Shown here: in pieces, positions 1 through 64,000 of the stretch
How positions within the stretch are numbered: the stretch's first letter is position 1
Layout of the letters: each line of letters starts with the position of its first letter
NCBI GenBank assembly: GCA_963666515.2
Contig: OY762897.2
Span: forward strand, 1,600,001-1,664,000
Origin: Candidatus Binatia bacterium
GTDB taxonomy: Bacteria; Desulfobacterota; Binatia; UBA9968; JAJDTQ01
DNA length: 64,000 nucleotides
Direction: 5' to 3'
Made by a program: the position numbers and the translations under genes
Notes under the pieces: generated by a model
Database searches by the model: none
Seen by the model: the letters and a program-made list of their open reading frames with translations, nothing else
What the model was told of the DNA's origin: nothing

Positions 1-1
1 C

Positions 2-1066
2 GAGCCCGTCGCCATGTGGGACCACATCGACGAGGGCATGCACGCGCGCCGGCCGGTGCTGACCTCGGTGCCCGAAGACACCCTTTACGGCCCTCGCAAC
101 GCCTTCTGGCTCATCGACGGCAACATCGTCCCCAAGCCCAACGGCAAGGGCAGCTACCGCCTGGTGACGCCGTCGGCCACGAAGCTGGAGTCGTCGCGCA
201 GCGACAGCCTCATCGCCAGCCGGGAGATCACCCAGCCCGAGGTCAGGCTGGCCGACATGGACCGCCTCGGCATCGACGTGCAGGTCATCTATCCGACGCT
301 GTTCCTGGTCTACCTGACTCACGACGCGGAGCTGGAGATCGCCCTTTGCCGGGCCTACAACCGCTACATGTGGGAGGTCCATCGCACCGGGCAGAACCGC
401 CTTCTGTGGACCGCGGTGCTGCCGCTGCGCTCCATCGAAGCCTCCATCGACGAGATGCGGCTGGCGAAGGAGCACGGCGCAGTCGGCATCTTCTTCCGCG
501 GCATGGAGGGTGACCTCACCCTGGACAACCCCTACTTCTTCCCGGTCTACGAGGAGGCCGCCAAGCTGGACCTGCCCATCTGCATCCATACCGGCATGGG
601 CGCGCCGTCCATCATCAACCTGTTCAGTTTCGAGCGAAACTTCTCGTTCGCCCAGGGCCGGGTGTTGCCGATATTCGCCTTTCGGGACCTCATTGCGAAC
701 CGCATCCCCGAGGAGTTCCCGGACCTGCGCATCGGCTTCATCGAGGCGTCCGCCGGCTGGGTGCCGTTCATGCTGCACATCCTCAAGCGGCTTCTCAAGA
801 GCGACTGGAAGCACAAGCACGATGAGGGCCTGTTCGAGGACTACCGGCTGTTCGTTGCCTGCGAGGCCGACGAGGACGTCCCCTACCTCGTGGACTACAT
901 CGGCGAGGACCACCTGCTCATCGGGTCGGACTACGGTCATCAGGACCCCTCGTTCGAGCCCGATCTGACCGGCACCATCCGCGGGCGGGAGGACATCCCG
1001 CAACGGGTCGCGGACAAGATGTTCGACGACAACGCCAAGCGGTTCTACGGCATCAATGCAGCCTGA
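2..1066 (+). CDS. Amidohydrolase_2 family protein (LigW/ACMSD-like); 5' end lies outside the window
   Basis: Frame is open from the window edge; motifs DMDRLGIDVQVIYPT, PICIHTG, FIEASAGW, IGSDYGH, NAKRFY. Confidence 0.85.
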   Translation, partial: EPVAMWDHIDEGMHARRPVLTSVPEDTLYGPRNAFWLIDGNIVPKPNGKGSYRLVTPSATKLESSRSDSLIASREITQPEVRLADMDRLGIDVQVIYPTLFLVYLTHDAELEIALCRAYNRYMWEVHRTGQNRLLWTAVLPLRSIEASIDEMRLAKEHGAVGIFFRGMEGDLTLDNPYFFPVYEEAAKLDLPICIHTGMGAPSIINLFSFERNFSFAQGRVLPIFAFRDLIANRIPEEFPDLRIGFIEASAGWVPFMLHILKRLLKSDWKHKHDEGLFEDYRLFVACEADEDVPYLVDYIGEDHLLIGSDYGHQDPSFEPDLTGTIRGREDIPQRVADKMFDDNAKRFYGINAA

Positions 1067-1114
1067 GCCGAACCGACACCCAGCCCCTTGCTTGAGAGTG
1101 AAAGGAGAATTCCC

Positions 1115-2176
1115 ATGCGCGAGAACGCCTACCCGGTCATTGACGGCGACGGCCACATCATGGAGAACGCCAGCGAGATCATGCCCTACATGGGCGAGAA
1201 GTACGTGGGCAGCGACGGCCAGCCCGCCTGGGCGCGCATGTACTCGCTGTTCCCATCGCTGGACGGCTGGACCCGGCTTTCGAACATGAGCTCCTCCGGG
1301 CTCAGGGACTATCCCGACTGCGACATGTGGGTATCCTTTCTGGACGACTGCGGCATCGACCGCACCGTCGTCTACCCCACCGCGGGCCTGGGGTTCGGGC
1401 TGATCCAGGATCCGGCGTACTCCGTCAACATCGCCCACGCCTACAACACATGGCTCCACGAGTACTACATGAAGCATACGCCGAGGGTGCTGGGCGTCGC
1501 GCTGATCCCGATCCACAGCGTCGAGGACGCGGTCAAGGAGATGCGCCACGCCAAGCAGGAGCTGGGCATGCCGGCCGCGGTGCTGCCTTCGGTGAACTCG
1601 CTGGGCAAGGGCTACGGCCACGAGAGCTTCTTCCCCATCTACGAGGAAGCCTGCCGGTTGGACATGGCGCTGGCCATCCACGGGGCGCCGAGCCGCGGGC
1701 TGGGCTTCGACTACCTGGACAGCTTCGCCGAGGTCCATGCGCTGGAGCATCCCATTCCGCTGCTGATCCACCTCACCAACATGGTATTCCAGGGCGTGTA
1801 CGAGCTGTTCCCGGACCTGCGCGTCGCCTACCTGGAAGCCGGGGCTGGCTGGGTGCCGTTCATGATGGACCGGATGGACGAAGGCTACGAGCGGCGCGGC
1901 AAGAAATGGGCGCCCCGGCTGAAGCACTCGCCTAGCCAGTACATCAAGAGCGGCAGCGTCTACGTCTCGGTGGAGTCCGAGGAACGCACCCTGCCCTACG
2001 TCATCGAGCTGTTCGGCGAGGACCACATCTTCTTCGCGTCGGACTATCCTCACGAGCGCCCGCGCCAGGAATATCTCAAGGATATCCCTGAGTTGTGCGC
2101 CAGGGAGGACGTATCGGACACGGCGAAGCGGAAGATCCTGGCCGACAACGCGAACCGCTTCTACCGCCTGAATTGA
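1115..2176 (+). CDS. Amidohydrolase_2 family protein
   Basis: IDGDGH, AIHG, YLEAGAGW, FASDYPH; AGGAG RBS before ATG 1115. Confidence 0.88.
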   Translation: MRENAYPVIDGDGHIMENASEIMPYMGEKYVGSDGQPAWARMYSLFPSLDGWTRLSNMSSSGLRDYPDCDMWVSFLDDCGIDRTVVYPTAGLGFGLIQDPAYSVNIAHAYNTWLHEYYMKHTPRVLGVALIPIHSVEDAVKEMRHAKQELGMPAAVLPSVNSLGKGYGHESFFPIYEEACRLDMALAIHGAPSRGLGFDYLDSFAEVHALEHPIPLLIHLTNMVFQGVYELFPDLRVAYLEAGAGWVPFMMDRMDEGYERRGKKWAPRLKHSPSQYIKSGSVYVSVESEERTLPYVIELFGEDHIFFASDYPHERPRQEYLKDIPELCAREDVSDTAKRKILADNANRFYRLN

Positions 2177-2223
2177 CAACGCCGGAAAATAACTTATAAT
2201 AGAAACTCTAAAACTCAGTTATT
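2173..2223 (+). promoter_or_regulatory. Consensus sigma70 promoter of moeB with overlapping inverted repeat
   Basis: TTGACA 2173-2178, 16-nt spacer, TATAAT 2195-2200; AATAACT (2188-2194) / AGTTATT (2217-2223). Confidence 0.7.
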
Positions 2224-2252
2224 GTCGGAAACCCTCCGGCGAGGTAGCGATC

Positions 2253-3425
2253 ATGGCCAAGACATTTCAGCAACTGATGGACGAGGCGCGCGGCACCGTC
2301 AAGGAGTTGTCGCCTCAGCAGGTGCACGAGCTGCTGCAGAACAACGGCAAGCACGCGCTCCTGGACGTGCGGGAGAAAGAGGAATACCGGGAGGGACACC
2401 TGGACGGCGCGGTATCGGTGCCGCGCGGCTTCCTCGAAATGAAGATGGACGCCGAGGTGCCCGACAAGTCGACCCCCATCATCGCCTACTGCGCCGGCGG
2501 CGTGAGGTCGCTGCTGGCCGGCAAGGTGATGCAGGAGATGGGCTACACGGACGTGATCTCCATGTCCGGCGGATACACGGCCTGGAAGAACGAGGGCTAC
2601 TCGTTCGTGCAGGACCGGCAGTTCACGCAGGAGCAGCTCACCCGCTACAGCCGCCACTTCCTGCTGCCTGAGGTGGGAGAAGAGGGCCAAGCCAAGCTCC
2701 TGGACGCCAGGGTGCTGATGGTGGGGGCCGGCGGCCTGGGTTCACCCTCCGCCTACTACTTGGCCGCGGCCGGCGTCGGCACCATGGGCATCGTCGATCA
2801 CGACGTGGTGGACCTGTCCAACCTGCAGCGTCAGATCCTCCACACCAACGACCGCATCGGCGAGCCCAAGACCGAGTCGGCGCGGCAGACCCTGCAGGGA
2901 CTGAACCCCGACGTCAACGTGATCCCCATTCCGGAGCGGCTGACCTCCGAGAACATCATGGAGATCATCAAGGACTACGACATCGTGGTGGACGGCTGCG
3001 ACAACTTCGCCACCCGCTACCTGGTGAACGATGCCTGCGTGATGACCGGAAAGCCCAACGTCCACGGGAGCATCTTCCAGTTCGAGGGACAGGTGTCGGT
3101 GTTCCACCCGGGCAACGGCCCCTGCTACCGCTGCCTCTACCCCGAGCCGCCTCCTCCCGGCATGGCGCCGAGCTGCGCCGAGGCCGGCGTGCTGGGAGTC
3201 CTGCCCGGACTCATCGGCACGATCCAGGCAGTGGAGACCATCAAGCTCATCCTCGGCAAGGGCGACTCGCTGGCCGGACGGCTGCTCCACTTCAACACGC
3301 TGACCATGGAAATCAACACGCTCCGCCTCCGCCAGGACCCCGAGTGCCCCATGTGCGGCGAGAAGCCCACCATCCACGAACTGATCGACTACGAGGAGTT
3401 CTGCAACCTCCAGGGAGCGGCCTGA
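2253..3425 (+). CDS. moeB: MoeB/ThiF-family adenylyltransferase with N-terminal rhodanese domain
   Basis: Rhodanese LDVRE...YCAGGVRS; RYSRH, GAGGLG, SNLQRQ, PCYRC, CPMC. Confidence 0.92.
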   Translation: MAKTFQQLMDEARGTVKELSPQQVHELLQNNGKHALLDVREKEEYREGHLDGAVSVPRGFLEMKMDAEVPDKSTPIIAYCAGGVRSLLAGKVMQEMGYTDVISMSGGYTAWKNEGYSFVQDRQFTQEQLTRYSRHFLLPEVGEEGQAKLLDARVLMVGAGGLGSPSAYYLAAAGVGTMGIVDHDVVDLSNLQRQILHTNDRIGEPKTESARQTLQGLNPDVNVIPIPERLTSENIMEIIKDYDIVVDGCDNFATRYLVNDACVMTGKPNVHGSIFQFEGQVSVFHPGNGPCYRCLYPEPPPPGMAPSCAEAGVLGVLPGLIGTIQAVETIKLILGKGDSLAGRLLHFNTLTMEINTLRLRQDPECPMCGEKPTIHELIDYEEFCNLQGAA

Positions 3426-3428
3426 GGG

Positions 3429-4148
3429 CTACCGGTACGGTGTGCGTTGCGGACGGACGGTGATCTCCACTGGACACGCGGTGGGCGGCGCCGTGAGCAC
3501 GAAGAGCACCGCCTCAGCCACATCCTCAGCCTGGATCATCCTGGTCCGGTCGAGGTGCCGGACCGGCGGGATCATGTCCGTGTCCACGAAACCGGGCAGG
3601 ATCGCCGCCACCTTGATGTTGTGCTCCCGCACCTCCTCGAACAGCGCCTGGCTGAATGCGATGAGTCCGGCCTTGGAGGCGGCGTAGGCCGCGGAGCCGC
3701 CCTGCCCTGCCCGCCCCGATATTGACGCGATGTTGACGATGGCCCCTGACTGCCTGGCAGTGAGGGTCGGCAGAACCAGTTGACTCAGGATCATGGGCGC
3801 CATCAGGTTGACCCGGAGAGTCTGCTCCCAGTCCTTCACCCGGGCCTTTGGGACGTTGGCCTTGGTGCCCCAGCCGGCGTTGTTGACGAGGAAATCGATG
3901 GTGCCGAACCGATCGAGGGTCTGCGCCACCAGCGCCTCCAGATCTTCTTGCTCGGACAGGTCGGCGCGAAACGGGAAAGCCTGCCCGCCCCGTGACTCGA
4001 TCTCGGCCCGCACCGCTTCGAGTTGGTCCTCGCTTCTCGCCACGAGCACCGTGCGGCAACCTTCCTCCGCGGCCCGGAGCGCGATGGCCCGGCCGATGCC
4101 CCGGCCCGCGCCGGTGACGATGCAGACCCTGTCCTGGAGACGTTTCAC
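3429..4148 (-). CDS. Short-chain dehydrogenase/reductase
   Basis: TGAGRGIG, NNAG, YAASK. Confidence 0.92.
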   Translation of the reverse strand: MKRLQDRVCIVTGAGRGIGRAIALRAAEEGCRTVLVARSEDQLEAVRAEIESRGGQAFPFRADLSEQEDLEALVAQTLDRFGTIDFLVNNAGWGTKANVPKARVKDWEQTLRVNLMAPMILSQLVLPTLTARQSGAIVNIASISGRAGQGGSAAYAASKAGLIAFSQALFEEVREHNIKVAAILPGFVDTDMIPPVRHLDRTRMIQAEDVAEAVLFVLTAPPTACPVEITVRPQRTPYR

Positions 4149-4561
4149 TGAACGGTGGAATGGGGCTCGGGCTCGGCCATCATCACGGGCGAGCCGTGGT
4201 GGTGGATCATGAACCAGCCGTCGGGGCGCTGCTCATAGATGTTGGTGGCGAGCACGACGGCCGCGTTGGTCTGCCCCTGCAGCCTGGAAGCCAAGTTCTC
4301 GTAGAGAGTGACCCAGGCCAGACCGTCCTGCTCCCGCACCTGGACGTCGGTGAGCGTGAAGCGCATCTGCTCCGTGTTCTCGAAGATCCGCCGCCAGCTC
4401 TCCATGACCGCGTCCCAGCCGGACAACAGCGCCCAACCCGGGTGGACGCACTTGATGTAATCCTCGCGCAGCCAGATTCCTTCCATGCGCTTGATGTCGA
4501 GGCTCTCGAACGCCTCATAGAAGCGCCGGTTGACGTCCTTCACGGGATATTCCGCCGTCAT
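4145..4561 (-). CDS. SnoaL-like / NTF2-family protein
   Basis: NRRFYEAFESLD, CVHPGW, ATNIY, HHGS; 4-nt overlap with the SDR gene. Confidence 0.85.
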   Translation of the reverse strand: MTAEYPVKDVNRRFYEAFESLDIKRMEGIWLREDYIKCVHPGWALLSGWDAVMESWRRIFENTEQMRFTLTDVQVREQDGLAWVTLYENLASRLQGQTNAAVVLATNIYEQRPDGWFMIHHHGSPVMMAEPEPHSTVQ

Positions 4562-4600
4562 CCCCTACCCTCCAACGGCTGTGCTCCCGCCGCCCCGCCC

Positions 4601-4627
4601 CTGGATTCCGGCTTTCGCCGGAATGAC
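4601..4627. repeat. REP-like palindromic unit
   Basis: CTGGATTCCGGC-TTTC-GCCGGAATGAC hairpin in an intergenic region; resembles the widespread GGATTCCxGC..GCxGGAATGAC repeat type. Confidence 0.7.
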
Positions 4628-4668
4628 GGAGGGGACGCGGGACTGACGGTTTGGTGGCCGCGTGATCA

Positions 4669-4995
4669 TCAATGACTCGGGCGCGGCGCCATGACCACCA
4701 GCAGCTTCAACCGCTCCGGCCCGGGATTCTCCACGCCGTGGGGCTCCCCCGACGGCGCCAGCGCCACCTCGTCCTTGCCGAGTTCCCGCCGTTCCCCGCC
4801 GATGTGGAACATGCCTTTCCCTTCCAGCACGAAGTAGACCTTGTCAGAACCGTCGTGGGTATGCACGCTCTGCGCCTGTCCGGCCTCGAAGCAGTAAACG
4901 TCGCAGAAGAGCCGATCCGTCTCGAAAACACCGTTCTTCTTCATCTTCTCCGAGGAGAATTGCACAACCTCGGAGACCTTCTTGAACACGTCCAT
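4669..4995 (-). CDS. Cupin domain protein
   Basis: HTHDGSDKVYFVLEGKG and PSGEPHGVEN cupin motifs. Confidence 0.88.
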   Translation of the reverse strand: MDVFKKVSEVVQFSSEKMKKNGVFETDRLFCDVYCFEAGQAQSVHTHDGSDKVYFVLEGKGMFHIGGERRELGKDEVALAPSGEPHGVENPGPERLKLLVVMAPRPSH

Positions 4996-5078
4996 CTGGA
5001 ATACCTCCCGGTGAACCGATCATGATATCACACGCGGCTTTCCATGCAAAAGTTCCGTCGATCTGCTATTTTCCGAAC

Positions 5079-6326
5079 ATGCGCTCGGCCCTGGTTCGAT
5101 ACCACGAAATCGCCCTCAAGAAGGGCAACCGCGCCTACTTCGTCGAGCACCTCAAAAGGAACCTGAGCACGGCCCTTCGGGGAATGGGACTCAAGGAGAT
5201 CCGCAACGCCTCTTCGAGACTGCTGCTGAACTTCAACCACGACGTGCCGCCGGAGGAAGTCACCGACCGGCTCGGACGGGTCTTCGGCATCGCCAATTTC
5301 TCCCCGGTGGAGCGCACCGACGCCGACATGCCGGCCCTGTCGGCACACGTTCTGGAAGCCCTGCAGGGTCAGTCCTTCGACTCTTTCCGGGTGGAGACCC
5401 GGCGCGTTGACAAACGCTTTCCGCTCACCTCCAACGACATCAACCGGGAGCTGGGTGCACTGGTGCAGGCCCGGTCGGGTGCGCGGGTGGACCTCACCCA
5501 GCCGGAGTTGACGGTGTCCGTGGAGATCCTGCCGTCGAGCGCATTCGTCAGCCTGCGCAAGGTACCGGGACCCGGAGGCCTGCCGGTAGGCGCCAGCGGG
5601 CGGCTGGTGTCGCTCATCTCCGGCGGCATCGATTCCCCGGTGGCCTCGTACCGGATGATGCAGCGCGGCTGCCGGCTGATCTTCGTCCACTTCCATAGCA
5701 GCCCGTTCCTGGACCGGTCGTCGCAGGAGAAGTCCAAGACCCTCGTGGAGATGCTGACCCGCCATCAGTACGTTTCACGCCTCTACCTCGTGCCGTTCGG
5801 CGAGATCCAACGCCGCATCGTCGCCGCGGTGTTGCGCCCGCTCCGGGTCGTGATCTACCGCAGGATGATGCTGCGGATCGCCTCCGTCATCGCCGCCAGG
5901 GAACGCGCCCGGGCGCTGGTGACCGGCGAGAGCCTGGCCCAGGTGGCGTCCCAGACGCTGCCCAACATCGCGGTCATCGAAGAGGCCGCGCGCCTGCCGG
6001 TGCTGCGCCCGCTCATCGGCATGGACAAACAGGAGATCATCGACCAGGCCATGACCATCGGCACCTTCGAGACCTCGGTCCAGCCCGACCAGGACTGTTG
6101 CCAGCTCTTCGTTCCCAAACACCCCGCGGTGAAGGCCACCCTGCGGCGGGCGCGGGAGGCCGAAGCCGCGCTCGACGTGGAGGAGTTGACGGCCCTGGGC
6201 GCGGACCATGCGGAGATAGAACGTTTCCACTACCCGGAACCGAAGGAAGACCGGCATCCCGAACCTGCCCACGACAAGGGAGCGCCGGAGACGAACGAAC
6301 AGACTTCCGAAGCCGGACAGTCGTAG
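5079..6326 (+). CDS. thiI: tRNA 4-thiouridine synthase ThiI (THUMP + PP-loop, no C-terminal rhodanese)
   Basis: RYHEIALKKGNR, GGLPVG, SGGIDS PP-loop, TGESLAQVASQT, DCC. Confidence 0.93.
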   Translation: MRSALVRYHEIALKKGNRAYFVEHLKRNLSTALRGMGLKEIRNASSRLLLNFNHDVPPEEVTDRLGRVFGIANFSPVERTDADMPALSAHVLEALQGQSFDSFRVETRRVDKRFPLTSNDINRELGALVQARSGARVDLTQPELTVSVEILPSSAFVSLRKVPGPGGLPVGASGRLVSLISGGIDSPVASYRMMQRGCRLIFVHFHSSPFLDRSSQEKSKTLVEMLTRHQYVSRLYLVPFGEIQRRIVAAVLRPLRVVIYRRMMLRIASVIAARERARALVTGESLAQVASQTLPNIAVIEEAARLPVLRPLIGMDKQEIIDQAMTIGTFETSVQPDQDCCQLFVPKHPAVKATLRRAREAEAALDVEELTALGADHAEIERFHYPEPKEDRHPEPAHDKGAPETNEQTSEAGQS

Positions 6327-6341
6327 ATCGAGCAGGTAGAT

Positions 6342-7754
6342 ATGAGCCAGCCCCAATCATTCATACGCGAAACCTGGGAGACGAGCATCGTTCCGGCGCT
6401 GAAGGAATACATCGCCATCCCCGCCGAGTCTCCGGCCTTCGACGCGGAGTGGCAGGAGCACGGACACGTGGACCGGGCGGTGGATCTCTTCAGGCAGTGG
6501 GCAACGGCCCAGAACGTTCCGGGCCTCGATCTTCACGTGGCCCGGGCGGAAGGCCGTACGCCGCTGCTGCTGATGGAAATACCCGGAACGGGTCGGGGCA
6601 CGGTGTTGCTCTATGGCCACCTCGACAAGCAGCCTCCCATGGAAGGATGGCGGCCGGGGCTCGGGCCGTGGACGCCGGTGCTGGAGGACGGCAAGCTCTA
6701 CGGCCGTGGCGGCGCAGACGACGGCTACGGCATGTTCGCGGCCCTTACGGCCATCAAGGCGCTCAAGCTCGAGTCCATCCCTTGCGCGCGTTGCGTCGTG
6801 ATGATCGAGGCCTGCGAGGAAAGCGGCAGCTTCGATCTCCCCCACTACGTCGATGCGCTGGCGGACCGCATCGGCACGCCCGACCTGGTGGTGTGCCTGG
6901 ACTCGGGGTGCGGCGACTACGAACGGATGTGGGTCACCACCTCCTTGCGGGGCGTGATCAACGCCACGCTGTCGGTCTCGACCCTGACCGAGGGAGTTCA
7001 TTCCGGCGCGGCCAGCGGCATCGTGCCGTCGAGCTTCCGTATCCTCCGGCGCCTGTTGAGCCGCCTGGAGGACCAGGATACCGGCCGGATCCTGCCGCGC
7101 GAACTGCACGTGGAGGTTCCGCCCGACCGGCTTGCTCAGGCCAGGGCCGCGGCCGGGGTACTCGGCGGAGGCGTGCATCGGGAGTATCCCTTCCAACCCG
7201 GCGCCACGCCCGTGGTCGAGGACCCCGCGGAGCTGGTGCTGAACCGCACCTGGCGGCCGCAGCTCGAGATCATCGGCGCCGCAGGTCTGCCCGCGCTGGA
7301 GCAGGCCGGCAACGTCCTTCGCCCGGAAACACGGGCGAGGCTGTCCCTGCGCCTTCCCCCTACCGCCGACCCCGATGCCGCGGTGGCCTGCATGAAGGAA
7401 ACGTTGACCAAGGACCCGCCCTACGGCGCCAGGGTGACCTTCGAGCCGGGACAGGGCACCGGCGGCTGGAACGCGCCGGCGTTCGCGCCGTGGCTGGAAG
7501 ACTCGATGTCCCGCGCTTCCCGGGAGTTCTTCGGCAAGGACGCCTGCGCCATCGGCGAGGGCGGCACCATACCCTTCATGGCCATGCTGGCGGAGAAGTT
7601 CCCCGAAGCGCAGTTCATGATCACCGGCGTGCTGGGCCCCAGGTCCAATGCCCACGGCCCCAACGAGTTCCTGCACATCGAGACCGGCATCAACCTCACG
7701 GGTTGCGTGGCGCGGGTGTTGCAGGACCACTGCAGAACTGCCAACGCCGCCTGA
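6342..7754 (+). CDS. M20 family metallopeptidase
   Basis: YGHLDKQP, GRGGADDG, EACEESGS, NAHGPNE. Confidence 0.9.
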   Translation: MSQPQSFIRETWETSIVPALKEYIAIPAESPAFDAEWQEHGHVDRAVDLFRQWATAQNVPGLDLHVARAEGRTPLLLMEIPGTGRGTVLLYGHLDKQPPMEGWRPGLGPWTPVLEDGKLYGRGGADDGYGMFAALTAIKALKLESIPCARCVVMIEACEESGSFDLPHYVDALADRIGTPDLVVCLDSGCGDYERMWVTTSLRGVINATLSVSTLTEGVHSGAASGIVPSSFRILRRLLSRLEDQDTGRILPRELHVEVPPDRLAQARAAAGVLGGGVHREYPFQPGATPVVEDPAELVLNRTWRPQLEIIGAAGLPALEQAGNVLRPETRARLSLRLPPTADPDAAVACMKETLTKDPPYGARVTFEPGQGTGGWNAPAFAPWLEDSMSRASREFFGKDACAIGEGGTIPFMAMLAEKFPEAQFMITGVLGPRSNAHGPNEFLHIETGINLTGCVARVLQDHCRTANAA

Positions 7755-7958
7755 GGACCTCCCTCCTTTGCGCATCCCCCGGGAAACCGGACGCGAACGG
7801 CATCAAGCCCGTCGACTGTCATTCCAGACGCCGTTGACAAGCTGTCGGCGGAGAGTCTAATGTGTCGCGTCAAACTGCCCGTCACCATCGCCGCAACTGC
7901 CGAGCCGGCCGCGATGAAGACTATTGGACGAGCAGGTCACCAACACAGGAGGTTTGAT

Positions 7959-9023
7959 ATGGGCTACCGCTCGCTGCGGAAACGATTTCTTCCGATATTG
8001 TGCTGCCTTGTCATCGGAGCCGTCACGTTGGGCGGCCCGTCCAGCAGTTCGGCCGCAGATGACATGTTCTTCAAGGGCAAGACCATCCGCATCGTGGTGG
8101 CGTTCTCCGTCGGCGGCGGTTTCGACCTCTATTCGCGTGCCATAGGCCGGCACATGGGCCGCTACATTCCGGGAAATCCGAGTTTCCTGGTACAGAACAG
8201 GACCGGAGCCGGGGGACTCATCTCAGCCAATTACGTCTACAGAAAGGCCAAACCCGACGGCCTGACCATCGGGAACTTCCCCGGCAGCCTCTTTTGGGCA
8301 CGTCTCTACGGACAGAAGGGAATCCAGTTCGTTTCCAGCAAGTACGAGTTCATCGGGGTCCCGGAATCGACCATCTCCGTTTGCGCCTTCACCAAGGCGA
8401 GCGGCATCACGGACGTCGACAAGTGGATGAACTCGCCGAGACCGGTCAAGCTGTCCGGCACGGGTCCCGGCAATTCCACCAACGACGGCCCCAGACTGCT
8501 CAACGCCGCGCTCGGTCTGCCCATCAAGCTGATCGAGGGTTATGGAGGCGCGCCGGGGATGCTTCTGGCGGCAGAGAAGGGCGAGGTGGACGGCATCTGT
8601 GGACTGAGCTGGACGGCCCTGACCGCCACCTGGGGAGCGAAGTTCAAGTCCGGGGAAGCGGTGCCGGTGCTGCAGATGTCTCCGAAGAAGCATAGCGCGC
8701 TTCCGGACGTACCCCTGGACATCAGCTTCGCCAAGACCGACGAGGCGCGGCTCCTCATCAAGACCGGCATCCACGATCCCGCCGCGCTCACCCGCATTTA
8801 CGCACTGCCTCCGGGTACGCCGCCGGAGCGCGTGGAGATCCTGCGGACGGCTTTCATGAAGACGATGCGGGATCCGCAATTCCTGGCGGATGCCAAGAAG
8901 ACGCGCCTGTACATCGACCCTTCGCCCAGTACCGAGGTGCTCAAGGTCGTCAAGTCACTGGACGCTCTGTCACCCGAAGTGGTCCAGAAGCTGAAAGGCA
9001 TTCTCTTTCCGAAGAGGAAGTAA
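7959..9023 (+). CDS. Bug/TctC tripartite tricarboxylate transporter substrate-binding protein
   Basis: Signal peptide; GGGFDLYSR, QNRTGAGG, KPDGLTI; AGGAGG RBS. Confidence 0.88.
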   Translation: MGYRSLRKRFLPILCCLVIGAVTLGGPSSSSAADDMFFKGKTIRIVVAFSVGGGFDLYSRAIGRHMGRYIPGNPSFLVQNRTGAGGLISANYVYRKAKPDGLTIGNFPGSLFWARLYGQKGIQFVSSKYEFIGVPESTISVCAFTKASGITDVDKWMNSPRPVKLSGTGPGNSTNDGPRLLNAALGLPIKLIEGYGGAPGMLLAAEKGEVDGICGLSWTALTATWGAKFKSGEAVPVLQMSPKKHSALPDVPLDISFAKTDEARLLIKTGIHDPAALTRIYALPPGTPPERVEILRTAFMKTMRDPQFLADAKKTRLYIDPSPSTEVLKVVKSLDALSPEVVQKLKGILFPKRK

Positions 9024-9066
9024 CCCGCGCAGGAAGTAAGTCATTGGACAAAGGAGGGACCCAGAC

Positions 9067-10074
9067 ATGAGCGAAAGAAACGGGCGTAAGCGTTTGTCAC
9101 ACTGGACGACGTGCGCGGTGCTGGCCGTCGTCCTGGCGGTGCCGTCCGTTGCCGCGGCCGCGGATGCCGTGCAGCTCCGGTTCGCGACGGTGGGCATTGG
9201 ATCGGCCTGGTACAACTACGGCGCCGGCATCGCCGACCTGGTGAAGCCCAATCTTCCCAAGGGCTCGACGGTGGACGTGCTGCCGATCGCGGGCACCGTC
9301 GGAAACATGAAACTGCTGCAATCCGGTGAGACCGAGTTGGGCCTCAGCTTTCCCAACGTGGCCGCGGAGGGCTGCGGCGGGTTCGGCTCGTTCGACAAGA
9401 AGACCGACAAGGTGCGCGGGCTCATGGGCGGGCTCGACACGTACTACTACGGCACCTTCGTTACGGTGAAGTCCGGAATCAATTCCTGGGACGAGCTCGC
9501 CGCCGGCAAGGCACGGATGACCACGACGAGGGTCGGCGGTTCCGGCGAGTTGGGGCTGCGCCAGATCCTCGCGCTCTATGGGAGCAGCAAGAAGGACGTG
9601 GCCGCGAAGGGAGGCTCCGTCAAGTCATTGAAGCGACCGGCCACGGCCGCCGCCATCGCCGACGGCAAGGCCGATAGTTGGTCCCACGTCGTAACCAAGG
9701 GACATCCCGTAGCCACCGAGCTGACGACCCTCGCGGACATGAAGATGCTGCCGCTCTCGGACGCCGTGATCAAGGGGATGGTCGAGAAGCACGGCTGGGT
9801 GGAGGCGGTCATTCCGCCCAACACGTACAAGGGCCAGACCGGTCCCATCAAGACCGTCAAGGCGGCCACCAACATCATGATTCGCGAAGGCGTTTCCGAC
9901 GAAGTCGCCTACATCATCACCAAGACGATCATCGAGAACGCCGAGAAGGTCCGTAAGGTTCACGCCGGCCTTTCCGGCTTCGACCCGAAGGGCGTGGCCA
10001 GCGCCGGGCTCGTGGGCAACTGCCCGTTCCATCCCGGCGCCGCCAAGTACTACAAAGAGAAGGGCATGATGTAG
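9067..10074 (+). CDS. TAXI-family TRAP solute receptor
   Basis: Signal peptide; GSAWY, IPPNTYKGQ, PFHPGAAKYYKEKG. Confidence 0.9.
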   Translation: MSERNGRKRLSHWTTCAVLAVVLAVPSVAAAADAVQLRFATVGIGSAWYNYGAGIADLVKPNLPKGSTVDVLPIAGTVGNMKLLQSGETELGLSFPNVAAEGCGGFGSFDKKTDKVRGLMGGLDTYYYGTFVTVKSGINSWDELAAGKARMTTTRVGGSGELGLRQILALYGSSKKDVAAKGGSVKSLKRPATAAAIADGKADSWSHVVTKGHPVATELTTLADMKMLPLSDAVIKGMVEKHGWVEAVIPPNTYKGQTGPIKTVKAATNIMIREGVSDEVAYIITKTIIENAEKVRKVHAGLSGFDPKGVASAGLVGNCPFHPGAAKYYKEKGMM

Positions 10075-10087
10075 GCTTCGACGCCCC

Positions 10088-12016
10088 GTGCCCATTGTTC
10101 TACCCACCATACCGGCGCGCGTCGTCCGCTACGTCTACGCGGGCACCGCGCTGGTATGGTGCTTCGCGCAGTTCCTGCCGCTGTACACGGGCGGATACGA
10201 ATACGACATCGTTCTGCTGGGCACGCACGTCGGCTCGGCGGTGACCGTCGCCTTGCTCGTCAACGGGTTCGCCGGCGCAAGGCGGCGCGAGGAGGAAGGC
10301 ATTCCCCTTCTCGACGCGATCCTGGTCGCCGCCGTGCTCGCCTGCACCGCGTATTTCGTGAGTCAGGGCCAGAGGGTGGCGGAACGCACGGAGGGTGTGG
10401 ACGCCGTCTTTGCTCTCGACTACGTCGCCGGCATCGTCTTCATCGCGGTCCTGTTGGAAGCATGCCGGCGGGCGGCCGGCATCACGCTCACGCTGGTGGG
10501 GGCGGCTTTCATCGTCTACGTCTTCACCGGACCCTGGCTGCTCGATCTGATTGCCCATCGCGGCATGTCCCTCAAGCGGTTCGTCGACCTCCAGGTGCTC
10601 TCTACGTCGGGCATGTTCGGGACGCCGGTGTCGGCGTCGGCGAACATGGTCTTCTACTTCGTGCTGGTGGGGGCATTTCTCGAACGTTCGGGGGCGGGCA
10701 AGCTGTTCGTCGACATCGCCTATGGCGCCACCGCCCGCTCCTGGGGCGGCGCCGGGAAGGCCGCGGTCATCGCCTCCGGCCTGTTCGGGACGGTTTCGGG
10801 CAGCGCCGTGGCCAACGTGCTGCTCAGCGGCCTGATGACCATCCCGCTGATGATCCGCTCGGGCTTCCAGCGCACGCTTGCCGGCGCCATCGAGGCCACC
10901 GCGTCCACCGGGGGCCAGCTCGCGCCGCCCATCATGGGAGCGGCCGCGTTCATTCTCGCCGACGTGGTGGGCGTGCGTTACGTCGAGGTGGTGTCCGCCG
11001 CCATCGTGCCGGCGATACTGTACTACACCTCGCTGTTCCTGCTGGTGCACTTCTACAGCCTGCGCAACGGGCTCAAGCCCGACCTCGATCTGCCGATCCG
11101 GGAGCACCTGGCCGGGCTGGCCGAGCGCTGGCATCTGCTGATTCCGCTGGGCTTCATGGTCTACCTGCTCATCTCCCGATTTTCCCTGATGACCATCGGT
11201 TCCTACACCATCGCCCTCATCGTCGTCGTCAGCGTGCTCCGCAAGGCGACCCGAATGAGACCGGGCGCGATTTTCGAAGCCGTCACCGGCGGCGTGCGCT
11301 CGGCCTCCGAGGTGGCGATTCCTTCGGCCATCGCCGGCATCATCGTGGGCACCCTGGTGCACACCGGCATGGCGCTACGGCTTCAGCGCTGGCTTCTGGA
11401 CATGGCCGGCGACTCGCTGGCCATATCGCTCGCCGGCGCCATGATCCTCACCATCATCCTCGGCATGGGGATGCCGACCGCCGCGGCCTACCTGGTGTCC
11501 GCCATCCTGGTGGCGCCCGCTCTCCAGACCCTCGGCGTGCCGGCCTTGCCGGCGCACCTGTTCATCCTCTATTTCAGCATCCTCTCGATGGTGACGCCGC
11601 CGGTGGCGTTGTCCGCCTTCGCCGCGGCAGGCATCAGCGGCGCCAACATGTGGCGTACCGGCGCACGGGCGTTTCTCCTGGCCGTGCCCGGTTTCCTGAT
11701 CCCCTATGCGTTCACGCTGAACCCCGCATTGCTGCTGCTGGGCGAGACGCGGGAGATCCTTCAGGTGCTCGCCACCGCCCTCGTCGGCGTCACGGTGATG
11801 GCCGCGGCATCAGGCGGCTATCTGTTCGGCCCCCTGTCCATGTTCCTCCGCGTGCCTCTGTTCTGCATGGGGCCACTGCTTATCGTGCCCGATCTGCGGA
11901 CGGACCTCCTGGGGCTGGGCGCGATTGTCGTGATCGTGGCTGCTCAGCTCATCGTCCGGCGCAGGCTCGGCCCGGCCAGCGCCACGCGGGATGCAGAGCC
12001 GGAAACCGGACAGTGA
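10088..12016 (+). CDS. TRAP transporter 4TM/12TM fused permease
   Basis: GTVSGSAVANV, ASTGGQLAPPIMGAAAF, GMGMPT, VTPPVAL. Confidence 0.92.
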   Translation: MPIVLPTIPARVVRYVYAGTALVWCFAQFLPLYTGGYEYDIVLLGTHVGSAVTVALLVNGFAGARRREEEGIPLLDAILVAAVLACTAYFVSQGQRVAERTEGVDAVFALDYVAGIVFIAVLLEACRRAAGITLTLVGAAFIVYVFTGPWLLDLIAHRGMSLKRFVDLQVLSTSGMFGTPVSASANMVFYFVLVGAFLERSGAGKLFVDIAYGATARSWGGAGKAAVIASGLFGTVSGSAVANVLLSGLMTIPLMIRSGFQRTLAGAIEATASTGGQLAPPIMGAAAFILADVVGVRYVEVVSAAIVPAILYYTSLFLLVHFYSLRNGLKPDLDLPIREHLAGLAERWHLLIPLGFMVYLLISRFSLMTIGSYTIALIVVVSVLRKATRMRPGAIFEAVTGGVRSASEVAIPSAIAGIIVGTLVHTGMALRLQRWLLDMAGDSLAISLAGAMILTIILGMGMPTAAAYLVSAILVAPALQTLGVPALPAHLFILYFSILSMVTPPVALSAFAAAGISGANMWRTGARAFLLAVPGFLIPYAFTLNPALLLLGETREILQVLATALVGVTVMAAASGGYLFGPLSMFLRVPLFCMGPLLIVPDLRTDLLGLGAIVVIVAAQLIVRRRLGPASATRDAEPETGQ

Positions 12017-12106
12017 CATGAAAAGATTTCAGGCAAACCGGGGACAGTTGACGGGCCCAAGAGCCCGTCCGAGTAGTCGAACTGTAAGGGCGACCCGCGG
12101 TCGCCC

Positions 12107-12676
12107 TTAGCGAGAGGGTCCGGAGCCGCGTATCCAGCGGGCGAGGCTCTCCAGGGCCATGCGGCGGTGGGACAGTCGGTTCTTCTCGTTGCCAAGCTCG
12201 CCATAGGTCCTGCCGGATGCGCTCTCTGCGATGAAGATGGGATCGTAGCCCCAGCCCCCTCCCCTGCACTCCAGGGCTATGGTCCCGATGACGGCAGAGG
12301 GAAAGCACTCCGGCGAGCCATCCGGACGACAGTAGGAGAACACGGACTGGAACGTCGCGCCCCGGTCCGGCGCCCCTTCCAGGAGTCGCAGGACACCCTC
12401 GTTGCCAACCGTACGAAACACGTACGCCGAATAGGGACCGGGGAAACCACGCAAACCGTCGACGAACAGCCCCGTGTCTTCCACCATGGCGGGACCGCCC
12501 ACCCTCCGGCACGCCTCCCTAGCCTTCTCCGCGGCGATCTCCTCAAGCGTATCCGCCTGGATCTCCCGGAGTTCAAGGGAAGCCATCTCCACGGGGATCT
12601 CGTAGTCCCGGAGGATGGCGCTCACCTCGCTGAACTTGTGCCGGTTGGAAGTGACGAATGTCAGAGGTCTCTGCAC
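12107..12676 (-). CDS. rdgB: Non-canonical purine NTP pyrophosphatase (RdgB/HAM1), archaeal-type motifs
   Basis: FVTSNRHK, EIQ, VEDTGL, GFPGPYS, GWGYDPIF, KNRLSHR; GTG start at 12676 chosen because the longer ORF overlaps tRNA-Gly. Confidence 0.88.
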   Translation of the reverse strand: MQRPLTFVTSNRHKFSEVSAILRDYEIPVEMASLELREIQADTLEEIAAEKAREACRRVGGPAMVEDTGLFVDGLRGFPGPYSAYVFRTVGNEGVLRLLEGAPDRGATFQSVFSYCRPDGSPECFPSAVIGTIALECRGGGWGYDPIFIAESASGRTYGELGNEKNRLSHRRMALESLARWIRGSGPSR

Positions 12677-12736
12677 GGCATCGAAACGGTGACGGCTGCG
12701 ACGACGAGTCGAAAAGGCGTGTGAAGAAGGTGAGAT

Positions 12737-12813
12737 TGGAGCGGGTGACCGGGGTCGAACCGGCGACCTTATGCTTGGCAAGCATACGCTCTAGCCAACT
12801 GAGCTACACCCGC
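12737..12813 (-). tRNA. tRNA-Gly (GCC)
   Basis: GCGGGTGTAGCTCAGTTGG...TATGC-TTGCCAA-GCATA...GGTTCGACCCC...CACCCGCTCCA; 77 nt with encoded CCA. Confidence 0.96.
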
Positions 12814-12969
12814 ATCCTTCTCGATGCTTACAGCATCACCCGGGGCTTGTCAACGACTCGGACTCCGGCAGACCCATCCAACCGTGATTCTCGACCGGCC
12901 CGGCCGAGTGCGGTATAGTCACCGGTGCATCCTTGAGAGCGGTTGCCCCGGCGGCGAAGGGGGCTGTGA

Positions 12970-13743
12970 ATGAACAGATTCGGCACCACATACGAAGGAC
13001 CCCTCGGGTCCACGATCCACGTCCTCCGAGCCGATGCGGACACCATTGCGGCGCTAGCCGAAATGGACTGGAGCCGGCGCTTCCGCCGGGTCTGTCTTGA
13101 CCCGGCGAGCGGGCTCATCACGTTGATGTCCCCGTCCCACCTCCACGAGAACCTGTCTGGTATCCTTGACCGCATTCTGGACGTTGCCGGCAGCATGCTC
13201 GCTGGCGCGGCGCAGGGACTTCGCCAGACGCGCCTGCGGGGACCCGGTGATCCGCCGGGAACCGGGATGGAAGCGGATTGCGCGTTCTACTTCGGGGAAC
13301 GCGCCAGGGACTTCCGCGCAACGCTTGTCGAAAGCGATGAAGCCGCCGAAGCGTTTCTGGAGCGGAACGCGCCGGACCTGGTGGTCGAAGTGGAGATCAC
13401 CAACGCGGACGAAGGCAAGGTCGAGCGTTACGCCGCTCTCGGTGTACAGGAGATGTGGCGGCTGCACGGCAGCAAGGGCAACCGGGAGCTGAGCACCGAA
13501 TTCCTCGCGCTGCATGCCGGGCAAGCGCCGAGAACCCTCGATGCGTCGGCATTGCTGCCGGGACTTACGTCCCGGGACATCTGCGAGGCCGTTGACGGCG
13601 TACGCAACAGCGATACCGACGACGAGCGGGCGGCGGCCGTCGCCCGCATCGTGCGCCGCCGCCGGCGTGACAGCTTCCGCGTACGCGAGAAAGAGCCGCC
13701 CTACGCGAATGCTCCCCGCCCGGACCCGGGCGCCGGCGACTGA
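12970..13743 (+). CDS. Uma2 family (PD-(D/E)XK-like) protein
   Basis: MSPSHLHE, EADCAFY, APDLVVEVEIT, YAALGVQEMW. Confidence 0.82.
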   Translation: MNRFGTTYEGPLGSTIHVLRADADTIAALAEMDWSRRFRRVCLDPASGLITLMSPSHLHENLSGILDRILDVAGSMLAGAAQGLRQTRLRGPGDPPGTGMEADCAFYFGERARDFRATLVESDEAAEAFLERNAPDLVVEVEITNADEGKVERYAALGVQEMWRLHGSKGNRELSTEFLALHAGQAPRTLDASALLPGLTSRDICEAVDGVRNSDTDDERAAAVARIVRRRRRDSFRVREKEPPYANAPRPDPGAGD

Positions 13744-13776
13744 CGCACCCATCCGCGGGTACGTTCCGGCGCTCCC

Positions 13777-14337
13777 CTACTCTCCGGCCCGCACGGCCTT
13801 CAGGAACTGCACGAAGTATCCCACCCCGGACCACACGGCGAGGACCGCTGAGAGGACGAGGAACGACATGCCGATGAGGTGGAAGTCGACGCCGAGGTAG
13901 GGATAGTGGATCATCAGGCCCACGAGAGCCACGGTCTGGGCCAGGAGCTTGTACTTGCCGAGCCGTTCCGCGGGGATGACCATGCCTTCCGTGAGAGCGA
14001 TACCGCGCAGGACGGTGACAGCGACTTCCCGCGCAACGATGATGATCACCAGCCAGACGGGCACGTGGGCGTCGCCGGGGCGGTCCACCGCCACCAGCAT
14101 GATGAGGGCGGTGACCACCAGCAGCTTGTCGGCAAGGGGGTCCAGGAGCTTGCCGAAATCGGTGACGCTCTTGTTCCGGCGCGCCAGCCAGCCGTCGAGC
14201 ATGTCCGTGACCGAGGCGACGATGAAGACCAGCGCGGCCAGCGCGCACGACACCGGGTCGGTGAACGCCATCAGGTAGGCCAGGAACGGGACCAGGAGGA
14301 TCCGGAACAGGCTCAGCAGATTCGGCAGTGTCCACAT
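13777..14337 (-). CDS. pgsA: CDP-diacylglycerol--glycerol-3-phosphate 3-phosphatidyltransferase
   Basis: TLPNLLSLFRI, TDMLDGWLAR, FGKLLDPLADK, GKYK. Confidence 0.93.
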   Translation of the reverse strand: MWTLPNLLSLFRILLVPFLAYLMAFTDPVSCALAALVFIVASVTDMLDGWLARRNKSVTDFGKLLDPLADKLLVVTALIMLVAVDRPGDAHVPVWLVIIIVAREVAVTVLRGIALTEGMVIPAERLGKYKLLAQTVALVGLMIHYPYLGVDFHLIGMSFLVLSAVLAVWSGVGYFVQFLKAVRAGE

Positions 14338-14352
14338 GATGCAGGCCAACCC

Positions 14353-15234
14353 TTACGCGGTCGCAGACGACCACCTCGACCACGCGATCAGCAGCACGCC
14401 CAGCACCACCATGGAAGTGGCGAAGACCTTGCGCCGGGTGATCGGGTCGGAGTCGCCCAGGATAAGCGGGGAGAGCCCCAGGGTAAAGAGCGAGAAGCAG
14501 TGGACCAGCGGGGAGACCACCGCCACGTCCGCCATGTCCAGGGCCGTGAACATGAAGAAGTAGGCGACGAAGTGCACGAACCCCACCAGCGCGAAGCAGC
14601 CCAGGGTCGCCCACGCGCAAGTCCTTAGCCGCGCCAGACCGTGGAACGGGAAGTAGGCCGCGGACATGGTCAGGAACGAACTGGTCACCGTGATGGCCGC
14701 CCCCACCATGGGCGCCGGACCGGCGAGAAGCCCGAGCCGGACCACGTTGTCGCGCAAACCCGCGAACATCGCTCCCGCTACCGGGTAGAAGAGGTCCCGG
14801 GGGCGCCAGTATCTCGACTCGCCCTTCCACGACAGGAACACCAGGCCGGAGACAACGGCCAACGCCCCCAGCATGTTGGCCGGACCGGGCCTTTCGTCCA
14901 GCAGCACCATGGCCAGGAGCACGGCGAAGAGTGGCGCCGAATTGAGCACCGCGGTGGCCGCCGCGGCGCCCATCCTCTCGATGCCCTTGAACGCCACCAG
15001 ACGGAACAGCCCCGGAACGATGAGGCCCGAGGCCGCGAAGATCAGGTTGGCCCCGGCCCAAAGCTCCGAGAGATCATGAAAGGTGAAGACGAAGAGCCAC
15101 AGCACCAGCCCGTTGAAGAAGAGGTCCACCACCAGGCCGCTGAAGGGATCGAGATCCCGCACGCCTCGGTGAACCAGCGTTGCCGTGCAGGCGAAGGCAA
15201 GGGAGGCCAGCAGGCCCAGGGCGACGGGGAGCAT
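14353..15234 (-). CDS. EamA/DMT family transporter
   Basis: About ten hydrophobic segments in two repeats from MLPVALG; the upstream part of the 660-aa ORF is an off-frame read of tctA. Confidence 0.82.
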   Translation of the reverse strand: MLPVALGLLASLAFACTATLVHRGVRDLDPFSGLVVDLFFNGLVLWLFVFTFHDLSELWAGANLIFAASGLIVPGLFRLVAFKGIERMGAAAATAVLNSAPLFAVLLAMVLLDERPGPANMLGALAVVSGLVFLSWKGESRYWRPRDLFYPVAGAMFAGLRDNVVRLGLLAGPAPMVGAAITVTSSFLTMSAAYFPFHGLARLRTCAWATLGCFALVGFVHFVAYFFMFTALDMADVAVVSPLVHCFSLFTLGLSPLILGDSDPITRRKVFATSMVVLGVLLIAWSRWSSATA

Positions 15235-15323
15235 GTCCAGTGGCCTGTAACGTGCATCGCCCGGCGCCGGTTTGAACCCGTCTTGCGCGGGCGGCGCCGG
15301 TAGGGGGCAGGGTCGGACCTGCC

Positions 15324-16847
15324 CTACTCGCGCGGTGCTTCCACGCCCAACCTCTTCTCGATCTCGTCCTCCAGGGAACTGCCCCGGCGCGCCTGGATCG
15401 CGGAGTAGACCAGCGTCCCGACGATGAGGAGGGCGATGCAGACCACGGTGGGCTGCAGGAGCCAGCCCGCGCCGTAGGCGCTGCTGGAGATCCACAGGTA
15501 GTTCTCGACGATGGTCCCCAGCACCAGGCCCAGCACGAAGGGAGGCCGCGGCCACTGGAACAGCACCATGACGTAGCCGACGATGCCGAAGATGACCGTG
15601 ACGATGATGTCGCTGAAGTTGTTGTGGGCGGCGAAGGCGCCGAGGAACACGAACATCAGCAGGAACGGTATCAACAGGTGGCCGCGCACGAAGGTGAGCT
15701 TCACGAGTTGGTTCAGAAACAGGAAACACGCGCCCGCGGTGAGGATGTTGGCCACCACCAGGATCCACACCATGGCGAAGGTCACGTCCAGGTGCTTGGT
15801 GAGCATCTCCGGACCGGGATTGAGGCCGACGATGAGAAACGCTCCCAGCAGGATGGCCATGGCGCTGCTGCCGGGAATGCCGAAGGCCACCGTGGGAATG
15901 AGGTTGCCGCCTTCGCGGGAGTTGTTGGCCGCGCCGGGCCCGAGGACGCCGCGTACGTCGCCCTTGCCGAAGCCGCTCTTGTCCTTGGCCGACTGCACCG
16001 CGTGGCCGTAGGCCAGCCATTGCGAGACGCCGCCGCCCAGGCCCGGCAGGGCGCCGATGAACGCGCCGATGAAGCCGCAGCGCATGGTCAGTGCGAAATG
16101 GCGGAAGGTGTCCTTGACCCCTTCCATGACGCCGGTGATCTTGCCGATCTTGGCCTCGGCGATGCTGGTGCCGCGCACCGCCAGGTCGATGATCTCCGGG
16201 ATGGCGAAGAGCCCGACCACCACCGGGCCCAGGCTCAGGCCGTCCCAGAGATACAGCGTGCCCATCGTATAGCGCAGCGTCCCGGTCTGGGGATCGACGC
16301 CGATGGACGCCAGCATGAGTCCGATGCCGCCGCACAGGAGCCCCTTGGTGAGAGACGACCCGCTCAGCGACGCGATGAAGGTGATTCCCAGGATCGCCAG
16401 CATGAACAGCTCGGGAGAGCCGAAGAACAGCACCAGCGGACGCATGATGGGAATGGCGAGGGCCAGGATGACGGCGCCTTCGAGGCCGGCCACCAGCGAG
16501 CTCATGAGCGCGGCGCCCATGGCCCGGCCGGCTTCCCCGTTCTTGGTCATGGGGTAGCCGTCCATGATGGTGGCCGCGGCCGTGCCTTCTCCCGGGATGC
16601 CGAAGAGGATCGAGGTGAGGTCACCGGTGGTGCCGGTGATGGCGTGCATGCCCAGGAGAAAGGCAAAGGCCGAGATCGGCTCCCCGATCTTGTAGGCGAA
16701 GGGGAGCATCAGGGCGAGGGTGGCCAGGCCGCCCAGGCCGGGGAGAATCCCCACGACGAACCCCACCAGCGCGCCCAGCAGCAGGAAGCCGAAGGCCGGC
16801 CAGGAGAGGACGTGGAGCAGTCCGTCTATGAAGGCGTCGAGCATCAT
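15324..16847 (-). CDS. tctA: Tripartite tricarboxylate transporter large permease TctA
   Basis: GILPGLGG, IPGE...DGYPM, AANN, LIPTVAFGIPGS, GLNPGP. Confidence 0.93.
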   Translation of the reverse strand: MMLDAFIDGLLHVLSWPAFGFLLLGALVGFVVGILPGLGGLATLALMLPFAYKIGEPISAFAFLLGMHAITGTTGDLTSILFGIPGEGTAAATIMDGYPMTKNGEAGRAMGAALMSSLVAGLEGAVILALAIPIMRPLVLFFGSPELFMLAILGITFIASLSGSSLTKGLLCGGIGLMLASIGVDPQTGTLRYTMGTLYLWDGLSLGPVVVGLFAIPEIIDLAVRGTSIAEAKIGKITGVMEGVKDTFRHFALTMRCGFIGAFIGALPGLGGGVSQWLAYGHAVQSAKDKSGFGKGDVRGVLGPGAANNSREGGNLIPTVAFGIPGSSAMAILLGAFLIVGLNPGPEMLTKHLDVTFAMVWILVVANILTAGACFLFLNQLVKLTFVRGHLLIPFLLMFVFLGAFAAHNNFSDIIVTVIFGIVGYVMVLFQWPRPPFVLGLVLGTIVENYLWISSSAYGAGWLLQPTVVCIALLIVGTLVYSAIQARRGSSLEDEIEKRLGVEAPRE

Positions 16848-16874
16848 GGCCTGGTAACTACCTCCCCCTGGGAG

Positions 16875-17930
16875 CTACCTCCCGAGAAGCCCCCTGACGC
16901 CGTCCACCACCTCCTTGGGCTGGCTTACGACGGCCTGGGCCACCTTCTGCAGATCCTCGCCCCTCAACAGCTTGAAGGGCACCATCCGCCCCTTCTTGGC
17001 CTCGGCCCCCAACTCCGGATCCGCCAACGTCTTGGCGTAGGCGTCGCGCAACATCTTCACGCGGTCCGCCGGCACGCCCGGCGCCACGGCGAACGGACGC
17101 CCGAAGTCGCCGCTGGCGAAGATCACCTTGGACATGGCCCGCACCAGCTTCGGGGCGTTGTACTTGTCGAACAACTGGGAGAGGGTGGGGACGTCCTTCA
17201 TCCTCGGGTCCGGCTCATCCCCGCTCTGAGCGAGCTGCCGGACGAACTTGTTCTTGTGCCAGGTGAGATAAGGCTCGCGGCCGAAGTGCGGGGGAATGGT
17301 CATGCCGCGGCAAAGAACCTCTCCCCGCTCCACCGCCAGGTCGATCTCGCTGCCGCCGGGATAGCCCATGACGAAATTGAAGTTCGCGCCCACGCCCTTC
17401 TCCAGGATCTTGCCCATTAGATAGCTGTTGCCCGCGGTGCCCGAGTTGCCGAGTCTCGCAGGCTCCTTCTTCTCCTTGATCAGTGCATCGATGCTGGTGA
17501 ACTTCGAGTCGCTGCGGCAGAAGAGCACGGAGTGGCTCACCTCCTGCGTGCCGATCCACTGGAACTTGGCGATGTCGAAGCGCACCTCCTTCCGCCCCAC
17601 GACCTGGTCGAGGTACAGCCCCGCCAACGGCATCACCAGGGCCGTGCCGTCCTGCTTGGCGATGTTGTAGACATAGTTGGCGGCGATGAGAGAACCGGCC
17701 CCGGGCATGTTCTGGACGATGATGTCGGGCTTGCCCGGGATGTACTGGCCCATGTGCCGCGCGAACAGCCTGGCCCACCGGTCGTAGAACCCGCCCGGCG
17801 AGCAACAGACGAGGATGCGTATGGTCTTTCCTTCGTAGAAGTCCTTCGCCGCCGACTGTCCGGCAAAGCTCATGACCATGAACCCGCCCAGCAGCAGCAC
17901 GAGAAAAATTCGACAGATCGCTCGCTTCAT
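16875..17930 (-). CDS. tctC: TctC/Bug substrate-binding protein
   Basis: Signal peptide; PGGFYD, QNMPGAGS, GYPGG; lies between tctB and tctA. Confidence 0.88.
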   Translation of the reverse strand: MKRAICRIFLVLLLGGFMVMSFAGQSAAKDFYEGKTIRILVCCSPGGFYDRWARLFARHMGQYIPGKPDIIVQNMPGAGSLIAANYVYNIAKQDGTALVMPLAGLYLDQVVGRKEVRFDIAKFQWIGTQEVSHSVLFCRSDSKFTSIDALIKEKKEPARLGNSGTAGNSYLMGKILEKGVGANFNFVMGYPGGSEIDLAVERGEVLCRGMTIPPHFGREPYLTWHKNKFVRQLAQSGDEPDPRMKDVPTLSQLFDKYNAPKLVRAMSKVIFASGDFGRPFAVAPGVPADRVKMLRDAYAKTLADPELGAEAKKGRMVPFKLLRGEDLQKVAQAVVSQPKEVVDGVRGLLGR

Positions 17931-18011
17931 TGCACACCTCCGTGTTTGGAACCGAGGGCCCTGCGCCACACAAACGGGCGCAGGGTTACGACTCGCCTTT
18001 CCCGTCCTTGT

Positions 18012-18506
18012 CTATTCAAAACCCAGCCAACGAAACACCTGTCCCTCGGGAAACGGCAGCAACAGCGTCCGCTCGAACACCACGTAGTAGATGAGCCACG
18101 CCGAGGCCGTGAGGATCAGCGACATGGGCCAGCCTTCCTTCGACTGAATCTTCAGATAGCCGAAGGTCATTGCCGCCACGGTAATGGAAAACCCGATCAG
18201 CCAGATACCGGCCATGAATCCCACGATCCAGGACAAGATGCTCGTCGTGCGCCTGACCGCCACCGCCCAGTCGACGGTCTGCGTGAGCTGGAAGTCGGCG
18301 GGCGTGTTGCTCGAGGCGCTCTCGCTCTCCTCCCTCGGCCCCCTGAACTCCTGGATGATATTGATGACCGCCAGCAGGATCATGGGAATGCCGATGGCCC
18401 ACGGGTAGAGACGCGCCTGCAGGCGCCACTCGCCCGCCTCCCAGACCAGGTAGCAGAAGAAGATGAGCACCAGGAAGCTGAAGCCCATCCTGGGTGTCAG
18501 TCGCAC
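18012..18506 (-). CDS. tctB: TctB small permease
   Basis: 4-5 TM segments, YP motif, C-terminal VFERTLLLPFPEG. Confidence 0.85.
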   Translation of the reverse strand: MRLTPRMGFSFLVLIFFCYLVWEAGEWRLQARLYPWAIGIPMILLAVINIIQEFRGPREESESASSNTPADFQLTQTVDWAVAVRRTTSILSWIVGFMAGIWLIGFSITVAAMTFGYLKIQSKEGWPMSLILTASAWLIYYVVFERTLLLPFPEGQVFRWLGFE

Positions 18507-18533
18507 GTGAAAATCCCGTTGCCCGCGGCGCGG

Positions 18534-19547
18534 CTAGCTCCAGCCGTAGAGCGCCTTGGCGTTGTCGCCCAGGAACTTGGCCTTGAAGTCGTCCGAGATG
18601 TCGGTCCGTTCCTTGATGGTCTTGGTGACGTTGGGGAACATGCCGTCCCAGTGCGGGTAGTCGGAAGCGAACACGATGTTCTTGTCGCCGATCCGCTCGA
18701 TGCCGTAGGGCAGGCTCTCCTCCTCAGGCTCGGCCGCGTAGTACCAGTTCCCAGCCTTCATGTACTCGCTGGGCTTGGCCTTGAGGAGCGGCGCCTCGGA
18801 CTGCCGGTGCTCCCACTCCTCGTCCATGCGGTCCATCCAGTAGGGCACCCAGCCGACGCCGCACTCCAGGAACGCGATGCGGAGCTTGGGGAACCGCTCG
18901 GGCACGCCGCCGTACATGAGCGCGGCGCAGTCCAGCATGGTCTCGAAGGGACGGCCGATGGTGTGCTTGAACAGGAACGTATCGAAGCGGTTCTCGCCCG
19001 CCGGACCCGAGCGCGAGTTGTGGATCAGGAGCGGCACGTCGAGCCGCTCCAGCTCCTCGTAGATGGGCCAGAACAGCTCCTGCCCCAGGTGGTCCTTCAT
19101 GCCGAAGGTGCCCACCGTGATGCCCACCACGCCGAGCTTGGTGACCGCGCGGTTGATCTCTTCAACGGCCGCGGGCACGTCCTGGAACGGCGCGACGCCG
19201 ACGCCCTTGAGCCGTTCCGGCGCCTCGCTGCACATGCTGGAGATCCAGTTGTTGTAGGCGCGCGAGAAGGCCCCCGCGTACGCCTTCTCCGGCATGCGGT
19301 TGACGTGGAACGCGCCGGTGGGAAACAGCACCGACACCTCGATTCCCTCGGTGTCCATGTCGCGCAGGCGCGTGGGGACGTCGGTGATGTTCATGCCCAG
19401 CGTGCCGAACATGCTGGAGTCCCACTCGTCCGAGGGCAGCAGCGAGCCTTCCCGCTTGTTCCAGGGGTCCTCCATGTGGGCGCGGATGTCCGCGTCCCGG
19501 TCCCGGACGTGTCCGTCGGCGTCAATGATCTTGGCGTTCACGTTCAT
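18534..19547 (-). CDS. Amidohydrolase_2 family protein
   Basis: IIDADGH, LLIH, FLECGVGW, FASDYPHWD. Confidence 0.88.
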   Translation of the reverse strand: MNVNAKIIDADGHVRDRDADIRAHMEDPWNKREGSLLPSDEWDSSMFGTLGMNITDVPTRLRDMDTEGIEVSVLFPTGAFHVNRMPEKAYAGAFSRAYNNWISSMCSEAPERLKGVGVAPFQDVPAAVEEINRAVTKLGVVGITVGTFGMKDHLGQELFWPIYEELERLDVPLLIHNSRSGPAGENRFDTFLFKHTIGRPFETMLDCAALMYGGVPERFPKLRIAFLECGVGWVPYWMDRMDEEWEHRQSEAPLLKAKPSEYMKAGNWYYAAEPEEESLPYGIERIGDKNIVFASDYPHWDGMFPNVTKTIKERTDISDDFKAKFLGDNAKALYGWS

Positions 19548-19566
19548 GTCAACCTCCTTCAAGGGG

Positions 19567-20607
19567 TTATTGCGAAAACCGTACCTGCGCCGGGTTCAGC
19601 GCGCCGTGCCTGGACTTGTTGGCGGTGATGTCCAGCGCCTCGGGCATCTTGTCGATGCCCTCCAGCTTGTGGGTGATCATGGGGTCGATGTTGATGCGCT
19701 TCTGCGCCACCAGCCGCGCGGCCAGGGTCATTTCGCTGGGAGCCGCCAACTCCGGCGGGAACATGTAGGTGACCCGCTTGGCCCTGAGGTAGTTGAAGTC
19801 CAGGGTTACGGGCTCGTGGAAATGCGGGATGCTGAGGACCTTGCCGCCGGCGGCCACGCACGCCACCGCCTCCGACACGGTGGCGCCGCCCGAGAGGCCC
19901 ATCTGCGGGCTGCCGCTGGCCGCCTCGATGACGAAGGGAATGCCCTTGCCGCCGCTCAACTCCATCACCGCGTCCACCACGTTCTCCCTGGACGCGTCGA
20001 TGGTGACGTCGACCCCCAGCTCCTTGGCCAGCTCCAGGATCTCCGGCCTCATGTCGGTGCCGATGACCGTGTCCGCGCCAGCGGCCTTGGCCGCCTGCGC
20101 CGAGTTGAGGCCCATGACTCCCTGGCCCAGCACCAGCACCGTGTCCCCCAGCGTCACCCCCAGCACCTGGATGTTGTGGACGCAGCTTGTCAGCGGCTGC
20201 AACGCCGAAACCTCCCAGTCGCTGATGCCTTCGGGTATCTTGGCCAGCGCGTCCAGCGGCACCGCGGCGTACTCGGAGAAGAGTCCGGGGAAATCCCGGC
20301 CGATGGTACCGATGTGGGTGTGGGTCGCGCCCACCCGGTCGCCCACCGAAAGACCGTAGCCGTTGTCCTCCTCGATCTCGACGATCTCGGCGCAGAACTC
20401 GTGGCCGAACAGGGGCTCAGGACCCTGGGCCAGCTTCTTCTTCACCTTGTCGTAGCTGTTGGAGCGTTCGCCGTAGAAGAGCTGGACCTCGGTCACCGAA
20501 GGCTGCACCACCCGGGTCTTCAGCACCGCCCAGCCAGGCCGGCATTCCGGCTCCGGCAACTCCTCCAGCCGCATGTCCTTGAACGCGTGCGTCACCCAAC
20601 CGCGCAT
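19567..20607 (-). CDS. Medium-chain (zinc-type) dehydrogenase/reductase with atypical zinc ligands
   Basis: GHEF, VGDRV, GQGVMG Rossmann motif; PSVTE replaces CGSD; no structural-zinc Cys4 loop. Confidence 0.82.
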   Translation of the reverse strand: MRGWVTHAFKDMRLEELPEPECRPGWAVLKTRVVQPSVTEVQLFYGERSNSYDKVKKKLAQGPEPLFGHEFCAEIVEIEEDNGYGLSVGDRVGATHTHIGTIGRDFPGLFSEYAAVPLDALAKIPEGISDWEVSALQPLTSCVHNIQVLGVTLGDTVLVLGQGVMGLNSAQAAKAAGADTVIGTDMRPEILELAKELGVDVTIDASRENVVDAVMELSGGKGIPFVIEAASGSPQMGLSGGATVSEAVACVAAGGKVLSIPHFHEPVTLDFNYLRAKRVTYMFPPELAAPSEMTLAARLVAQKRINIDPMITHKLEGIDKMPEALDITANKSRHGALNPAQVRFSQ

Positions 20608-20724
20608 GATGCTTTCTCCCTTCAGGGGCGTGACCCGGAATGGCTGCTTCCGCTGACTAATAGTGAAAGGCCGGGGATTTTGCAAGGCGGACCGGGCCGC
20701 CCCGTGTCCTCAGGAGGACGCGGC

Positions 20725-20753
20725 TTGCATGTTCGCCAGCCGCGTTCTATGAT
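20725..20753 (+). promoter_or_regulatory. sigma70-like promoter of tRNA-Met
   Basis: TTGCAT-17 nt-TATGAT, 38 nt upstream of the tRNA. Confidence 0.6.
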
Positions 20754-20791
20754 TAACGCCTCTCCTTGCGCGACCGCGCTTCACGTACAAT

Positions 20792-20868
20792 GGCGGTGTA
20801 GCTCAGTTGGTCAGAGCACGCGGCTCATATCCGCGGCGTCGCTGGTTCAAGTCCAGCCACCGCCACCA
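20792..20868 (+). tRNA. tRNA-Met (CAT), elongator type
   Basis: GGCGGTGTAGCTCAG...CGCGG-CTCATAT-CCGCG...GGTTCAAGTCC...CACCGCCACCA; G1-C72 paired, so not initiator; Ile2 not fully excluded. Confidence 0.92.
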
Positions 20869-20902
20869 TTCACCCCTTTCGGCGGCCTCCCGCGGCACAG
20901 GT

Positions 20903-22663
20903 TCACGACGTCTTGCGAGACGCCGGGGCGTCCACGTGAACCGTGACGATGTCGGTGTCGTGATACTGCTGGTGATGGACCCTGGAGGCCAGGTGACGGA
21001 GCAGCCGGAGCGAGAGCTCCCGCTCTTCCGGCGCATCGACGGGACCGTTTCCGAGCAGCGCGATGCTGTCCTGGATGTTCTCCGTGCCGGCGCCGGCGAC
21101 GAACTCCAGCACGGCTCCGCCGCCTTCCTTGCGGGCGGTCAGCCGCAGCCGGCGCGGTTCCCGTCCCTCGCCCTGCTCGTCCTCGCGCATGAGCGTCAGC
21201 AGCGTCTCCTCGCCGGCGGCATCGAGACGGTCGGCCATGGCCTTGTCCCAGCCGCCGCGTGAAGCGAAGGCGGCGAGGAATTCGCGGATCTTCGGCAGCG
21301 CTTCCAGCCCGAACTCCACCTCCATGCGGCTCGGCCGGGGCGCGGTCAGTTCCACGAACGCGGTCATGAGGATGGCCACCAGCCCGCCGGCGGTCATGCC
21401 GTTCTGCAGCAGCCCGCCGGCCAGTTCGCCGAAGTATTCCGGGAAGATGACCCCGTTCTGGAAGCCGACCCCGGCCCAGAAAGACACGCCCACCACCAGC
21501 CCGGTGCGGTAGTCCAGCTCATCGTGGACCACCACCTTCATGCCGACCACGAACAGCATGGCCAGCAGCACGGTGGCGTAGGCCGCGACCACCGGCGCCG
21601 GGACCGCCAGAACGACCGCAAGCACCTTGGGCAGAAACGCCATGCCGACGAAGATCAACCCGATGGCGATGCCGACGTTGCGGGACGCGACGCCGGTCAG
21701 CTCGGTCACCGAGATGCTCGTCGAGTAGGTCGTGTTCGGCACCGTCCCGGCGAGGCCGGACAGCAGATTGCCCACGCCGTCCGCGCCCACCGCGCCCTGC
21801 ACCGCGCGGAAATCCACCGCACGGGTTGCGCGCCAGGAGACGCGCTGGATCGCCACGGCGTCGCCGATGGTCTCGATGGCGCCCACCAGGGTCACGAACA
21901 CGAACGCCGGCAGCAGCGCCCAGAAGACCCCTCCGAAGCTCAGGTCCAGGCCCGGCCACGTGCCGTCCGGAAGCCCCACCCAGGACGCCTTGGCGACCAT
22001 GCCCACGTCGTAGATGCCGAACGACGCCGCCACCACGGAGCCCACCACGACGCCGATGACCGGCGCCCACAGCCGCAGCGATCCGCTGGCCTTGAGGGCG
22101 ATGCAGGTGATCACCAGCACGGTGACCAGCGCGCTCAGCGGCGCCGCCAAGGCCGGGGAACCCTTCGGCACGTCGTCCAGCATGCCGAAGATGATGGGCA
22201 TCACCGTCACCGGGATCAGCATGATGACGGTTCCCGCCACCGCCGGCGTCAGTATCCGCCGCATCAGCGAAAGCCGGGACGAGAGGAGGAACTGGAAGAA
22301 CGACGAAACCAGCACCAGGGTGGCGAGCATCGCGGGGCCGCCCTTGACCAGGGCCGTGACGCAGACCGCGATGAACGCTCCCGAGGTGCCCATGAGCAGC
22401 ACGTGCCCGGCGCCGAAGCGGCCGACCCGGACCGCCTGCAGCACGGTGGTCACGCCGCTGATGGCAACCGCGGCGAACACCGCCCAGGAAAGGAACGCTT
22501 CGCTGCCGCCCGCGGCCCGGATCACGATGGCCGGAGTCAGCACGATCCCGGCGATGCAGAGAATGGCGAGTTGGAGGCCCAGCCCGAAGGCCAGCGCCAG
22601 CGGCGGCTGCTCGTCGGGCTGGTAGCGGATGCTCGTGCGATGGCCGGAGTCGTCGGTTGGCAT
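20903..22663 (-). CDS. NCS2 (xanthine/uracil) permease with C-terminal degenerate HATPase/anti-sigma-like domain
   Basis: LGLQ, MGTSGAF, IETIGD, ADGVGN, PNTTYS NCS2 motifs, plus ~140-aa soluble C-terminal extension. Confidence 0.85.
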   Translation of the reverse strand: MPTDDSGHRTSIRYQPDEQPPLALAFGLGLQLAILCIAGIVLTPAIVIRAAGGSEAFLSWAVFAAVAISGVTTVLQAVRVGRFGAGHVLLMGTSGAFIAVCVTALVKGGPAMLATLVLVSSFFQFLLSSRLSLMRRILTPAVAGTVIMLIPVTVMPIIFGMLDDVPKGSPALAAPLSALVTVLVITCIALKASGSLRLWAPVIGVVVGSVVAASFGIYDVGMVAKASWVGLPDGTWPGLDLSFGGVFWALLPAFVFVTLVGAIETIGDAVAIQRVSWRATRAVDFRAVQGAVGADGVGNLLSGLAGTVPNTTYSTSISVTELTGVASRNVGIAIGLIFVGMAFLPKVLAVVLAVPAPVVAAYATVLLAMLFVVGMKVVVHDELDYRTGLVVGVSFWAGVGFQNGVIFPEYFGELAGGLLQNGMTAGGLVAILMTAFVELTAPRPSRMEVEFGLEALPKIREFLAAFASRGGWDKAMADRLDAAGEETLLTLMREDEQGEGREPRRLRLTARKEGGGAVLEFVAGAGTENIQDSIALLGNGPVDAPEERELSLRLLRHLASRVHHQQYHDTDIVTVHVDAPASRKTS

Positions 22664-22860
22664 GATGTGACCCCGTGGGACGCGAACCTGCGACGGCGTG
22701 CTGTCCAGGATCATTGTCGGCACAGACAAAGAAAATATATCAGACCATTTTAGGGCGGCCAATACCACGCTGGACTTAATCTCTGCCGTCTTCCTGTCTG
22801 ACAAACCAGGACCATCTCAGTCTGGACACCAACTTGAGTATTTGCCCCAGTACGGTATGA

Positions 22861-23110
22861 TGAACTGGTCCCGGAAAATCGGACAGGTTGCTAAGGAGTA
22901 TTCCACCGACCGAAGGAGGAATACGCGATGAGCACACGACGGCGATTCAGCGGGGAGTTCAAGGGCAAGGTGACCCTGGATGCGTCGCGCGGGGACAAGA
23001 CGATCCGGGAAACGGCCACACGCCACAAGGTGCATCTGAAGCAGGTAAGACGCTGGGGACGGCCGGCGGTGGACGGCATGCAGGACGTCTTCTTCAACGG
23101 GCGGAACCGG
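22861..23110 (+). mobile_element. IS3-family left-end remnant with truncated orfA
   Basis: IR-like TGAACTGGTCCCGGAAAATCGGACA; orfA from 22928 MSTRRRFSGEFKGKV (HTH_Tnp_1-like) breaks off at about 23110. Confidence 0.75.
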
Positions 23111-23460
23111 CTCGTGAGAACATTTCATCGAACACCTTCGGTACCCCTTCAAGTACAAGGCCGTCTACCTTCTACTAATTCTCCGACAGCTTCGAGGGAG
23201 ATTCTGCCTTGACAGCCTCCACCCCGACCGGGGTTTTACGAAAAGGGAATGCTTCTGCTAACGCAGGCCAAGCGCAGCAGCTCGCTTTCCCCTCCCTCGG
23301 CTCAACCGGAACAGCAAGACATGTTAAACAGGAGCTTGGCGGCATGGCCCTACATTCGGAATACACGTCATCTCTGCAGCCCAACCGTCCAACAAATTGG
23401 GATCAACTCAATCCTACTGGCGTCGTGCATTGGAGTTGACCCGATTAGGTGGACACCTAA

Positions 23461-24511
23461 CCCAAGTTTAACAGAGGTAGTTGAGAGTCGTTATAATTCA
23501 TGGGGTTAGCGGGGCAATTTTGGTCTTCTGGCACTACATTCTGGTGTTTTTGACGATAATTCCAAGAGTTCAGACGGTCAACTTTTTGATACCGCCGGGT
23601 GCGGGATTGAGCCCGAGAGCGTTGTAGATTTGGAGTTGCTGGGGCTCGGCCCGGGTGGCCTTACGGACATGCAGGGTGCGGCCGTCCTTGCGGCGGAAGG
23701 TGGCGGTGACCCGGTGCTGGCCTTGGAGGATGCAGCGCAAGGTGGTCCAACTGGCGGTCTCGCCCAAGGCCGCGAGGCGGCGGCGGATGATCTGCACGAG
23801 TTGGTACGCGATGACGGTGATGAACAAATGGCCGTCGGAGCGGTGCTGCTTTTGGTGGAAGATGGGGCGCAGGCCGAGTTCGGACTTGAGGGAGCGGAAC
23901 ACGGCTTCGAGATCGGTGATCATGGTGTAAGTGCGCCAGAGGGTTTGCGGGTCCCAGTCGCCGAGGTTGGTGCGCAGACAGTAGACGCCGGGATGAGTGA
24001 GCATGGTGCCCGGGCGGGGCTGGCGCTCCCAGGTGACGGCCGCGGCCTTGCCGCCTTGGGGGTCGGCCACCACCTCGACCCGGTAATGCTGCGCGGCCCC
24101 TCGGCTTTGTTCCTGGATGCGCCCGATGCGCTGCCAGACATGGTCGAGGGCCTTGCGGGGGCGGGAGAGCCCCTCATGGAGTTTTTGCAAGGCGCCTTCG
24201 AAGCGTGCGGCAAAGCGTTTGGAGATGCCTTCCTCCTTCTTGGCGCGAGCTTCGGAGTAGCAGTACAATCGCACCTCGTCGTGGTCCTCGTCAACGACCC
24301 GGTGCAGGTGAACCTTGTGGTGAGAGCGGGTCTCGATGGCAGTGGCCAGTTCGGGATCGAAAAGCCGGGTGCGTTGGCGGCTGACCACCAGATAGCGGTA
24401 GCCCTGGTCCCGCAGCCAGGCGATGTTGTTCTCGGTGGCAATGCCTGCATCCATCACCACCACAGCATCGGCGGGCGTCTGGAGGGCTTCAAGCATGGAC
24501 GCCAGGGTCTT
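23461..24511 (-). mobile_element. IS1634-family 3' fragment (truncated transposase 23570..~24511)
   Basis: VVMDAGIATENN, GVYCLRTN, LEAVFRSLKSELGLRPIFHQ; end-like sequence CCCAAGTT at 23461; N-terminal half missing. Confidence 0.82.
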
Positions 24512-24934
24512 TAAGGGTCTTCGTGAGGACGGATTGACGACGGCGGAGCGCGAGGAGTTGCGTCGGCTTCGGCGGGACAATCGCCAGCTCCGCGAAAAGC
24601 GGAAGATCCTAAAAAAGCCGCGGCTTGGTTCGCCCGGGAGACTGGGACAGTACCGGGGAGGTTTTCGAGTTCGTGAAGGCGAATCAGGCCGAACATCGGG
24701 TGGCCACGATGTGCCGGGTGCTGGGCGTCTCCCTCAGCGGGTACTACGCGTGGCTGGGGCGCGGGCGGTCGCGTCGTGCCAAGCGCGACGAGGAGTTGCG
24801 CGGGGCGATCCGAAAGATCCACAAGGCTTCCCGAGGCACCTACGGGGTTCCTCGGGTGCAGGCGGAGTTGGCCGCTGCCGGCTCGGCTGTGAGCCGCAAG
24901 CGGGTGGCGCGTCTGATGCGCGAGGGCACATGGA

Positions 24935-25030
24935 GAGCCGATGCGGTGAGAGTCGCACGTCCGGTTCGGAGGGCGGGCCGGAGAAACCCATCGCTCGAAA
25001 GACGACAGGGCGCTCCGGTCCGACCCCTAC
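24935..25030 (+). mobile_element. Group II intron 3' remnant (domains V-VI)
   Basis: GAGCCGATGCGGTGAGAGTCGCACGTCCGGTTC (DV), then GGAGGGCGGGCCGG...CCGGTCCGACCCCTAC (DVI, AC end), directly followed by IS3 orfB codons TYVPTW. Confidence 0.88.
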
Positions 25031-25734
25031 ACGTACGTGCCGACCTGGACGGGATTCGTGTACTTGGCTATAGTGCTGGATGTGTTCAGCCGCAAGGTCG
25101 TGGGGCGGTCCATGACTCATCATCTTCGTACCGAACTGGTGCTCGCAGCGCTCAACATGGCCGTCGGCCAGCGCCGTCCCACGGAGGTGGTCCATCATTC
25201 CGACAAGGGCTCCCAGTACACGTCGCTGGCCTTCGGCAAGGGCTGCCGCCAGATGGGAGTGCTGACCTCCGCCGGGTCGGCCGGGGATTGCTACGGCAAC
25301 GCCATGGCCGAGAGCTTCTTCGCCACCCTGGAGTGCGAGCTGAGCGAGCGGCAGGCGTTCCAAACCCAGGCCGAGGCACGCATGGCCGTCTTCCAGTTCA
25401 TCGAGGGCTGGTACAACACCCGACGCCGGCACTCTGCCCTACGCTACCTGAGCCCCAACGACTTTGAGCGCGCCGTTGAGGCGGCTGGGGCGCATCCTGA
25501 TGGCAACACTGGCCCGAACCAGGAGACCGACCCTGTCGTCTTCCTGATCCCCGAGCCGGATGTCCATGACCGCCCTCGGGGGCTCAATCCCTCGGTAATG
25601 GGGAAGGCTATGTTTCCAACGGCTGTCGCGCACCGCGGTGCCGGTGCATACAGCCCCCAACTATCCACGGGGTAACTCCACATTGACTCTTTTCACACTA
25701 AATTCTGACGACCACCGTAAAAGGATCTAGTACC

Positions 25735-28638
25735 ATGACCAGAGGCACACGTAGGATCAAAGACTCCCTTCGGTCTTGCTCTCAGAACCAGAAATTGGCC
25801 AAGCAAGCGTTTGCAAAAAAGGATCTTGACGAATACCACAAGCACGCTCAGCTCTTGATACACGATCTGCATACTGCTTTCAATTTCACAATGGAAGTGA
25901 TCTTAAACCATTTTCTACCGGCCGAACAGTTTGGCAGTAAAGGTTTTGAGGAGCGATTGAATCGGTTAAAGGAAGCCGTTATATCCCCCCTCGACGACGA
26001 AATAGACCGAGCAATTGCTGAGATAAAACTGCTACGTGACAAGGGGGACCATAGTTTAAACTCTCCCGGGTATATCTTGACGCCCGACGCCTTGGACCAC
26101 CATTTGAAATACATCCAAGAGTGGATCAATACCGAACTAGAGAATGTAAAAAAAAGGCCAATTGACCTGGGGTATTGTGATTTTCTGGTAGATACGCAAA
26201 AAGCACAAGCTATGCTGCTTCTAAAGTCTGTAAAGGTCGGAGAGGACCGAAAAGGTGCCGTGATCCTCGTTCACGGGGAAGGTGGAACCGGGAAATCAAG
26301 ACTTGCGGGTACAATACTTGATTTGGCACACCGTACTGGCTGGGATACTTTTGAGTATCATTGTACACCCCCAGGTGCCGTACTCAAATCGTTTGTCGAC
26401 ACAATTACCGCTGACCTTTCGAAGAGCAATGGATATAGGGGTTCCGCAACAATCAAACTCCCGGCTGAATCTCAGCGGGTCGCACGAGTCGGCGATACCA
26501 GTAGTGACGATTATACAGCTCCAGTCAGAAACCGGGCCATGTCATTTTCCCAGGCCCTATACGGCCGCTTCGAGAAGACCCGAACAGGAGGATCAGCAAA
26601 ACCGATCCTGATTTCTATAGACAACATGCAATGGTTGACGGAGACCGAGACCGACGAGATTTCCATTCTTATCAGAGATTACCGTAAAGGCCCTGTTGTG
26701 TTGATGGGTGTTTTCGGAGGTGACGTCGAAAAAGCCTCATCACCGAACCTTAGCCGTTTGATGAGCCTCGTGGAGAGGGGACGCCTCGTGAAACTTCGCC
26801 TTGAGAACATTCCCAAGGAAAAGATCAAAGACGCGATCAGATTAATGTTCTGGGACAAGCCATCTGACTTTCCTGAATGGTTCCATGAACTCTTATACGA
26901 CGCAACTAACGGCAATATCTTTTTTCTCCGTGAACTATTAAAAGGGATGACGTACGTCGGTGACACTAGAAAAAGTACGCCAATTCTCGTAAACAACATA
27001 ACGGATGACGAGGATGACCAAAGTGGCAAATGGGTTATCACAAAATCGAAAGAAGACTTGGAAATCCCGAGACGGGTCAAATCGGTTGTGACGGAAATAC
27101 TGCGTAGGCTCGATAAGGAATCGACTGGTGTTGCCGAGTGCGCGGCGGTGGCAGGAGGTCTGACCAATTTTCCTCAGGTACTGGTTGAGCGACTGGTGGA
27201 ACGTGTGGACAGTCAACCGCAAAAAACCATAGAGGATGCCCTCATAAGGTTGGCACGGGAAGGGATAATCGTTTTTCAGCAACAACATCATGATGTAGCC
27301 ATTAGGTTTTTGCACGAACTTACTAAGGACCAAATATATTCAAATATCGACACGGAACGAAAAAAGGAACTTCACTCGGCGACGGCAGCTATTATGGCGA
27401 ACGATCCTAATCTCCGTGTCCTCGGAGAGGATTACCACGAAACTATCGCAAACCACTTCTTCCAAGCCGAAATGCACTTGGATGCTGCCCGTCATTACCA
27501 CATTGCGGCGAACGAGTCAGTCCAAAACTGCTTGTTTAGAAATGCGACAAGACAACTCGAACAATCAATCGCGGCGATGAAAAGGATCCAAAAATTCCAT
27601 TCTTCTGAAGAAGAGCTTGACGTCCAAATTGCCTATTCAGATGCCTTGAGGCAGTGCGGCGACTTTGGAAAAGCAATTGAAGTCCTGGAGTCGATTTACC
27701 CGATTAGCGACGACTCAATACGCGCCCGTGGTAGGATCCTCAACATGCTGGGAGACTTGTACTGCTTGAATGGCTCAAGGGAGCTTGCTTTACAAGCCTA
27801 CAATGAGTGCCACAAGTTAGCTGAAGCCGAGAATCTTTCAGAACTTCTATTGGAAGTCACATCAGACCTCTGCGAGTTTTACGATCGTGAAGCAGAACGG
27901 TACTCAGGCAACCCAAACAAAGTGAAGGAGTTGATTGAAAAGGGTGATCAGTTTTTGATCCAACAGGTAAGTTTGGCGAATAAAAGCAACGACGACTCTG
28001 CGAAGGCCCGGGCGGCACGTAACCAAGCGAAACAGATGCGACGACGTGGCGAATTTGAACAGGCAATTGGCATCTACAAAAGGGCTTTGAGTTTTTATTC
28101 CTCTCAACCTAACGACCATTCCGTCCTTATTCCCTATGCAAAAACACTTTTTCTTTCCTATAAGTCCGCCACTCGTCTTGGCGGAGCGCCGGCACTGCCA
28201 GCCCGACTCGCGGCCAAAACGAGGAGACAAGAGGCGTACAATATTGTCGCCGATTTGCTCAAACGCGGAAAAAAAACAGGAGCCAAAAGAACACGGGCAA
28301 TCGCGCGGCAGTATAGAGGGTTGTTTCGTATGGGAGACGAGAACAGTAAAGCCAAGAAAGACCTAAAGGCAGCATTGAAGGTTTTTAAGGAGATCAAATT
28401 TGCTCGTGGTCTTACTGAAACATATATAGCGTTAGGAGAATGGTACCTCGAGAAGGGTAAGAAAAAGAAGGCAATCGAAATGTTTTCCTCAGGCCTGGAG
28501 ATTAAGGGCGACATCCGTCATCTTGCACTGCGCGCGGCCGACACTCTTGACGTGATGACCGAGACTGATCGAGCGGAAAGGCTCCGCGAATTGGTCGGCG
28601 GGAAGCGCCAGAGATGGCCGGAAGCCAGACGCACCTAA
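25735..28638 (+). CDS. STAND-like AAA ATPase with N-terminal HEPN-like domain and C-terminal TPRs
   Basis: RDKGDH (Rx4H) in the N-terminal helical domain; Walker A GEGGTGKS; Walker B ISIDNMQW; TNGNIFFLRE; RFLHEL; TPR-like helices; visibly AT-richer than flanks. Confidence 0.75.
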   Translation: MTRGTRRIKDSLRSCSQNQKLAKQAFAKKDLDEYHKHAQLLIHDLHTAFNFTMEVILNHFLPAEQFGSKGFEERLNRLKEAVISPLDDEIDRAIAEIKLLRDKGDHSLNSPGYILTPDALDHHLKYIQEWINTELENVKKRPIDLGYCDFLVDTQKAQAMLLLKSVKVGEDRKGAVILVHGEGGTGKSRLAGTILDLAHRTGWDTFEYHCTPPGAVLKSFVDTITADLSKSNGYRGSATIKLPAESQRVARVGDTSSDDYTAPVRNRAMSFSQALYGRFEKTRTGGSAKPILISIDNMQWLTETETDEISILIRDYRKGPVVLMGVFGGDVEKASSPNLSRLMSLVERGRLVKLRLENIPKEKIKDAIRLMFWDKPSDFPEWFHELLYDATNGNIFFLRELLKGMTYVGDTRKSTPILVNNITDDEDDQSGKWVITKSKEDLEIPRRVKSVVTEILRRLDKESTGVAECAAVAGGLTNFPQVLVERLVERVDSQPQKTIEDALIRLAREGIIVFQQQHHDVAIRFLHELTKDQIYSNIDTERKKELHSATAAIMANDPNLRVLGEDYHETIANHFFQAEMHLDAARHYHIAANESVQNCLFRNATRQLEQSIAAMKRIQKFHSSEEELDVQIAYSDALRQCGDFGKAIEVLESIYPISDDSIRARGRILNMLGDLYCLNGSRELALQAYNECHKLAEAENLSELLLEVTSDLCEFYDREAERYSGNPNKVKELIEKGDQFLIQQVSLANKSNDDSAKARAARNQAKQMRRRGEFEQAIGIYKRALSFYSSQPNDHSVLIPYAKTLFLSYKSATRLGGAPALPARLAAKTRRQEAYNIVADLLKRGKKTGAKRTRAIARQYRGLFRMGDENSKAKKDLKAALKVFKEIKFARGLTETYIALGEWYLEKGKKKKAIEMFSSGLEIKGDIRHLALRAADTLDVMTETDRAERLRELVGGKRQRWPEARRT

Positions 28639-28666
28639 TAAGTCGCGGGGCATTACCTCGGCGTTT

Positions 28667-28689
28667 TGGAACTGCCCCGGAAAACTCGG
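28667..28689 (+). mobile_element. Isolated IS3-like terminal sequence
   Basis: TGGAACTGCCCCGGAAAACTCGG resembles the IS end at 22861; lies at the right edge of the AT-rich island. Confidence 0.45.
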
Positions 28690-28791
28690 CAACGTCACGG
28701 AACTGGTGACCGCGAGGCGGTATTATACAGCCCATGGCCGTTTGTGATGCAGTATCTTGATTAAGACGACAGGGACCCGGAGGGGTTTTCC

Positions 28792-29970
28792 ATGATAGAT
28801 AAGGCGCGTCTCCGAGAGTGCGTGGTGAAATTGGTGCAGATCGACAGCCTGTCCCGCAAGGAGCGGGCCATCGCTCTGCACCTCACCGAGGCACTCAAGG
28901 GGTTGGGCGGTGTCGTCTACATGGACAACGCGGGAACCGCAGTCGGCGGCGAGGTGGGGAATCTCGTCGCTCACTTCGACGGCAACGTGGACGGTGCCGA
29001 GCCCATACTGCTGTCGGCGCACATGGACACGGTGGCCCCGGGCGAGGGTGTCGTCCCCGTGGTGGACGGCGACGTGATACGGAGCGACGGCAGCACAGTG
29101 CTTGGAGGCGATGACAAGAGCGGTATCGCCATCATCCTGGAAGTGCTGCAAGCCCTGCACGAGGAGGAGTTGCCCCACGGGCACATCGACGTAGTCTTCA
29201 CCATTTGCGAGGAGGTCGGCCTCCTAGGCGCGAAACACCTAGACCTGGGACTTGTGCGGGCGAAGACCGGTCTCGTGCTCGATAGTGACTCCATCGGCTT
29301 CCTCATCACGAAGGCACCCGCAGTCAATCACCTTGAATTCGAAGTCTACGGTCTGGAGGCCCACGCCGGGATATGCCCGGAACGGGGCATCAACGCGATT
29401 CAGGTGGCCGCCAACGGCGTGGCCGCCATGTCGTTGGGGCGCATCGACGAGGACACCACTGCTAACCTAGGCTTGGTGAGCGGTGGCACAGCCGTAAACA
29501 TCGTGCCGAACCGGGTGGCGCTCACCGGGGAAGTACGTAGCCACGACGAGGACAAGCTCGAACGGCAGACGCAGGCGATGGTAGCGTGCATGGAGGAAGC
29601 CGCCGCCGGCGCCAACATGGAACTGGACGGTCACCGCCACGAAGCACGCGTGGAATGCCGGGTCCGGCGGGAATACGACCGCATGGACCTGTCCCACGAC
29701 ACCGCCATCGTCCGGCAGGTCCACGAAGCCGCGCACAACCTGGGTTTCACCGTCGACACCGTGGCCAAGGGCGGCGGCTGCGACGCCAACGTGTTCAACA
29801 GGCGAGGTCTCCAGGTCGCCAACCTGGCCAGCGGCATGCGGGACATCCACACGGTGCATGAATGGCTCGATGTCAACGACCTCGTGAGCGCGGCCCGCAT
29901 CATCCACGAGGTCCTCCGGCTGGAGGGTTGCGGTCAAACATGCTCGGACGTGAGCTTGAAACGCTCCTGA
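28792..29970 (+). CDS. M20B peptidase T-like metallohydrolase
   Basis: SAHMDTV, LGGDDKSG, CEEVGL, AHAG, GGGCDAN, IHT. Confidence 0.9.
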   Translation: MIDKARLRECVVKLVQIDSLSRKERAIALHLTEALKGLGGVVYMDNAGTAVGGEVGNLVAHFDGNVDGAEPILLSAHMDTVAPGEGVVPVVDGDVIRSDGSTVLGGDDKSGIAIILEVLQALHEEELPHGHIDVVFTICEEVGLLGAKHLDLGLVRAKTGLVLDSDSIGFLITKAPAVNHLEFEVYGLEAHAGICPERGINAIQVAANGVAAMSLGRIDEDTTANLGLVSGGTAVNIVPNRVALTGEVRSHDEDKLERQTQAMVACMEEAAAGANMELDGHRHEARVECRVRREYDRMDLSHDTAIVRQVHEAAHNLGFTVDTVAKGGGCDANVFNRRGLQVANLASGMRDIHTVHEWLDVNDLVSAARIIHEVLRLEGCGQTCSDVSLKRS

Positions 29971-31385
29971 AGGAAGAGCGGGGTCAGTTCTTCGAGTTCG
30001 TCAGCGCCTACGAGCAGAAGAAGCGCGGAACTCAGACCAAACGGCCCCAGGACCTCGCCCGCGAAATCGCGCGCATCCTCAACGGCATGGTCAACGCCGA
30101 CGGCGGCGTGCTCCTGGTGGGGGTCGAGCCCGACAAGAGCCTCACCGGCCTCCCCTATGCCGAACAGGAGATACGGGAGCTTTGCGAAGTGCCCCTGAAC
30201 CTCCTCAATCCCCCGCTCCCGTCCCTGCACGAACGCATCGACCTCGGCAACCTGCTGCTGCTCCGATTCGAGGTGAGCCCCGGCCTGGAGATCCGCCGCG
30301 TGGCCAGCGGCAGGACGTTCTACCGCATCGCCTCGGAAAACCCCGCGGTGGCACCCGAGCAGATCCGGCTCCTCAAGGACGCCAAGCTGTCGTATTCCTA
30401 CGAACGGCAGCACATCCACGACGCGAGCTGGGACGATCTGGACGCCGCCGCCATGGAGTCCTTCGCCGAACGCATGGATGCGCAGACGGACCCCCGGTCG
30501 CTGCTGTCGCGCACCTATCATCTCGTCCGCGGCTCCGCGGACCGGCCCGAGATCTCCATGGCCGCCCTGCTGCTCTTCGCCAGGGAGCCCACGAGATGGC
30601 ATCCGCGTTGCGGCATCGACTTCGTGAAGTACGAGGGCACCGAAAGACGCTATGGAGCGTCCCTGAACGTGGTCAAGCGGGTACGCATCGACCGTCCCCT
30701 GTGGATGCTGGTCGATGAGGCCGTGGGACGGATCAAGGAGCATATCCGCGAGCGCATGGTCAGGCACGACCTGTTCTTCCGGGAGCGGCTGGAATACCCC
30801 TCTTTTGCCTGGCAGGAGGCCCTGGTCAACGCCGTCGGGCACCGCGACTACGCCATCACCGGCGCGGAGATCGAGTTCTGGATGTTCGACGACCGCCTGG
30901 AAGTGAGAAGTCCGGGCGTGTTGCCGCCTCCTGTCGCGCTGGACCACCTCAACCGGCAACAGCGGGTGCACTTCTCGCGCAATCCGCTGCTGGTCCGGGT
31001 GTTGTCGGACCTGGGCTACATGCGCGAGATCGGCGAGGGCGTGCCGCGCATGTTCCAGGAGATGGAGCACAATGCGCTCCGGCCGCCCGAGTTCTCCACC
31101 GAGGGCTTCCTTTTCACCGTGACGCTGCGGAACACCCCCATCTACGACGACGAGACCCTGCGGTGGCTCAACCACTTCGACCGCTCCCGCCTGAGCCCGC
31201 GCCAGCAGCGTTTGCTGGTGTATGCGCTGTCGCACGACAAGCTGCTTTCCAGCGCCGACTACCAGCGCGTTGCCGCGGTCGACCGCGACACCGCCTACCG
31301 CGATATCCGCGGCCTAGTGAACATGGGCATCCTCGCCCCGGTCAAGCCCAAGAGCCGGACCTACAAGATCGTGGAGCCCATATGA
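29940..31385 (+). CDS. AlbA_2/Schlafen + HATPase_c_4 + wHTH protein
   Basis: GQFFEF, NADGGVLLVGV, EALVNAVGHRDY, SPG, SRNPLL, GEGV, C-terminal TAYRDI. Confidence 0.85.
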   Translation: MLGRELETLLKEERGQFFEFVSAYEQKKRGTQTKRPQDLAREIARILNGMVNADGGVLLVGVEPDKSLTGLPYAEQEIRELCEVPLNLLNPPLPSLHERIDLGNLLLLRFEVSPGLEIRRVASGRTFYRIASENPAVAPEQIRLLKDAKLSYSYERQHIHDASWDDLDAAAMESFAERMDAQTDPRSLLSRTYHLVRGSADRPEISMAALLLFAREPTRWHPRCGIDFVKYEGTERRYGASLNVVKRVRIDRPLWMLVDEAVGRIKEHIRERMVRHDLFFRERLEYPSFAWQEALVNAVGHRDYAITGAEIEFWMFDDRLEVRSPGVLPPPVALDHLNRQQRVHFSRNPLLVRVLSDLGYMREIGEGVPRMFQEMEHNALRPPEFSTEGFLFTVTLRNTPIYDDETLRWLNHFDRSRLSPRQQRLLVYALSHDKLLSSADYQRVAAVDRDTAYRDIRGLVNMGILAPVKPKSRTYKIVEPI

Positions 31386-32386
31386 GCGAAGGATTCACAC
31401 GACTCGCCGGGATCGCGGGCGGGTACGTGGAGGCCCGCATCCTGCAGGCGGCCGTGGGGCTCGGCGTGTTCGACGCCGTGGGCGAGGGAGACGCCGCGGA
31501 CGCCGCCGCGGTGGCGGCCCGCGTCGGTTCGGAGGCCCGCGCCACCGGGCAGCTTCTGGACGCCCTAGCGGTCATGGGACTGCTGGAGAAGGACGCTTCC
31601 CGCTATCGCCTCAACGATCTGTCCAGAGCTTACCTGACGAGCGGCTCGCCCAGGGATTTCAGCGGCATGATCCGGTTCGACGCCCTGTCGTGGGACGCCT
31701 GGGGCGGGCTGGAAGACGCGGTGCGCACCGGACGGCCCGCGCGGACCCCGGACATGTACCAGACCGACGAAGCCGAGACCGGGGTCTTCATCAACGCCAT
31801 GGATTCTCTGGTCAGGGCCCGGGGCGACGGGGAGATCACCGCCGACGCTTTGGACCTGAGCGGGGCGCAACGGCTGCTGGACATCGGCCCCGGGCCTGCC
31901 ACCTATCCCATCGCCCTGTGCCGGCGCTATCCGGCCCTGCGGGCAACCCTCTACGACCTGCCGGGAACCTTGCGCATCACCGAGCGCTACGTCCAGGCAT
32001 CGGGTGTGGCCGACCGCGTCGAATGCGTTGCCGGCGACTACCGGACGGACGCCGTGCCGGGCGGCCAGGACGTGATCTTCCTGTCCAACATCATCCACGG
32101 GGAAGATGAAGCCGGCAATGAAGCTTTGATGGGTAAAGTGGCGAAATCGTTGTCCCCCGGCGGACAGCTCATCATCAAGGACCACATCCTGGGGGGAAGC
32201 CGCGCGGAGACCAACGCCGGCGCTGTCTTCAGTCTGCTGATGCTCCTGACGACGGCCCGCGGGCGCTGCTATTCCCTCGACGAAGTCCGGGGCTGGCTCG
32301 AACGCGGGGGGCTGGTGGATGTGGAGCGGGTGGAGTTGCCTCCGCCCCTGACGTCGTCCCTGGTCATCGGACGCAAGCCCTTGTAA
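31382..32386 (+). CDS. SAM-dependent O-methyltransferase with dimerisation domain
   Basis: LQAAVGLGVFD, LLDIGPGPA, YDLP, GDY, SNIIH; ATGA overlap with the upstream gene. Confidence 0.88.
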   Translation: MSEGFTRLAGIAGGYVEARILQAAVGLGVFDAVGEGDAADAAAVAARVGSEARATGQLLDALAVMGLLEKDASRYRLNDLSRAYLTSGSPRDFSGMIRFDALSWDAWGGLEDAVRTGRPARTPDMYQTDEAETGVFINAMDSLVRARGDGEITADALDLSGAQRLLDIGPGPATYPIALCRRYPALRATLYDLPGTLRITERYVQASGVADRVECVAGDYRTDAVPGGQDVIFLSNIIHGEDEAGNEALMGKVAKSLSPGGQLIIKDHILGGSRAETNAGAVFSLLMLLTTARGRCYSLDEVRGWLERGGLVDVERVELPPPLTSSLVIGRKPL

Positions 32387-32441
32387 TGGGGGCCTCGAAG
32401 CGGCCCCCGACCTCGATCAGGGAGACTGACTTGGCGGGGGG

Positions 32442-32600
32442 CTATTCCAGAACGGCGCCGGGAGAGATCTTGAAGGCCTTGTCCAGCACCTTGGCGCGCG
32501 CCTGCTCGTTCCTGGCTCCCCCAAGCTTCACACGCAGCTTTGCCAGACTCTTTCTCCGCCGCCGCCGCCGCTTTATTTCCATCGTTCTCTGAAGAGGCAT
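32442..32600 (-). CDS. Small basic protein (52 aa, DUF6800-like), below the ORF-track cutoff
   Basis: MPLQRTMEIKRRRRRRKSLAKLRVKLGGARNEQARAKVLDKAFKISPGAVLE; co-oriented downstream of fbaB. Confidence 0.65.
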   Translation of the reverse strand: MPLQRTMEIKRRRRRRKSLAKLRVKLGGARNEQARAKVLDKAFKISPGAVLE

Positions 32601-32654
32601 GGCGGTAACGGTTAGCACACGTACCAGAGGGTCGCAACCCTGCGCCGGCCGCCT

Positions 32655-33581
32655 TCACACGGTCTCGCCGGCGTAGATCCGCATCACCTTGTCAAGCAGC
32701 GCGAGGGCATCGGGCTTGCTCCGCTGGAACGAGTTCCGCCCGATGATAGAGCCGAAACCGCCACCGGCATGGATGGCGCGGATTTCCGCCAGCAACGCTT
32801 CGTCGGTGGTGGCGGGGCCGCCCGAGAAGATGACGATGCGCCGCCCGTCGAAGGCCGACTGCACCACGTGGCGGATCCGGTCCGCGGGATCCGCGATGGG
32901 GACGCCTTCCTTCTCGTAGACCTTGCGCGCGGCGTCCTGCTCGATGTTCTCTCCGGGGAACTTGATCTTGATAATGTGGGCGCCGAGTTGGGCGGCGATC
33001 TGCGCGGCGTAGGCGCACACGTCGACGGCGGTCTCGCCAGCCTTACTGAGCTCCGATGTCCTGGGGTACGACCAAATCACTACAGCCAACCCGTTTTGTT
33101 TGGCCTTATGGGCGATGGCGCGGAATTGCTGGTACATCTCAAAGCGGTGCTCCGACCCGGGATAGACTGTGAAGCCCACGGCCGCGCACCCCAGCCGTAG
33201 CGCGTCCTCCACGCTGGAGGTGACGGCCTGGGTCGGATCCCTCTCGTCGTTCAGGAGATCGTGGTTGTTGACCTTCAGGATGAGCGGGATCTCCCCGGCA
33301 AACTCCCGCGCCCCGGCCTCCAGGAAGCCCAGCGGCGCCGCGTACGCGTTGCAGCCCGCATCTAGGGCCAGCTCGAAGTGATAGCGCGGATCATAGCCCG
33401 CGGGATTGGGAGCGAAACTCCGCGCCGGGCCGTGCTCGAACCCCTGGTCCACCGGCAGGATCACGAACTTGCCGGTGCCGCCGAGCCGGCCGTGGTTGAG
33501 AATCCGCGCCAGATTCGTCAGGGTGCCGGGGTTGTCGCTGCCGTACCAGCTCAGAACTTCCCGTACTGTCTCGGTCATCAC
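32655..33581 (-). CDS. fbaB: Class I fructose-bisphosphate aldolase
   Basis: LPVDQGFEHGP, WSYPR, GAHIIKIK, FSGG, GSIIGRNSFQR. Confidence 0.93.
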   Translation of the reverse strand: MMTETVREVLSWYGSDNPGTLTNLARILNHGRLGGTGKFVILPVDQGFEHGPARSFAPNPAGYDPRYHFELALDAGCNAYAAPLGFLEAGAREFAGEIPLILKVNNHDLLNDERDPTQAVTSSVEDALRLGCAAVGFTVYPGSEHRFEMYQQFRAIAHKAKQNGLAVVIWSYPRTSELSKAGETAVDVCAYAAQIAAQLGAHIIKIKFPGENIEQDAARKVYEKEGVPIADPADRIRHVVQSAFDGRRIVIFSGGPATTDEALLAEIRAIHAGGGFGSIIGRNSFQRSKPDALALLDKVMRIYAGETV

Positions 33582-33600
33582 TCATCCTCCTCCGGCGGGA

Positions 33601-34599
33601 TCATCCTTCCGCCATGAACTTTTCATAAAGCGCGACGTTCTCGGCACTGCCGACGGCGATGGGCGTGCGCTGATGGATGGCCTCCGGTGTTACGTCCAGC
33701 AGCCGCTCCCGGCCGGTGCTGGCGGCCCCGCCCGCCTGCTCCGCCACGCACGCCAGCGGCGCGCACTCGTAGAGCAGCCGCAGCTTGCCGTTGGGGCTGC
33801 CGGGGTCTCCGGGATAGAAGTACATGCCCCCGTCCAGCAGACAGCGGTGCAGATCGGCCACCAACGCGCCCGTGTATCTCAGCGAATGGGGCCTGCCGCT
33901 GGGCTTGTCGTTGTCCGTCACGTAGTCCAGGTACTTCCGCACGCCGGCGTCCCATGCCTTGTGGCGCCCGACGTTGGCGCTGTAGACCGCGCCCTTCTCC
34001 GGACAGCGAATGTCGTGATGGGACAGGATGAACTCTCCCACCCCCCGGTCCAACGTGAATCCGTGAACGCCCGCGCCCACCGTGTACACCAGCACCGTGC
34101 TGGTGCCGTAGAGCACGTAACCGGCGCATACCAGCTCCGAGCCCTTCTGAAGGAACTCCTCGCCGGAGAGTTCGCCGACCCGGCTGCGCCTGAGCACGCC
34201 GAAAATCGTCCCCAGCGGGGCGTTGACGTCGGTGTTGGACGAGCCGTCCAGGGGATCCGTGCACAGAAGATACCGGGCGTCCTCCGACGTGCTCATCACA
34301 ACCGCTTCGTCCAGCTCCTCCGACGCGATCCCGGCCACCAACTCGCAGCCGGCGAAGGCATCCATGACGATCTCGTTGCCGATGACGTCGAGCTTCTTCT
34401 GCATGTCTCCGGTGGCGTTCTGGTCACCCGCCAGACCCAGCTTGCCGGCGAGAGCGGCCTGATCGACCTCGCGGGCCAGAATCTTTCCCGCCAAGGCGAT
34501 GGGCTCCAGCAGCGCAAGAAGGTCGCTGCTCCCGTCCTTGCGCCAACTTCCCTCCTCACCGAGATGTCGGTTCAGCGTCGTGCCTGCGGCCATCTTCAC
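33601..34599 (-). CDS. fbp: Class 1 fructose-1,6-bisphosphatase
   Basis: QKKLDV, ASEE, DPLDGSSN, GTIF, RYTGALVAD, GKLRLLYE. Confidence 0.94.
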   Translation of the reverse strand: MKMAAGTTLNRHLGEEGSWRKDGSSDLLALLEPIALAGKILAREVDQAALAGKLGLAGDQNATGDMQKKLDVIGNEIVMDAFAGCELVAGIASEELDEAVVMSTSEDARYLLCTDPLDGSSNTDVNAPLGTIFGVLRRSRVGELSGEEFLQKGSELVCAGYVLYGTSTVLVYTVGAGVHGFTLDRGVGEFILSHHDIRCPEKGAVYSANVGRHKAWDAGVRKYLDYVTDNDKPSGRPHSLRYTGALVADLHRCLLDGGMYFYPGDPGSPNGKLRLLYECAPLACVAEQAGGAASTGRERLLDVTPEAIHQRTPIAVGSAENVALYEKFMAEG

Positions 34600-34648
34600 T
34601 ACCCCTGATTCCCCTTGTTTGTAAACTTTTTCGGAAGTGGACTGTAAA

Positions 34649-35560
34649 TTACGCCTTGGCGGCTCTGACGCCGCTGGGCAGCACCCCGAAGTCCCTGAGG
34701 ATCCTCGCCAAGTGTTCCCTGTAGGCTTCGGTCATAACCGGCAGCGGAGGCCGCACCGGACCGCCAGCGAGGCCCACCATGTCCATGCCGGCCTTGACCA
34801 CCGCCGCGTGGCCGGCCGCTTTGCACAGCATCCGGTACTCGGCCAGCCGCAGGTACAGCGCCTGCGCCTCGTGGGCGTCGCCGCGGACCGCGGCATCGTA
34901 GATCTCCACCACAGATTCCGGCCAGAACGAAGCGGTGGTGGCGGTGTTGCCGATCATGCCCAGGGCCAGACATGTCCAGATCATGGACTCCGCACCGCCG
35001 ATGAGCGCCATCTTGTCGGCCGCCAGGGCCACCGTCTCGTCCAGCTCCACGGCATTCTGGCTAGCCTGCTTGATGCCGGCGATTCCGGCCACGTCCGCCA
35101 GCTCGGCGATCATCGCGGGCCGCATGCTGTAGCCCACCCGCGGCGGCGCGTTGTAGAGAAACACCGGCACGCCCACCTCGGCGATTCTCTCGAAATGGTC
35201 GCGGATGCTGGCGTCGTTGACGTTGTTGAAGTACGGCGGCGTCGCCATCACCGCGTCGGCTCCCAACTCCTTGGCGTAGCGGGTCAACTCCACCGCGGCC
35301 ACCGTGCCGGAGTGGGACACGCCCAGCATGATGGGCTTGCGCCCCTGGTTGGTCTCCACGGCGATGCGCATGATCTCCAGGCGCTCCTCGTCAGTCACCG
35401 CGGCGAACTCGCCCTGGGTGCCGAGGACCACCAGCACGTGCGCCGAACTGTCGGCAGCGAAAGAGACGTTGCGCGCCATCCCTTCCGTGTCCAGGGACAG
35501 GTCGTCCTTGAACGGCGTCGTCAGAATCGTGTGTATGCCTCGCCACCTGTCGTGATCCAT
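34649..35560 (-). CDS. DHDPS/NAL-family aldolase (probably not DapA itself)
   Basis: TPF, GTQGE, PPYF, LYNAP, GIKQ Schiff-base Lys, GPVRPPL. Confidence 0.88.
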   Translation of the reverse strand: MDHDRWRGIHTILTTPFKDDLSLDTEGMARNVSFAADSSAHVLVVLGTQGEFAAVTDEERLEIMRIAVETNQGRKPIMLGVSHSGTVAAVELTRYAKELGADAVMATPPYFNNVNDASIRDHFERIAEVGVPVFLYNAPPRVGYSMRPAMIAELADVAGIAGIKQASQNAVELDETVALAADKMALIGGAESMIWTCLALGMIGNTATTASFWPESVVEIYDAAVRGDAHEAQALYLRLAEYRMLCKAAGHAAVVKAGMDMVGLAGGPVRPPLPVMTEAYREHLARILRDFGVLPSGVRAAKA

Positions 35561-35767
35561 GTCCCCTCCCGACTCGTTTCCAGGATGTCCCGCGAACGGA
35601 ATGGCTTCAACGCTATATGGATCGCGGCGGGTCTGTCAACACGCATCCCGGACGCTGTCGCGCGTGGCGATCCTTGACAATACGGGCTCCCTTGGATAAC
35701 GGGAACGGACACGCCGGGGCCGGACGCGAAGAGACGACTCGGCGATTCGCCACTAGCAGGCGGCCAC

Positions 35768-36565
35768 GTGTCCAGCGACAAGTACACCGTAAAGCAGGTC
35801 AGCTACCCCAGCGGCGGCATCGACATCAACGCGCTCCTGTTCGAGCCCGCGGGCGGAACGGAGGGCGCGCCCGCCATCGTGCACCACCCGTCCCACAAGA
35901 GCCCGGCAAAGCACTACGAATGGTATCTCGGGAAGTTCGCAGAGGCGGGGTATGTGGGGCTGGGCATCGAGCAGCGCGGCTACGGCTCGGGGCCCGCTGG
36001 GCAGAGCGACCGCGGCGGACCCTTGCAACAGGGCGACATCGCCAACGGCATCACGTTCCTGAGCGGGTTGCCGTCGGTGGACGCCGGCCGCGTCGCGGTG
36101 AGCGGGCATTCCAACGGCGCGGCCTTGGCCCTGATCGTCAGCTCCAGAGACGAGCGCGTGAAAGCCTGTCTGAGCCTCGCCCCCAAGACCGACTGGGTCA
36201 AGGCGTTACGGGGGGCCAGGGAGTGGAAACCGGACTTCTACGAGCTGACGGTCAAGGAGATGACCGGCGGAGTCCCGCCGGAGGTGGACCCCAATCCCTT
36301 CCTGGAGCGGTCCCCCATCCACTACGCCGGGGACATCAAGGTGCCGGTGCTGTTCATCGTCGGGGCGCAGGACTGGGTCAACCCCTCCTACCACTGCACG
36401 GACATGGCCGACGCTCTCAGGCAGGCTGGGAACGAGCACGTGGCCGTGGAGATCATCGACGAGGTGGAGCACTTCTTCTGCCAACGGCACTTCCTCGGAT
36501 ACCGCTTCGACGCGGTGACCGGGCCGGCCCTGCACTGGCTTGACCGCTACGTCAAGGGAACATGA
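35768..36565 (+). CDS. Alpha/beta hydrolase (S9-like)
   Basis: RGYGS, GHSNG nucleophile elbow, ERSPI, GAQD, EH. Confidence 0.85.
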   Translation: MSSDKYTVKQVSYPSGGIDINALLFEPAGGTEGAPAIVHHPSHKSPAKHYEWYLGKFAEAGYVGLGIEQRGYGSGPAGQSDRGGPLQQGDIANGITFLSGLPSVDAGRVAVSGHSNGAALALIVSSRDERVKACLSLAPKTDWVKALRGAREWKPDFYELTVKEMTGGVPPEVDPNPFLERSPIHYAGDIKVPVLFIVGAQDWVNPSYHCTDMADALRQAGNEHVAVEIIDEVEHFFCQRHFLGYRFDAVTGPALHWLDRYVKGT

Positions 36566-36617
36566 CCGTCCCCCACTCCCGACCATCAGCACATCGAAGC
36601 CAGGAAGGATTGACTCC

Positions 36618-39530
36618 ATGAACGGCTCGCGCAGCGAACCGATGGCCCACATCTCCCTGACTATCAACGGCAAGCCGGCGGAGGCCGACGTCCCGGCGCG
36701 CAAGACGCTGCTGGACGCGGTCCGCGAGGAGTTGGGCCAGACCGGCACGCACGCAGGGTGCGAGCATGGCGTGTGCGGCTGCTGCAACGTGCTGCTGGAC
36801 GGCAAGGTGGTGCGTTCGTGCCTGCTGCTGGCGGTCCAGGCCGACGGGCGCGACGTCCGGACGGTGGAAAGCCTGGGTTCTCCCGAGCGGCTGGGACCGC
36901 TTCAGCGCGCCTTTGCAGAGAAGCACGCCATGCAGTGCGGCTACTGCACGCCGGGCATGATCATGGCCGCGGCGGACCTGCTGGCGGCCAACCCGGACCC
37001 GGACGAATCGGAGATCCGCACCGCCCTTTCCGGCAACCTGTGCCGCTGCACCGGCTACATGGAGATCGTCGACGCGGTGAAGGACGCCGCTGGGAGGATC
37101 GCTCGCGGCCAGGCCGCGGTGGAAGAGCCCCCTGCCCTTCCCGCGGACGCCGGCGGCGGCCCTTACATCGGACGCCGCATTCCGCCGGTGGAGGATCGCC
37201 GCTTCGTCGCCGGCAAGGGCGCCTACGTCAACGACTTCACGTTGCCGGATCTGCTGCACATGGCCATGGTACGCTCCCCCCACGCCCACGCGCGCATTCT
37301 GAGCATCGACACGAGCCGGGCCGAAGCCCTTCCCGGTGTGGCGGCGGTCATTCTGGGAGCGATGCTGCCGGACGTCATCGACCCGGTGCCACAGAACCTC
37401 GATATCCCTGACGTGGTCTGGTACCCGCTGGCGGTGGACAAGGTGCGCTACGCGGGCGAGTGGGTGGCCGCGGTGGTGGCGGAGAACCGCTACGTCGCCG
37501 AAGATGCGGCCGAACTGGTGGAGGTGGAGTACGAGATGCTGGCGCCGGTGGTGGACCCCGAGGAGGCCATCCGGCCGGGCACCCCGGTGCTGCACGAGAA
37601 GCACGGCAGCAACATCGCCTACGAGCGGGTGCTCACCTACGGTCCGGTGGAGGAGGCCATCGGCAAGGCGGAGCACGTGTTCGAGGAACGCTACCGCTGG
37701 AACCGCCACTCCGGCGTGCCGCTGGAGACTTTCGGAGCGGTGGCGAAGTGGGACGCCGCACGGCAGGAGATGGGTCTCTGGGCTTCCCACCAGACCCCCA
37801 ACATCGAGGAGCAGCTCGCCAGGGTGCTGCGCCTGCCGTTGAACCAGCTCCGCGTCCACCAGCACCTGGACGTGGGCGGCAGCCACGGGGTCAAGCGCGG
37901 CCGCAAGCACATGTTCCTCACCGCGGCCGTGAGCCGGATGCTGGACCGCCCGGTGAAGTTCATCGAGGACCGGTTGGAGAACATGAGCTCGGGGGACGGC
38001 CACGGACCCGACCGAGTCTACTACCTGCGCGCCGCCTGCGACGGCGACGGCGTCATCCAGGCCCTTGACATCCGCTGCATCGACGACGCCGGCGCCTACG
38101 CGGGCCGCGGCGCCATGCAGCTCATCAAGCCCATCACCGCCATCGTGGGCCCGTACCGCATCCCCGCGGTGCGCTACCACGCCATCTCCGCGCTGACCTC
38201 CAAGACCAACCAGTCGCCCTACCGGGGCTTCGGCCAGGCGCCCGCGGGATACGTGCTGGAGCGCATGGTGGACCTGATCGCCAGGGAGCTGGGGATCGAC
38301 CGGGCGGAGATCCGCTCGCGGAACTTCATCCAGCCCGACGAGTTTCCGTACACGATTCCCACCGGAGCGGAGTACGACAGCGGCGACTATCCCGCGTGCC
38401 TGGAGAAGGCGCTGGCGGTGTCCGGCGCCGACACCTGGGAACAGCGGCGGCAGGAGGCCCGGGGGCGCGGCAAGTGGCTCGGCTTCGGCCTCTCCACGGT
38501 CATCGAGCCGGGCGGCGGCACCGGCATGGTGTTCGCGGTCATGGGGCCGCAGATGGTGAACATGGACACCAACATGGAGGGCATCCGGGTGCACGTGGAC
38601 GTCACCGGGATGATCACCGTCACCATCGGCTTCCAGTCCTGCGGCCAAGGCCACGAGACCACCACCACCCAGTTAGCGTGCGATTTCTTCGGCGTCTCGC
38701 CGGACCGCGTCCGCATCGCCCGCGCCGACTCCATGGAGGGCATCGTCACCCGCGCCACGTCCGGCAACCGCCTGCACCTGATGCTGCCGCTGGCGCTGTT
38801 CAGCGCGGGCCGGAGGATCAAGGAGAAGATGCAGGCCATCGCGGCCAACGCCCTGGAGGTCCCGGCGGAGCGTATCGAGCTGGCCGGCGGCATGTTCAGC
38901 GACCGGGAGGACCCGGAGAAGACCGTGAGCTGGGACCAAGTGTGCTTCTACGCCTACCGCCGCGACACGCTGCTGTCGCCGGGCATGGAGCCCGGACTCA
39001 TGGCCAGCGCCATCGCCAAGCACCCGCGGGGGTTCGTCCCGCCCACTCCCGACGGGCGGGTCGCGGGCGGGTTCGCCACCTACACGTTCTCGGTGCACGT
39101 GCCGGTGGTGGAGGTGGATCCGGAGACCCTGGAGATCAAGCTGGTGGACTACTACGTGGTCCACGACTGCGGCAAGGTCATCAATCCGCTGATTGTGGAG
39201 AGCTTCTGCTACGGCGGCGTGAACCTGGGCATCGGCGGCGCTCTCTACGAGCAGTTCAAGTACGACGAGGACGGCCAGCTCCTGAGCCAGACCTTCATGG
39301 ACTATCTCCTGCCCTCCACCATGGAGGTGCCGGAGATCGTGCTGGAGGAGCACGAGACCCCGGCGCCGGGGAACCCGGTGGGCGCCAAGGCGGCCGGCGA
39401 GAGCGGCTACATGCCCGCGCCCCCCGCCATCGTGAGCGCGGTGGAAGACGCCCTGCGACACACCAACGTGCGCATCACCGACACGCCGGTCACACCCGAC
39501 ATCCTGTTCGGGCTCATCAACGGGCGTTGA
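36618..39530 (+). CDS. Xanthine dehydrogenase-family enzyme: 2x[2Fe-2S] subunit fused to the molybdopterin subunit
   Basis: [27 protein letters not shown], then [34 protein letters not shown]. Confidence 0.92.
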
Positions 39531-39549
39531 GGCTGGTGGGAGGCGCCGG

Positions 39550-40422
39550 ATGAAACCGCCGATATTCGACTACGTCGTGGCCGAGAGCCGGGAACACGCG
39601 CTGGAGGTGCTGCGCGAGCACGGCGACGACGCCAAAGTGCTGGCTGGAGGCCAGAGCCTGGTGCCGCTGATGAGCTTCCGGCTGGCGAAGCCGGCCGTGC
39701 TGCTGGACATCAACCGGCTGGAGGGACTGGACGCCATCGAGGTGTCCGACGGACGCATGAGCATCGGTGCGCTGACGCGGCAATGCGAGCTGCTGAGCGA
39801 TCCGCTGATTGCGGAGAATTGCCCGCTCATTCGCGCTGCCACGGAGTTCATCGGCCATCCCGCCATCCGCAACCGCGGCACCGTGGGCGGCAGCGTCGCC
39901 CATGCGGACCCCGCCGCGGAGCTGCCGGTCCTGCTCCAGGTGCTCGATGCAGAGGTCGAGGTGTGCTCGGCCGGATCGCGGAGAATCATCCCGGCGGATG
40001 ACTTTTTCATGGGTCTGCTGATGACCAGGATGACGCCCGACGAACTGCTCACCGGGGTCAGCTTCCCGGCACCCGAGAAAAGCGCAGGCTGGAGCTTTCA
40101 CGAGGTCGCGCGCCGTCACGGGGACTTCGCGCTGGTGGCCGCGGCGGCGCTGGTCACCCTGGACGGCGCGGGCGCGATCGACAGCGCGGCCGTGGCCTTG
40201 GGCGGCATCGCCGAGCGGCCGGTGCGTGTGAAGACGGTGGAGGACGCCCTCAAGGGCAACGCGCCGACCCAGGAAGGGATCGAATCCGCGTCACGGCTGG
40301 TCGCGGACTCGGTCACGCCCGTGGGCGACATCCACGCCGGCGAAGCCTACCGCGCTCACCTGGGACGGGTCCTGACCCGGCGGGCCATCCACGACGCCGT
40401 GGAGCGCGCCCGCAGCAACTGA
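39550..40422 (+). CDS. Xanthine dehydrogenase-family FAD-binding (CoxM-like) subunit
   Basis: LAGGQSL, IRNRGTVGGS, ADPAAE, RRHGDFA, YRAHL. Confidence 0.92.
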   Translation: MKPPIFDYVVAESREHALEVLREHGDDAKVLAGGQSLVPLMSFRLAKPAVLLDINRLEGLDAIEVSDGRMSIGALTRQCELLSDPLIAENCPLIRAATEFIGHPAIRNRGTVGGSVAHADPAAELPVLLQVLDAEVEVCSAGSRRIIPADDFFMGLLMTRMTPDELLTGVSFPAPEKSAGWSFHEVARRHGDFALVAAAALVTLDGAGAIDSAAVALGGIAERPVRVKTVEDALKGNAPTQEGIESASRLVADSVTPVGDIHAGEAYRAHLGRVLTRRAIHDAVERARSN

Positions 40423-40439
40423 TCAGCTTGGATCGATCA

Positions 40440-40468
40440 TTGACATCGCCTATTGAGGGGTGTAGGCT
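40440..40468 (+). promoter_or_regulatory. sigma70-like promoter for the coiled-coil repeat gene
   Basis: TTGACA-17 nt-TAGGCT. Confidence 0.5.
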
Positions 40469-40512
40469 GTTTTGGAATGTTCAGTGTACACCAAACCGGG
40501 AGAGGCAGGGCG

Positions 40513-40971
40513 ATGGCTGAGGCGATCAAGAACAAACTGACCCATTGGATCAAGGACCATGCCGGATTTTGGAGCTTCGGCATATTCGTGGTAGCGACCC
40601 TGGGGCTGTTGGGAGGCCTTGGGGTGTGGGCTCTGGACTCGCAAGACAGGAAAATCATGGCCGTTCTTACGGCCGAAGACAAACGGCTCGATAGCAGGAT
40701 TGACGGCAACACGGAGCTTCTTAAACGTATAGACAAGAAAATAGATCGCGTGGACCAGAAAATCGATGGCCTTAGCGCCCGCGTGGACAAAAAAATCGAC
40801 AGCATGGACAAGAAGATCGACGACCTTAGCGCACGCATGGACAAGAAAATCGACGACCTGAGCGCGCGCATGGACCGGAAAATCGATAACTTGAGCGCAC
40901 GCATGGACAAGAAAATCGATAACCTGAGCGCACGCATGGACACAATCCTGGACAGGCTCCCGGCCAGATAA
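40513..40971 (+). CDS. Membrane-anchored coiled-coil protein with 11-aa repeats
   Basis: N-terminal TM helix, then (MDKKIDDLSAR)n. Confidence 0.75.
   Translation: MAEAIKNKLTHWIKDHAGFWSFGIFVVATLGLLGGLGVWALDSQDRKIMAVLTAEDKRLDSRIDGNTELLKRIDKKIDRVDQKIDGLSARVDKKIDSMDKKIDDLSARMDKKIDDLSARMDRKIDNLSARMDKKIDNLSARMDTILDRLPAR
40804..40935 (+). repeat. 33-bp coding tandem repeat x4 (degenerate copies from ~40729)
   Basis: ATGGACAAGAAGATCGACGACCTTAGCGCACGC-type units at 40804, 40837, 40870, 40903. Confidence 0.9.
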
Positions 40972-40984
40972 GGGTATTGCCGGC

Positions 40985-41851
40985 TCACTCCACCCCACCT
41001 TTCGCCCTGTCGCTCCACCCCAACGGCAGGTAGCGCAACGCCAGACCCGCAAGGATCGACCCGCCGCCGATGAAGGTGGCGAGGGACGGCACCTCCCCTA
41101 CCCACAGCGCGACCCACAACGGATTGAGCACCGGCTCCACCAGGGAGATCAGCGAGGCTTCCTGCACCGATATGTGCTCGATGCTCCGGAAGAAAAAGAA
41201 GTGGGCGAAAGCGAACTGGACGACCCCCAGGCAGGCCAGGGCTGCGAGCTGAGCCAGCGACACGGAAAGCGAGCCGTAGGCGAACCCGAGCAGGGCGAGG
41301 GTCGAGATGAAGTTGTTGGCGAGCATCAGCGCGAACGGGTCGAATCCCCTGAGGAAGCGGAGGTTGATGAAGTAGACGCCCAGCATGAACCCGCTGCCGA
41401 GGCCCACGGAAACGCCGGGCAGGTCCTGCGCGCCCGCGGCGCCGCCGAATATGATCAGGATACCGGCGGTGCCGAAAATCAGCGTCACCAGGTCGGGGCG
41501 CGCGGGGCGCTCGCGCAGCAGCAGCAACACCAGGACGCATACGAACACCGGGGCGGTGTTCTGCAGCACGATGGCGTTGGCCGCGGTGGTGAGCTTGGTG
41601 GCCCACACCAGCGAGCCGGTGGCCGCGGTGAACGCCAGACCGCAGAACAACAGATGCGGCTTCGGCCGCCACCGCCGGGTCACCGCGAAGGGGAGGAAGA
41701 AGAGCATGGCGAACAGGCTCCGGTAGAAGGCGATGACCGCGGGATGAAGCGCCAGCGACTTGATGAAGACGCCGGCCAGACTCCAGCAGAATGCGGCGAG
41801 CAGCGCGAACAGCCTGCACCGAGTGACCGACGACCTGGAGGCCTGTTCCAT
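40985..41851 (-). CDS. EamA/DMT family transporter
   Basis: WSLAGVFIK, TTAANAIVLQ, EPVLNPLW; start codon uncertain. Confidence 0.85.
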   Translation of the reverse strand: MEQASRSSVTRCRLFALLAAFCWSLAGVFIKSLALHPAVIAFYRSLFAMLFFLPFAVTRRWRPKPHLLFCGLAFTAATGSLVWATKLTTAANAIVLQNTAPVFVCVLVLLLLRERPARPDLVTLIFGTAGILIIFGGAAGAQDLPGVSVGLGSGFMLGVYFINLRFLRGFDPFALMLANNFISTLALLGFAYGSLSVSLAQLAALACLGVVQFAFAHFFFFRSIEHISVQEASLISLVEPVLNPLWVALWVGEVPSLATFIGGGSILAGLALRYLPLGWSDRAKGGVE

Positions 41852-41959
41852 GACTTGTGTCCGTGAAGGGACGCCAAAACGCGAAAACCGGAGAAATGCG
41901 CGCATCTCTCCGGCTTTCCGGCGTTGCTCCGCGCCGCTCCGGTCTGTCCGAAGACCGGG

Positions 41960-42808
41960 TCAGGTGACCCGCAACTCGTCCGCCGGGAGCCCGATGGCGG
42001 CCCGGGCCAATCGTATCTGCTCCCTCGTGGTGATCACCCGGAAAGACCTGGCCGTCTTGATGGCCCAGAACGTCTCTTCCTGTATCTCCCGGGTGACGGC
42101 GTATTTCTTGAGGATGTCCAGCACCCCGCCGCCGTGGACCTGGTCCTTGCTCTGGTGGAGGCCGGCGTTCATCAGCGACCCTTCCGGAATTCCGCAGAGC
42201 TTCTCGACCCGGTTGGCGCTGGCCGCCCACGGGCCTTCGAACTCGCCCTTGTCGAGATAGCCCCGCTTGACCGCAACCCGGATGCTCTCGAGGCCGCCGA
42301 TGGCCGCGTAGCCGCCCTGCCACGTCAGTGTCCGGCTCAGATTGTCCAACGCGTGCATGCAGGCCATGAAGATCGGCGTGGGCTCGAACGCCTCTGCCTC
42401 CTCACGGGAGATGCCGAGTTGCTGAGAGTCGTAGTAGAGCACCTCGATGTGGCACATGCCGTCGGCGTCGGGGTCGCTCACCTCCTCGTCCCAGCAGTCG
42501 TGGAGGATCTCGCGGCGGACGTCCTGGTAGGGGCACTTGGCGGCGATGTTCATCAGGTAGCTGGGAAACATCTTTGCGAAGAAGCTGTGGTTCATCTGCC
42601 AGACGCCGAAGTACCGCCTGGCCTTGTCGGGGTCGTTCAGGACCTCGTCGGGAATCGGCGGGTGGTTCGTGTAGGTCCGCACCACGTCGGCCTGGGCCCG
42701 CAGGAACCGTGCTTCGTACTCCTCCGGGGAGAAAGCTGCACCATCGGTTTCCGGGGGCGCTCGGAAGAAAGTCTTCGTGGTGATCACATCGGCTTGGGCA
42801 TCGGACAT
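41960..42808 (-). CDS. Heme-oxygenase-like diiron oxidase (PqqC/CADD-like HDO)
   Basis: IAAKCP, WDEE...H, GGLE, HQSKDQVH ligand pattern. Confidence 0.75.
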   Translation of the reverse strand: MSDAQADVITTKTFFRAPPETDGAAFSPEEYEARFLRAQADVVRTYTNHPPIPDEVLNDPDKARRYFGVWQMNHSFFAKMFPSYLMNIAAKCPYQDVRREILHDCWDEEVSDPDADGMCHIEVLYYDSQQLGISREEAEAFEPTPIFMACMHALDNLSRTLTWQGGYAAIGGLESIRVAVKRGYLDKGEFEGPWAASANRVEKLCGIPEGSLMNAGLHQSKDQVHGGGVLDILKKYAVTREIQEETFWAIKTARSFRVITTREQIRLARAAIGLPADELRVT

Positions 42809-43029
42809 CGTAACGCTCCTTGGTTGGAATCGTTCGACACGAACGTCTCTTCCGCCCGTATCAGAAGGTCCGTAGTGTGTCAACGAAGCTCCTGACCGCA
42901 CCCGGAGCACGCTTTACTCCCCCGACGGGGATTGATATATCCGCTGCCAAACCGTCCGCCGGACCCCGCGTTGATCGTCCGTGAAGGCACTTGCGCGGCA
43001 CCACCCCAGCGGATGGACGAGGAGGTCCC

Positions 43030-44211
43030 ATGCGAAGCGCCTACGGTCTCAGGATACCGGAGATAGACCCCGAGCTGACCCGGGTGGGGCCGGGCACGCC
43101 GTGCGGCGAGTTGATGCGGCGGTACTGGCAGCCCGTTTGCCTCGCGGCCGACCTTACCGACCTGCCCAAGCGCATCCGCATCCTGGGGGAGGACTTGGTG
43201 GCGTTCCGGGACGGGCAAGGGCACCCGGGGCTCCTGTTCTTCCGCTGCAGCCACCGCGGCACCTCGCTGGAGTACGGCCGCGTGGAGCGGGACGGGCTGC
43301 GCTGCTGCTACCACGGCTGGCTCTACGACGTGGAGGGCCGCATCCTCGACATGCCGCTGGAGCCGCGCGACAGCACCGTGAAGGACCACCTCTGGCACCC
43401 CGCCTATCCGGTGCAGGAGTACGGCGGGCTGCTGTTCGCCTACATGGGACCTCTGGACAAGATGCCGCTCCTGCCCCGCTACGACGTGCTGGAGGCGGAA
43501 GGAGGCACGCTGAAGCCGCGCTTCGGCCCGCGCGTGGGCGGCGCCCAGGACTGCAACTGGCTCCAGAGCGAGGAGAACCTCATGGACGCGCTCCATGCGG
43601 TGTGGCTGCACACGGTGCACAGCGGACCCCAGTTCCCCACCCAGGCCCATTCGACCCTGCCGGAGCGGCTGGTCTACGAGGAGACCGACATCGGCATCCG
43701 CTTCGTCATGACCCGGAAGATGGAGGACGGGCGCTGGGCGGACGTCATATGGGAGAACCTCATGCCGCTCAACGTGCACCTGACCTACACGGACGAGCCC
43801 GTGACCGAGAAGGTGAACCAGGTGTCCTTCTGCGTTCCGGTGGACGACACCCACCAGTTGGGCGCGAACATTCGATGGATACCCGACGGCGCCGACCCGT
43901 CGGAGCTGTCAGGCCGTGAAAAGCTCGCGCCCGCCGGCCGGGGGCCACGGGACTACGAGTACAGCCAGCGCTACCCCGACGACAAGGAAGCCCAGGAGGG
44001 CCAGGGGGAGATCGTGGTGCACGCCATGGAGCGCCACGTAAGCTCGGACGAGGGCGTGCTGCTGTTCCGGAAGATCCTCAAGACCGCCATCGACGACGTC
44101 AAGGCCGGCAAGGACCCCAAGGGGATCATCCGGGACCCCGAGAAGGCGGCCTGCGTGCCCACCACCGCGGGAGCGATCGTGCACGCGGAGCGGCCCGCCC
44201 ACGTGGCCTGA
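43030..44211 (+). CDS. Rieske non-heme iron oxygenase alpha subunit (phthalate 4,5-dioxygenase/VanA-like)
   Basis: CSHR...CCYHGW Rieske ligands; ENLMDALHAVWLH mononuclear Fe motif. Confidence 0.9.
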   Translation: MRSAYGLRIPEIDPELTRVGPGTPCGELMRRYWQPVCLAADLTDLPKRIRILGEDLVAFRDGQGHPGLLFFRCSHRGTSLEYGRVERDGLRCCYHGWLYDVEGRILDMPLEPRDSTVKDHLWHPAYPVQEYGGLLFAYMGPLDKMPLLPRYDVLEAEGGTLKPRFGPRVGGAQDCNWLQSEENLMDALHAVWLHTVHSGPQFPTQAHSTLPERLVYEETDIGIRFVMTRKMEDGRWADVIWENLMPLNVHLTYTDEPVTEKVNQVSFCVPVDDTHQLGANIRWIPDGADPSELSGREKLAPAGRGPRDYEYSQRYPDDKEAQEGQGEIVVHAMERHVSSDEGVLLFRKILKTAIDDVKAGKDPKGIIRDPEKAACVPTTAGAIVHAERPAHVA

Positions 44212-44253
44212 CGCGCGGGGGTTCTCCATGCAGAAAGGGCAAGGGAGAAGCAC

Positions 44254-45858
44254 TTGAGCATTCAATCCATCGACCCACCGGCCCTGCAGGCGCTGCTGGC
44301 CTCGGACGCCCTTTACGCCTGCATCGACGTGCGCGAACGCGGCGAGTTCGCGCGGGCGCAGATCGCCGGCACCAGCCCGGTTAACCGCGGCATGTTGGAG
44401 ATCCGGCTGCCGGTGATGGTGCCGGACCGGCGCGTTCCCGTGGTGGTGTGCTGCAACGACGGGCGCCGTAGCGCGCTGTCGGCGGGGACCTTGGCGAGCA
44501 TGGGCTACACCGACGTCCGCATCCTCGCGGGCGGCATCGACGAATGGCAGCGCCAGGGGCTGCCGGTGCGCTCGGGCTGGGGGGTGCACGGGAAGGAATA
44601 CGGCGAGCGGGTCGCCCACGGCGGCGACGTCGTCCACCTGGACGCGGTGGAACTGGCCCGACGGCGCAAGGCAGGCGAGGACGTGATGGTGGTGGACGTA
44701 CGGTCGCGGGAGGAGTACCTGCGCGGCCACGTGCCGGACACCTACCACATCCCCGGCGGCAACCTGCTGGTGGACGCGCCGCGGCTGCCGCTCAAGGAGG
44801 ACACGACGCTGGTGGTGAGCTGCGCCGGCCGCACCCGCGGCATCCTCGGCGCGCAACTGCTGCACGACAACGGCTTCACCAACGTCTACGCCCTGGAGAA
44901 CGGCGTCATGGGCTGGTTCCTGGCCGGCGGCAACATCGCAACGGGCACGGGCAAGGAGGTGCCCGAGGCGGCATCGGCACCCCGGTCCACGCAGATCCGG
45001 CAAGCCACCGAAGCACTCGCCTCCCGAGAGCGCATCCGCCGCTGCTCGCGCGACGACTTCCGCGCCGCCTGCGAGTCCGGCGAAACCTTCTACCTGCTGG
45101 ATGTGCGGCTCCCGGAGGAATACGAGACCGGCCACATACCGCGTTCCATCTCGCTCCCGTTGGGGCAGATGGCCCTGGCCCACGAGAACTTTCTCGCGGT
45201 GCGCGCGGCGCCCGTATTCGTGGTTTCGGACGACGACTCCCGGCCGGTCTGGGCCGCCGCCCTGCTCCGAAATCTCGGCTTCCGCGACGTGTCGGTCCTC
45301 GACGGCGGCCTGCGGGGATGGACCGCGGACGGACTCGACCTGGAACAAGGCGTCCCGGAGCCCGCGGTCTTCGGTTTGGAGGAGACACGTGACCAGGTGA
45401 CCTTCATCGACGCCGTGGCGCTTCAGGCATACGTGGAATCGTCCGCTCTCGCGTTGGACGTCCGCAGCATCGGGGAGTACGGCTTCGCCCACATTCCCGG
45501 CACACGATGGCTTCCCCGCGGACGCCTGGAACTGGACATCGCGCGCGTCGCGCCGGACAAGGTATTGCCCCTGGCCCTGGTATGCGACAACGCCGTCCGC
45601 TCCACGCTGGCGGCCGGCACCCTGAGGCAACTGGCCTACACCGATGTTCGGGTGCTTCAGGGCGGAACCCGGGAGTGGGAGAGCGGCGGCCGCTCGCTGG
45701 AAGACGGGCTCGAAGGGACCGGGATCTCCACCGAGGACGCGCAGGCCGACTTCGGGCACAGCGTGTGGCACGGCGCCCTGGGAAAGTCCCGCGAGGACAT
45801 GGAACGCTACCTGTCCTGGGAGATTGACCTGGTCAAGGACGGGGAAGCAGCGTCCTGA
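44254..45858 (+). CDS. Four-domain rhodanese-like sulfurtransferase
   Basis: Four DVR...E(F/Y)...(H)IPG-type repeats; CAGRTR loop in domain 2; C-terminal MERYLSWE. Confidence 0.88.
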   Translation: MSIQSIDPPALQALLASDALYACIDVRERGEFARAQIAGTSPVNRGMLEIRLPVMVPDRRVPVVVCCNDGRRSALSAGTLASMGYTDVRILAGGIDEWQRQGLPVRSGWGVHGKEYGERVAHGGDVVHLDAVELARRRKAGEDVMVVDVRSREEYLRGHVPDTYHIPGGNLLVDAPRLPLKEDTTLVVSCAGRTRGILGAQLLHDNGFTNVYALENGVMGWFLAGGNIATGTGKEVPEAASAPRSTQIRQATEALASRERIRRCSRDDFRAACESGETFYLLDVRLPEEYETGHIPRSISLPLGQMALAHENFLAVRAAPVFVVSDDDSRPVWAAALLRNLGFRDVSVLDGGLRGWTADGLDLEQGVPEPAVFGLEETRDQVTFIDAVALQAYVESSALALDVRSIGEYGFAHIPGTRWLPRGRLELDIARVAPDKVLPLALVCDNAVRSTLAAGTLRQLAYTDVRVLQGGTREWESGGRSLEDGLEGTGISTEDAQADFGHSVWHGALGKSREDMERYLSWEIDLVKDGEAAS

Positions 45859-45873
45859 GACGCCAGCGTGGGA

Positions 45874-46392
45874 TCAGGGCCCCGGCAACCTGTCCGGAAA
45901 GCCGTGGAAGATCAGGCCGCCCACGAAACCCACGATGGGCGGCAGCACGAGACTGGCCAGGAACCGGGCTACGGTTACCTCCAGGCCCAGTATGGGAATT
46001 TCCCAGATAATGACCCGGTGGAAGCCGATGAGGGACCACGACGTCAGATAGGCGATGATGGGTCCGGCGCCTGCGCCCGAGGCCATCAGTGAAGCCACGA
46101 TGGGAAAGTGCATCATGGGCCCGCCAGGGGTGAACGCTCCGGCGGCGGTGCCGATCATGAGCCCGCGCACCCCGGAGCCCTCTCCGATCCACTTGGAAAT
46201 CAGGTCCGTCGGGAGAATGACCTGGATCAGACCCGCCACCGCAAAGGCGAAGATCATCTTGGGAAGCGTGTTCATCAGGAGTTGGCCGCCGCTCGACAGA
46301 CCCGCCACCGCCCGCGGCGCACCATAGGAATGGACCACGTACACGCCCACGACGATGCTGGCCACGAACATGAACCAAAAGCCCCCGTCCAT
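45874..46392 (-). CDS. DUF318/ArsP-like small permease
   Basis: SKWIGEGSG, TPGGP, GAGAGPIIAYLTSW, WEIP. Confidence 0.8.
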   Translation of the reverse strand: MDGGFWFMFVASIVVGVYVVHSYGAPRAVAGLSSGGQLLMNTLPKMIFAFAVAGLIQVILPTDLISKWIGEGSGVRGLMIGTAAGAFTPGGPMMHFPIVASLMASGAGAGPIIAYLTSWSLIGFHRVIIWEIPILGLEVTVARFLASLVLPPIVGFVGGLIFHGFPDRLPGP

Positions 46393-46470
46393 ACCGAGTC
46401 TCCCTGTTATGCTGCGCTTTCTCTGTCGCATACCGCGCTCAACTCCATCGGCTCCCGATCCCGTTGACCC

Positions 46471-46497
46471 CTTTCGCGAAGCTTTCGCAACTTGACA
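46471..46497. promoter_or_regulatory. Candidate operator plus -35 element in a divergent intergenic region
   Basis: CTTTCGCGAA-GCTTTCGCAA (direct and dyad repeat) abutting TTGACA 46492-97. Confidence 0.35.
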
Positions 46498-46560
46498 CAA
46501 ACGGAACCCCGATTGTAGTTCTTTAGGCTCGGCGAACAGCGGGAGAACACCGAGGACGGC

Positions 46561-47865
46561 ATGCTGACGAAGGAAGACAACGAGATTCTGACGAGGGTGG
46601 GGCCGGGGACGCCCATGGGCGAGTTGATGCGGCGGTACTGGGTGCCGGTGGTGCTTTCCGGCGAGTTGGAAGCGGGAGGGCGGACCAAGCGGGTGCGCAT
46701 CCTGGGCGAGGACATGGTGGCCTTTCGCACCTCCCAGGGCGAGGCCGGGCTGCTCGGCGAGTATTGCTCGCACCGGCGGGTCTCGCTCTATTTCGGCCGT
46801 GTGGAGAAGGACGGGCTCCGCTGCTGCTACCACGGGTGGAAATACGGGCTGGACGGGCGCTGCCTGGAGATGCCCAACGAGTCGCCGGAGACCGACTTCA
46901 AGCACGCGGTTCGGCACCCTGCCTACCCGTGCCGCGAGCGCGGCGGCGTCGTGTGGGCGTTCATGGGCGACCCGGCGCACATGAACGAGCTGCCGGACTT
47001 CGAATGGCTGCACCTGCCTGACAACCAGCGCTTCATCTCCAAGTACTACCAGGACAGCAACTACTTCCAGGCACTCGAGGGCGGTATCGATTCGAGCCAC
47101 ATCTCCTTCCTGCACGCGCCTCTCAGCTCAGCGGACCGGGCGTCGCTGAAGGACATCGAGAGGGCCGGCTTCGGCGTCGACACCGCGGTAGAGTCGTCGG
47201 ACCGGAGCCCGCGGTTCGAGGTGGTGGACACGGAATACGGCGTGATGATCGGCGCCCGGCGCAATGTCGCCGACGACCGGTACTACTGGCGCATCACGCA
47301 GTTCCTCATGCCCTTTTACACCATGCCGCCGCCCCAGGACGAAGACCCGATCCTGCATTCCCATGCCTGGGTCCCGGCGGACGACGGGCACCTGATCAAC
47401 TGGACCATCACGTGGCATCCGGGGCGGCCGTTGAAGGAGGAAGAGCTGGTGTCCTTCAACACCGGCCTGAGCGCGCACATCACGGAGTTCGGGCCAGCCG
47501 TGAACGGCCCTTACGGCGACGTTCGACCGGCCGCGACCCGGGCCGAGGACTACGGCATGGACTGGCAGGCGCACCGCACGCGCATGTTCTGCGGCATCCC
47601 CGGCTTCGGTATGCAGGACCGCGCCATGACCGAGAGCCAGGGTCCCATCTTCGACCGCACCCGCGAGAGGCTGGGGACCAGCGACACCGCCATCATCCAG
47701 GTGCGCAAGTGCCTCATCGACGCCGCCAAGATGCTGCGGCAGGAGCAAGCCGAACCGCCGGGGCTCGATCCGAAGCTCCACCACATCCGCGCCACCTCCG
47801 TGCGGTTGCCCAAGGACGCGGTGTGGGTCGAAGCAGTGAAGGATCAGGTGAACATCACGCCGTAA
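46561..47865 (+). CDS. Rieske oxygenase alpha subunit (phthalate 4,5-dioxygenase-like)
   Basis: MLTKEDNEILTRVGPGTPMG, CSHR/CCYHGW, EGGIDSSHISFLH, QDRAMTESQG. Confidence 0.92.
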   Translation: MLTKEDNEILTRVGPGTPMGELMRRYWVPVVLSGELEAGGRTKRVRILGEDMVAFRTSQGEAGLLGEYCSHRRVSLYFGRVEKDGLRCCYHGWKYGLDGRCLEMPNESPETDFKHAVRHPAYPCRERGGVVWAFMGDPAHMNELPDFEWLHLPDNQRFISKYYQDSNYFQALEGGIDSSHISFLHAPLSSADRASLKDIERAGFGVDTAVESSDRSPRFEVVDTEYGVMIGARRNVADDRYYWRITQFLMPFYTMPPPQDEDPILHSHAWVPADDGHLINWTITWHPGRPLKEEELVSFNTGLSAHITEFGPAVNGPYGDVRPAATRAEDYGMDWQAHRTRMFCGIPGFGMQDRAMTESQGPIFDRTRERLGTSDTAIIQVRKCLIDAAKMLRQEQAEPPGLDPKLHHIRATSVRLPKDAVWVEAVKDQVNITP

Positions 47866-47899
47866 GTTGCCGTGTTCATTGCCAGTTCGCCGGGAAACC

Positions 47900-48157
47900 A
47901 TGACGTTTGAAGAGTACATGGCCGTGCCCTACGTGCTGCGCGTCGCCGCGGTGCGGGGAGCCGACGGTCGCTGGCTGCGGCGGGCGGAGTATCCGGAGTT
48001 GCCGGGCTGCTTCGGCGAGGGACTTTCGCCGGAAGACGCCTTGGCCGATCTGGACCGAAACCGCGAGCGCATGGTTCGGGAGCTTCTCGCCGCGGGGGCG
48101 CGCGTCCCGGTGCCCCGCCCGCCCCTGGAAAGGTTGCTGAGAACCCGAATCGGTTGA
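47900..48157 (+). CDS. HicB-like domain protein, no cognate HicA
   Basis: EYMAVPY, AEYPELPGCFGEG, EDAL, VPVP. Confidence 0.75.
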   Translation: MTFEEYMAVPYVLRVAAVRGADGRWLRRAEYPELPGCFGEGLSPEDALADLDRNRERMVRELLAAGARVPVPRPPLERLLRTRIG

Positions 48158-48205
48158 CGAGACATCGGAATTTCGAGTCCACGACACGGAGAAGGGAGAC
48201 TTGCT

Positions 48206-48664
48206 TTGAGCTTTGGAATGAAACAGGCACGGGCGCTGGTGGATGCGGGCATTCACGCGGCGGAGGAAAAAGGTTACCAGGTGGCGGTGACCATCGTCGA
48301 TGCCGGCGGGAACTTCATGTGGTCGGGGCGCATGGACGGGACCAAGTTCGTGGCTCCGGACATCGCCCGGGCCAAGGCGTTTACCGCGGCCGCCTTCCGC
48401 CAGAGCACCGCGGTGCTTGAGGAAAAGGCCAACCCGAAGCCGGTCTTCTACACCGGCGTGCAGGTGGTGCACGGCGGGCACATCGCCATCGGCCAGGGGG
48501 CGCTGCCCATCTGGATGGGAGATGCGGTGGTGGGAGGCATCGGCGTCAGCGGCGCGGCGCCCCAGGAGGACGAGGAAGTGGCGGCTGCGGCGCTGGAGGC
48601 CGAGGGCTATTCGTTCCCGGACGCGGACGTGGCTACCCGCGCGGCGCTGGGGCATTCAAGGTAG
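48206..48664 (+). CDS. GlcG/HbpS-family heme-binding protein
   Basis: IVDAGG, RMDG, AKAFTA, GALP, GGIGVSGA, QEDE. Confidence 0.88.
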   Translation: MSFGMKQARALVDAGIHAAEEKGYQVAVTIVDAGGNFMWSGRMDGTKFVAPDIARAKAFTAAAFRQSTAVLEEKANPKPVFYTGVQVVHGGHIAIGQGALPIWMGDAVVGGIGVSGAAPQEDEEVAAAALEAEGYSFPDADVATRAALGHSR

Positions 48665-48673
48665 ACGGGGCTC

Positions 48674-49459
48674 GTGGGACGCATCCAGGGAAAGGTCGCA
48701 TTCATCACCGGCGGCGGAGGCGGCATCGGCGCCGCCACCGCCATGCTGTTCGCGGAGGAAGGCGCCCGGCTGGTGCTCGTGGACCGCGACGGCGCCTCCG
48801 CCGACGCCGCGGCCGCCGATATCCGCGACAGGCTCCCCTCGGCGGACGTCATGCCCATGGCGGCGGACTTGAGCGACGAGACGCAGACGAACCGCGCGGT
48901 GGACGCCGCGGCGGCCTACTTCGGCGGCCTCGACATCCTCGTCAACGTCGCCGGGATCCGGGTATACGGGGCCCTCGCGGAAGCCGAGCCGGACAGTTGG
49001 GACTCCATCCTGGCGGTCAATCTCATGGCCACCGTCCATTGTTGCAGGGCCGCCATCCCGCTGCTGCGGTCGCGCGGCGGCGGCAGCATCGTCAACGTCT
49101 CTTCGGTCTTCGGGGTCACCGGACGGGCGGGAATGGGACAGTACGACGTAACCAAGGCCGCGGTGGTGAGCCTCAGCCGCACACTGGCCATCGAGGAGGC
49201 GAGTCACGGGATTCGGGTCAACGCCGTCTGTCCCGGCCCCACCATCACGCCCTTCCACATCCAACGGGCCAAGGCCCGCGGCGTGAGCGAGGAAGAAATG
49301 CGCCGCACCGGCGCGCAGCACACGCTGATGAAACGGTGGGCCGAGCCCCGTGAGGTGGCCCATACCATCCTGTTCCTGGCCGGCGACGAGTCGTCCTTCG
49401 TCACCGGCACGGCGCTGGTGGTGGACGGCGGCGCCTCTGCCGCGGTCGGCAGGTCTTGA
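48674..49459 (+). CDS. Short-chain dehydrogenase/reductase
   Basis: TGGGGGIG, NVAG, YDVTK, IRVNAVCPG, VDGG. Confidence 0.92.
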   Translation: MGRIQGKVAFITGGGGGIGAATAMLFAEEGARLVLVDRDGASADAAAADIRDRLPSADVMPMAADLSDETQTNRAVDAAAAYFGGLDILVNVAGIRVYGALAEAEPDSWDSILAVNLMATVHCCRAAIPLLRSRGGGSIVNVSSVFGVTGRAGMGQYDVTKAAVVSLSRTLAIEEASHGIRVNAVCPGPTITPFHIQRAKARGVSEEEMRRTGAQHTLMKRWAEPREVAHTILFLAGDESSFVTGTALVVDGGASAAVGRS

Positions 49460-49473
49460 CGCGAACGGCGGCC

Positions 49474-49824
49474 TCAGTCCGCCAGCGGCACCACCGCGAA
49501 GACGTGGGGCTCGTCGCCGATGACGCGGCTCCGGTGGCCGCGCCCGGTCAGGTCGTCCGCAAGCATGATGTCGCCGGCCTGGAACCGCCGCACCTCGCCG
49601 CCGCCGCATTCGATGTCCCACTGCCCGGACAGCGTGAACAGGTACTGGCGCCGCGGCGCCGGGTGCCAGTCCAACAGCACGCCGGGCGGCACTCGCCGCA
49701 CGTGCACGCTCTTGGCGTCTCCGAGAGACGTGCTTTCCATGTTGCGGTCCGGCTGGAAGTCCAACTCGATCTCCTCGAAATGGGATTCGCCGTCGTCGCC
49801 GCTGTAGAGTCTCACTGCCTGCAT
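49474..49824 (-). CDS. Cupin-like protein
   Basis: DDGESHFE, WHPAPRRQ, DLTGRGH. Confidence 0.82.
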   Translation of the reverse strand: MQAVRLYSGDDGESHFEEIELDFQPDRNMESTSLGDAKSVHVRRVPPGVLLDWHPAPRRQYLFTLSGQWDIECGGGEVRRFQAGDIMLADDLTGRGHRSRVIGDEPHVFAVVPLAD

Positions 49825-49825
49825 G

Positions 49826-51007
49826 TTACCCCGCTTTCTTCTCGCCCTCATTCCAGACCACGGCGCCCGCCGTCGTGGGCACGCACGCGGCCTTGACAGT
49901 ATCCCGGATAATCCCCTTGGGATCCTCGCCCCGCTTGACCGCCTCGATGGCGGTCCGAAGTATCCTGCGGAACATCAGCACCCCTTCATCCGAAGTGACG
50001 TGATGCTCCAGCCGGTGGTTGGCGATCTCGCCCTGCCCTTCCTGGGCTTCCTTGTCGTCGGGATGGCGCTGGCTGTACTCGTAGCTCGTGTCCGACCTTC
50101 CGCCGGGCGCGAGCTTTGCGCGTCCGCTCAAAACGGTCTCGTCCACGTCCTCCGGCATCCACCGGATGTTGGCCGACCTGACGTGCGTGTCGTCCACGGG
50201 AACACAAAAGGAGACCTGGTTTACTTTCGTCGTCTTGAGCTCGTCCGTGTAGACAAGGTGGGCGTTCAGGGGCATGACCATCTCCCAGATCAACTCGGCC
50301 CACCGGCCGCCGTCGAGCTTCTGGACCATGACGAAACGCATGCCCATCTCCGTCTCTTCGTATCGGAGTTCCTCCGGCAGCGAGGTGAACACCTGGGTGG
50401 GGAACTGGGAGCCGCTGTGAAGCGTATGCAGCCACACGGTGTGCAGCGCGTCCATGAGGTTTTCCTCGGTCTGGAGCCAGTTGCAGTCGACGGAACCCCC
50501 AATGCGCGGCCCGAACCTCGCGTAGAATTTCCCTCCCTCATGGACCCAGGCGTCGTACTTGGGAAGCTCCGGCATCTTCTCCAGCGGCCCCATGTAGGCG
50601 AAGACCAGGCCGCCGAACTCCCGCACCGGGTACGCCGGGTGCCATAGATGGTCCTTCACCGTGCTTTCGGGCGGTTCCAGCGGCATGTCGAGGATGCGCC
50701 CCTCCACGTCGTAGAGCCAGCCGTGATAGCAGCAACGCAACCCGTCCCGCTCTACCCGTCCATACTCCAATGAGGTGCCCCGGTGGCTGCAACGAAAGAA
50801 GAGCAGCCCCGCCCGGCCTTCGCCGTCACGGAAGGCGACGAGATCCTCGCCAAGGATGCGGATGCGCTTGGGCAGATCTCCCAGATCGCGGGACAGGCAC
50901 ACCGGCTGCCAGTAGCGGCGCATCAACTCGCCGCAGGGCGTGCCCGGGCCGACACGGGTCAGTTCCGGATCGATTTCGGGGATCTTGAAGCCGTAGGCGC
51001 TCCTCAT
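49826..51007 (-). CDS. Rieske oxygenase alpha subunit, close paralog of 43030..44211
   Basis: Same length (393 aa), near-identical Rieske domain, ENLMDALHTVWLH. Confidence 0.9.
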   Translation of the reverse strand: MRSAYGFKIPEIDPELTRVGPGTPCGELMRRYWQPVCLSRDLGDLPKRIRILGEDLVAFRDGEGRAGLLFFRCSHRGTSLEYGRVERDGLRCCYHGWLYDVEGRILDMPLEPPESTVKDHLWHPAYPVREFGGLVFAYMGPLEKMPELPKYDAWVHEGGKFYARFGPRIGGSVDCNWLQTEENLMDALHTVWLHTLHSGSQFPTQVFTSLPEELRYEETEMGMRFVMVQKLDGGRWAELIWEMVMPLNAHLVYTDELKTTKVNQVSFCVPVDDTHVRSANIRWMPEDVDETVLSGRAKLAPGGRSDTSYEYSQRHPDDKEAQEGQGEIANHRLEHHVTSDEGVLMFRRILRTAIEAVKRGEDPKGIIRDTVKAACVPTTAGAVVWNEGEKKAG

Positions 51008-51155
51008 GGAGACGCTCCTCTCCGGTCCGGATCGTTCAGGACCCTAGAATCCTTGATCGACAGGATCTTGACTCAGGAAGACAAGATATTTGAACTGGAC
51101 TTCGTTCGTACATGAATACTATCGTAGGCCATCGCGAGTTGTAACGCTCGGTAGT

Positions 51156-52763
51156 TTAAGCGACGAGCTTCGCCTCATCGCAAATGGCATCGAGGTTCCT
51201 GGTGATGGCGGCAAAGCGCCGATGGGTCTTGGTATTGCCGCTCACGGCGTCGGGCGCAAGATGGGCCAGGCCGGGGCGAAGGATGCGGTTGTAGACACGC
51301 GTGTAGAACATCGCCACCTTGAGGCCGTGTTCGGTCAAGTGGTAGCGGTAGGCGCCGGGGATGCGCTCGATCAGGCCGTGCAGGCGCAGGCGTCTCAGGT
51401 CGTAACTCATTCGGCCCGGGCGCATTGGACTGGGATCGAGGCCCAGGAGTGCACCGAGGTGCCCGCGCAGGTCGCGGTTGGAGAAGCCGCGGGCCGAAAG
51501 AGTGAACAAGAGCAGGGCCTGCATCAGAGCCTGCACGCGCTCATCGGCGAAGCGCAGGGCCGAGGCGCGTTGTCCGTGGAACTCCAGGCCGCGTTGATGG
51601 CGTTGGAGTTCGTCTTCACCCAGGGCACAGTCGTGGCTGATGGTTTCTATCTGCAACAGACGACGGTTGGCTGTGAAGCCGACCTGGCACAACGCCGCCA
51701 GGTTAGACAGCCGCCGGCCCAGGGCGAAGTCATAGGTGTCGTTGACGGTGGTCTCGGTGCGCAGCGCCTGCCCTTCCTTGTGGTACTGCTTGATGCGCGA
51801 GTGCTTGTAGTCCACGTGCAAGGAAGGGGTGACGCCTGCGGTGATGACCCGGGTACGGAACCGACCGGGGGTGCGCCGGGTGACCCGGCGCTGGAAGATC
51901 AACTGCACCTGGCTGGGGCGACCGAGATCGAGGTTCTCGCGGATCACGTCCTCGAAAAAGACGCGGCCCGAGGCCGGGCGGTCGAGCACCTGGGTCAGGC
52001 TGAACTCCGCTTGCAGGATGGAGATGTCGTAGCGCAGACCGGCGCGACGGTCCTGAGGCGTATACGGATGCGGCAGGCGATCGAACCACTTGCGCGCCAG
52101 TCTGTCGATGAAAGCGGCATCGAAGCCTTCGCAGATCTGTTGCAGCGCCTCGGGGTCTCCGCAGCAGCGCACGCCGTTGTCCAAAGCCTCGAACGGGATG
52201 CCGCGCTCGCGCAACTGGCACTTGGCGTACTCGTTGCCGTTGAGGCACAGCTTGCCGTTGTACGGGAAGTAGGTGCAGAACTTGATGAAGAACGGCCCCG
52301 CCTGTTTGTCCACGCAATAGAAATACACATGGTTGACCATCGCGGTAGACGAGACCACCCACGGATAGGTGACCCCGGTGTCCGGGTTCCGGCGCCGCTC
52401 GGTGCGCATCACACGGGCCTTCTCCTGCGCTATCCCGATGTACAAAACCCCTTCGGTTCCCTTGAACCGCCCCAGGTACTCCTGCGTCACCTCGTCCTTG
52501 CGCTGGCCCTTCTTGAAGTGCACCACCTCGATCTGCTCCCGCTCCGCAAAGTCCTTCACCGCCTGCACGAACTCCCGACTCTTGGGCGCCAGCGCCACCG
52601 TCGACGCAAACCGCTGGCCATGGTGCTTGTGCAGATACCCCACTACCCCGCCCACGCTCTGCAACTGCGGCACATACAGGTTCAAGTACAGGCGATCCAC
52701 CGACTCGTATTCCAGCGTCACGTGATCGCGCAATACTTCCGCTACGGTTTGTGGTAGGCTCAT
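51156..52763 (-). CDS. Putative transposase/Rep-like protein (535 aa) with C-terminal wHTH
   Basis: ESVDRLYLN, ILQAEFS, RIKQYHK, LRTETTVND; wHTH GFSNRDLR...SYDLRRLRLHGLIERIP; GGAG RBS before ATG 52763. Confidence 0.7.
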   Translation of the reverse strand: MSLPQTVAEVLRDHVTLEYESVDRLYLNLYVPQLQSVGGVVGYLHKHHGQRFASTVALAPKSREFVQAVKDFAEREQIEVVHFKKGQRKDEVTQEYLGRFKGTEGVLYIGIAQEKARVMRTERRRNPDTGVTYPWVVSSTAMVNHVYFYCVDKQAGPFFIKFCTYFPYNGKLCLNGNEYAKCQLRERGIPFEALDNGVRCCGDPEALQQICEGFDAAFIDRLARKWFDRLPHPYTPQDRRAGLRYDISILQAEFSLTQVLDRPASGRVFFEDVIRENLDLGRPSQVQLIFQRRVTRRTPGRFRTRVITAGVTPSLHVDYKHSRIKQYHKEGQALRTETTVNDTYDFALGRRLSNLAALCQVGFTANRRLLQIETISHDCALGEDELQRHQRGLEFHGQRASALRFADERVQALMQALLLFTLSARGFSNRDLRGHLGALLGLDPSPMRPGRMSYDLRRLRLHGLIERIPGAYRYHLTEHGLKVAMFYTRVYNRILRPGLAHLAPDAVSGNTKTHRRFAAITRNLDAICDEAKLVA

Positions 52764-52767
52764 GTCC

Positions 52768-52871
52768 GGCTCCGGTTGCTTCGGGCTTTTATGCCCATTT
52801 GACCCTTTGAGGTCCGACCTTGCAAGGTCCCATGACCAGGGATTCAATCCCTGCTACAAGCGACCGGAGCC
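52768..52871. other. Multibranch structured leader (RNA or ssDNA) of the element
   Basis: 14-bp closing stem 52768-81/52858-71 enclosing four hairpins. Confidence 0.7.
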
Positions 52872-52917
52872 AATCCCCTTACCCCCTCGTCGGTCTGAGG
52901 CGAAGCCTCGCTAGGAA

Positions 52918-53017
52918 ATGGCGTCCTTCGACTTCGCTTCGCTACGCTCAGGACGAACGGGAACAGGTTTCCAAACGTTCGTCCTGAGCGTAGCGAAGCG
53001 AAGTCGAAGGACGCCAT
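52918..53017. repeat. REP-like perfect 42-bp inverted repeat with 16-nt spacer
   Basis: ATGGCGTCCTTCGACTTCGCTTCGCTACGCTCAGGACGAACG (52918-59) and its reverse complement (52976-53017). Confidence 0.92.
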
Positions 53018-53033
53018 CTACGCGGGAACGCAA

Positions 53034-53084
53034 ACCGGCCGGGACACGTGGATGGAGAAACCATGCCGGCGTGTCCCGGCCGGT
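53034..53084 (-). terminator. GC-rich hairpin downstream of the tandem tctC genes
   Basis: ACCGGCCGGGACACG / CGTGTCCCGGCCGGT 15-bp stem, short T tract on the minus strand. Confidence 0.5.
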
Positions 53085-53118
53085 GGAGTATTCGCGGTGA
53101 CTCGAGAAAGCTCCGCTA

Positions 53119-54111
53119 CTACTTCTTCTGCAAGGCCTCCTTGAATATGGGCGCGTAGTGGTTGATCAGGCCGTAGAAGCCATCAAGCGTCTTGTTCCAG
53201 TCCTCACCCACGACCGGCGACATCTTGGCTTTCATCCTCTTGAACCTGGCGATGACCTCCGGATCCTTCAGCGCCGTCTCGAACGCCTTTTGCAGGATCA
53301 TCTGCCGGTCCTTGGGCATACCCGGCGGAGCGGTGGCCACGCGGTGTGAGGCGAGAACGCTGAGCTGCGGAAAACCCAGTTCCCCTACGGTGGGGACGTC
53401 GGGGTACCTGGGATCGCGCTTGTCCAGGTAGACCCACATGGGCCTCATGTTGCCGTCCTCCACGAACACCATCTGGCCCGGGGAATCCAGGCCCAGGGCC
53501 CTGGCGTGGCCCTCCCCTCTGACGATGCCCATGTTGGCCGCGGGAGCGCCCGGATAACCCAGGATGAACTTCGGATTGAACCCCATGACCTTGGCGGTCA
53601 ACAGGTTCGCGATCCATCCGGTGGCGCCTACCCCCGTGCCGGTGAGAAGGACCTCCTTGGCTTCCTGGAAGTCCTTGAGGTTTTGGAACTTGGTCTTGGC
53701 GCCCACCGCCCAGACGTAGGGGCCGGAGGATATCCGTCCGAGCCAGGAAAACTCCTTCAGCTTGTAGACCGGCTTGGGATCCGCGAACAGCTCGGAGACG
53801 ATGGCCCCGGGGATGTTGACGGTGCCGATGGTGTAGCCGTCTGGTTTGGCTTTCCACAGCAGGTTCCAGGAAATGGTTCCGCCGGCGCCCGGCCGGTTCC
53901 TGAGAATGACGTTCACGCCGAGGGCTTTCTTCAACCCGACGCTCACCGCCCGGCTGTGAAGATCGAACCCGCCCGCGGGTGCGTAGGGGATCAACCACGT
54001 GATGGTCTTGCCCTTCTCCGGCCAAGTCCCTTGAGCTGACGCATCCTGTGCGGGTACCGTCATCCCAAGGACGGCCAACAAAGAAAACACGCCGATCAGC
54101 TTACGCAACAT
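53119..54111 (-). CDS. Bug/TctC substrate-binding protein
   Basis: Signal peptide; PYAPAGGFD, NRPGAGG, KPDGYTI, PDVPT. Confidence 0.9.
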   Translation of the reverse strand: MLRKLIGVFSLLAVLGMTVPAQDASAQGTWPEKGKTITWLIPYAPAGGFDLHSRAVSVGLKKALGVNVILRNRPGAGGTISWNLLWKAKPDGYTIGTVNIPGAIVSELFADPKPVYKLKEFSWLGRISSGPYVWAVGAKTKFQNLKDFQEAKEVLLTGTGVGATGWIANLLTAKVMGFNPKFILGYPGAPAANMGIVRGEGHARALGLDSPGQMVFVEDGNMRPMWVYLDKRDPRYPDVPTVGELGFPQLSVLASHRVATAPPGMPKDRQMILQKAFETALKDPEVIARFKRMKAKMSPVVGEDWNKTLDGFYGLINHYAPIFKEALQKK

Positions 54112-54175
54112 CGAAAACCTCCTTGCCGGTTTGGTGCCTGTGCTCGCTTGTGTCCAGATGGTCCGTTCTCTTCCA

Positions 54176-55162
54176 CTACTTCTGCAGCGCCGCCTTGAAG
54201 ACGTCGCCATGCTCCTGAATCAGGCCATAGAAGTCCCCTAGCATCTTGTTCCAGTCCTCGCCCACCACCGGTTCTATGCGCGCCTTCATCTTGTTGAACC
54301 GGTCCAGCACTTCCGGGTCCCTGGTGGCCGCGTCGAACGCCTTCTGGAGCAGGGCCAGCCGGTCCTTGGGCATGCCCGGAGGAGCGGCCACCACCCGGTG
54401 GGAGGCAAGCACCGAAAGGCCCGGATAACCCAACTCTCCCACCGTCGGGACGTTGGGGAAGTCCGGATCGCGCTTGTCCAGGTAGACCCACATGGGCCTC
54501 ATGGTGCCGTCATGGATGAACGCCATCTGGCCCGGCGAGTCCAGGCCGAGGCCGCGGGCGTGACCCTCGCCTCTGACGATCGCCATGTTGGCGGCCGGGG
54601 CACTGGGGAAGCCCAGTATCTGCTTGATGTTGAACTTCATGACCCTACCGGTCAGGGTCGACGTGACCCACTCCGTGCCGCCGACCCCGGAGCCGGTGAC
54701 GAGGACTTCCTTGGCCTTCCGGAAGTCCTCAAGCGTCTTGAACGGCGTCTTCGCTCCCACCGCCCACATATACGGGGCGGCGGAGATTTGCCCGATCCAG
54801 GAGAACTCTTTCAGGCGGTACTCGGGGGTGGGTGTGCCGAACAGCTCGGAGACGATGGCGCCGGGGATGTTGACGGTGGTGATGGTGTAACCGTCGGGCT
54901 TGGCGCCCCAGGTGAGATTCCATGCGATATTCCCGCCCGCGCCGGGCCGGTTGCGGATGATGATGTTGACGCCGAGCGCCTTCTTCATGCCGATGATCAT
55001 GGCGCGGCTGTGGAGGTCGAACCCGCCGGCCGGACCGTAGGGAATCAGCCAAGTGATGGTCCTGCTCGGATACTTGTCCGCCGAGACGGCCGAACCCGAG
55101 AGGCCGAAGGCCAGCGCGATGATCCCGACCAGCAGTCCTGTCGCAATGCGTTTCGCTCGCAT
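54176..55162 (-). CDS. Bug/TctC substrate-binding protein (tandem paralog)
   Basis: PYGPAGGFD, NRPGAGG, KPDGYTI; long stretches identical to the neighbouring protein. Confidence 0.9.
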   Translation of the reverse strand: MRAKRIATGLLVGIIALAFGLSGSAVSADKYPSRTITWLIPYGPAGGFDLHSRAMIIGMKKALGVNIIIRNRPGAGGNIAWNLTWGAKPDGYTITTVNIPGAIVSELFGTPTPEYRLKEFSWIGQISAAPYMWAVGAKTPFKTLEDFRKAKEVLVTGSGVGGTEWVTSTLTGRVMKFNIKQILGFPSAPAANMAIVRGEGHARGLGLDSPGQMAFIHDGTMRPMWVYLDKRDPDFPNVPTVGELGYPGLSVLASHRVVAAPPGMPKDRLALLQKAFDAATRDPEVLDRFNKMKARIEPVVGEDWNKMLGDFYGLIQEHGDVFKAALQK

Positions 55163-55236
55163 GGGGCACCTCCGAAGTTTCGTTGGCGTCGCCCCCGTAT
55201 GCCACAGGCGCGATGAGCCTGTCAACGAAAGCAGAA

Positions 55237-55860
55237 TCAGATGAGGCTCTTGAAGTAGCTCAGATCCCCCTGCCCTTCGCGCAGGATCTCAGTGGTGTCG
55301 TCCACCAGCGAGATCACGCTGGATGCCAGCACCGGAAGAGTCCCGCACTCCATGATGAGGTCCACCCGATGCCCGAAGATCCTCTCCAGGTCGGCCGGAT
55401 TGGTCACCACCTCTTCGTCGCTCTCGTTGGCGCTGGTGCTGACTACGGGACTGCCGAGCTGCTCCACCAGCGCCAGCGGCACCGGGTGATTCGGTATCCG
55501 GATGCCCACGGTCTTCTGCTTGGACTGGAACACCCGGGGCGTTTCCTTGGTGGCAGCGAGCACGAACGTGTAGGGTCCGGGAAGGAACCGCTTCAGGATG
55601 CGGTGCGCGAAGTTCGACACGTGGCCGTAACGGCTCACCTGGACCAGGTCCGAGCAGACGAACGACATGGGTTTGTTGGCGTCGCGCCCCTTGATGCGGC
55701 GGATGCGCTCCACCGCGGCCTTGCTGGTCACGTCGCAGCCCAGGCCGTAGATCGTGTCGGTGGGATAGACGATGACGCCGTCGCGCTTCAAAACATCGAC
55801 GGCGCGGTCCACGTGCCGTCCCTTAAGGTGGTGGGGGTCGATGCTTAGAGTGGTGGCCAT
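55237..55860 (-). CDS. Sua5/YrdC/YciO family (threonylcarbamoyl-AMP synthase-like)
   Basis: YPTDTIYGL, KGR, LPGPYTF, VGIRIP, STSAN. Confidence 0.9.
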   Translation of the reverse strand: MATTLSIDPHHLKGRHVDRAVDVLKRDGVIVYPTDTIYGLGCDVTSKAAVERIRRIKGRDANKPMSFVCSDLVQVSRYGHVSNFAHRILKRFLPGPYTFVLAATKETPRVFQSKQKTVGIRIPNHPVPLALVEQLGSPVVSTSANESDEEVVTNPADLERIFGHRVDLIMECGTLPVLASSVISLVDDTTEILREGQGDLSYFKSLI

Positions 55861-55869
55861 AGGAGTCTC

Positions 55870-56952
55870 TCAGGGCGAGGACACATCCGTGCGCCGGGTC
55901 ATGAACAGGTCCACCGGAAGCCGCGTGCCCAAGCTCCGCTTCCGGGCTTCCTCCAGCACCAGGTGGCCGATGGCGGCGAACTGGATGCCCATGCCGCAGT
56001 TGTTGTTGTGGTGGGTGATCTCCGAGGCGGTGGTGCGGCCGGCGATATTGCCGATGACCAGGTCGCCCAGCTCGTGGATCTGCTCCCAGCCGATGATGCC
56101 CTTCCTGATCGGCGACATCAGCTCGGGTTGCTCGTCGATCTCCACCTGCTCCTTGGAGTTCACCACGATGAGGTCGCAGTTCTCGATGGCGGCGTCGTCC
56201 AGCTCCCGGCGCTTGTCGAACCAGTCCGGGCCGATCATGGAGACGACGTGGGTGCCGGGCTCCAGCAGGTCACCGTCGAACACCGGATCGCCGGAGTTGG
56301 TGGCGGTCACCACGATGTCCGAGTCGTGGACCACGTCCTCGGGCCGCCGCACGGCCCGCGCCTTGACGCCGTAGCGCTCGGTCACTTCCCTGGCGAAGCG
56401 CTGTCGGTTCTCCTCCCGCAGCGAGAACACCTTCACCTCCCGGATCTTCCGCACCGCGCAAAAGGCCGACACCTGGCCGTGGGCCTGGGTGCCGCTGCCG
56501 AAGATGCCCAGCACTGAGGCGTCCTCCCGCGCCAGGTACTTGGCCGCAACCCCGCTGGTGGCTCCGACGCGCAACGCCGACAGGTAGTGGTCGTGGACGA
56601 TGCCCTTGAGAGCCCGCTCCTTGATGCTGAACAGCAGCACGAAGCCGGCAAAGTCCCCGGGGAACTCCATGCGGCTCGCGCCATCGACATTGCGGAACCG
56701 TATCTGCGACGAATCGAGCCGCACCGCGGCGGTATCGAAGGCCGGAACCGCCCCGGGAATGACGTTCAGCCAGTACCAGGTGCGCTCCAGGCCCTCCTGC
56801 GGCATGTGCAGCCGGCGCCGGGGCATCCCCTCGGCGATCTTCCGGCCCAACTCGCGGTACGCCGTCTCCACCGCCTCCACGATCTCCCCCATGTCGAGGA
56901 GACCCTCCATGTCCTCGTTGGTCAGGACCCGCACGTCCTCATCAGCCATCAT
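55870..56952 (-). CDS. Ornithine cyclodeaminase / mu-crystallin family protein
   Basis: LRVGATSG, GIFGSGTQA, VTATNS, PGTHV, GMGIQ. Confidence 0.88.
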   Translation of the reverse strand: MMADEDVRVLTNEDMEGLLDMGEIVEAVETAYRELGRKIAEGMPRRRLHMPQEGLERTWYWLNVIPGAVPAFDTAAVRLDSSQIRFRNVDGASRMEFPGDFAGFVLLFSIKERALKGIVHDHYLSALRVGATSGVAAKYLAREDASVLGIFGSGTQAHGQVSAFCAVRKIREVKVFSLREENRQRFAREVTERYGVKARAVRRPEDVVHDSDIVVTATNSGDPVFDGDLLEPGTHVVSMIGPDWFDKRRELDDAAIENCDLIVVNSKEQVEIDEQPELMSPIRKGIIGWEQIHELGDLVIGNIAGRTTASEITHHNNNCGMGIQFAAIGHLVLEEARKRSLGTRLPVDLFMTRRTDVSSP

Positions 56953-57154
56953 GAACCCCTTCCGTCCCGGTGTTTCCTGCCGCGCACGTCCCGCGTGGGC
57001 TTCGACGCGGCCCCTGTCGGTTCAACGACTTACGTAGACCGGTGGTCAGTCCCCGTCAAGTCGCGCCTTGCCGGCGGGGTTGCCATCGGTTCTTCCGAGC
57101 CCTTTGACTTCCCTTGCAAACGGCCCGTACCGGTATATAAATTTCAAGAGGACA

Positions 57155-58948
57155 ATGTTTCGACCCATGCGACCCATACTCACCCTCGCGGCAGCGGCGG
57201 CGCTCCTGATCTTCGCGGCGCCGGAACCGGCCCGTTCTCGCGACCTTGCGCTCGTCGAGCAACTGAAGAAGAACGCCGCCGAGTTCCGCTACGAGAACGG
57301 CAAGCCGGGAGGCGCGTTGACCTACTCGACGATCTCCGGTCCGAAGACCTTCAACCTCGCCATCTCGACGGAGACCTCCTCTACCGAGATCCTCAACTAC
57401 GTGTTCGAAGGGCTCGTCGAGACCTCATGGCTTACTGCGGAGGTAGAGCCGGCCCTGGCCGAACGCTGGGAGGCTTCCGAAGACGGGCTGGTCTGGACTT
57501 TCCACCTGCGCAGAGGGGTCCAGTGGGCAGACGGCGCGCCCTTCTCCGCCGATGACGTCGTCTTCACGTTCTCCAGGATCATCTACAACAACGACATCCC
57601 GGCCTCGGCCCGGCCCGGCCTGACCATCCGCTATCGCGACGACGCCACGCAGACCTGGAAAAAGGGCCGGCTCAAGGTCGAGAAGATCGACGCGCACACC
57701 GTGAAGTTCACCCTGCCGGCGCCGTTCGCGCCCTTCCTGCGGGGCATGTCCACCTCGATCTATCCCAGGCACATCCTGGAAAAACATGTGGACGACGGCA
57801 CTTTCACGTCCACCTGGGACGTGGGCACCAGGCCCGCCGACATCATCGGCACCGGACCCTTCACCATCGAGCGCTACGACGCGGGCGAGCGCATCGTCCT
57901 CAAGCGGAACCCGCGGTACTGGCAAAGGGACGCGGCGGGAACCCCCCTGCCCTACCTCGACCGGATCGTCTACCTGGTCGTGCCCAACCTGGCCACCTCG
58001 CTGCTGAAGTTCCAGGCCGGCGAGACCGATATCCTGCAGGTTACCGGGGAGCACTATCCGATCCTGAAACCGCAGGAGGCGGCAAAGGGCTTCACGCTGC
58101 ACAGGCGCGGGCCCAACTTCGGGACCACCTTCCTCGCCCTCAACATGAACCCCGGCAAGAATCCCAAGAACGATGCGCCGTTCGTCGATCCGGTCAAGCT
58201 GCGCTGGTTCCGCACGTTGGCCTTCAGAAAGGCGCTGGCCCACAGCATCGACAAGGACAGCATCATCGACAACGTCATGAACGGCCTCGGTTATCCCCAG
58301 TGGGCCGCGGTCAGTCCCTCGGCCGGCGACTTTCACAACCCGGCCGTCACCCGGTACCCGTACGACATCGCCAAGGCCAACGCCCTGCTCGACGGCCTGG
58401 GCTGGTTCGACGTGGACGGCGACGGCGTGCGGGAAGACGACGAGGGCAACCGCATCGTCTTCAACCTGTCGACCAACTCGGGCAATACGGTACGGGAACG
58501 GGTATGCACGATCATCAAGCAGGACTTGGCGAGAATCGGCATCCGGGTCAACCTGCGGTTTCTGGAGTTCAACACCCTGGTGTCCCAGCTCACCAGCACC
58601 TACGACTGGGAAGCCATCGTGATCGGCTTCACCGGCGGCGTGGAGCCTCACTACGGCATCAACTTCTGGCATTCCGGCGAACGGCTTCACCTGTGGTTCC
58701 CGAACCAGGAGGAACCCGCCACCGAGTGGGAACGGCGGATCGACGAGCTGTTCGTGAGCGGCAGCCGCGAGCTGGAGCATGACAAGCGCGTTGCCATCTA
58801 CCGTGAGTTCCAGCAGGTCGCGTCCGACAACGTCCCCGTCGTCTATACCGCGCTGGCCGAGCGTATTACGGCCCTGCGCAATCGCTTCGCCAATGTCACG
58901 CCGACCCTGTTCGAGCTGTTCGACGTAAGGCGGCTTCACTTGAAATGA
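57155..58948 (+). CDS. Peptide/nickel ABC transporter substrate-binding protein (family 5)
   Basis: PKTFN, PALAERW, WADGAPFSADDV, GTGPF, RNPRYW, LPYLD. Confidence 0.92.
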   Translation: MFRPMRPILTLAAAAALLIFAAPEPARSRDLALVEQLKKNAAEFRYENGKPGGALTYSTISGPKTFNLAISTETSSTEILNYVFEGLVETSWLTAEVEPALAERWEASEDGLVWTFHLRRGVQWADGAPFSADDVVFTFSRIIYNNDIPASARPGLTIRYRDDATQTWKKGRLKVEKIDAHTVKFTLPAPFAPFLRGMSTSIYPRHILEKHVDDGTFTSTWDVGTRPADIIGTGPFTIERYDAGERIVLKRNPRYWQRDAAGTPLPYLDRIVYLVVPNLATSLLKFQAGETDILQVTGEHYPILKPQEAAKGFTLHRRGPNFGTTFLALNMNPGKNPKNDAPFVDPVKLRWFRTLAFRKALAHSIDKDSIIDNVMNGLGYPQWAAVSPSAGDFHNPAVTRYPYDIAKANALLDGLGWFDVDGDGVREDDEGNRIVFNLSTNSGNTVRERVCTIIKQDLARIGIRVNLRFLEFNTLVSQLTSTYDWEAIVIGFTGGVEPHYGINFWHSGERLHLWFPNQEEPATEWERRIDELFVSGSRELEHDKRVAIYREFQQVASDNVPVVYTALAERITALRNRFANVTPTLFELFDVRRLHLK

Positions 58949-59003
58949 CCCTGAACCCGTCCTGGTCGGCGATGGCGTTGCGGAGACCCCGGATGATGCG
59001 ACC

Positions 59004-60872
59004 ATGACGGCCTACATCGTGCGGCGGCTGCTGATCACGATCCCGTCGCTCTTCGCCCTCACCTTCGTGATATTCATGATCATCCAGATCGCTCCGGGGG
59101 ACTACTTCGACCAGTGGGCGCTTCAACCCGACCTCGATCAGCGGCAACTGCGCCAGTGGAAACGCGAGTTCGGCGCCGACAAGGGCTGGGGCACGCAGTA
59201 CCTGCGATGGTTGCGCGGCGTCCTGCTCGACGTCCGCTTCTCCCGTGAGCGCGTTCGCATCGCCGACTTCGAATACGCCGACCTGGCCGCCAACCGTGAC
59301 GCCTACCAGATCGGCGGCGACGCCACGCCCATCCTCGTCCCGTTGCGAGCGGACGGCACCTTCGCGCTCGCCTTCAACTTCGACGCCGCCGGAGACGTCG
59401 GCGTGCTGCGGAAGACGGACAATCCCAACCGGGCGAGCCGGCGCCCCGGCAACCACTGGTCCGGCGATGACTTCCGGTCCGTTGAAATGGAGCTCCGAAA
59501 CGACCGGGCCGGCGGCGCCGACGTCTTCCTGCGCATCCAGGATCGGAACGGAAAGGCGTTCCGGGAGCGCCGCTCCTTCGACGCCGGCGAACCGGCGGCG
59601 GTCTCGCTGACCGACACCGACTACGCCCGCTTCGGCGTGGACCGGAGCAGGCTCAAGGGGCTGTTCCTGTTCGCGCGTCAGCGCGGCGGAAGGCCGGCGG
59701 TGCTGGAGGTCGCCTACCATGCGGGGAACACGGTGCTGGCTACGGTGCGCCACACCCTGGATCCGACCCGGCGCCTGGCGTTGGCCCGCAATGCCTTTCC
59801 GGCCGGACTCGGGGACCCGGGCCGCGTGGACCGCATGACCTTCCGCACCATCCCGGAGCCGCTGCCGGACATGACGGTGACCGTGACCTTCCGGGACCTG
59901 GACTCGAACGCCTACGCCACCGGCGTCGCCCTGCCCGGAAACGTCACCACGTCGCTCTCGGTCGACTTCGCCGACATGCACGCCGCCGGCGTCGATACCA
60001 CGCGCATGGGGTCGATCTCGTTCCGCAGCGACGTCCCCGGATCCCTGTTCGTGGACGAGGTCCGCCTCGTGAAGGCCGGCAGCGGCTTCCACGTCGGCGC
60101 GCCGGATTTCGGCAAATCCATCGCCAACCGCCAGCCGGTGTGGACCACCATGTGGCCGTTTCTCAAGAACACCATGCTCCTGAACGTGCTGGCCATCCTG
60201 TTCACGTGGCTGCTGTCGCTGCCCATCGGCATCTACTCGGCGACGCACCCCTACTCCTGGAGCGACAAGGCGTTCGGCTTCATGGCCTACATGGGCATGG
60301 CCATCCCCTCGTTCTTCTTCGCGCTGTTGCTGCTCTACGCCGTGACGCTGACCTACGACTTCGACCCGGCCAACCCGTTGTACGAATGGCTTCCCATCGG
60401 CGGGCTCACGTCGGCGAACTACCACGAGCTGGATACGTGGGGGCGGATGATGGACCTGGCCCGTCACCTGGTTCTGCCGGTGCTCGTGCTCGGCACCGGC
60501 GCCATGGCCGCGCTGGTCCGCGTGCTGCGGGCCGAGTTTCTCGACAAGAGCCACATGCAGTTCGTGGTCACCGCACGGGCCAAGGGCCTCTCCGACGCCA
60601 TGGTCAACTACAAGCACATCCTGAGGAACGCCATCACCCCGTTCGTGGCCGGCTTCGGCTCCCTGCTGCCGACCCTCATCGGCGGCTCGGCCCTGGTGGA
60701 GATCGTTTTCGGCTACCCGGGGATCGGGCAACTGATGCTTGCCGCGGTGCGTTCCTACGACATCTACGTCGTCATGGCCAGCTCCCTGGCCGGGGGGCTG
60801 CTGCTGATCATCGGCAACCTGCTCGCCGACATCCTGCTGGCCTGGGTCGACCCGCGCATCAGCTACAGGTAG
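59004..60872 (+). CDS. OppB/DppB-like ABC permease with large extracytoplasmic insertion
   Basis: YIVRRLL N-terminus; DFGKS; TARAKG EAA loop; DPRI; ~290-aa soluble insert. Confidence 0.88.
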   Translation: MTAYIVRRLLITIPSLFALTFVIFMIIQIAPGDYFDQWALQPDLDQRQLRQWKREFGADKGWGTQYLRWLRGVLLDVRFSRERVRIADFEYADLAANRDAYQIGGDATPILVPLRADGTFALAFNFDAAGDVGVLRKTDNPNRASRRPGNHWSGDDFRSVEMELRNDRAGGADVFLRIQDRNGKAFRERRSFDAGEPAAVSLTDTDYARFGVDRSRLKGLFLFARQRGGRPAVLEVAYHAGNTVLATVRHTLDPTRRLALARNAFPAGLGDPGRVDRMTFRTIPEPLPDMTVTVTFRDLDSNAYATGVALPGNVTTSLSVDFADMHAAGVDTTRMGSISFRSDVPGSLFVDEVRLVKAGSGFHVGAPDFGKSIANRQPVWTTMWPFLKNTMLLNVLAILFTWLLSLPIGIYSATHPYSWSDKAFGFMAYMGMAIPSFFFALLLLYAVTLTYDFDPANPLYEWLPIGGLTSANYHELDTWGRMMDLARHLVLPVLVLGTGAMAALVRVLRAEFLDKSHMQFVVTARAKGLSDAMVNYKHILRNAITPFVAGFGSLLPTLIGGSALVEIVFGYPGIGQLMLAAVRSYDIYVVMASSLAGGLLLIIGNLLADILLAWVDPRISYR

Positions 60873-60877
60873 CCGCC

Positions 60878-62035
60878 ATGCCTCTAGTTGCGGACAAGGC
60901 CACACCCCAAAAACGCAGGACTCCCGGGTCCCGCTCTCCGTTCCGGCGCGCCCTCGCCCGCTTGAGGCGCAACCGTCTCGCCATGCTCGGGTTCTGGATC
61001 CTCGTAGCTCTCTATGGCGGGGCCATTTTCGCGGACTTCCTGGCGCCCCATCACTATGCCTCCAGCGCCCGCAAGAAAGCCTATCATCCGCCCATGATCA
61101 CGTGGATTCATTTCTCGGACGAGGACGGGTTGAGGTGGCCCTACGTCTACAACAGCGCCTTCGAGTTCGACGAGAACCAGCGCAAGGTCTATCGCGAAAC
61201 CCCCGGCCCCACCTATCCCATCGGGTTTTTCGTCACCGGAGACCGCTACCGGTTCCTGGGACTGTTCGAGACCCGGCTGCACCTGTTCGGCTTGCGCGGG
61301 CTGGAGAACGTCCCGGCCGACGACCCCAATCGGCCCATGCTCTTCCTCCTCGGTTCGGACAGTTTCGGCCGCGACGTCCTTTCCCGCCTGTTGTACGGCG
61401 GCCGCGTGTCGCTGTCGGTGGGGCTGGTGGGGGTAGCCATCACCTTCGTCCTGGGAATGCTCATCGGGGGCGCCTCCGGCTATTTCGGCGGACGCACGGA
61501 CATGGTCATCCAGCGCCTGTGCGAGATGCTGATGATGGTGCCGGGCTTCTACCTGCTCCTGGCCCTGCGCGCGGCGATTCCCGCGGACTGGTCGTCGTTT
61601 GAGACCTACCTGGCCATCGTGGTGATCCTGAGCTTCATCGGCTGGGCCAGCCTCGCCCGGATCATCCGCGGACTCGTGCTCTCCATCAGCGAGATGGACT
61701 ACGTCACCAGCGCACGCGCCATGGGCGTTCCCCATTCACGCATCATCATCCACCACGTGCTGCCCAACACGTTCTCGTACGCCATCGTCGCCGCGACCAT
61801 GTCGATTCCGGGCTACATCCTCGGAGAATCGGGCCTGAGCCTCATCGGCCTCGGCATCCAGGATCCGGAGGCTTCCTGGGGCAACATGCTGGCTCTCGCC
61901 ATGGACATCGCGCAGATCCGCTTCCACCCGTGGATACTGATCCCCGGCGTGCTGATCTTCATCACCGTGATGGCGTTCAACTACGTCGGCGACGGTCTGC
62001 GGGATGCGCTGGACCCGCACGGGGTCCGGCAGTGA
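60878..62035 (+). CDS. OppC/DppC-like ABC permease
   Basis: LGSDSFGRDV, SARAMG, HVLPN, SWGNML, GDGLRDALDP. Confidence 0.92.
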   Translation: MPLVADKATPQKRRTPGSRSPFRRALARLRRNRLAMLGFWILVALYGGAIFADFLAPHHYASSARKKAYHPPMITWIHFSDEDGLRWPYVYNSAFEFDENQRKVYRETPGPTYPIGFFVTGDRYRFLGLFETRLHLFGLRGLENVPADDPNRPMLFLLGSDSFGRDVLSRLLYGGRVSLSVGLVGVAITFVLGMLIGGASGYFGGRTDMVIQRLCEMLMMVPGFYLLLALRAAIPADWSSFETYLAIVVILSFIGWASLARIIRGLVLSISEMDYVTSARAMGVPHSRIIIHHVLPNTFSYAIVAATMSIPGYILGESGLSLIGLGIQDPEASWGNMLALAMDIAQIRFHPWILIPGVLIFITVMAFNYVGDGLRDALDPHGVRQ

Positions 62036-62055
62036 CGCGGCACCAGGGTGGCTGG

Positions 62056-62376
62056 TCAGGCGGGTTCGGTCGTGGCGGCCCGTTCCAGCGCCGCGTAGAA
62101 GTCCCGGTACGGTGTCCCGGCGATCTCCTGGGGCATCTCCCGGACGATCTCCACGGTATAGGAGCCGGGCAGCACCACGCCCACCACGGTGCGGACCGTG
62201 AGCGCGTCGCCGGGGCCGCCGTCCGCGTGGACGATGCCCACCACGTGCCGGAGCCCGTACTTGCCCCGGCCCGGCCTCAGGTCCCTCAGCACCAGCGGCG
62301 TCTCCACGCCGAACCGGAGGTCGCCCGGCCTGCGCACGAAGGTGTCCCAGGCCGGCGGCTCACTGCTTGAAGCCAT
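62056..62376 (-). CDS. Phenylphosphate carboxylase gamma-subunit-like protein
   Basis: WDTFV...LRDLRPGRGKY...L.VR pattern resembles the Thauera gamma subunit; overlaps the stop of the UbiD gene. Confidence 0.7.
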   Translation of the reverse strand: MASSSEPPAWDTFVRRPGDLRFGVETPLVLRDLRPGRGKYGLRHVVGIVHADGGPGDALTVRTVVGVVLPGSYTVEIVREMPQEIAGTPYRDFYAALERAATTEPA

Positions 62377-63793
62377 ACTCGCTCCAGTTCTTCAGCACCT
62401 TCTCCTGCACCTCCCTGGAGAAGATCGAGTCCAGGGTCGCCTTCACCGGCGTCTCCCACTCCCGCGACCACTCCCCCGGCCAGGTGCAGTCGTACAGCAC
62501 GGTGGCGCCCTTCTGCGCCGCCCGTTCCGCCTGGCTGTAGCAGGGCGTGAGCGTGTTGGCCCGGCCCTCGTAGTGGATCACGTGGATGCCGTTGGCCGGG
62601 TGGCACTTGGTGGAGAAGGCGTGCAGCACCTTGCCCATGTCGAACACGTCGGTGTCGGTGTCCACCAGGAAGAGCTTCGAGAGCAGCGCCCGGCGCGAGG
62701 TCAGCACCTGGAGCACCTGGCGGGCCACCTCCTGACCGCCGTAGTCCACGCTCATGACCGCAAGGTGCACCGCGCCTTCCGGCGGCACGTACACGTCCCG
62801 CACCGGCACGCCGTGGCGCTCCAGGCGCCGCTTGATGGCCAGGGCGCCGGACAGCGCGGTCACCGTGGAGCTGTCGTCCTTGTAGCCGGTGGCGTCCACG
62901 GTGAGCACCGGGTTTTCCCGATGGGTGATGGCGGTGGTGCGGAACAGGATGCCGTTGCCCATCTCGCCGGTGCGGTAGCCGGGATACTCGCCGTAGGGGC
63001 CCTCCAGTCCCACCCGGTCGGGTAGCACCTCGCCCTCGATGACGATCTCGGAATGGGCCGGGACCAGGAGATCCCTGGTCTCGCAGCGGATCATCTCCAC
63101 CGGCCGGCCGCGCAGCCCTCCCGCCAGGCTGGCTTCGTCGCCCCCCAGAGCGTAGGTGGCGGCCGCGGCGAAGTGCGACAGCGGGTCGGTGCCGATGGCG
63201 ATGGCCAGGGGCATGGGCTTTCCCTTGGCGACGTAGTGTTCCTGGAAGACCTTGCCCAGGTGGCTCGTGGGCCGCGGGAAGCCGGTCAGGTGGTGCGCGT
63301 CGTAGACCATGAACCGGTACATGCCCCAGTTCACCCAGCCGCTTTCCACGTCCTTGGAGATCACCAGGTCCCAGGTGCCCAGGTAACGCCCGCCGTCGCC
63401 CTCGTGGAGCATGGGGGTGGGCAGATCGAAGAGGTTGGCGTCCGCGCCCATGCGGACCACCTGCTTGCACGGCGCCTCCTTCACCTCCACGGGATCGACG
63501 GGGTTCGCCTCCCCCTTCTCGTAGGCTTCGTAGATCTCCCGCACCGTGGCGGTGGGCTCCAGGCCCAGGGCGATGGCGATGCGGCGCCAAGTGGCCACCG
63601 GGTTGACGAACACCGAGACCTCGTCCACGTAGTCCGTCACCCGCTTGAACCACACCGCCGGACCGTCCTTCTCGCAGGCAAGGCGGCTGATGGCGCCCAA
63701 TTCCAGGTCCCAGCTCACCTCCTTCTCCACCTCCACGAGGTCGCCGGACCGCCGGAGCGCCTCGATGAAGCTCCGATTGTCGTCGAAAATCAT
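62360..63793 (-). CDS. UbiD-family (de)carboxylase, phenylphosphate carboxylase alpha-like
   Basis: HEGDGGRYLGTW, VNWGMYR, EGPYGEYPGY, DCTWP.EW, EKVLKNWSEYGF. Confidence 0.88.
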   Translation of the reverse strand: MIFDDNRSFIEALRRSGDLVEVEKEVSWDLELGAISRLACEKDGPAVWFKRVTDYVDEVSVFVNPVATWRRIAIALGLEPTATVREIYEAYEKGEANPVDPVEVKEAPCKQVVRMGADANLFDLPTPMLHEGDGGRYLGTWDLVISKDVESGWVNWGMYRFMVYDAHHLTGFPRPTSHLGKVFQEHYVAKGKPMPLAIAIGTDPLSHFAAAATYALGGDEASLAGGLRGRPVEMIRCETRDLLVPAHSEIVIEGEVLPDRVGLEGPYGEYPGYRTGEMGNGILFRTTAITHRENPVLTVDATGYKDDSSTVTALSGALAIKRRLERHGVPVRDVYVPPEGAVHLAVMSVDYGGQEVARQVLQVLTSRRALLSKLFLVDTDTDVFDMGKVLHAFSTKCHPANGIHVIHYEGRANTLTPCYSQAERAAQKGATVLYDCTWPGEWSREWETPVKATLDSIFSREVQEKVLKNWSEYGFKQ

Positions 63794-63855
63794 GCCGCAA
63801 ACGTAAGGGGCCGGTGTGTCGATTGCAAGCGAGGGACGGGAAACCGCGCCTTCTG

Positions 63856-63999
63856 CTACCGGCGGGCCTCGTCGAGGGCGATGAGGGTGAAGACCTTCTT
63901 CATCTCCTGTTTCCTGAACTTGGCGGAGAGGCGGCGCATCACCTCGCCCTTGTTCTCGGACAGCGTGATGCCCACCTGGCGGTATTCGGCCATCACCCG
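63856..63999 (-). CDS. 3' end of an unidentified gene running in from beyond the window
   Basis: Open frame RVMAEYRQ...LIALDEARR* with GC-rich third positions. Confidence 0.55.
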   Translation of the reverse strand, partial: RVMAEYRQVGITLSENKGEVMRRLSAKFRKQEMKKVFTLIALDEARR

Positions 64000-64000
64000 G

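Follow-up and report, generated by a model that had tools for sequence, protein, structure and literature searches.

An N-terminal HEPN domain followed by a STAND ATPase and TPR repeats (and S1/cold-shock) is a layout that was already listed in 2013 by Anantharaman et al., whose HEPN survey includes Npun_F6454, MED222_16016 and Desac_1927 (PMC3710099). The Avs proteins, such as Avs3 and KpAvs8, also combine a head, a STAND core and a TPR-like sensor in a single-gene system. KpAvs8 is a defence STAND reported with degenerate Walker motifs, and the same study describes defence and non-defence STAND clades as interspersed (PMC13581612). Other STAND proteins of similar build are engaged in signalling. 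These AAA_16-TPR proteins include the MalT-type, the LuxR-type LAL regulators, the adenylate/guanylate cyclase-STAND-TPR and PknK-like kinase-STAND-TPR proteins, and TIGR03903. Finally, the PH0952-type STAND-TPR protein (PDB ID 6mfv) consists of an NTPase core and then TPR repeats.

We analyzed a protein of this kind, hereafter P0001, encoded in a stretch of 64,000 nucleotides of a Candidatus Binatia bacterium (contig OY762897.2), which we call the window. Its features are collected in Table 1. The ORF is intact, as the original prediction had it, and all the strings quoted there were found: IHDLHTAF at residues 42-49, LRDKGDH at 100-106, GEGGTGKS at 181-188, ISIDNMQW at 293-300 and TNGNIFFLRE at 391-400. 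The frame starts with an ATG, and a Shine-Dalgarno-like AAAGGA lies 9-14 nt 5' of it. Its 967 codons are open in DNA of 47% GC, while the other frames contain 2-26 stops per segment. In the 165 N-terminal codons no in-frame stop occurs, versus 2-15 in the other five frames; of 20000 base shuffles, just one left this frame open. Promoter and terminator scans near the gene gave nothing beyond shuffle expectation; the scan of 25400-29000 returned a single promoter-like site, within the ORF on the other strand, and none 5' of the gene. The five sequencing runs listed as carrying the sequence include no RNA data.

Table 1. Features of P0001 and of the insertion that carries it (window coordinates).
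Feature	Position	Strand	Basis or remark
Intact ORF P0001, 967 aa: helical head, STAND NTPase core, TPR array	25735..28638	+	ORF call, Pfam, AF2 model
N-terminal head, residues 1-145, predicted four-helix bundle	25735..26169	+	structure models, pLDDT 44-87
Candidate HEPN Rx4H motif RDKGDH, R101-H106	26035..26052	+	end of predicted helix 3, start of loop
NOD module, ~residues 150-540: nucleotide-binding domain, helical domain, winged helix	26182..27354	+	Pfam, AF2, Foldseek
Walker A GEGGTGKS, residues 181-188, intact	26275..26298	+	alignment of relatives
Walker B strand LISIDN, residues 292-297	26608..26625	+	alignment; strand 291-296 in AF2
Sensor-1 position, G328	26716..26718	+	Arg in 47/47 relatives; AF2 strand 321-328
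GxP position, GNI at residues 393-395 for family GNP	26911..26919	+	Pro in 44/47 relatives, Ala in 3/47
TPR-like helical repeat array, ~residues 560-955	27412..28599	+	TPR_12, TPR_14, TPR_2 etc. at 614-954
Genome-specific insertion, outer limits	22764..28768		between permease (20903-22804, -) and M20 peptidase (28792-29970, +)
IS3-type orfA fragment	22928..23212	+	HTH_Tnp_1, first 52 of 75 profile positions
Truncated DDE_Tnp_1 IS fragment	23457..24580	-	three further copies, ~90% identity, same genome
Degraded IS3-type orfB	24625..25680	+	HTH_21 and rve in different frames

The gene is foreign and horizontally acquired, and lies in a genome-specific insertion beside IS fragments. Its GC content of 47% compares with about 65% in the window as a whole, and its GC3 of 0.51 with 0.81-0.90 in the four flanking host genes, which bears out the earlier remark that it is richer in AT than the host. 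Along the window, GC is 0.47 in 26001-28000 and 0.58-0.71 elsewhere, and the low-GC stretch (about 25680-28600) has the same extent as the ORF. In 5 of the 8 relatives examined the permease gene directly adjoins the M20 gene, the two pointing away from each other with 223-483 nt between their matched parts versus 6.1 kb here, and none of the 8 has a STAND or IS match at this site. A search of 60 relatives, among which 27 belong to the same genus, did not find the DNA of the gene, and the gene is single copy in its own genome. Since the intergenic DNA of the relatives is too divergent, the ends of the insertion are given as outer limits.

The insertion, of about 6 kb, contains IS fragments and the STAND gene alone. 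Homology of the IS3-type orfB to another copy in the same genome stops near position 25680, which leaves 54 nt to the ATG, and the native promoter has therefore probably gone. IS debris had been described on both flanks; it is present upstream, but downstream lies the native M20 peptidase gene. No matching pair of inverted repeats was found for the IS3 pieces, and a 25-nt direct repeat (25632/28709), only 72% identical, was judged to be due to chance. Integration at a tRNA was considered and rejected, as the one tRNA in the vicinity, a tRNA-Met (20792-20868), lies 2 kb from the insertion. No defence genes travel with the STAND gene, no partner gene of similar composition occurs within the insertion and the flanks are conserved core genes: a look at the neighbourhood thus revealed no defence island. 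Among the 51 other ORFs of the window, PADLOC gave three matches at E<=1e-8, namely an E1-like enzyme 22 kb off, a PDC-S17 match without a qualifying stretch and a genus-conserved AlbA_2 protein.

P0001 is a STAND NTPase of the AAA_16 / MalT type. Pfam AAA_16 (PF13191) matches residues 171-322 (E 1.6e-12, 48.7 bits for a cut-off of 32.6) and TPR families match with an E-value of 3e-14, the TPR array being the presumed sensor. The full-length AF2 model has a pLDDT of 76, with 80-96 in the core and 82-98 in the TPR array. A sequence search of PDB chains gave no match at E<0.27. Foldseek of this model placed 6mfv first (E 3e-13), followed by SAMD9, Apaf-1, Avs3 (8dgc, E 1.2e-7), CED-4 and MalT (8bob). 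The match to 6mfv extends over 767 aligned columns, but with 14% identity and TM-scores of 0.29/0.40, so that the overall arrangement either differs or is mis-modelled. Altogether, Pfam, AF2 and Foldseek support the proposed succession of a helical head, a MalT/AAA_16-type STAND core and a TPR array.

The P-loop and 10 invariant columns are retained, including G181, G184, G186 and K187, which are invariant in all 47 sequence relatives. Five positions conserved in 44-47 of these relatives are replaced: the hhGR Arg, the Walker B Asp, the HWxD Asp, the sensor-1 Arg and the GxP Pro. In the hhGR motif, which precedes the P-loop, D153 stands for Gly (43/47 relatives) and Q155 for Arg (45/47); the HWxD Asp is replaced by T302. 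The original prediction had noticed two deviations, DN for DD in Walker B and GNI at the GxP position. The first is real, with the correction that the pair in this clade is [E/D]D, whose second Asp, present in 47/47 relatives, is the acid lost here (D296-N297). The second also stands, but the change of Pro to Ile is partly a matter of family variation, and the list was incomplete as it missed the hhGR, HWxD and sensor-1 positions. With the invariant Asp of Walker B lost, along with the arginines of sensor-1 and hhGR, the core is probably unable to hydrolyze ATP and would behave as a one-way switch. The loss of five conserved positions could instead mean a dead protein.

We propose, with slightly less than even confidence, that this intact, horizontally acquired gene encodes a single-gene NLR-like STAND switch, a conflict or anti-phage sensor with a core that probably does not hydrolyze ATP and the head as its output. 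Binding of a ligand to the TPR array would release autoinhibition; the core would then bind nucleotide and oligomerize, as a one-way switch, probably without ATP hydrolysis; and oligomerization would gather the N-terminal heads, which would deliver the output. The likeliest setting, for which we would give close to even chances, is a self-contained conflict or anti-phage sensor of the abortive-infection type. A role of this STAND-TPR protein in phage defence is no more than plausible. The NLR-like antiphage receptor first suggested keeps its STAND-TPR architecture, but it has neither a PADLOC match nor a defence island, and signalling outputs prevail among its relatives. No PADLOC model was significant, the best E-values being 0.0026-0.027 (HEAT-ARM_XIII, TPR, mad8), and none of these is an Avs model. 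P0001 differs from the Avs proteins also in its head, which is no recognised nuclease, protease, SIR2 or TIR effector, and in having no defence-gene neighbourhood.

One would then wonder whether P0001 rather belongs to the signalling STANDs, which are its only detectable sequence relatives. It could be a non-defence signalling or regulatory protein of the MalT/LuxR-type/cyclase/kinase AAA_16-TPR clade, in which a helical protein-interaction head has taken the place of the usual output. Such a protein would relay a signal, from a small molecule or a protein, to a partner whose gene lies elsewhere. We consider this unlikely, though it is the likeliest of the alternatives. The 47 relatives are all AAA_16 proteins (16-20% alignment identity; the best full-length match is 24% identical), and 44 of them carry signalling outputs (27 cyclase, 13 LuxR-type HTH, 2 kinase only, 2 BTAD/OmpR) while none carries a defence effector. 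P0001 has in common with the clade the AAA_16 core, the P-loop GExGxGKSRL, the W of xDxxW, GN-FF-E, the winged helix and the TPR array. The best NCBIfam match is a partial one to the TOMM kinase/cyclase fusion TIGR03903, and the plasmid tblastn matches are cyclase-type STANDs that begin at query residue 148 at least. The interspersion of defence and non-defence clades mentioned above also fits, as do protein-binding bundles (FAT, p130Cas, catenin) among the fold matches. However, Pfam detects no LuxR HTH, cyclase or kinase output in P0001 at E<=1, its head has no counterpart in any signalling STAND, and an identity of only 16-24% comes with the loss of the catalytic residues of the clade. Moreover, a lone foreign gene, missing from 60 relatives, has no co-evolved partner or regulon nearby. 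Neither close whole-protein relatives in metagenome, genome or viral contigs nor, by tblastn, matches in phage records were found.

Another hypothesis, which we hold to be quite improbable, is that the gene is a functionally dead or decaying passenger. It would have arrived on mobile DNA, been cut off from its upstream region by IS insertion and seen its ATPase chemistry eroded by drift, remaining intact only for lack of time. The five replaced positions, the IS end just upstream of a gene that no promoter-like site precedes and the degradation of the adjoining IS copies would agree with this. So would the codon changes in variants found in sequencing data. Among the matches listed, identical copies occur in three samples of one study and two identical 151-nt pieces in a second one, and low-depth variants of about 87-90% identity are present in the same samples. 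Nine variant codons were seen, which take in 10 of the 25 or more differences in a single record, and six of these codons change the residue, so that constraint is not evident; none of the variant contigs among the matches listed covers the head. On the other hand, the passenger hypothesis has to face a frame open over its whole length, the retained P-loop with its 10 invariant columns, and the variants themselves. In one of these, 28665 is directly followed by 28792, where the M20 gene begins. This variant would therefore seem to occupy the same locus, and the gene would then have persisted through about 10% divergence.

If the gene is an active switch as we propose, its output has to be sought in the head. 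The helices predicted for it span residues 2-27, 31-60, 63/68-102 and 117-140, and a fifth predicted helix (145-164) runs into the core. Fold searches with the head returned generic four-helix bundles only. With residues 1-165, phmmer against 1.84 billion representatives recovered at E<=0.001 only the protein itself; the ESM Atlas gave no usable match, and a PDB sequence search with the head only apolipoprotein A-I (E 0.25). The head is without a profile match and without a relative among about 15 billion predicted proteins. A match of DUF5932 (PF19355), with an E-value of 0.004 and 17 bits for a cut-off of 23.7, was treated as chance; a search with this family drew a blank in all 201 genomes of the host phylum, giving a match only in the Bacteroides thetaiotaomicron control, and the literature searched makes no mention of it. 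When the head was modelled as a homodimer (2 x 145 aa), the score was 0.02 for a mark of 0.32, a result that carries no weight either way.

The head had been read as a HEPN effector. What is left of this proposal is a predicted four-helix bundle, generic and of low pLDDT, with a motif at the canonical site; what is missing is a HEPN profile match. The stretch R101-D-K-G-D-H106 meets Rx4-6H with a polar N/D/H after the Arg, and the HEPN survey puts the catalytic motif at the end of helix 3 or in the loop to helix 4 (PMC3710099). Both structure models end helix 3 at residue 102, before a loop at 103-116, with a pLDDT of 44-66 around the motif. Shuffling brings Rx4-6H to 97-104 in 7.4% of cases, and the stricter R[NDH]x3-5H in 1.4%; this span was picked after the model had been seen, and the helix boundaries come from a single-sequence model. 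Regardless of position, the two patterns are found in 73-78% and 19-22% of shuffles, respectively. Rx4-6H by itself, present in 73% of shuffles of the 165-aa N-terminus, is thus not above chance as evidence for HEPN, and whatever weight RDKGDH carries comes from its structural position, the motif being expected by chance.

No HEPN Pfam family matches at E<=1 with the whole protein or at E<=10 with the head alone, nor did Pfam or phmmer link the head to any HEPN family. HEPN families are very divergent, and a missing profile match does not exclude the fold. Many of them, but not all, have an acidic residue in helix 2, typically within Ex3[KR]; helix 2 of P0001 (31-60) lacks this motif, as E33, D44 and E54 are without K/R at +4. 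Among specific candidates for the head, a highly divergent RNase of the HEPN type, switched on by induced dimerization, would still come first, albeit as a doubtful one. A parallel can be drawn with the proteins listed in 2013, with which P0001 would share both the proposed layout and an R-polar-x3-H form of the motif at the end of helix 3 (PMC3710099). A HEPN-STAND-TPR protein would hence not be a new design.

The least probable alternative, which we regard as very unlikely, is a conflict STAND with a non-enzyme four-helix head, either an adaptor (effector-associated or death-like) recruiting a separate effector or a membrane-perturbing bundle freed on oligomerization as in plant CC-NLRs and MLKL. 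In its favour, STAND proteins with adaptor heads are known, as are CC/4HB executioner domains, the bundle is a generic one continued by a fifth helix into the core, and no enzyme family matched it. Against it, the insertion lacks a partner gene resembling P0001 in composition, helix 1 has a strongly polar and basic character instead of a hydrophobic one, and CC-NLR, MLKL and HeLo are missing among the listed fold matches, which is no exclusion.

Coming back to the proposed NLR-like switch, a bolder version of it, to which we give little credit, makes the gene the founder of a single-gene immune family not described before, a hydrolysis-dead one-shot STAND whose head would be a new type of effector, either an extremely divergent HEPN RNase or an unprecedented one. 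As it stands, P0001 is one more orphan among the several hundred thousand STAND representatives counted in a recent source (PMC13581612). It also serves as a caution, since a short catalytic motif such as Rx4-6H, when spotted by eye, is to be expected in most shuffles of the domain. If the head proves to be an active effector, the NLR-like repertoire of bacteria would gain an output module that is an orphan in sequence. P0001 would then also be a natural STAND switch that keeps its P-loop but not its hydrolysis residues, and such a switch would bear on the question of whether these sensors need ATP turnover or ATP binding only.

The gene under study is intact and of foreign origin. Its product is a three-part protein made of an N-terminal region of about 145-165 residues (hereafter the head), a P-loop core and a C-terminal TPR array, and as a STAND-TPR protein it is an orphan, its nucleotide site remodelled and its head of no assigned family. 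The 967-aa ORF starts with an ATG where the original prediction, made from the sequence alone, had placed it, and the motif strings quoted then were all found (IHDLHTAF at residues 42-49, LRDKGDH at 100-106, GEGGTGKS at 181-188, ISIDNMQW at 293-300 and TNGNIFFLRE at 391-400). The entire ORF is coding, including the head, whose frame has no stop in the first 165 codons, against 2-15 in the other five frames, and was open in only 1 of 20000 base shuffles. The string AAAGGA lies 9-14 nt upstream of the ATG. The gene is also AT-rich as proposed: GC is 0.47 at 26-28 kb versus 0.58-0.71 in the rest of the window, this dip coincides with the ORF, and GC3 is 0.51 versus 0.81-0.90 in four flanking host genes.

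The reading as a STAND ATPase followed by TPRs is sound, Pfam domains and AlphaFold2 fold matches being in agreement. AAA_16 covers residues 171-322 with a score above its threshold (E 1.6e-12), and residues 614-954 are matched by several TPR families, the best at E 3.1e-14. The best NCBIfam match is to the TOMM kinase/cyclase fusion and is only partial (49 bits; cut-off 706). The full-length AlphaFold2 model, built on an alignment of 47 relatives, has a mean pLDDT of 76, with 80-98 in the ATPase core and repeat array and only 44-71 in the head. Its best PDB match and closest structure is the STAND-TPR protein 6mfv (E 3e-13), followed by SAMD9, Apaf-1, Avs3 (8dgc), CED-4, MalT (8bob) and plant NRC2.

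A full-length search of 5.8 billion clustered proteins returned the protein itself and 47 weak matches, the best of which scores 64 bits (24% identity at 64% coverage). All 47 carry AAA_16, and such AAA_16-TPR signalling STANDs are the closest sequence relatives. According to precomputed Pfam domains, their output is a class-3 cyclase in 27 (3 of them also with a kinase), a LuxR-type HTH in 13, a kinase only in 2 and a BTAD or OmpR-type domain in 2, and 3 are devoid of an output domain. With the head alone (residues 1-165), phmmer found only itself at E<=0.001 among 1.84 billion representatives, and no relative was added by ESM Atlas, PDB sequences, plasmids, phages or scans of metagenome, genome and viral contigs; the plasmid matches (86 records) all begin at residue 148 or later.

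We then come to the proposal that the head is a HEPN RNase domain. No HEPN family of Pfam matched at E<=1 with the whole protein or at E<=10 with the head. In a single-sequence AlphaFold2 model (pLDDT 66), residues 1-165 form a four-helix bundle and one more helix. Foldseek gave no match to this model at E<=0.001; among the weaker matches are designed bundles, apolipoproteins and FAT domains, and HEPN entries come at ranks 17-45 (E 0.66-1.2). The Rx4-6H motif by itself carries no weight: it occurs in 73% of shuffles of the 165-aa head, and the stricter R[NDH]x3-5H in 19%. Ex3[KR] is absent from helix 2. What stands of the proposal is the predicted placement of the motif. Helix 3 ends at 102 and a loop spans 103-116 in both models, with R101-D102...H106 exactly at that boundary, and a section of the HEPN survey puts the catalytic motif at the end of helix 3 or the start of the loop to helix 4 (Anantharaman et al. 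2013, PMC3710099). A motif with its Arg at 97-104 arises in 7.4% of shuffles (1.4% for the strict form), a range picked after the model had been seen, in a region where local pLDDT is 44-63 and the loop-forming residues belong to the motif itself. We consider it less likely than not, if conceivable, that the head is a HEPN domain.

In the alignment of the protein with all 47 matches, the P-loop is kept (G181, G184, G186 and K187, each in 47/47; S188, in 46/47). The hhGR motif (Gly in 43 and Arg in 45 of the 47) is replaced by D153 and Q155, Walker B (Glu in 41 or Asp in 6, then Asp in 47) reads D296-N297, the HWxD Asp (45/47) is T302, the sensor-1 Arg (47/47) is G328 and the GxP Pro (Pro in 44, Ala in 3) is I395; N297 and I395 bear out the Walker B (DN) and GxP (GNI) deviations already noticed. 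Residues 291-296 and 321-328 are strands in the AlphaFold2 model, in keeping with their assignment to Walker B and sensor 1. Across P-loop NTPases, Mg2+ and water activation as well as gamma-phosphate sensing depend on the acids that follow the Walker B strand and on the sensor-1 residue. We therefore infer a core that is able to bind nucleotide, with poor hydrolysis or none. Altogether, the protein has the fold and P-loop of a STAND but departs from its own clade at five conserved motif positions. A parallel can be drawn with KpAvs8, a defence STAND with degenerate Walker motifs according to a figure legend of the STAND survey (PMC13581612).

The gene is single-copy in the 4.67-Mb genome, and a search of 60 relatives (27 of the same genus) did not find its DNA in any, the sole match being 40 nt in the downstream spacer. 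The downstream M20 peptidase gene is present in 55 of the 60. We compared the region upstream of it in 8 same-genus genomes, and tblastn with the STAND protein and with each of the IS proteins gave no match in any of the 8. In five, an intact xanthine/uracil-type permease gene is the direct divergent neighbour of the M20 gene, with 223-483 nt between matched parts, as against about 6.1 kb in the window; the insertion therefore lies within 22764-28768. Of the other three, two have only fragments of the permease gene beside M20 and one lacks it (loci L018, L021 and L022 of relatives G013, G002 and G003); the site between the two genes is unstable in the genus also where the insertion is absent. 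Similarity to another IS3 copy can be followed to about position 25680, which is 54 nt upstream of the ATG; the low-GC cargo is thus one ORF and very little else. The gene had been described as flanked by IS debris, which holds for one side but not for the other. In the degraded orfB, the RF00029 match sits precisely where the part coding for HTH_21 gives way to the part coding for rve; it resembles the end of a group II intron, truncated on its 5' side, within the IS.

Features of the window around the STAND gene
Feature	Position	Strand	Remarks
E1-like enzyme	2253-3422	+	ThiF/MoeB-like; 22 kb away; 24 PADLOC E1-E2 models, best E 1e-19
tRNA-Met	20792-20868	+	between alcohol-dehydrogenase-like gene and permease; 2 kb from insertion, not at its edge
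IS3-type orfA fragment	22928-23212		part of insertion
Truncated DDE_Tnp_1 element			part of insertion; three other genome copies, ~90% identity
Degraded IS3-type orfB			part of insertion; HTH_21 and rve parts in different frames
Recurrent stretch	24926-25067		at three other genome places, 86-93% identity
RF00029 match (group II intron domains V/VI)	24933-25030	+	Rfam full model; 48.6 bits, threshold 40; E 2e-7
STAND gene	25735..28638	+	part of insertion
AlbA_2 (Schlafen-like) + HATPase_c_4 protein	29862-31385	+	just downstream of STAND locus

Four public runs of one study (three samples) contain the gene stretch, and in three of them (X1-X3) the covering contigs show no differences from it; two pieces of 151 nt, both identical to it, occur in one run of a second study. 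No run is on record as RNA. In the samples of X1 and X3, low-depth pieces match parts of the gene at 87-90% identity (26731-26940, 26813-27020, 27476-28044 and 28512-28665). In one low-depth contig, position 28665 in the 3' flank is followed directly by 28792, where the M20 gene starts, and 126 nt are skipped; this points to a related strain with a diverged allele at this locus. The variant record has at least 25 differences, of which the 10 listed fall in 9 codons (3 synonymous, 6 non-synonymous), too few for a selection estimate.

The surroundings are not a defence island: only 3 of the 51 other window ORFs have a PADLOC match at E<=1e-8. The E1-like enzyme, which matches through its adenylation domain only, is probably housekeeping, and the PDC-S17 match has no qualifying stretch. 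The AlbA_2/HATPase_c_4 protein matches the N-terminal part of a PADLOC pAgo model (E 1e-21); it belongs to the conserved core genome and not to an island, because all 8 same-genus relatives have it in synteny at 82-89% identity. As annotated, the first 109 nt of the ORF are shared with the M20 ORF, and a start further downstream is probable. PADLOC gave nothing significant for the STAND protein, including no Avs model, and the protein falls into no named Avs or PADLOC family and under no HEPN family profile. A lone foreign gene devoid of a host-signalling-type output domain fits a self-contained defence role, which gets no support from PADLOC, the neighbours or the affiliations of the core; defence and non-defence clades of STANDs are intermingled (PMC13581612), and architecture alone cannot decide between defence and other roles.

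The closest functional analogues are the Avs proteins, and the closest design is that of N-terminal HEPN-STAND-TPR proteins, already tabulated in part of the HEPN survey in 2013 (PMC3710099). Orphan STANDs are very numerous, so the interest of this one is moderate. By analogy with solved STAND sensors, its TPR array would bind a ligand, the core would oligomerise in a nucleotide-bound state from which, without hydrolysis residues, it would not reset, and oligomerisation would bring the heads together to act. In HEPN enzymes, the RNase centre is formed by paired sites. If the head is a HEPN domain, pairing of two Rx4H sites would create such a centre, and an infected cell would stop growing.

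Follow-up and report, generated by a model that had tools for sequence, protein, structure and literature searches.

A conserved cloverleaf in the leader of a putative transposase gene, the probable core of an antisense RNA in an unclassified insertion element

A cloverleaf fold at positions 52768..52871 (+ strand) of the window, i.e., the whole 64,000-nucleotide stretch of Candidatus Binatia DNA that was analysed, was confirmed as real and as a trait of the element family that carries it. The cloverleaf sits in the 151-nt leader of a 535-aa putative transposase ORF (51156..52763, − strand, ATG at 52763), the single gene of an insertion element that is unclassified. We read it as the core of an ~100-nt antisense RNA whose main job would be to repress translation of the putative transposase by covering its ribosome-binding site (RBS), and put the probability of this reading at about 60%. 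That an RNA is made from the + strand, opposite to the mRNA, is a narrower prediction and a considerably safer one. The argument is carried by the fold, its covariation and strand bias, a conserved −10 motif at a set distance from its first base, the loss of fold and motif together in one lineage, and mini-elements that have no such fold.

In this copy, closing stem P1 was formed by a 5′ arm at 52768..52781 and a 3′ arm at 52858..52871 (+ strand), with 13 Watson-Crick pairs and one G-T pair. Four inner hairpins lay inside it (52783-96, 52801-14, 52816-29, and 52837-53), and a 7-nt single-stranded linker (52830-36) ran between the third and fourth. The 5′ arm held an anti-Shine-Dalgarno (anti-SD) sequence, CUCC (52770-73), the complement of the GGAG Shine-Dalgarno (SD) of the ORF (52770..52773, − strand), which is 7 nt before the ATG in a register conserved in homologs. 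A first-pass annotation, made from the letters of this copy, had placed the helices at these positions with the GGAG inside the closing stem, and had described ~100 nt as nearly all structured. ViennaRNA agreed: on the + strand the same five-way junction was both the minimum free energy (MFE) and the centroid structure (−54.1 kcal/mol, z −7.31, 0/200 shuffles as good). The − strand folded as a near mirror (−53.2), and folding with DNA parameters gave z-scores of −4.95 (+) and −5.32 (−). Rfam 15, which the annotation had named as a check, gave no match at the gathering threshold over the fold in the window and none over the fold in 20 homolog loci, where a single unrelated flanking tRNA was found. 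ARAGORN called no tRNA over the cloverleaf.

The element spanned 51044..52914 (− strand), a length of 1,871 bp that counts the CTAG at either end; nine identical copies were found, and their flanks were unrelated. It had no terminal inverted repeats (TIRs) and a fixed tetranucleotide junction, two features of the IS91 type. The cloverleaf had originally been assigned to the 5′ end of the element; the end itself is at 52914, and it bears a hairpin of its own. The left end (52886..52914, + strand) was a 29-nt motif, near-invariant in 63 homologs, that included a terminal hairpin GAGGC-GAA-GCCTC (52897-52909, + strand), separate from the cloverleaf, and finished with CTAG (52911-14, + strand). 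The right end (51044..51155, − strand) terminated in TCAAGGATTCTAG and carried the family motif TCAAG-N-CTAG; CTAG was found in 107 of the 110 right ends called. At ~112 nt the right end was longer here than the usual ~50 nt of the family, and the family word CTTGACTC was inverted in it. Among 124 left ends the tetramer was CTAA in 105, CTAG in 11, CCAG in 4, TTAG in 2, and TTAA in 2. A single 4-nt junction restored interrupted frames, such as an ORF in L018 that we take to be CopC-like, and was compatible with either G or A. Constancy of the left tetramer inside each element lineage hints that it may be element-borne.

Homologous loci numbered 160, of which 146 included the ORF start and 124 had the same left end. 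A closing stem of at least 8 bp, with the SD on its 3′ arm, was present in 123 of 125 leaders (the 124 and the window). Dereplication below 90% identity gave 68 representatives, and five rows with mis-registered helices (L049, L062, L092, L115, and L156) were dropped, leaving 63. Across these the fold domain measured 85-109 nt, a multibranch structure of ~97 nt. In a sequence-only MAFFT alignment of the 63 leaders, double-sided changes occurred at 17 of the 20 named pairs. In total, 89.1% of alignment cells could pair, compared with 76.5% after shuffling and at most 49.3% with partners slid, the paired structure having been derived from the same sequences as were counted, which favours structure. 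The middle hairpin was near-constant, with one C-G pair in 62/63. The four hairpins first described hold for this lineage but not family-wide: three were counted in 39/63, two in 23 and one in 1, by a hairpin finder that merges neighbouring hairpins and so limits these counts.

A covariance model of the fold found 16 of 19 held-out leaders, scoring best on the antisense strand. It also matched the copies in cultured Burkholderia sp. YI23 (antisense 61.2 bits, sense 28.3) and in Rhodococcus koreensis. Nothing was found in 19 loci at ~21-39% protein identity, many of them partial, nor in L329 (25% identity), and L326 (41%) gave only 11 bits. Because the model was unconvincing in these relatives at or below 41%, the fold is taken as shown only for the subfamily at ~53% identity or more.

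The strand was read from the non-Watson-Crick pairs of the closing stem. Read on the mRNA strand, isolated pairs of this kind were A-C in 37 cases and G-U in 5, so that on the opposite strand G-U prevails by 37 to 5. Mapped on a tree built from the proteins of 61 homologs among the 63 (L005 and L082 were omitted as frameshifted), these represented at least 34 versus 13 independent changes in favour of the antisense strand (p 0.003). Four-base loops of the form cYNYGg were found in 24/52 cases on the antisense strand, 1/52 on the sense strand, and 7/428 in shuffles. Nine of the antisense loops were cUUCGg, against none on the sense strand, and nine were cCUCGg; UUCG is an RNA-stabilising loop. 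Against the antisense reading, wobbles of the inner hairpins had no strand bias (31 versus 27), and raw folding energies were equal (−52.2 for each strand; antisense lower in 28/63). The z-scores favoured antisense mildly (39/63, p 0.018). The disagreement among wobbles noted at first is true of this single copy and does not extend across the family, in which closing-stem wobbles, together with the UUCG and CUCG loops, favour the + strand, opposite to the mRNA.

A structure that works only in the sense leader would hide the RBS in transcripts reading in from outside, the antisense motif being incidental or an outward promoter. The predicted probability that the SD is unpaired was 0.000 in a transcript from the left end versus 0.607 for a start at SD−60, so that GGAG would be closed in the first and open in the second; the sense fold is stable in its own right (z −6.43), and IS200 has such a stem (PMC4513863). 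This reading is nevertheless unlikely. The closing stem accumulates A-C mismatches, which weaken the sense fold; only on the other strand do the stable tetraloops have their proper sequence; and a −10 motif keeps register with the fold's first base and was lost along with the fold. The proposal that the fold buries the RBS stands as a predicted mirror effect in read-through mRNA, and leaves the strand bias and the promoter motif unexplained.

The predicted promoter is an extended −10, TG-G-TAGGCT (52752..52760, + strand), inside codons 2-4 of the opposite-strand ORF. At the level of the motif, a promoter opposite the 5′ end of the transposase gene was a family feature: in a six-position window upstream of the first G of the stem, antisense TAnnnT was present in 60/63 homologs and in 22/705 host genes whose start region is of the GGAG-ATG type. 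When this window was moved along the ORF bodies, the motif frequency averaged 1.0% and peaked at 14.3%. The TGn of an extended −10 was found in 46/63 homologs versus 19/705 host starts, and the motif lay 7 nt before the stem in 47/61. Read in reverse, bases two and three of codon 3 supply its TA. This codon encoded Leu (23), Ile (23) or Val (15), about equally, and among 6,677 codons of this type across the ORF bodies only 287 had the corresponding nTA form; the constraint is therefore on the DNA and not on the protein. In this copy the position of the motif predicts a + strand start at 52767 or 52768.

Several observations at this site stood against the antisense reading. A sigma-70 scan that required a −35 returned no promoter, and no U-tract followed the closing stem; one weak terminator-like site was found at +52771-85. 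No conserved sense promoter was seen across the 63 leaders, and overlap of the RNA with the mRNA thus stays presumed. The best sense −10-like site, at SD−70..−61, was a weak cluster in only 18/63 leaders and was missing from this copy; where present it would fit a convergent arrangement. One clade (L028, L030, L036, L039, L041, and L077) kept the −10 motif and the fold and had no ATG, GTG or TTG at the usual start position; its start codon may be non-canonical. Among the functions first suggested for the cloverleaf, an element-encoded ncRNA is the one that gained support, from the covariation, the strand-specific wobbles and tetraloops, and the conserved −10 motif.

Under the antisense reading, RNA polymerase would start at 52767/52768 on the + strand from the promoter inside the first codons of the gene, and the closing stem would protect both ends of the RNA. 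Pairing would begin at a loop or at a single-stranded linker and then run through the closing stem, covering GGAG; the ribosome would be blocked and the predicted transposase would stay off. Positions 3-6 of the predicted RNA are the anti-SD, so complementarity to the RBS is present. The RNA would be diffusible and could for that reason act on all nine copies, giving multicopy inhibition as in IS10. The mirror fold in read-through mRNA would hide the RBS and serve as a second lock.

Two features sit less well with such an RNA. The most stable helix keeps the anti-SD paired and leaves no free 5′ tail, and, since a cis-encoded antisense RNA is complementary automatically, the multibranch shape and the near-constant middle hairpin exceed what pairing needs. 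For these reasons the main rival is that the same antisense-strand RNA acts chiefly by binding the protein of the element, either as a cofactor that modulates it or as a decoy that imitates the single-stranded hairpins of the element ends. Words of the form GACC/GACCG are common to the helices and the left end, and the RNA and the terminal hairpin favour one strand, as protein binding would have it. The RNA is, however, not essential, as the elements L017 and L024 lack the fold and have open ORFs; its 5′ end falls exactly over the SD; and free variation is seen in the last hairpin and in how many hairpins there are (3 or 4). We consider protein binding as the principal role doubtful, and equally doubtful the fuller form of the idea, in which structured ncRNAs of a novel class bind and tune a TBP-fold (Rep_trans-like) transposase in an unclassified rolling-circle insertion sequence (IS) family of very large size. 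Were it true, a Rep_trans enzyme would for the first time have an RNA partner, and the RNA would not be a plain antisense repressor.

Antisense control of transposases is already known; what is new here is the multibranch fold without an Rfam match. The TnpA of IS200 is an HUH enzyme. In PMC4513863, RNA-OUT of IS10 is described as a cis-encoded antisense RNA over the translation-initiation region of the transposase, acting in trans on all copies. By analogy with the RNA-OUT/RNA-IN pair, the RNA predicted here would likewise lie over the transposase translation start region. RNA-OUT pairs through one terminal loop domain (PMC4513863), whereas the fold seen here has three or four hairpins inside a closing stem, and the RNA predicted from it spans the SD, its start being ~4 nt short of the AUG. 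The present element, unlike IS10, is not of the TIR/DDE kind. The same source describes, for IS200, the ~90-100-nt antisense RNA art200 over the 5′UTR and an SD-sequestering stem in the tnpA 5′UTR (PMC4513863). The present element resembles IS200 in the size of the predicted antisense RNA, the terminal hairpin at the left end, the SD-hiding mirror structure and the lack of TIRs; art200 differs in also covering the first three codons (PMC4513863). There was no sequence or Rfam similarity to art200. Countertranscript RNAs of rolling-circle plasmids, such as those of pT181 and pMV158 (RNAII), provide antisense control of a rolling-circle initiator. Compared with these, the controlled gene here is in a chromosomal insertion sequence, and no attenuator terminator is seen in its leader. 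The Rep of pT181 is a Rep_trans protein (PMC5714925).

Two of the 125 leaders, those of L017 and L024, had neither the stem nor the −10 motif, and their frames were open (531 codons). A quick tree placed them as sisters nested among fold-bearing elements (SH-aLRT 100); the fold and the motif were therefore lost once and jointly. One genome held six left ends of the L017/L024 type, five of them at contig ends. The left flanks of L017, L024, L036, L041, and G706 shared a TTTC..AA/G..ACA/GGAGA-C(C/T)AG-like sequence that looks like an end of another IS (IS630-like), which suggests nested insertions.

A search for left ends in 401 genomes, then in four rich genomes, gave 104 loci, and in none did the flanking sequence retrieved contain the ORF. 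Of these, 41 were complete mini-elements (90-432 bp), which included sets of 6, 4, 3, and 3 copies at ≥90% identity with mostly unrelated flanks. The RNA covariance model found no cloverleaf in any of the 104 mini-element or left-end loci. The fold is therefore not needed in cis for movement, which argues against a single-strand origin. Such an origin was among the first suggestions. In the form considered here, the fold would be an ssDNA signal, a lagging-strand origin or a single-strand promoter, on the strand displaced in rolling-circle transposition. The model of the protein does resemble rolling-circle initiators, the favoured strand also bears the c(GNA)g terminal hairpin, and G-T wobbles are tolerated in DNA too. 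A single-strand origin would be required in cis in every mobile copy, and the fold is absent from both the multicopy mini-elements and L017/L024. In addition, cUUCGg is an RNA-type loop, and with DNA parameters this copy shows no preference for the + strand. We regard the ssDNA signal as improbable.

The loop type c(GNA)g is a DNA-type loop. It was on the + strand of the terminal hairpin in 50/63 homologs, the cloverleaf and the terminal hairpin favouring the same strand, and the left end was kept in mini-elements. On both counts the terminal hairpin (52897-52909) is a better candidate than the cloverleaf for a DNA recognition site, and the left end, distinct from the cloverleaf, is likely the predicted cis site of the transposase. 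In many elements a long terminal hairpin arises because the left end recurs as a second, inverted copy 40-70 nt further in: L030, L033, L040, L043, L049, L050, L053, L055, L060, L116, L128, L150, L154, and the mini-elements of G513. This second copy may be a record of template switching at the end. Five genomes (G320, G350, G442, G491, and G513) contained 12-45 left-end motifs each, many in non-autonomous mini-elements and some in tandem. The copies in G320 had a common left flank, GTTTCA(G/T)(C/G), and the copies themselves mostly ended in TTAG. The smallest mini-element was ~67 bp (L193). L093, tried as a circle junction, was rejected, being a full element followed by a 102-bp mini-element. 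No end-to-end circle junction was found in the contigs of four runs, for the two copies compared; contigs drop rare forms. Viral contigs yielded neither a relative nor a left end.

Bridge RNAs and omegaRNAs, the analogy drawn at the outset, come to mind because the element has no TIRs and would encode a structured ncRNA transcribed towards one of its ends. TnpB omegaRNA is a structured ncRNA of a small mobile element, and the IS110 bridge RNA likewise comes from such an element. An RNA of the guide or bridge kind would specify target or donor DNA. The nine targets shared only CTAG, and the longest word they had in common with the RNA averaged 5.67, compared with 5.87 at random CTAG sites. Cognate and permuted pairings across the family were similar, both for targets (5.78 versus 5.63±0.15, n=37) and for right ends (6.00 versus 5.85±0.12, n=37); no loop covaried with the targets. 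The fold lay at a variable 36-167 nt from the element end in the 63 homologs, the protein had no DEDD or RuvC family match, and, unlike IS110 and omegaRNA systems, the element has no target-matching loops and dispenses with the RNA in one lineage. A guide function is accordingly the least credible of the roles considered, and very improbable.

The 535-aa protein had no significant match in Pfam, NCBIfam, PHROG or PDB sequences. The Pfam Rep_trans profile did not match it, neither did any DEDD recombinase or RuvC nuclease family of Pfam or NCBIfam, and no HUH transposase family matched; fold searches returned TBP/Rep_trans instead. A model of the N-terminal domain (residues 1-378, pLDDT 93.1) was TBP/Rep_trans-like. 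Its top Foldseek match was RepSTK1 4CIJ (E 5.3e-4, probability 0.99, TM 0.27/0.35). VIA-align, covering the top 1,000 of Foldseek, aligned 174 residues with TBP 1MP9 (Z 9.2, rmsd 3.8), 188 with 4CIJ (Z 7.3, rmsd 4.2) and 179 with RepDE 4CWC (Z 6.9, rmsd 4.7). A whole-protein fold search gave only a winged helix, at residues ~382-500 (Z 9.3), plus weak TBP/4CIJ rows. With these middling scores, the modelled N-terminus resembles a TBP-like catalytic fold, common to RepSTK1 4CIJ and RepDE 4CWC.

In 30 sequences D23 and E253 were invariant and Y327 and E337 were present in ≥90%; their order along the sequence, and that only, matches the one described for the metal ligands and the catalytic tyrosine in Rep_trans proteins (PMC13107129, PMC5714925). 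By order, D23, E253, E337, and Y327 in KQYHK correspond to D46/D142/E214/Y191 and KHYYM, and a MarR-like winged helix follows as in the archaeal Rep-Arvir (PMC13107129). Tyr-to-Glu spacing is 10 residues here, versus 20-23 in Rep_trans initiators and Rep-Arvir, which replicate plasmids or viruses or transfer ICEs and are not described for insertion sequences (PMC13107129). The protein also differs from Rep_trans initiators in having no Pfam match, with a modest TM of 0.27-0.35 (Foldseek) and Z of ~7. The element is like IS91 (PMC5714925) in its lack of TIRs, fixed junction tetranucleotide, and asymmetric ends, of which the one upstream of the gene bears a hairpin. The modelled catalytic fold, in contrast to IS91, would be TBP-like and not HUH. 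We infer a rolling-circle, IS91-like mechanism with a different enzyme, and put it no more firmly because the fold scores are modest and the residues were matched by their order along the sequence. We know of no antisense cloverleaf in IS91.

The protein family was very large, with at least 8,000 significant members (8,000/8,000 scored candidates) and 1,214 clusters at 50% identity (E up to 1e-30), spread across many phyla and annotated as 'hypothetical protein'. A literature search on ncRNAs of new IS families gave no description of such an element, and one for Rep_trans-fold insertion sequences, with most subscription journals outside its reach, found none. For this large family of hypothetical proteins the present analysis predicts a control RNA whose fold is not in Rfam. 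Its promoter is predicted precisely and could be silenced without changing the protein, a direct route to switching the element on in the laboratory, which would open the study of a possibly new transposition chemistry. Because mini-elements keep the cis ends without the regulatory RNA, the two are separable, and a minimal donor is defined.

On the chromosome, a 103-bp palindromic repeat with 42-nt perfect arms (52915-53017) abutted the left end and had dozens of relatives in the genome; we take it to resemble a REP doublet. An allele lacking both the element and this repeat was present in contigs of three of the four runs, with 51042/51043 joined to 53017/53018. Two tandem paralogous TctC-family solute-binding protein genes occupied 53119-55225, and a second perfect inverted repeat with 15-nt arms (53034-53084), downstream of a TctC-family gene, was probably a terminator or a small repeat. 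On the other side of the element was a Rieske oxygenase gene (49826-51007). Elsewhere in the genome, G000:C1:2645461-2645643 was a decayed relic of a related element, comprising half a cloverleaf with the ORF start and an internal piece of the ORF, joined by deletion.
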